A stretch of DNA of 18,080 nucleotides from Candidatus Hermodarchaeota archaeon (GCA_048885535.1 JBHLLO010000062.1:1-18080); one strand, 5' to 3'. Shown: positions 1 through 18,080, counted from the first letter of the stretch. Numbers and translations: made by a program. The notes: generated by a model from the letters alone, not told the origin.

Positions 1-229
1 GAACCTTTCCACTCTGAATTTCATCTTTTAAAAGAAACTTTAGAATTGCTTCAGCATGTTTTGTAATTTCTGGACCGATACCATCTCCTCCTGCTACTCC
101 AATTATAATTGGCTTTAATATAGAATAATCAATCCAGTCTGCACCCTTTTTCATTTCTTCGATTCGTTTCAGTTGTGCTTTTACAAGGTTTTCAAAATGT
201 TCTTTTGCTTTCTCAACTATATTTTCCAT
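1..229 (-). CDS. Isocitrate/isopropylmalate dehydrogenase family protein, N-terminal 76 aa only (runs off the window); probably isocitrate dehydrogenase
   Basis: Not in the ORF track. Manual translation from ATG at 229 gives MENIVEKAKEHFENLVKAQLKRIEEMKKGADWIDYSILKPIIIGVAGGDGIGPEITKHAEAILKFLLKDEIQSGKV. GDGIGPEI is the beta-decarboxylating dehydrogenase N-terminal signature, and a GAGG RBS lies upstream. Isocitrate specificity is inferred from the neighbouring acl/acn/fum genes. Confidence 0.85.
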   Translation of the reverse strand, partial: MENIVEKAKEHFENLVKAQLKRIEEMKKGADWIDYSILKPIIIGVAGGDGIGPEITKHAEAILKFLLKDEIQSGKV

Positions 230-301
230 TTTATAATTCCTCATTTTTTCAATTTTATTGACTTTTTTTTTAATTATTAGCATTTCTTAAAATTTATTAT
301 T

Positions 302-309
302 TTTATAAA
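302..309 (-). promoter_or_regulatory. Putative TATA box (TTTATAAA) for the dehydrogenase gene
   Basis: Lies ~73 nt upstream of ATG 229, just after a T8 tract (minus strand, 313-320) that follows the aclA stop. The AT-rich background lowers specificity. Confidence 0.35.
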
Positions 310-312
310 GTG

Positions 313-320
313 AAAAAAAA
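313..320 (-). terminator. Putative archaeal oligo-T terminator after aclA
   Basis: A8 on the + strand (T8 on -), ~30 nt downstream of the aclA stop. Confidence 0.3.
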
Positions 321-351
321 GTAATTTAAAAAATAGTGTTTATTACCACGT

Positions 352-2187
352 TTAACTTCCAAATAGTATTTCATCCCAAGGTTGACGATACAATCCTGCT
401 CGTTGGCGTTTTTGATCAAAAACATGTCCCATCATTCCAATACTTCGACCTAAGACAAATAGTCCATTTAACGCCTCACTATATATCACATCCTCGATTT
501 CCTCTGCTGTAAAATCTAAATTCTCGAGTAAATCAAGGAAACAAATTCCTATACATCCATCGACATTCAAGATTAAATTATTTCTCTTAGCTGTGGTTAA
601 TTTTTCTACTTCTAACGCAAAGTCAAGATGAGGGTGATTATTAAAGTTTTTAAACACAAAATCTTTTAACAATGAAACTCTTACATCAGGATTTTGAACG
701 GATTTAATCCTATGACCTATTCCGGGAATATTTATTTGTACTGTATTTTTCATGTAATCAACAAACTCATGGGGATTCATTTGTTTTTGTACGGCTTCCC
801 TTATATATTTTGCAGCATCAGATATGGCTCCTCCAAATCGAGGTCCAATTGTTAAAATCCCACTAGCGACAGCTGACATGAGATCCTTGCCAGCTCGAGC
901 TGTAATAATGGCATTATGAGCACCAGAGACTGCTGGACCATGATCAGCAGTCAACTTTATAACAATCTCAATGAACTGCTGTGCAAATTCAGGTAATTCT
1001 CTCTTAAACCAGAGTAATCCAATCACATAGCCAATTGATTTGTTCTCTTCAATAATTTTATCAAGGCCAACTCCCGCAAAAGTTGGAACGTCACCTCGAT
1101 CGTCTGAGATTGTCACTACTACATCTGAGGATCGTCTCACTAATCCCATCCTTATAGCTTCATTATAATCCATTGGTACTTTAGGTGGTTCAACTTCTTT
1201 TATGGGTTCAATTTTTCCTTCCTGCACTAACTTTTCAAAAGTTTCTTTTATTAACTTATCAAAATCTTCATACGATTCTGGAACAAGAGCTCCCATCTTT
1301 TTAAGTGCTTGGTTTTTAGCTTCAGCAGTTTCTTTATCACTGCCAGCCATAGCGCCTGCGTGGCCAAATTGGAGATCTTGTGGGAGTATTTTTGCCGCAG
1401 TACCGGTCACCCATATAACAAGCGGCTTTTTTATCTTCCCATTCTTCAATGCATCAACAATCTCATATTCTTCTGTCCCGCCAATTTCACCTAAACAGAC
1501 TAGCATTTTTATTTTCGGATTTGCTTCATATCGTAGAAGGTGATCGATCAATCGTGATCCTGGATATCGATCTCCCCCGATTGCAATTGATTCATAAATG
1601 CCGTCTGTATTTTGAGCAATCATAAAATTCATTTCATTGCTTAACCCACCAGATTTGGATACAAATCCTACTGAACCTGGGCGAAATAACTTTGATAGAA
1701 TAATATTTTCTAGCGTTCCGGCAGTGTTCCCAATTTTGAATGCACCGGCTTTAATTCCACCTACGGTTGCTGGGCCAATAATCACCTTCTTCCGTTCCTT
1801 AGCAATTTTGTTCAACAATTGACTCTGTCTTTCCGGGACACCTTCCGCTATTATTGTTACAACGCGAATCGAATTTGATTCAAGTGATTCTTTACTGATT
1901 TCGTATGCGGATCGAAAAGAGGCAAAATTTATCATAACATCCGCCGTAGGATGCTTTTTAATTGCCATGTTAAGTGTTTTATAAACAGGAATAACAATTT
2001 CTTTACTACCCCAAAAAGCTTTATGATAAGCCACAGCTGCTTCTTGAGTAGGTTGAATCATAGCAGCAACGCTTGGTATTTTCCGTCTACAAACATAATC
2101 AAAATCTAACATCCTTTGAACAGGAGCAGCTTGAAGTCCATAGATTATTGCTTGCGAATTTTCATCAAATAACTCATAACTTTCCAC
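352..2187 (-). CDS. aclA: ATP-citrate lyase alpha subunit (CoA-binding + phospho-His + citryl-CoA lyase domains)
   Basis: Succinyl-CoA-synthetase-alpha-like motifs IIGPATVGG, SKSGG and IGGDRYPG; catalytic phospho-His in QFGHAGA; C-terminal citrate-synthase-like domain with DHGPAVSGAHN, GIGHRIKS..NPD.RV and LILNVDG. The GTG start directly abuts the aclB TAA and has a GGTGAG RBS. Confidence 0.96.
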   Translation of the reverse strand: MESYELFDENSQAIIYGLQAAPVQRMLDFDYVCRRKIPSVAAMIQPTQEAAVAYHKAFWGSKEIVIPVYKTLNMAIKKHPTADVMINFASFRSAYEISKESLESNSIRVVTIIAEGVPERQSQLLNKIAKERKKVIIGPATVGGIKAGAFKIGNTAGTLENIILSKLFRPGSVGFVSKSGGLSNEMNFMIAQNTDGIYESIAIGGDRYPGSRLIDHLLRYEANPKIKMLVCLGEIGGTEEYEIVDALKNGKIKKPLVIWVTGTAAKILPQDLQFGHAGAMAGSDKETAEAKNQALKKMGALVPESYEDFDKLIKETFEKLVQEGKIEPIKEVEPPKVPMDYNEAIRMGLVRRSSDVVVTISDDRGDVPTFAGVGLDKIIEENKSIGYVIGLLWFKRELPEFAQQFIEIVIKLTADHGPAVSGAHNAIITARAGKDLMSAVASGILTIGPRFGGAISDAAKYIREAVQKQMNPHEFVDYMKNTVQINIPGIGHRIKSVQNPDVRVSLLKDFVFKNFNNHPHLDFALEVEKLTTAKRNNLILNVDGCIGICFLDLLENLDFTAEEIEDVIYSEALNGLFVLGRSIGMMGHVFDQKRQRAGLYRQPWDEILFGS

Positions 2188-3480
2188 TTATTTCTCACCT
2201 TTCATTTTCTCAATCATTCGAGATACAGGACGAGTCATACTGCTATAACGATCATAAATTTCAATAGGGATCCCGGTCTCGACTCCCACTTGTTTCATTA
2301 ACTCTAATCCCTGTTTTTCATTTGGTCCTCCTCTTCGAACTAGAATTTTTACATTCGCTTTCTTCAGTTTATCCACTGATTTCTTTATTGCGTTTACTAT
2401 TCCCCCGAAAGTTGCCTTTACATCAGTAAAGTTTGCAATTCCCCCTCCAATAATTAAATATTTTTCTTTACCCTCAGGATCTGGATATTCTGTAATGAGA
2501 TCAATTAAGGTTTGAGCATAGATTTCAGTATGCTCCTGGGATGGATTTCCTGAATATTCTCCATAATTTCCTAATTCATCTGAGAATCCGAGATCTGCAA
2601 TAGTATCTGTATATATCACTGAGGCTCCTCCACCAGCTACCATGGTCCATACATGCCCCTCTCGATTTAAAATTGTTAATTTAAGCGAAGCACCCGTTTT
2701 TTCATCAAGATCTTTAATTTTAATTTCTTCTGGACTCATGACTTGACCAAATCCCGCAGGGAACTCAATAGGATTACTTGGATTACCCCAAGTATCGGTA
2801 TGTAAAAATACAGCCGTATCATCTAGCCGTGCTTTCACATCTAATGGAACTATTCTCTTTTCTTTTGTTATCGCAAAAGGATTAATTTCTAAAAAAGCAA
2901 AATCTTGGTTGACAAATACTTGATAAACTCCTTTTATAAAAGGAATAATCACATTTTTGAGTTCTCCAAGTTGAGGAATTTTATTATCTAAATCAATCTT
3001 ATTGACATCAGTTCCGACAGGGATAGGGATATGAATAACCTTTTCCCAATTCTCCTCAACAAAGATACCCCCTTCGAAACTAAAATGGATTACATCATAA
3101 TCCCTTTCAGTAGTTATGGAAACGTAATATTCTTTTTCATGGGGGATAAATGGTTCAACTAATAAGCGTTTTAATTCTCCACGCACGTTTCCGATTTCAC
3201 AAACCTTATTTAAGTTGTTATAACAAAATTCCTTCATTTCGTCACAATTAGCATCTAATAAGATTAGGTTTGCTTTTCCCCGCTTCCCAAATAATTGATC
3301 TGGTTTTACTACAACTTTGTCTGTCATCAACCATGGGTTTTCAGTAATTGCCTTCTCTATATCTGTGTCACAATCGATTATAACCAATTTATTATGATAG
3401 TTAAATTCTGGATAATACTTCGGCAGCTGAGTTGCTAGAAGTTTTTTAGCGTCATATTCATAAATATTTTTTTGAGCCAC
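2188..3480 (-). CDS. aclB: ATP-citrate lyase beta subunit (ATP-grasp + citrate-binding domain)
   Basis: ACL-specific motifs KPDQLFGKRGK, FLEINP, SLKLTILN, WTMVAGGGASVIY, NYGEYSG.P, GGGIANFTDV and RRGGPN. GTG start with AGGAG RBS; adjacent to aclA. Confidence 0.96.
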   Translation of the reverse strand: MAQKNIYEYDAKKLLATQLPKYYPEFNYHNKLVIIDCDTDIEKAITENPWLMTDKVVVKPDQLFGKRGKANLILLDANCDEMKEFCYNNLNKVCEIGNVRGELKRLLVEPFIPHEKEYYVSITTERDYDVIHFSFEGGIFVEENWEKVIHIPIPVGTDVNKIDLDNKIPQLGELKNVIIPFIKGVYQVFVNQDFAFLEINPFAITKEKRIVPLDVKARLDDTAVFLHTDTWGNPSNPIEFPAGFGQVMSPEEIKIKDLDEKTGASLKLTILNREGHVWTMVAGGGASVIYTDTIADLGFSDELGNYGEYSGNPSQEHTEIYAQTLIDLITEYPDPEGKEKYLIIGGGIANFTDVKATFGGIVNAIKKSVDKLKKANVKILVRRGGPNEKQGLELMKQVGVETGIPIEIYDRYSSMTRPVSRMIEKMKGEK

Positions 3481-3543
3481 TTTTTTCTTTCTCCTAAATT
3501 TTAAGCATTATATTATGAAATATACTAATATGTGTAGAGTTAG

Positions 3544-3581
3544 TTTTTATAAAAATTTTTCCCACATCTCTTATATGGGAA
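3544..3581 (-). promoter_or_regulatory. Putative aclBA promoter: TATA box (3546-3553) with an upstream imperfect inverted repeat (3559-3581)
   Basis: On the minus strand GGGAAAAAT precedes TTTTATAAAAA. TTCCCACAT-N5-ATATGGGAA (8/9 complementary) lies immediately upstream. Confidence 0.45.
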
Positions 3582-3730
3582 GAAGTTCCCTTTTCATTGT
3601 AGAAAGTGTAAAACGCGTTTAAAATTTTAAAGATTTGAATAAAAAGAAAATAAAAGTTGGCTCAAAATAGTTTTTTGTAGAAAATAATAAATTTATTTAT
3701 AAGATTTTATGTCTAATATTAATGAGATAC

Positions 3731-4321
3731 TCACTTTCTTACAATATAATCTATTATACATGTACGTTCAGTATTATAGTACTTTCCTTTTAAGATATGT
3801 TTTTTCTCCTTATAAAGGATCTCAAATTTATCAAAAAACATATCTGGTTCATCATCATCATAATAACTATGCAGGTATTCTTCGTTTCCACGTTTATTAA
3901 TTACTTCGTTTTCGTTGAACCAAATATCATCTTTTGAGAGAAAGTTGAGATAACATAAGCCTCCTTTAGTCAATACACGGTATATTTCATTAATAGCTTG
4001 AGTTGTGTCATTTTTGCTTAGGTGAACCATAGAAAGGTAAGAGTATACATAACCAAAAAAGTTAGAGTCAAAAGGTATATTCCTCATATCTCCTTTAATT
4101 AAATTCAATTTTATATCATTTATTTTGCAAAACTCTTCTGTTTTCTTTATCTGTTCCTCAGAGATATCAATACCATATGCTTCAAAACCGTTTTCATAGA
4201 AAAAGGCAAGTTTAGGATTGGAACCTCCAGCACCACAATCCAATATTCTTTTAATAACAGGATTTGACTGAATAAACCTTAGAAAAACGTATAACGAGGA
4301 CGGATAGAATTTTTTAATCAT
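3731..4321 (-). CDS. Class I SAM-dependent methyltransferase
   Basis: Motif I ILDCGAGG, YGIDIS, GDMRNIPF...FGYVYS and EIYRVLTKGG. TTTATAAA at -22 to -29 suggests a leaderless mRNA. Confidence 0.9.
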   Translation of the reverse strand: MIKKFYPSSLYVFLRFIQSNPVIKRILDCGAGGSNPKLAFFYENGFEAYGIDISEEQIKKTEEFCKINDIKLNLIKGDMRNIPFDSNFFGYVYSYLSMVHLSKNDTTQAINEIYRVLTKGGLCYLNFLSKDDIWFNENEVINKRGNEEYLHSYYDDDEPDMFFDKFEILYKEKKHILKGKYYNTERTCIIDYIVRK

Positions 4322-4342
4322 TTTTAAAGAAATTTTGGGTGC

Positions 4343-4350
4343 TTTATAAA
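4343..4350 (-). promoter_or_regulatory. TATA box at leaderless spacing for the methyltransferase (within the divergent MTase/fumC intergenic region)
   Basis: TTTATAAA lies 22-29 nt upstream of ATG 4321, the canonical archaeal TATA-to-TSS distance. Confidence 0.45.
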
Positions 4351-4419
4351 ATTTGACTCGTATAAACTTTTTTTATGATTTCCTTCCTAATTACATTATT
4401 AGAAATTAAATTAAGTTAT

Positions 4420-5814
4420 GTGAGTAATTTGAATTTTCGAGTTGAAAAAGATGTTTTAGGTGAATTAGAAGTACCTATTGACGTGTATTGGGGTATTAAT
4501 ACTCAAAGAGCAATTCTAAATTTTCAAATTAGCGGAAAAACACTCCCCTCAATATTTATATTATCTTTAGCTGAATTAAAAAAAGCGTGTTTAATGGCGA
4601 TTATAGATTTAAAACTAATAGAACATAAGAAAGCTGATGCAATTCTTAAAGCATTAGATGAAATGCTAAATCAAAATAAATATTTGGATCAATTCCCAAT
4701 AGATGTGTTTCAAACGGGGAGTGGAACTCAAACTAATATGAATATGAATGAAGTGTTAGCAAATCGTGCTAATGAGATATTAGGTTATCCTTTAGGCAAA
4801 AAATCTCCAGTACATCCAAATGATGATGTTAATAAATGTCAATCATCTAATGATGTCATCCCTTCTGCTATGCATATTTCTACAATTCATATGATTCAAG
4901 ACAAACTTATTCCTTCCTTAGAAGATTTGAATAAAAACCTAGATATTAAGATAAAGGAGTTCAAAAACATAATAAAAGTAGGAAGAACTCATCTCCAAGA
5001 TGCTGTCCCAATTCCTTTATCCCTTGAATTTGAAGTATATAGGAAACAATTTGAAATTGCTCTCCAAAGATTAATCTATATGATCAATGAATTACTTTTT
5101 ATTCCCCTCGGAGGTACTGCTGTGGGTACTGGATTGAATGCTCATGAAAATTTTCCTAATTTAGCTGTTCAGCATCTTTCTAAAATTACAGGATTTAGGT
5201 TTAAGAATAATCCAGTAAAAGCTGAGGGTATTGCCTCACATAATACCATCACAACTACGAGTAGTATTCTCCGATCATTAGCCTTATCGTTATTGAAGAT
5301 GGCTAATGATATACGGTGGATGGGTAGCGGTCCCCGCGCAGGACTGTTAGAGTTGAGTTTACCTCAAAATGAACCAGGTTCTTCTATTATGCCTGGAAAA
5401 GTTAACCCCACTCAATCAGAAGCCCTTATCCAAGTATGCTTGCAAGTTATTGGAAATGATTTGACAATATCATTCACAGAGGGTTATGGAAGCATCTTGG
5501 ATTTAAATGTTTGCAAACCTTTAATGATTTACAATTTAATTGAATCAGTAGATATACTTAGTAATGCAATAAATTCTTTTATAAAACATTGTCTGATTAA
5601 AATTGAAGCAAATGAAAACCAAATTAATTCACAGTTAGAAAGAATGCTCATGGTAGTTACTAAGCTCACACCAATCTTGGGATATGATCAGTGCTCAACT
5701 ATAGCTCTGAAGGCATATAAAGAAGGGAAAACAATAAAACAAACTATTAAGGAGATGGGAATTAAGATTGAAGGGGATTTAGATGAATTACTAGATCCAA
5801 AAAAGATGATATAA
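4420..5814 (+). CDS. fumC: Fumarate hydratase class II
   Basis: YWGINTQRA, FQTGSGTQTNMNMNEV, HPNDDVNKCQSSND, KVGRTHLQDA, LGGTAVGTGLN and the signature GSSIMPGKVNPTQSEA. The track start is 4375, but the in-frame GTG at 4420 (VSNLNFRVEKD) matches the usual FumC N-terminus better. Aspartase is the less likely alternative. Confidence 0.9.
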   Translation: MSNLNFRVEKDVLGELEVPIDVYWGINTQRAILNFQISGKTLPSIFILSLAELKKACLMAIIDLKLIEHKKADAILKALDEMLNQNKYLDQFPIDVFQTGSGTQTNMNMNEVLANRANEILGYPLGKKSPVHPNDDVNKCQSSNDVIPSAMHISTIHMIQDKLIPSLEDLNKNLDIKIKEFKNIIKVGRTHLQDAVPIPLSLEFEVYRKQFEIALQRLIYMINELLFIPLGGTAVGTGLNAHENFPNLAVQHLSKITGFRFKNNPVKAEGIASHNTITTTSSILRSLALSLLKMANDIRWMGSGPRAGLLELSLPQNEPGSSIMPGKVNPTQSEALIQVCLQVIGNDLTISFTEGYGSILDLNVCKPLMIYNLIESVDILSNAINSFIKHCLIKIEANENQINSQLERMLMVVTKLTPILGYDQCSTIALKAYKEGKTIKQTIKEMGIKIEGDLDELLDPKKMI

Positions 5815-5866
5815 TTAAAAGGAGCAAAAATAATCTATTTTAACCGACCATAATAAATTTTAGTAT

Positions 5867-5875
5867 AAAAAAAAA
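5867..5875 (-). terminator. Putative oligo-T terminator in the convergent fumC / zinc-protein gap
   Basis: A9 on + (T9 on -), 8 nt after the stop of the 5884..6627 gene. Confidence 0.35.
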
Positions 5876-5883
5876 TATATTAA

Positions 5884-6627
5884 TTAATCTATTGTTGAAC
5901 CACAATTTTGACAAAACGTTTGATCTGCTCCCATAAGTTTCTCACCACATGTTGGGCAAAACGTCATTTTTTCGCGTGGAATAGGCTGTGGTTGAGCTGG
6001 TTGTGGTGCAGCAACTCCCTCTTTGGAGATTTCATTGTAAACCGTTGTCCAAATTTTGTGATAAGGTAATCTATTTCCGTGAGTTAGACAAGATAGTTTA
6101 ATCAAAGTCCAAGGTCCTGAGGATTTCACATGATCCACCGTAGATTCTTGTCCGCATTTAAAACATCGAAATATTGTATCCTGGAAATGGGAAATGCTAT
6201 GATCTTTTAACCTTATAGGAAGTCTAAGAAGTCTTCCTCCATGGATAGGACATTTCTGCTTTACTAGAATTTGATCTTTAGCAAGTTTTATAAGATAAAT
6301 AGCACCAATATTTCCACATTCAGGACAGGCGAACATTTTACTTACATCCAATTGAGACATTACGGCTAGTTTCTTTCTCCTCTCATAATTTCTTGGTAAT
6401 GTTATTAGAAAGACTATAATCAAAACTATTCCCACAATTATACATGTATAAGGGACTATCACAAAACCATAATCCCAAGATTCCCGTATGAAATAAACAT
6501 ATTCCCGTATGAAAAAGAAAAGAATTCCAAGAGTGATCAAAAACCCACTAGCTACCAGACCGAGTATTAAGTAGAGTGTTAAATTATTTTTATCTTTCAT
6601 TATTTCTTTCATTGAAATCACTTTCAA
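5884..6627 (-). CDS. Membrane-anchored multi-zinc-ribbon hypothetical protein (2 TM + 2x CxxC-x21-CxxH + C-terminal CxxC-x11-CxxC)
   Basis: Two hydrophobic stretches (~17-40 and ~55-78); C101/C104/C126/H129 and C155/C158/C180/H183; a Pro/Gln linker; FCPTCG...FCQNCG. The start may be TTG 6627 or ATG 6612/6600. Confidence 0.8.
   Translation of the reverse strand: MKVISMKEIMKDKNNLTLYLILGLVASGFLITLGILFFFIREYVYFIRESWDYGFVIVPYTCIIVGIVLIIVFLITLPRNYERRKKLAVMSQLDVSKMFACPECGNIGAIYLIKLAKDQILVKQKCPIHGGRLLRLPIRLKDHSISHFQDTIFRCFKCGQESTVDHVKSSGPWTLIKLSCLTHGNRLPYHKIWTTVYNEISKEGVAAPQPAQPQPIPREKMTFCPTCGEKLMGADQTFCQNCGSTID
6480..6514. repeat. 14-bp direct repeat ATTCCCGTATGAAA x2, 21-bp period, in frame (FIRE-YVY-FIRE)
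   Basis: Identical copies at 6480-6493 and 6501-6514. Confidence 0.8.
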
Positions 6628-6652
6628 TTATACTGAATTTTTTTTTCCTAAG

Positions 6653-6667
6653 TATTTAAATATTTCG
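6653..6667 (-). promoter_or_regulatory. Archaeal BRE-TATA promoter
   Basis: The minus strand reads CGAAATA-TTTAAATA, close to the BRE (cRnaAnt) + TTTAWATA consensus. The TATA is 26-33 nt upstream of TTG 6627. Confidence 0.6.
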
Positions 6668-6920
6668 AGTATATCAGAGAATAAATATTCCATTCCATTT
6701 AGAAAATCTAGCTGTTTAAAGGCATTCCTTTTATATGTTAAAACCAAGTTTAAAGAAGGAAAGTTGAAAGAATTTATCTATACTCAAGTAAAGCTAATAA
6801 GATACCTTTTCGAAATCTAAATATTATTTACCTTTATGAATTTAAAGTTGGAATGCAAGTAACATAAAACCTAAAATTCCAGACTAAAAGCTTCAAAATA
6901 TATAAGGCAATCGTCTTAGC

Positions 6921-7070
6921 CTATAACCTATTTTGATAACTTTGTTTTGAAGCCTTATGTATAGAACCCTTAGTTCCACATTTTTCACAAAAGTCTCTAA
7001 TCGTATGGGAAAATTCTCCACATTTAGCACAAATGAACGGGTATGTTTTCCTAAACAATTTTTTATCCAT
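6921..7070 (-). CDS. Small (49 aa) rubredoxin-like/zinc-ribbon protein, CxxC-x10-CxxC
   Basis: Not in the ORF track. Manual translation gives MDKKLFRKTYPFICAKCGEFSHTIRDFCEKCGTKGSIHKASKQSYQNRL*. It has two CxxCG knuckles, TTTATAAA at -23 to -30 (7093-7100) and AAGGG upstream. Confidence 0.75.
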   Translation of the reverse strand: MDKKLFRKTYPFICAKCGEFSHTIRDFCEKCGTKGSIHKASKQSYQNRL

Positions 7071-7132
7071 AATTACATTTCCCTTATCGTTTTTTATAAA
7101 GTATATTAAAATTTATTTATTGTTTAAATTAA

Positions 7133-8194
7133 TCAATCTTTGATGACCTCTGGAGGTAAGTGAATCTCAACTTGACAGTAATCATCTCCTTTGAGAAGTG
7201 ATTTTAGTACCTTTATTTTTACTGGTTTCTCAAGTATTCCTTCCCATTGTTGGCGATACCATCCTGTTCCACAATTACAAAAAGTTGGAGATATCCCTTT
7301 ATCTAAGTTCTCATTTATAAACATGCAATGACAGTAGTTTTTCTTTTTTTCCTCAAGAGTTTTTGCTTTATCATGACCTTTTTGGTTTACAGGTACTTTA
7401 GAAATATATAACTTATTTCCTTTTCTCATTGGTTTTTCGTACCAAGCATTATCTTTATGCATCTCCTTTATCACTGCATCAACATCATCAGTATTTTGAT
7501 ATATTTCTTTCATATAAGCAATGCGTTTCGGTGAGAAGTCATGTGCACAACAAGAAACTATTTCATATTTTTGATCGTCATCAGTAACTTGATCTAAACG
7601 ATCGAGCATATCTTTAAGCCATTGAATTCGATCCTTATAAGAAGATTCAATTGTAAAGAATTTTTCTCTATCCTTCATTATTTTTCCTCTTGCTTCTATT
7701 CCTAAAACTTGATCAATACTTTTTTCTAATCTTTTATCCCAACGATGCAAATTACATTGTATTTCTATTCGATTCTCCTTAGGATTTTCTTGATTATATT
7801 TATGATAAACTAATCTTAACCATGCCGTACCTAAAACTACATGGTCTTGTCTATATCTAAGTATTTTTTGATAACTTTCTGTTAAGGTATCATTTGAGTT
7901 TGTATGCATGATTGATAAGACTTCAACACTATCAAGATATTTTGTGTTTATGCCTTTGATGTTTTTCCCTTCTTTAAGTGGAATACAAATGTCAATATCT
8001 TTTCCACCATCCGAATAAACCCCATAATCTATAACCGCTATTGCTGGACCTGAATTATTTCTTTTTATCTTTTCATATAATTCATCTATCTTAGCTGGAA
8101 TATCTGAAATCTCACCTCGAAAATTAACAAAACCTACAAATTGCCTGTCAATTATCTTATGCTCAATCCCTAAATCTTTTAGTGTCATTAACAA
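7133..8194 (-). CDS. GyrI-like small-molecule-binding domain fused to a Cys-rich C-terminal domain (DUF6144/V4R-like)
   Basis: The N-terminal ~150 aa has a GyrI/BmrR-effector pattern (GPAIA..., DIDICIP, VLSIMH...L...Y, IEIQ). The C-terminus has CCAH, YCHC, FCNCGTGW and KPVKIKVLKSLLKGDDYC. No HTH is visible. The start is TTG 8194 or ATG 8188. Confidence 0.7.
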   Translation of the reverse strand: MLMTLKDLGIEHKIIDRQFVGFVNFRGEISDIPAKIDELYEKIKRNNSGPAIAVIDYGVYSDGGKDIDICIPLKEGKNIKGINTKYLDSVEVLSIMHTNSNDTLTESYQKILRYRQDHVVLGTAWLRLVYHKYNQENPKENRIEIQCNLHRWDKRLEKSIDQVLGIEARGKIMKDREKFFTIESSYKDRIQWLKDMLDRLDQVTDDDQKYEIVSCCAHDFSPKRIAYMKEIYQNTDDVDAVIKEMHKDNAWYEKPMRKGNKLYISKVPVNQKGHDKAKTLEEKKKNYCHCMFINENLDKGISPTFCNCGTGWYRQQWEGILEKPVKIKVLKSLLKGDDYCQVEIHLPPEVIKD

Positions 8195-8359
8195 AAACTC
8201 ACTTAAATAATGCTTAAAAGCAAATGTCAGTGAAAATTAAAAAAAGTTTTTACATATATCGTGTATTAGAAAAAATTAATTACTAAAAAAATGAAGATTA
8301 AAATAGATATAACTTTTGAGATAATAAATTGTTTAAAAAACTAAATGTGAGAAAAGATA

Positions 8360-9922
8360 ATGACTAACCAATATATTTTATCACATGATCTTGGAACAAC
8401 GGGTAATAAGGCAGTACTTTTTGATCTGAATTTAAATGTCATTCATCATCTAAAAGTCACCTATCCACTATATTATCCCAAAGAAGGATGGGCAGAACAA
8501 GAACCTGAAGACTATTGGAATGCCATAAAAGTGTCTACTAGAGAGATATTTCAAAAAACTAATTTAGATATAAAAGATATAATAGCAATAGTTTTTGACT
8601 GTCAAATGAATTGCACCATCCCAATCGATCAAGAAGGAAATACTTTAATGAGATCCATAAGTTGGGTTGATACACGAGCATCAATTATAGCTAAAAAATA
8701 TAAGAAAGGATTAATAAAAATTGCAGGTTATGGTTTATCTCAAATACTCATGTTCATCAAAATTACAGGAGGTGCCCCAGGTCTGAATGGAAAAGATCCT
8801 ATCTCTCATATATTATGGATTAAAGAACATCAACCAGAGATATATAGGAAAACGTACAAGTTCTTGAGCGTTAAGGATTTTATCATTTATAAATGCACCC
8901 AAAAAGCTGTTACTTCCAGAGATTTAGGTCATACATCTTGGATGATGGATACTAATCCTAATAAATTCTTTTGGTCAGACAAAATATTGGATAGGTTCGA
9001 AATTGATAAAAACAAGTTACCAGAGATTAAAAGATCAGTTGAGAAAGCTGGAAACTTAACCAAGGATGCCGCAGAAATGCTCGGATTGGAGGCGAATGTT
9101 CCTGTATTCGTTGGGTCGGGAGACTTAACTTCTGCAGCAATAGGATCTGGAGCTATCATAGATAATCAACCTGTAATTTGCTTAGGTACTTCCGATTGGA
9201 TCGCAGCACATACTTCTAAAAGATTGAAGGATTTAACTCATTATATGGGTATTATCTGTTCTTCTCAAGATAATTACTTATGTATTTCTAAACAAGAAAC
9301 AGGTGCGACTTGCCTTGATTGGATAATAAACCAGATGTTTAAAGATCAAGCGGATACTTACAAAATAAATCCTTCGCAATTATATGATTATATAGATTCC
9401 ACTGTCTTAGCTAGCCCCGTAGGAGCTAAAAGGCTATTATTTACCCCATGGATGTTTGGAGAAAGAAGTCCTATAAATAAGTCAAATGTAAGAGCAGGAT
9501 TTTATAACCTAAGCCTAAATCACACAAGAGAGGATTTACTTCGAGCAATATATGAGGGTGTGGGGTATAATATTAAATGGGCACTCCAATTTCTCGAAAA
9601 ACTCATAGGAAAGAATGACAAGATGCATATTATAGGTGGAGGTGCTAAGTCAGATGTTTGGTGTCAAATTATATCTGATATTTTAAATAAAGAGATAACA
9701 CAGATGGAAGACCCTGATTTAGCGGCAGCAAAAGGTAGTGCTATTGTGGCAATGATCGGTTTAGGGATTTTGAACTCCTTTTCGGATGCGATTCGATTAA
9801 TTAAGATTCAAAAAGAGTATAAACCAAATCCAAATAATATCAAAATATATCAAAAACTATTCGCTGAATATAAGAAATTATACGAAAGAAATAAAGCAAT
9901 GTTTGAACACTTGAATAGTTAA
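8360..9922 (+). CDS. FGGY-family carbohydrate kinase (xylulokinase-like; substrate uncertain)
   Basis: DLGTTGNKA phosphate-1 motif, GWAEQEPEDYW, SWVDTR, GSGD, CLGTS, GERSP, RAIYEGVGY, IIGGGAKSDVWCQI.SDIL and AAAKGSA. Confidence 0.92.
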   Translation: MTNQYILSHDLGTTGNKAVLFDLNLNVIHHLKVTYPLYYPKEGWAEQEPEDYWNAIKVSTREIFQKTNLDIKDIIAIVFDCQMNCTIPIDQEGNTLMRSISWVDTRASIIAKKYKKGLIKIAGYGLSQILMFIKITGGAPGLNGKDPISHILWIKEHQPEIYRKTYKFLSVKDFIIYKCTQKAVTSRDLGHTSWMMDTNPNKFFWSDKILDRFEIDKNKLPEIKRSVEKAGNLTKDAAEMLGLEANVPVFVGSGDLTSAAIGSGAIIDNQPVICLGTSDWIAAHTSKRLKDLTHYMGIICSSQDNYLCISKQETGATCLDWIINQMFKDQADTYKINPSQLYDYIDSTVLASPVGAKRLLFTPWMFGERSPINKSNVRAGFYNLSLNHTREDLLRAIYEGVGYNIKWALQFLEKLIGKNDKMHIIGGGAKSDVWCQIISDILNKEITQMEDPDLAAAKGSAIVAMIGLGILNSFSDAIRLIKIQKEYKPNPNNIKIYQKLFAEYKKLYERNKAMFEHLNS

Positions 9923-9935
9923 TATAAAGCTAAAA

Positions 9936-9954
9936 ATTTTATTTTTCTTTTTTA
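9936..9954 (+). terminator. Putative T-rich terminator after the FGGY kinase
   Basis: TTTTTATTTTTCTTTTTT in the 36-bp convergent gap. Confidence 0.35.
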
Positions 9955-9958
9955 TCTC

Positions 9959-10696
9959 TTATAATTTTCCATAGTATATTTCAGTATCATATTCAAGCCT
10001 GATTAATCCATTTTGTTGATATATCTTAAAAAGATTTTCAAAATCTGTAATCATCTTTTCAAAATTAGGGTCATCTTCTAAAGGGATATATGAGGCTGAA
10101 AGTATTCTTCCTTTATATTCTTCAAGATTAAGATCTTGGAAATTATAGAAAACTTCCTTTTCAAATTGAAAAAAACTTTCAATATTTTTTTCAGTCTTCT
10201 GTACTTCTTTATAATCTTTGCCATATTTTAAGAGTAATTGCTCACTTTCACAGGGAAATCCCGGTGCTGTCTTTCTTCGATTATTCCAGATTAAGACAAT
10301 ATAACCCGTGGGTTTAATAATTCTTCTAAATTCCTCTCTTGTCTTTTTAACATCAAACCAATGAAATGCCTGACCCGCTGTAATTAGATCAATGCTATTT
10401 TCTTTTAAACCAGTTTTTTCAGCTGAGCCATCAATGCTAATGAAATTAGTATAATCCTTTAATAACTTTTCAGCCGCTTTCCTCATATCCTTATTAGGCT
10501 CGACTCCATAAACATTATTTCCATTTTTTAGGAACATTTCACTTAAAATACCTGTACCAGAGCCGATATCTGCTATTATAGAATCATTTAATAAGATGTC
10601 CTTCCTTTTTAAAAAGCTGATTACTTCTTGTGGATATTTAGGACGATACTTAATATAATTTTCAACTCGAGAAGAAAACCTTTCCTTAGGATCCAT
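9959..10696 (-). CDS. Class I SAM-dependent methyltransferase
   Basis: RFSSRVENYIKYRPKYP, IADIGSGTG, YGVEPN..M and IDLITAGQAFHWFD. The track start is GTG 10726; ATG 10696 (MDPKERFS) fits the family N-terminus better. Confidence 0.92.
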   Translation of the reverse strand: MDPKERFSSRVENYIKYRPKYPQEVISFLKRKDILLNDSIIADIGSGTGILSEMFLKNGNNVYGVEPNKDMRKAAEKLLKDYTNFISIDGSAEKTGLKENSIDLITAGQAFHWFDVKKTREEFRRIIKPTGYIVLIWNNRRKTAPGFPCESEQLLLKYGKDYKEVQKTEKNIESFFQFEKEVFYNFQDLNLEEYKGRILSASYIPLEDDPNFEKMITDFENLFKIYQQNGLIRLEYDTEIYYGKL

Positions 10697-10778
10697 ATAG
10701 AATTTAAATTTACCTATTGCTCTCACTTAATTTAATATTTTTCTATGAAATAAAATATTAAAAAAATAATTATTGAAT

Positions 10779-12707
10779 TTATTTAGCATGTCTTTGTTTG
10801 ATTAGCGTTAATTTTCCGCCAGCTTTTAATTCTTCCAGATCAGATTTACTGAGTGAATGATTTAAACCTATTTCAATATGTTTTGTCAAGTTTTTCAGTT
10901 TTACTTTACCAGTGTCTAATGTAGTTAAATCTATCTCAAAATTATCCCCTTGATCAATCTTACCATAATCATCTTTATTCTCAAATGTTAACGGAACAAT
11001 TCCAAAATTGACAAGATTTGCTAAATGAATACGCGCAAAAGATTTAACAATTACTGCTTTTACACCTAAATATTTGGGAGCAATTGCAGCGTGTTCTCTG
11101 CTTGAACCTTGACCATAATTTTCTCCTCCAATAATAAAACCTCCATTTACTTGTTTAGCTCTCTCTGGAAAGGATTGATCGACAACATTAAACACATACT
11201 TGCTTATCTCAGGAATATTACTACGTAAAGGAAGTATTTGGGATCCTGCTGGCATAATATGGTCAGTCGTAATATCATCCTCGACTTTTAAGAGGACTTC
11301 GCCTTCCAATTTATCGGGAATTGGATTAAATTCAGGCAAGGGTTTTATATTCGGACCTCGAATGATTTCGACTCCCCTTGCTTTTTCTGGAGGTAATGGA
11401 GGAATTATCATGTTATCATTTACTAAGAACTTTTTGGGCATCTCAATCTTAGGCATCTTTCCAAATTTTCGAGGATCAGTGACCCTTCCTTCTATGGCCG
11501 CCATAGATGCCACTTCTGGGCTTACTAAATATACACTAGCGCTCTTTGTACCTGATCTTCCAAGAAAATTCCTGTTAAAAGTTCTTAATGAAATAGCGTC
11601 ACTTTTTGGAGCAAGTCCCATCCCGATACAAGGTCCACATGTATTTTCAAGAATCCTAGCACCTGCTCTGATAAAATAAGCCATTTCACCAGAGTTTATT
11701 AAATGATCAACAACTTGTCTTGACCCTGGAGAAACTGTAAGACTCAAATTTTCATTTATAGTTTTATCTTTTAACATATTTGCAGCAATTTTAAGATCTC
11801 TTAATGAACTGTTAGTACAAGAGCCAATACAAACCTGATCTACCTTTAACCCTTCAATTTCTTTAATAGTTTTCACATTCCCAGGACTATGAGGCTCCGC
11901 TACTAGGGGTTCAAGAGTACTTAAATCAATCTCAATTGTATCATCATAAATAGCATCTAGATCTGCCTCTAAAGAAATCCATTGGTCCCCTCTTTCTTGA
12001 GCTTCAAGGAATTCTTTAGTAATTTCATCAGAAGGAAATATTGAAGTAGTTGCACCAGTTTCAGTTCCCATATTTGTAATCGTCCCCCGTTCTGGAACAG
12101 ATAAAGTTTTTACTCCAGGTCCAGAATATTCTAAGACTTTATTAACCCCTCCTTTTACACCAATTCTCCGTAGAACTTCTAATATCACATCTTTAGCTGA
12201 TACAAAATCAGATAATTTACCAGTTAAATATACCTTCACAATTTTTGGCATCTTTAGACTAAATGGCTCTCCCGCCATCGCTGCCGCGACATCTAGGCCC
12301 CCTGCTCCAATAGCAATCATTCCTACACCCCCTCCAGTTGGAGTGTGACTATCCGAACCTAATAATGTTTTACCTGGACGAGCAAATCTTTCTAGATGAA
12401 CTTGATGACAAATTCCATTTCCTGGTCGTGATAAATAAATACCATATTTGGCAGCTATACTTTGTAAATATCTATGATCATCAGGATTTTTATAATCTTC
12501 TTGAAGAGTGTTATGGTCAATATAACTGACAGAAAGCTCAGTTTGAACACGTGGAACGCCCATAGCTTCAAATTGTAGGTAAGCCATAGTCCCAGTTGCG
12601 TCTTGCGTAAGGGTTTGGTCAATTTTAATTGAAATTTCTGTTTCCTTCTGTAAGGATCCTTTTACTAAGTGTTTTTCTAAAATTTTTTCAGTTAGAGTTT
12701 TTCCCAT
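10779..12707 (-). CDS. acn: Aconitate hydratase (short, ~640 aa, C-terminal swivel domain type)
   Basis: QDATG, DHN, GNGICHQVH and DSHT motifs; [4Fe-4S] ligands in IGSCTNS and CGPCIG; FNRNF.GR, ITTDHI.PAG and GQGSSREHAA. The probable start is ATG 12707 (MGKTLTEKIL, AGGTTGA RBS) rather than 12734. Confidence 0.93.
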   Translation of the reverse strand: MGKTLTEKILEKHLVKGSLQKETEISIKIDQTLTQDATGTMAYLQFEAMGVPRVQTELSVSYIDHNTLQEDYKNPDDHRYLQSIAAKYGIYLSRPGNGICHQVHLERFARPGKTLLGSDSHTPTGGGVGMIAIGAGGLDVAAAMAGEPFSLKMPKIVKVYLTGKLSDFVSAKDVILEVLRRIGVKGGVNKVLEYSGPGVKTLSVPERGTITNMGTETGATTSIFPSDEITKEFLEAQERGDQWISLEADLDAIYDDTIEIDLSTLEPLVAEPHSPGNVKTIKEIEGLKVDQVCIGSCTNSSLRDLKIAANMLKDKTINENLSLTVSPGSRQVVDHLINSGEMAYFIRAGARILENTCGPCIGMGLAPKSDAISLRTFNRNFLGRSGTKSASVYLVSPEVASMAAIEGRVTDPRKFGKMPKIEMPKKFLVNDNMIIPPLPPEKARGVEIIRGPNIKPLPEFNPIPDKLEGEVLLKVEDDITTDHIMPAGSQILPLRSNIPEISKYVFNVVDQSFPERAKQVNGGFIIGGENYGQGSSREHAAIAPKYLGVKAVIVKSFARIHLANLVNFGIVPLTFENKDDYGKIDQGDNFEIDLTTLDTGKVKLKNLTKHIEIGLNHSLSKSDLEELKAGGKLTLIKQRHAK

Positions 12708-12992
12708 TAAATTCAACCTTTTTAGGCTTGACATTATTCAAATTTGAAAATTTAGTAAAAATAATGAAACCCATTATATTAAATTAGTTAAATACAAGAA
12801 CAACAAAAACACATGAGTTTCCCATTTACTTCCCCTTAGTTTTAAATATCCATAAATACATTTTTCTGGATTCACAAAAACTTTTCACGATAATAGACTC
12901 CCTTTAAGGAAAGAAAAAACCTTTCTATGACGTAAGTATTAAATATTCACTGATCAATATTGTTAATGTAAAAAAAATAAAAGCATTCAAGG

Positions 12993-14144
12993 ATGACAAA
13001 AAAAAAGAAAGTATTATCTTATACTGTTATATCAGTTATACTTGTCTTCATTCTCCTTATAATAATTGATAGTCTATTTCATGAACTTATTGGGAATTGG
13101 TGGGAAGGTATCCACAATTTTCTTCTTTTTACTGGAGATCTTTTCACTTTTATTTTCTATTACAGTTTATCAACTTTTTATTTCTGGAATTTAATTATAC
13201 TCCTTATTTTAGTTGTAATTTTTAGTATAAGTTACAATATTATTAGAAAAAGGCGTGTTGGAGGCACCATTTTAAGTATAATGAGTGTTATTGGGTGGTT
13301 AATCCAATTTGAATTAATTATTATTTGGGGATTTTTTGGGCTTATTAGCAACCCTGATTGGCCAATTCAGTGGAAATTAATCCTCCTAGGTTTGTCTATT
13401 CCATTAGTATTTCTATTTTTTTTTGTCCTAAGCATTTTAAGTGACTGCATATCCTTTTGGTTAGACATCATAAAAGAAAGACATGAATATTCACGCCTTA
13501 GTTATCAAATTGAGAAAAAAAATAAAGTAAAGATGATTCATATTAATACAGATGCAACTAAATTGAATACTATTTGGAGCGCAGCCATTTATCTATTAAT
13601 TGATGAAATTCTTAAAAAGGAAGGTGATTCCAGAGCTATTTCTCGATTTATTCGGAGTATTATTACTAATATCTTTTTTGAAATTGTAACTCATTTTAAT
13701 TTTTGGCCTCGATTTAAAAATGTGATTTTTCGATTTGTAGGGATAAAAATTGGAGAGGATTGTGTGATTTCCCAATATACAAAGGTTGATGCACTACTTC
13801 CAGATTTAATAACATTTGAGGATCATAGCGCTATTGGAGTATCCAGCAATTTAATAACCCATACATTTCGGGATCGAGGTGAAGTTCGAGCATTTATATA
13901 CGGTCCTATCAGAATATGCAAATATGCTCGTATTGCCTCAAATGTAACTATTATGCCCGGAGTGACTATTGGTGAGGGGGCAGTTGTTGCTGCTGGTTCT
14001 TTAGTTAGCAAAGATGTGGGTCCATATACTATGGTTGGAGGAGTTCCAGCAAAAAAGATTAAAGAAATTGATCCCAAAACCTACCGCTCTCGAATTGAAA
14101 AGGAAAATGTACTACAGAAAAGACGACTCAAGATATTAGATTAA
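12993..14144 (+). CDS. Membrane-anchored left-handed beta-helix (hexapeptide repeat) acyltransferase
   Basis: The N-terminal ~160 aa has 4-5 hydrophobic segments. The C-terminal domain has GIKIGEDCVI, LITHTF (putative catalytic His) and IMPGVTIGEGAVVAAGSLVSKDV...VGGVPAKKIK. Confidence 0.88.
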   Translation: MTKKKKVLSYTVISVILVFILLIIIDSLFHELIGNWWEGIHNFLLFTGDLFTFIFYYSLSTFYFWNLIILLILVVIFSISYNIIRKRRVGGTILSIMSVIGWLIQFELIIIWGFFGLISNPDWPIQWKLILLGLSIPLVFLFFFVLSILSDCISFWLDIIKERHEYSRLSYQIEKKNKVKMIHINTDATKLNTIWSAAIYLLIDEILKKEGDSRAISRFIRSIITNIFFEIVTHFNFWPRFKNVIFRFVGIKIGEDCVISQYTKVDALLPDLITFEDHSAIGVSSNLITHTFRDRGEVRAFIYGPIRICKYARIASNVTIMPGVTIGEGAVVAAGSLVSKDVGPYTMVGGVPAKKIKEIDPKTYRSRIEKENVLQKRRLKILD

Positions 14145-14158
14145 GAAGGGGGTTATGG

Positions 14159-15685
14159 TTGGGAATTTTTGAACTTTTAGGAGGTGGTGGGGCTCGTATA
14201 CTTAGCTATTATAGTAAAAAATCGTTAAAGAATCCTCTAGAAACCCAGCGACAGATATTAGGAGAGATAATAAAGCGTAATAAATCCACTCTGTTTGGAA
14301 AGAAGCATAAATTTAACGATATCCGAAGTATAAAACAATTTCAGGCTTTTTGTAAACCCCATTCATATGAATATTTTCAACCATATATTAATGCATATAT
14401 TTCAGGAAACTATAATGCCTTGTTTAATAGTAATCTTTTGTTTTTTGCTCAAACAACAGGAACGACTGGTACACCAAAAATATTTCCTGTAGTATATAAT
14501 ACCATCAGAAACTATAATCTTGGTGTGATTAGAACTGTCTGCCACTATATTTCAGAAGATACAAGAGAAAATTCTAAAATTATCAAGGGAAAATGGTTAT
14601 ATTTACCTGCCCCACCTATTCTTCGCTATATTTCTGGGATCCCTGTGGGGTACATAACCGGTCAATTAATGTTACCAATCGGGCTTCAGTTATGGCGTTA
14701 TTTATTAACATATAAAATATTTACACCTTTTCATTTAATGCACATCAAAAATCTTGAAAAAAAGTTTCAGATACTAACTAAAGAACTAATTTCTAAAAAT
14801 ATAACGATGGTAGTAGGTACAACTTCTGTAGTGGTTAACTTATTAGAATATATTGCAAAATATTCTAATATTCAATCAATAAATGATTTGTTCCCTAATC
14901 TTCAAGTTGCCATACTCTCTGGAGTTTCTCCAAAATTTTATGAAACCCGTTTAAAGCGAGTAACTAATACTAATTTTACTTATCGAGAAATGTATGCAGC
15001 AACGGAAGGTATGCTAGCAATTCAAATATCTAAACTTCCGTATCTTACTCCTCTCTATAACTATGCCTTTTTTGAATTTATCCCTCTTAAAAATACATCA
15101 GAACGGTTAATAATTAATCAACTCAAAAGAGGGGAAGAGTATTCCATAATCATCACTTCAAATAACGGATTATATGCGTATGAAATAGGAGATGTTATTA
15201 AAGTTGTTTCAGAAGACCCTTTAACTTTTATATTTTCATTTCGGAAAAATGTAATTGATCTAACTGGTGAGAAGTTGACACCTTTTCAAATACTTTCAGC
15301 TTTTAAAATTGCGAATGAACAAAACCAGTGTAACACTGTAGATTTCTGTGCGATTGGTGTATACAAACCTAAACCACATTATAAATTTTTAGTTGAATTC
15401 ATTTCAAAAAAAGAACCAAATTCTATCTCTGAATATTTATCTTCTCTTGATCATACTTTGGAACAACTAAATGTAGGATATCAATATAATCGTTTTAATA
15501 AGGGGACGCTTGCCTCTCCAGAATTATGGATTTTGAAGAAAGATACTTTTCACTCTTTAGAAAATTTAAAGTTACTCGATGGAATACAAGCAAATCAGAT
15601 AAAAACATCTCATCTCTCGAGAGATACTACTTTATTAGAGCTTTTTGAGGGCTATATTACTGAAAGAGCCTTCTTAGAATCATAA
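14159..15685 (+). CDS. GH3-family acyl-adenylate-forming (acyl acid-amido synthetase-like) ligase
   Basis: Typical GH3 N-terminus (P.ETQ..IL..I..RN..T.FGK.H.F, YEYF.PYI); motif I TTGTTGTPK; motif II YAATEG; FFEFIP; motif III GLYAYEIGD; GEK. TTG start with AAGGGGG RBS, 14 bp after the previous stop. Confidence 0.9.
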   Translation: MGIFELLGGGGARILSYYSKKSLKNPLETQRQILGEIIKRNKSTLFGKKHKFNDIRSIKQFQAFCKPHSYEYFQPYINAYISGNYNALFNSNLLFFAQTTGTTGTPKIFPVVYNTIRNYNLGVIRTVCHYISEDTRENSKIIKGKWLYLPAPPILRYISGIPVGYITGQLMLPIGLQLWRYLLTYKIFTPFHLMHIKNLEKKFQILTKELISKNITMVVGTTSVVVNLLEYIAKYSNIQSINDLFPNLQVAILSGVSPKFYETRLKRVTNTNFTYREMYAATEGMLAIQISKLPYLTPLYNYAFFEFIPLKNTSERLIINQLKRGEEYSIIITSNNGLYAYEIGDVIKVVSEDPLTFIFSFRKNVIDLTGEKLTPFQILSAFKIANEQNQCNTVDFCAIGVYKPKPHYKFLVEFISKKEPNSISEYLSSLDHTLEQLNVGYQYNRFNKGTLASPELWILKKDTFHSLENLKLLDGIQANQIKTSHLSRDTTLLELFEGYITERAFLES

Positions 15686-15728
15686 AATTCATTTTTCACA
15701 ATAAAAAATCTTTTTTCATTGAGGTTAC

Positions 15729-15742
15729 CTTTTTATAAAAAG
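15729..15742 (+). promoter_or_regulatory. Possible internal TATA box within the palindrome CTTTTTATAAAAAG upstream of the dehydratase-family genes
   Basis: A perfect 14-bp palindrome containing TTTATAAA (15732-15739) in the 121-bp gap, preceded by a T6 tract at 15711-15716. Confidence 0.35.
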
Positions 15743-15806
15743 TCAGTAATAATTATTAATGTCGATGTATTAAGAATTGTTTAAAGCAAATTAAGAAGGA
15801 CGATAT

Positions 15807-16943
15807 ATGTTTGAAAAACCTGATTTATATGAAATATACGATAACTTAATTAAATTTAAAGAACAGGGCAAAAATATCATTGGAGTTATTCCGCATACAA
15901 TTGTACCTGACGAATTGATTTTTGCTTCAAACTCTATTCCTCTTCATTTTTGCTTAGGAGGGACAGAAGATCAAATGGATACAGGTCATACTTATCTCTC
16001 TCAAACAACTTGTGGGTTTCAGCGCGTAAATTTAGGTATATTTGAAGAGAGAGAAGGTATATCCTATGAAATTTATAATTTAATAGATTTTGTAATAGCA
16101 GGTACCTTTTGTGCTGGTGTTCAAAATACAGGAATGTATCTTGAAAATTATTTTGGAAAAAAGCAATATAGGCTTATAATTCCCTATTGTAATAATAAAA
16201 ATCCCTTCAATTATTTCTTAAAGGAATTATTTCAATTGAAAATATTTCTTGAGAAAAAAAATAATACAAATATAACAAAAGAAAAATTGATTGAATCAAT
16301 TGATATTTATAATAAACTTAAAACTCTTTATCAAGAATTGGATAAATTTAGATATAATGATAAACCTATTATTTCTCTTTATGAAATCCAGAATTTAATT
16401 CATCATCTCTATCTAAATGGTCCTCTTTTAAATTCAGAAGCAGTCAATAAATTTCTTACTTTGATATCTAATAATTCTTTTGTTGAAAAGAAGGGAATTC
16501 GAATATTTTTAACAGGGAATGGTGTACTTTATGAAGATGAATTAGTACCTCTCATCGAAAAATGTGATTGCATTATTGTTGGTGATGACATTTCTACGGG
16601 TTTTGAATTTTATTCCTCATTGGTTCAGGATTTTACTTCGGATCCGTTATTTGCTTTAGCAGAGCGATACTTAAAACGAAATTTATCAGGTAGAATGATC
16701 CCTGAATCATACAGAATCAAAAAAATTATTGAATTAGGCAAGGAAAGAAAAATTAAAGGAATCATTAATAATTGTCTAAAATTTTGTGACTCCTATTCTA
16801 ATACTACTGACATCTTTAGAGACGAAATGAAAAAAAGAGGTATCCCTGTCCTAACTCTTGAACGTGATTTCTCCCAAAATTCCATTGGACAAATAACGAC
16901 GAGGATCGAAGCTTTTTTAGAAATTTTAAGAGGTGAAATTTAA
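15807..16943 (+). CDS. 2-hydroxyacyl-CoA dehydratase / benzoyl-CoA reductase B/C family subunit (HgdB/FldC/BcrC-like)
   Basis: KEQGKNIIG...VPDELIFA...P; cluster Cys in TTCG, TFCAG and KFCD; IRIFLTG, IVGDD..TG, LAERY and GIPVLTLERD....GQITTRIEAFLE. Confidence 0.9.
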   Translation: MFEKPDLYEIYDNLIKFKEQGKNIIGVIPHTIVPDELIFASNSIPLHFCLGGTEDQMDTGHTYLSQTTCGFQRVNLGIFEEREGISYEIYNLIDFVIAGTFCAGVQNTGMYLENYFGKKQYRLIIPYCNNKNPFNYFLKELFQLKIFLEKKNNTNITKEKLIESIDIYNKLKTLYQELDKFRYNDKPIISLYEIQNLIHHLYLNGPLLNSEAVNKFLTLISNNSFVEKKGIRIFLTGNGVLYEDELVPLIEKCDCIIVGDDISTGFEFYSSLVQDFTSDPLFALAERYLKRNLSGRMIPESYRIKKIIELGKERKIKGIINNCLKFCDSYSNTTDIFRDEMKKRGIPVLTLERDFSQNSIGQITTRIEAFLEILRGEI

Positions 16944-16944
16944 A

Positions 16945-18080
16945 ATGATGGTAAATCCAATTCAAGATTTTGCAATGCAATCAATCGCAGATATGGGTGT
17001 GCGATATATTAATGGACTTAACATGGTGAAATCCAGTAGAAAAAAAGGGAAAAAGATAATTGCTGGTTTTATGCCACCTATGGAAATATGTTTTGGTTCA
17101 GAGAAAGCAATACCCTTTTGGTTACCTAGATTCACTGAGTTTCCATTCCCAGGTATGATGCAAGGAATTTCAATAGTAAATAAACTTCATCAGATAACTA
17201 CTGCTGTAAAAGCATGGAACAAATTCCAGAGTTTTCTATCTAAAAGAAAGTCTTCAAATCTATCTGCAAATCTCACTGTTTTTACTAAACCATTCTTAAG
17301 TTTGAATAAGATTTCTGAAGAGGCCAATTACAACCCTGATTCCTGCATACAAATGCGTACCTGTTATGGTGCTTATTTGAAGTACCAACAATATTTTGAT
17401 TTGCTTATGGGGGGGTTTGACGCGAATAATTGTCTTTATTTCGCTAAATTATATGAACGAATCGGTAGAAAGAAACCATTATTTTATTTTCAAAAACCAT
17501 ATGGCGACAAGAACACTCCTCATGCTTTAGAGTTGGTTATCAGAGAATTGGAAGACTTTTTTCGAAAACTAGAAAATATTACAGATGAATCTATCGACTT
17601 TAAAAAAATGAAAGAAAAGATGAAACTTGTAAATAATATTAAAAAGATCGCGGCATTACTTCTAAATCGATATTACAGAAGAGGATATGTTCCACTTCAT
17701 TGGCCAGCAAGCTTACTAATTCATGGTGCATATGTGGATTATTTAAGTGATCTTAAATTTTTTCATGAAAAATTTCGACTGTTAGTCACGGAGATTGAAG
17801 CGAATATAAAAAAGGGAATAATAAGAAACTATAAAAAAGAGAATATTCCAAGGATCTTATTTGTTGGCAGCCCAGGCTTTGATCCTCTACTAGCTCAGGA
17901 AATTGAAAAACAAGGAGGTACATTACTCCTGCTGGATGTTTTCCCAAATGAACTACGCCACCAATTGATCGATTTAACTGGTGATTTCATCTTAAAGTAT
18001 GCTTATTACTTATTAGGAAAAACAAATTTTAAGAGAGGAATAGAGGATTCAATTGAATTTTGGGTGAAACAAGCAAAATT
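16945..18080 (+). CDS. Second, divergent 2-hydroxyacyl-CoA dehydratase-family subunit, partial (>=378 aa, runs off the window)
   Basis: Not in the ORF track. The frame is open from ATG 16945 (GAGGTGA RBS, 1 bp after the previous stop) to the window end: MMVNPIQDF...RKKGKKIIAGFMPPMEICF...PDSCIQMRTCYG...ANNCLYFAKLYE...RELEDFFRKLENIT...PRILFVGSP...IEKQGG. Confidence 0.8.
   Translation, partial: MMVNPIQDFAMQSIADMGVRYINGLNMVKSSRKKGKKIIAGFMPPMEICFGSEKAIPFWLPRFTEFPFPGMMQGISIVNKLHQITTAVKAWNKFQSFLSKRKSSNLSANLTVFTKPFLSLNKISEEANYNPDSCIQMRTCYGAYLKYQQYFDLLMGGFDANNCLYFAKLYERIGRKKPLFYFQKPYGDKNTPHALELVIRELEDFFRKLENITDESIDFKKMKEKMKLVNNIKKIAALLLNRYYRRGYVPLHWPASLLIHGAYVDYLSDLKFFHEKFRLLVTEIEANIKKGIIRNYKKENIPRILFVGSPGFDPLLAQEIEKQGGTLLLLDVFPNELRHQLIDLTGDFILKYAYYLLGKTNFKRGIEDSIEFWVKQAK

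What the first reader, a model, noticed from the sequence alone, without database searches (positions are those of the whole stretch)
12993..18080. Candidate undescribed pathway: membrane LbH acyltransferase + GH3 adenylating ligase + two radical-dehydratase/reductase-family subunits
Seen: four co-oriented genes with gaps of 14, 121 and 1 bp, divergent from aconitase. Established: GH3 enzymes adenylate carboxylates and form acyl-amino-acid amides in plants, while prokaryotic members are largely uncharacterised. LbH enzymes transfer acyl groups from CoA. HgdAB/BcrBC-family [4Fe-4S] proteins use ATP-driven electron transfer, and relatives (PlsA/PlsR, Ger) act on membrane lipids to make plasmalogen/ether bonds. 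Inference: the combination of activation, acyl transfer at the membrane and reductive or dehydrating tailoring could make a modified lipid or N-acyl/enoyl amide in an archaeon. I know of no described cluster with this composition. Caveat: a T6 tract and a TATA-like palindrome in the 121-bp gap could split it into two unrelated units.
Basis: partly seen in the sequence, partly recalled or inferred. Interest (0 to 1): 0.78.

Follow-up and report, generated by a model that had tools for sequence, protein, structure and literature searches.

The report
Asgard GH3 ligase–membrane acetyltransferase pair
The four genes are real, but they look like two separate units: a conserved, uncharacterised Asgard-archaeal pair (a membrane acetyltransferase and a plant-hormone-type GH3 amide ligase) and a neighbouring iron-sulfur enzyme pair that sits beside it only in a few close relatives.

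Summary
Four co-oriented genes lie at 12993-18078, and the last is cut by the contig end. The families were named correctly: a 4-TM hexapeptide (LbH) acetyltransferase, a GH3 amido synthetase, and two HGD-D subunits.

The proposed four-gene pathway is only weakly supported. LbH-GH3 is the conserved unit. LbH lies directly upstream of GH3 in 12 of 15 main-clade loci from several Asgard families. Full-length relatives of both proteins carry almost only Asgard names.

The HGD-D pair follows GH3 in 4 of 13 assessable loci, all within one shallow clade. One nested member of that clade (L097) lacks it. HGD-D orthologues stand alone in genomes with no GH3 match. A TATA-like box and a palindrome conserved in all four loci point to a separate promoter.

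My best reading is two modules. The first is an OlsH/OlsI-like amide-forming and acetylating step at the membrane, with substrate unknown. The second is a 2-hydroxyacyl-CoA-dehydratase/benzoyl-CoA-reductase-like heterodimer that would use an activator encoded elsewhere.

B12-radical-SAM genes are the more recurrent neighbours of these GH3 genes. This scan had already noted the GH3-LbH core on other Asgard DNA (e1-5393152).

The parts
12735..12992 (.). 258-nt divergent intergenic region between aconitase (-) and the LbH gene (+). It presumably holds the promoter of unit 1.
   Evidence: No promoter was tested here. This is inferred from the gene arrangement.
12993..14144 (+). Membrane-anchored hexapeptide (LbH) acetyltransferase, 383 aa. 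It has about 4 N-terminal TM helices (residues 7-150) with conserved polar residues, then a cytoplasmic maltose/galactoside-O-acetyltransferase-like domain.
   Evidence: Pfam Hexapep scores 36.1 bits against a cut-off of 27. The best NCBIfam match is heptaprenylglyceryl-phosphate O-acetyltransferase at 81.6 bits, below its 300-bit cut-off. Hydropathy peaks lie at 7-25, 54-84, 93-111 and 130-148. The AF2 model has pLDDT 83.5. Foldseek matches 3ECT, 3FTT, 3SRT and 1OCX at E 1e-10 to 1e-7 over about 170 C-terminal residues. Invariant residues in 30 relatives include F55, Y56, Y81, K128, D151 and H290.
14159..15685 (+). GH3-family acyl-acid amido synthetase (adenylating amide ligase), 508 aa. It has a TTG start 14 nt after the LbH stop, with GAAGGGGG upstream.
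   Evidence: Pfam GH3, GH3_M and GH3_C score 102, 57 and 68 bits, all above the 23.6-bit cut-off. The OlsH model scores 156.9 bits against a cut-off of 620. A family profile hits plant GH3.12, JAR1 and GH3.6 structures at E 1e-54 to 1e-45. Invariant residues across 34 sequences are G101, T102, K107, P110, A281, E283, Y341, D345, Q480 and K482. The start region was read.
15686..15806 (+). 121-nt gap. It holds T5 and T6 tracts, then a TATA-like box (TTTATAAA at 15732) and the palindrome TAATAATTATTA (15747-15758). This is the likely separate promoter and operator of the HGD-D pair.
   Evidence: The block is conserved in G000, G013, G257 and L098, while the upstream part of the gap differs in length (121, 167, 113 and 156 nt by ORF coordinates) and does not align well. 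The palindrome is unique in the window. The 14-mer ATAATTATTAATGT occurs only at this position, in loci from G000, G013 and G257 among the 112 loci held. Transcription was not measured.
15807..16943 (+). HGD-D family subunit ('HGDa', beta-like), 378 aa, with three invariant cysteines (C69, C102, C327).
   Evidence: Pfam HGD-D scores 218 bits. NCBIfam gives double-cubane reductase at 185 bits (cut-off 350), HadC at 104, BzdN at 67 and BcrC at 61. By sequence the PDB gives 7YYL/6ENO at E 5e-30, BzdN 8S02_B at 4e-17 and HadC 3O3M_B at 3e-14. The invariant cysteines come from 18 relatives.
16945..18078 (+). Second HGD-D subunit ('HGDb', alpha-like), 5' part only. It is cut by the contig end, and the full length is 446 aa in G013. 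It is translationally coupled to HGDa.
   Evidence: Pfam HGD-D scores 76.6 bits here and 121.8 bits for the full-length G013 copy. HadB matches weakly at 28 bits. The PDB gives 7YYL at 1.5e-8 and HadB 3O3M_A at 1.1e-5. The invariant cysteines are C138, C167 and C397 in 7 sequences. The junction was read.

Best explanation
The region holds two separable modules in an Asgard archaeon.

Module 1 (12993-15685) is a conserved two-gene unit restricted to Asgard archaea. The GH3 enzyme would adenylate a carboxylic acid with ATP and join it to an amine or amino acid as an amide. The partner is a trimer-type LbH acetyltransferase held in the membrane by four helices, with its catalytic domain in the cytoplasm. 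It would acetylate (or short-chain acylate) the substrate or product at the membrane face. This makes the pair a functional analogue of the bacterial OlsH/OlsI route to N-acyl-amino-acid lipids. The substrate is unknown. The conserved polar residues in the membrane domain suggest a membrane-embedded, amphiphilic molecule.

Module 2 (15807 to beyond 18078) is a heterodimer of the 2-hydroxyacyl-CoA dehydratase / benzoyl-CoA reductase / double-cubane superfamily. It has two three-cysteine [4Fe-4S] sites and probably its own promoter. It would depend on an HgdC-type ATPase encoded elsewhere in the genome.

The adjacency of the two modules arose once in a shallow lineage and is not required for either.

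Shown here: the families, the conservation of the pair, the distribution of each module, and the conserved promoter-like block. Inferred: the chemistry, the order of steps, the membrane substrate, and separate transcription.
For: Conservation of the LbH-GH3 pair:
- LbH lies directly upstream of GH3, on the same strand, in 12 of 15 main-clade GH3 loci. These are G000, G013, G257, L097, L098, G164, L101, L102, L103, G027, G029 and G166a.
- In L099 one opposite-strand gene lies between them.
- L100 and G163a show no LbH in the 0.5 and 1.1 kb available upstream (tblastn E<=1e-5).
- In two paralogue loci (G163b, G165a) the order is GH3 then LbH.
- 43 GH3 clusters reach 36% identity or more, and 45 LbH clusters reach 35% or more. 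Named members are labelled Hod-, Hel-, Prometh-, Loki- or Sigynarchaeota, apart from one 'Deferrimicrobium' label. After these clusters both lists drop sharply.

GH3 enzyme:
- The ATP and catalytic motif residues are invariant.
- A family profile hits plant GH3 structures at E 1e-54.
- OlsH/OlsI shows that a bacterial GH3 makes N-acyl ornithine from ATP and a fatty acid, and that it is encoded with its acyltransferase (PMC12493201: abstract and section 8 read; PMC12971839: passages read).

LbH enzyme:
- It has the maltose/galactoside-acetyltransferase fold.
- It has four TM helices.
- Five columns in the TM part are invariant.

Separability of the HGD pair:
- The HGD pair follows GH3 in 4 of 13 loci that have at least 1.5 kb of downstream sequence.
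- L097 is sister to L098 with 100/99 support, inside the four-gene clade (100/100), yet it goes straight from GH3 to the convergent radical-SAM genes.
- G169 and G168 (both 94% complete) carry HGDa homologues at 65% and 44% identity but have no PF03321 match at E<=0.001.
- G027 has the LbH-GH3 pair, but its best HGDa homologue is only 28% identical.
- Neighbours of the stand-alone HGD pairs vary: DNA methylase and Ras GTPase, enoyl-CoA hydratase twice, and a GH127 hydrolase.
- A TATA-like box and palindrome are conserved in the gap.

HGD pair chemistry and activator:
- Each HGD subunit has three invariant cysteines.
- Three HgdC-like ATPase genes lie elsewhere in G000. One is beside a paralogous HGD pair on C6.
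Against: Within family f1 the two modules co-occur exactly. At E<=1e-50 both are found in G013 and G257 and in none of the other 132 genomes searched. The adjacency has also survived down to 73% GH3 identity. Either point could reflect a functional link in that lineage. Cluster tables suggest further contigs that hold both modules, because the same longest-contig lengths (22848, 9631, 185845, 47503) appear. Adjacency on those contigs was not seen.

The T tracts are not above chance, and a conserved internal promoter does not exclude read-through transcription. No RNA data could be obtained.

The GH3 scores far below the OlsH cut-off (157 against 620 bits), so the acyl and amine substrates cannot be transferred from OlsH. 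The LbH fold family normally acetylates sugars or xenobiotics, not lipids.
Confidence: 0.6

Rival explanations
1. One reading: all four genes form one pathway. The GH3 activates an acid, the LbH transfers an acyl group at the membrane, and the HGD-D heterodimer reductively or dehydratively tailors the same lipid or enoyl amide.
For: The four genes are co-oriented and adjacent in G000, G013, G257 and L098. Within family f1 they are present or absent together: 2 of 134 other genomes for each module, and the same two genomes. Radical-chemistry enzymes recur beside these GH3 genes, including B12-radical-SAMs and a glycyl radical enzyme.
Against: All four loci belong to one shallow clade, and L097 inside it has lost the HGD pair. 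Nine other assessable loci have no HGD pair. The HGD pair stands alone in genomes that lack GH3. The gap holds a conserved promoter-like block. No activator ATPase, CoA ligase or CoA transferase lies in the cluster in any relative. Known HGD-D enzymes act on CoA thioesters, which a GH3 does not make. That last point rests on general knowledge, not on a call.
Confidence: 0.15
2. Module 1 decorates a surface glycan rather than a lipid. The GH3 would amidate a uronic-acid carboxylate with an amino acid, and the LbH enzyme would O-acetylate a sugar on a membrane-bound carrier.
For: The LbH domain also matches polysaccharide O-acetyltransferase models: WcaF at 53 bits, WbbJ at 43, and HpsU, EpsC and NeuD more weakly. 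It has the sugar acetyltransferase fold. In G027 a DegT-type aminotransferase lies in the same-strand gene run about 8 kb downstream of the pair.
Against: No glycosyltransferase, flippase or oligosaccharyltransferase gene was seen in any of the loci annotated. All these NCBIfam matches are far below their cut-offs.
Confidence: 0.12
3. Module 1 is a split, carrier-less analogue of Pls-type poly(amino acid) synthetases. The GH3 would adenylate an amino acid, and the membrane LbH trimer would form the amide bonds.
For: The LbH domain gives a weak match to the Pls/PosA terminal-domain model TIGR02353, at 34.9 bits and E 5.6e-9. Earlier notes of this scan describe other Asgard membrane LbH families as Pls-like. 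Those notes are unchecked leads.
Against: The match is far below the 423-bit cut-off and weaker than the acetyltransferase matches. The fold hits are acetyl-CoA enzymes. No thiolation domain is present. GH3 enzymes complete amide formation themselves (PMC12493201).
Confidence: 0.05

Closest known systems
OlsH/OlsI ornithine-lipid pathway of Singulisphaera acidiphila (PMC12493201)
   Same: A prokaryotic GH3-type, ATP-dependent amide ligase is encoded next to the acyltransferase that acts in the same pathway. The GH3 nucleotide-binding motifs are conserved.
   Different: The partner here is a 4-TM LbH acetyltransferase, not an alpha/beta-hydrolase. The GH3 scores 157 bits against the 620-bit OlsH cut-off and is 21-29% identical to its nearest non-Asgard-clade homologues. 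The host is an archaeon, whereas the papers state that aminolipids are absent from archaea. The substrates are unknown.
Plant GH3 acyl acid amido synthetases (GH3.12/PBS3 4EPM, JAR1 4EPL, GH3.6 7VKA)
   Same: The three-domain architecture is the same, and the family profile matches at E 1e-54 to 1e-45.
   Different: The protein is about 70-100 residues shorter. It is prokaryotic and paired with a membrane enzyme. No hormone substrate is expected.
Maltose/galactoside O-acetyltransferase-type hexapeptide enzymes and YvoF (heptaprenylglyceryl phosphate O-acetyltransferase, NF058585)
   Same: The C-terminal 170 residues share the fold (3ECT, 3SRT, 1OCX, 1KRU). YvoF is the best NCBIfam match at 81.6 bits.
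   Different: This protein has an added 4-TM N-terminal domain of about 165 residues with no detectable relatives outside Asgard. All matches are below their family cut-offs.
2-hydroxyacyl-CoA dehydratase HadBC/HgdAB, benzoyl-CoA reductase BzdNO/BcrBC, and the double-cubane cluster protein (6ENO)
   Same: Both subunits carry the HGD-D domain. The genes are an alpha/beta pair with translational coupling. Each subunit has three conserved cysteines.
   Different: Every equivalog cut-off is missed. Of the six cysteine positions I read as cysteine in the double-cubane chain in the alignment, only three are invariant in HGDa. No activator, CoA-transferase or fermentation genes lie in cis.

Membership tests
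GH3 acyl acid amido synthetase (Pfam PF03321/PF23571/PF23572) | All three GH3 domains score above the Pfam gathering cut-off. | tested here: met
   Scores are 102.1, 56.7 and 67.7 bits against a cut-off of 23.6.
GH3 acyl acid amido synthetase | Conserved nucleotide-binding and catalytic motifs: the (S/T)GT(S/T)xxxK loop, the YAxxE motif, the YxxGD motif and the C-terminal lysine. | tested here: met
   G101, T102, K107, P110, A281, E283, Y341, D345, Q480 and K482 are invariant in 34 sequences. They align to the plant motifs. The motif names are recalled, not taken from a call.
OlsH lyso-ornithine lipid synthetase (NF052613, equivalog) | Score at or above the curated cut-off of 620 bits. | tested here: not met
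   The score is 156.9 bits.
OlsH/OlsI-type pathway | An OlsI-like alpha/beta-hydrolase O-acyltransferase encoded with the GH3. | tested here: not met
   No alpha/beta-hydrolase was found among the annotated neighbours. An LbH enzyme takes the adjacent position.
Hexapeptide (LbH) acetyltransferase, maltose/galactoside type | Hexapeptide repeats above the Pfam cut-off, and a left-handed beta-helix fold like the solved members. | tested here: met
   Hexapep scores 36.1 bits against 27. Foldseek gives 3ECT at E 1.7e-10 with TM 0.69 by target.
Hexapeptide (LbH) acetyltransferase, maltose/galactoside type | Catalytic histidine in the loop of the helix. | tested here: inconclusive
   H290 is invariant in 30 relatives. 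Its equivalence to the catalytic histidine of solved enzymes was not checked residue by residue.
YvoF heptaprenylglyceryl phosphate O-acetyltransferase (NF058585) | Score at or above the 300-bit cut-off. | tested here: not met
   The score is 81.6 bits.
HAD/BCR catalytic heterodimer (HGD-D, PF06050) | Two different HGD-D subunits encoded side by side, each with cluster-binding cysteines. | tested here: met
   Pfam scores are 218.4 and 76.6 bits, and 121.8 for the full-length G013 copy. Each subunit has three invariant cysteines.
HAD/BCR systems | An HgdC/BcrAD-type ATP-dependent activator encoded with the catalytic subunits. | tested here: not met
   There is none in the window, in G013, G257 or L098, or beside the stand-alone pairs. 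Three PF01869 genes lie elsewhere in G000.
Double-cubane cluster protein (NF040772) | Score at or above 350 bits, and all cysteine ligands of the [8Fe-9S] cluster present. | tested here: not met
   The score is 184.9 bits. In the alignment to 7YYL, two cysteine positions of the solved chain are S and L in HGDa. Only C69, C102 and C327 are invariant. Which residues are the ligands is recalled, not taken from a call.
PlsA/PlsR or Ger lipid ether/plasmalogen enzymes | Sequence membership and fused activator domains. | not tested
   No such model appeared among the NCBIfam matches. No PlsA sequence was compared, and I do not know whether the library holds one.
Single four-gene operon | Gene order conserved beyond close relatives, and one transcript. 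| tested here: not met
   Gene order holds in 4 of 13 assessable loci, all in one clade, with one loss inside it. The transcript could not be tested, because no RNA holder was listed.

The most novel reading that the evidence does not exclude
The LbH-GH3 pair, together with the B12-radical-SAM enzymes that recur beside these GH3 genes, is an Asgard-specific pathway. It would make an acetylated, possibly methyl-branched, N-acyl amino acid or other amide-linked amphiphile in the archaeal membrane. That would be the first aminolipid-type biosynthetic route in archaea, a class of lipid currently stated to be absent from them.
Probability: 0.2. Interest if true: 0.75.

Novelty: new variant of a known kind. 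Interest (0 to 1): 0.45.

Why it matters
GH3 enzymes were long treated as plant hormone-conjugating enzymes. The first prokaryotic function, ornithine-lipid synthesis, was published only in 2025, and that work surveyed bacteria only (PMC12493201, section 8). Here a distinct GH3 clade is tied to a membrane acetyltransferase in several Asgard lineages, the archaeal group closest to eukaryotes, whose membrane chemistry is an open question. If the product is a membrane amide lipid, it would overturn the statement that aminolipids are absent from archaea. The pair is small and can be tested by heterologous expression. The negative result also matters: the iron-sulfur pair should not be annotated as part of this pathway on the strength of adjacency alone.

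Tried and rejected
- Complex prediction of LbH with GH3, using alignments A4 and A5, gave no verdict (score 0.00). I draw no conclusion from it.
- The sequencing-run search listed no RNA holder, so co-transcription could not be tested.
- Rfam found no family in the window at gathering thresholds.
- The ESM Atlas search of the LbH membrane part (residues 1-215) gave no usable feature hit. The only structural neighbour of note was another archaeal Hexapep cluster at TM 0.42.
- I looked for the rest of the locus in G000. The orthologous B12-radical-SAM and the 3' end of HGDb are not in the assembly. The best radical-SAM match is 33% identical, and the HGDb query matched only positions 2-382 on C62 plus paralogues.
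- I looked for the promoter-like block upstream of stand-alone HGD pairs. The 14-mer occurs only in G000, G013 and G257 loci, and the gapped pattern matched nothing (because its spacing was too strict). So I cannot show that the promoter travels with the pair.
- I rejected the T-tract 'terminator' as evidence on its own, because such tracts are common by chance.
- The sigma-70 promoter/terminator scanner was not used, since the organism is an archaeon.
- A special GH3 relationship with eukaryotes was considered but not tested, because no plant sequences could be brought into a tree.
- Supplementary files of the OlsH papers were not seen. They may list archaeal homologues.

Full report
**What is in the sequence.** The window is a whole 18,080-nt contig (G000:C62) of a 3.09-Mb, 91.6%-complete genome. 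The nearest named relatives are MAGs labelled Candidatus Hodarchaeota and Sigynarchaeum. Earlier notes of this scan call the genome Lokiarchaeia. It is therefore an Asgard archaeon.

The finding's region holds four + strand ORFs: 12993-14144, 14159-15685, 15807-16943 and 16933/16945-18078. The gaps are 14 nt, 121 nt and 1 nt. The last figure applies if the fourth gene starts at ATG 16945, and becomes an 11-nt overlap from GTG 16933. The fourth gene runs off the contig, with 382 of about 446 codons present. The block is divergent from an aconitase gene.

- The first gene is a Hexapep/LbH protein. Its best named match is heptaprenylglyceryl-phosphate O-acetyltransferase, at 81.6 bits against a 300-bit cut-off.
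- The second is a three-domain GH3. Its only NCBIfam match is the lyso-ornithine lipid synthetase OlsH, at 156.9 bits against a 620-bit cut-off.
- The third and fourth are HGD-D proteins. They sit nearest the double-cubane reductase, HadC/HadB, BzdN and BcrC models, all below their cut-offs.

**The LbH-GH3 pair is the conserved unit.** I collected GH3 loci from 40 relatives, 400 genomes of the phylum, the species-representative genome collection and metagenome contigs. I then located all four proteins in them by tblastn at E<=1e-5.
- In the main GH3 clade, LbH lies directly upstream on the same strand in 12 of 15 loci.
- In a thirteenth locus (L099) one opposite-strand URO-D-family gene lies between them.
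- Two loci (L100, G163a) show no LbH in the 0.5 and 1.1 kb available upstream.
- In two paralogue loci the order is GH3 then LbH.

These loci span four GTDB families (f1, f4, f5, f6) and GH3 identities from 87% down to 42%.

In the 5.8-billion-protein collection, 43 GH3 clusters share 36% identity or more, and 45 LbH clusters share 35% or more over most of their length. The named members are Hod-, Hel-, Prometh-, Loki- and Sigynarchaeota MAGs, plus one labelled Deferrimicrobium. GTDB places that genome in the same class as G000. After these clusters the GH3 list drops to 29% identity or less, and the LbH list drops to matches on the hexapeptide domain alone. Many of the two sets of clusters report the same longest contig, which suggests that they co-occur.

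The pair is patchy. GH3 is found at E<=1e-50 in 16 of 400 phylum genomes, and in only 2 of 134 other genomes of the window's family.

**What the pair looks like.** The GH3 keeps the invariant residues of the nucleotide-binding and catalytic motifs. A family profile hits plant GH3.12, JAR1 and GH3.6 structures at E 1e-54 to 1e-45.

The LbH protein has four hydrophobic helices between residues 7 and 150, with basic residues at the N-terminus and after helix 2. This places the C-terminal domain in the cytoplasm. That topology is an inference. Its AF2 model (pLDDT 83.5) matches maltose/galactoside O-acetyltransferases and related CoA-dependent enzymes over the last 170 residues or so (E 1.7e-10 and weaker). 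The membrane part has no detectable relatives. It does carry invariant or nearly invariant polar and aromatic residues (D26, H41, F55, Y56, Y81, K128, D151), so it is more than an anchor.

The only characterised prokaryotic GH3, OlsH, uses ATP and a free fatty acid to N-acylate ornithine, and it is encoded with the acyltransferase OlsI, which completes the lipid (PMC12493201, abstract and section 8 read; PMC12971839, passages read). By analogy I propose that the Asgard pair forms an amide between a membrane-associated carboxylate and an amine, and acetylates it at the membrane face. I put the probability of a lipid-like product at about 0.35-0.45. The substrates remain unknown.

**The HGD-D pair is separable.** It follows GH3 in only 4 of the 13 loci with at least 1.5 kb of downstream sequence: G000, G013, G257 and L098. 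In a maximum-likelihood GH3 tree these four, plus L097, form one clade with 100/100 support. L097 is sister to L098 (100/99), yet it runs from the GH3 stop straight into the convergent radical-SAM genes. So the pair was lost there while LbH-GH3 was kept.

Outside this clade, HGDa homologues of 37-65% identity lie on other contigs. Their neighbours vary: a DNA methylase and a Ras-like GTPase in G169, an enoyl-CoA hydratase in G164 and G163, and a GH127 hydrolase in G168. G169 and G168, both 94% complete, have no GH3-family match at all. Conversely, G027 has LbH-GH3 but only a 28%-identical HGDa paralogue.

**Evidence that speaks for a link.**
- Within family f1 the two modules are found in exactly the same genomes.
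- The adjacency has survived to 73% GH3 identity.
- Equal contig lengths in the cluster tables hint at four more contigs that carry both modules. Adjacency on those contigs was not seen.

**The 121-nt gap.** Its proximal 45 nt or so hold TTTATAAA and the palindrome TAATAATTATTA. This block is nearly invariant in all four four-gene loci. The distal part varies in length and does not align well. The palindrome is unique in the window, and its 14-mer occurs nowhere else in the 112 loci held. The position fits an archaeal TATA box with an operator just downstream, which is an inference. The T5 and T6 tracts after the GH3 stop are not informative, because such runs occur 5.5 times per kb here. No RNA run was listed, so transcription remains untested.

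**What the HGD-D pair is.** HGDa is closest by sequence to the double-cubane cluster protein (7YYL/6ENO, E 5e-30), then BzdN and HadC. HGDb matches the same proteins and HadB weakly. Each subunit keeps three invariant cysteines. Two further cysteine positions of the double-cubane protein are not conserved. It therefore resembles the two-cluster catalytic heterodimers of 2-hydroxyacyl-CoA dehydratases and class I benzoyl-CoA reductases. No activator ATPase is encoded beside it in any locus. G000 has three HgdC-like genes elsewhere, one beside a paralogous HGD pair on contig C6. Its substrate cannot be named. An enoyl-CoA hydratase lies near two of the homologues, which is a weak hint of acyl-CoA chemistry.

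**Other neighbours.** B12-binding radical-SAM genes recur beside these GH3 genes:
- In all 4 assessable loci of the f1 clade, where they are convergent and sit with a MiaB-like radical SAM.
- In 5 of 6 loci of the second GH3 clade.
- In 0 of 7 other main-clade loci.

One of them, in L097, is 68% identical to one in G165. This link is better supported than the HGD link and is worth its own study.

This scan had already described a twin-GH3 block with the same membrane acetyltransferase in another Asgard genome, and it reached the same 'core plus passengers' view (e1-5393152). I saw a locus of that type independently (G166).

**Literature.** I found no paper on archaeal GH3 ligases. My searches used the terms 'GH3' with 'Asgard', and 'GH3' with 'archaea' and 'acyl acid amido synthetase'. 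In the one 'GH3'-with-'Asgard' hit that I opened, the matches were glycoside-hydrolase family names such as GH36, GH38 and GH109. I judged the other listed papers from their titles only.

**Verdict.** The four-gene pathway is at best a lineage-specific association (probability about 0.15). The Asgard-specific LbH-GH3 pair is a genuine, uncharacterised variant of the GH3-plus-acyltransferase theme. Interest is moderate at 0.45.

Noticed in passing
L007:1284-7010; L097:3217-7677; L098:12169-14791; L061:2881-7685; L064:3523-5665; L066:8917-11207; L067:532-5642: B12-binding radical-SAM genes recur next to Asgard GH3 genes in two GH3 clades and several families. In the f1 clade they sit with a MiaB-like radical SAM. 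One in L097 is 68% identical to one in G165. They may be the true pathway partners of GH3/LbH.
   Followed up: partly
L062:8790-17840 (G166): Twin-GH3 block in the order GH3, PFL-like glycyl radical enzyme, 327-aa protein with no family, membrane LbH, GH3, SAM methyltransferase. CobN and ChlI/VWA chelatase genes lie divergently upstream. It is of the same kind as the earlier scan note e1-5393152.
   Followed up: partly
L008:4950-9355 and L103:9567-14267: In the Sigynarchaeum-type loci, the LbH-GH3 pair is preceded by a 560-aa VWA protein. It is followed by conserved 621-aa and 663-aa proteins. The two L008 copies have no Pfam family, and the L103 copies were matched by ORF length only.
   Followed up: no
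L074:2463-3779 and L099:5026-6435: A long coiled-coil protein (438 and 469 aa) directly follows GH3 in two loci of 62-63% identity. In L099 an AMP-binding acyl-CoA-synthetase-like gene comes next.
   Followed up: no
window 352-5814 and 10779-12734: Both ATP-citrate lyase subunits (352-2187 and 2188-3480, - strand), a class II fumarase (4375-5814) and an aconitase (10779-12734) lie on the same contig. This is a partial (reverse) TCA gene set in an Asgard archaeon.
   Followed up: no
window 7133-8194 (-) and L007:111-1166: A 353-aa protein with weak DUF6144 and GyrI-like matches lies upstream of the cluster in G000. A protein of similar length (351 aa) and the same weak DUF6144 match lies beyond the radical-SAM genes in G013. 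I did not compare the two sequences directly. If they are counterparts, this hints at a rearrangement between two genomes of the same genus.
   Followed up: no
G000:C6:14875-18192: A paralogous HGD-D pair lies with an adjacent HgdC-like activator, which makes a complete three-gene system. Two more tandem activator genes lie on C5:67454-69077, and none of the HGD-D matches found in G000 lies on that contig.
   Followed up: partly
L091:7429-7953 and 13176-13829; L093:15326-16309: Ras-family small GTPase genes flank the stand-alone HGD-D pairs in G169 and G168. One of them is fused to a glycine-cleavage H-protein-like domain.
   Followed up: no
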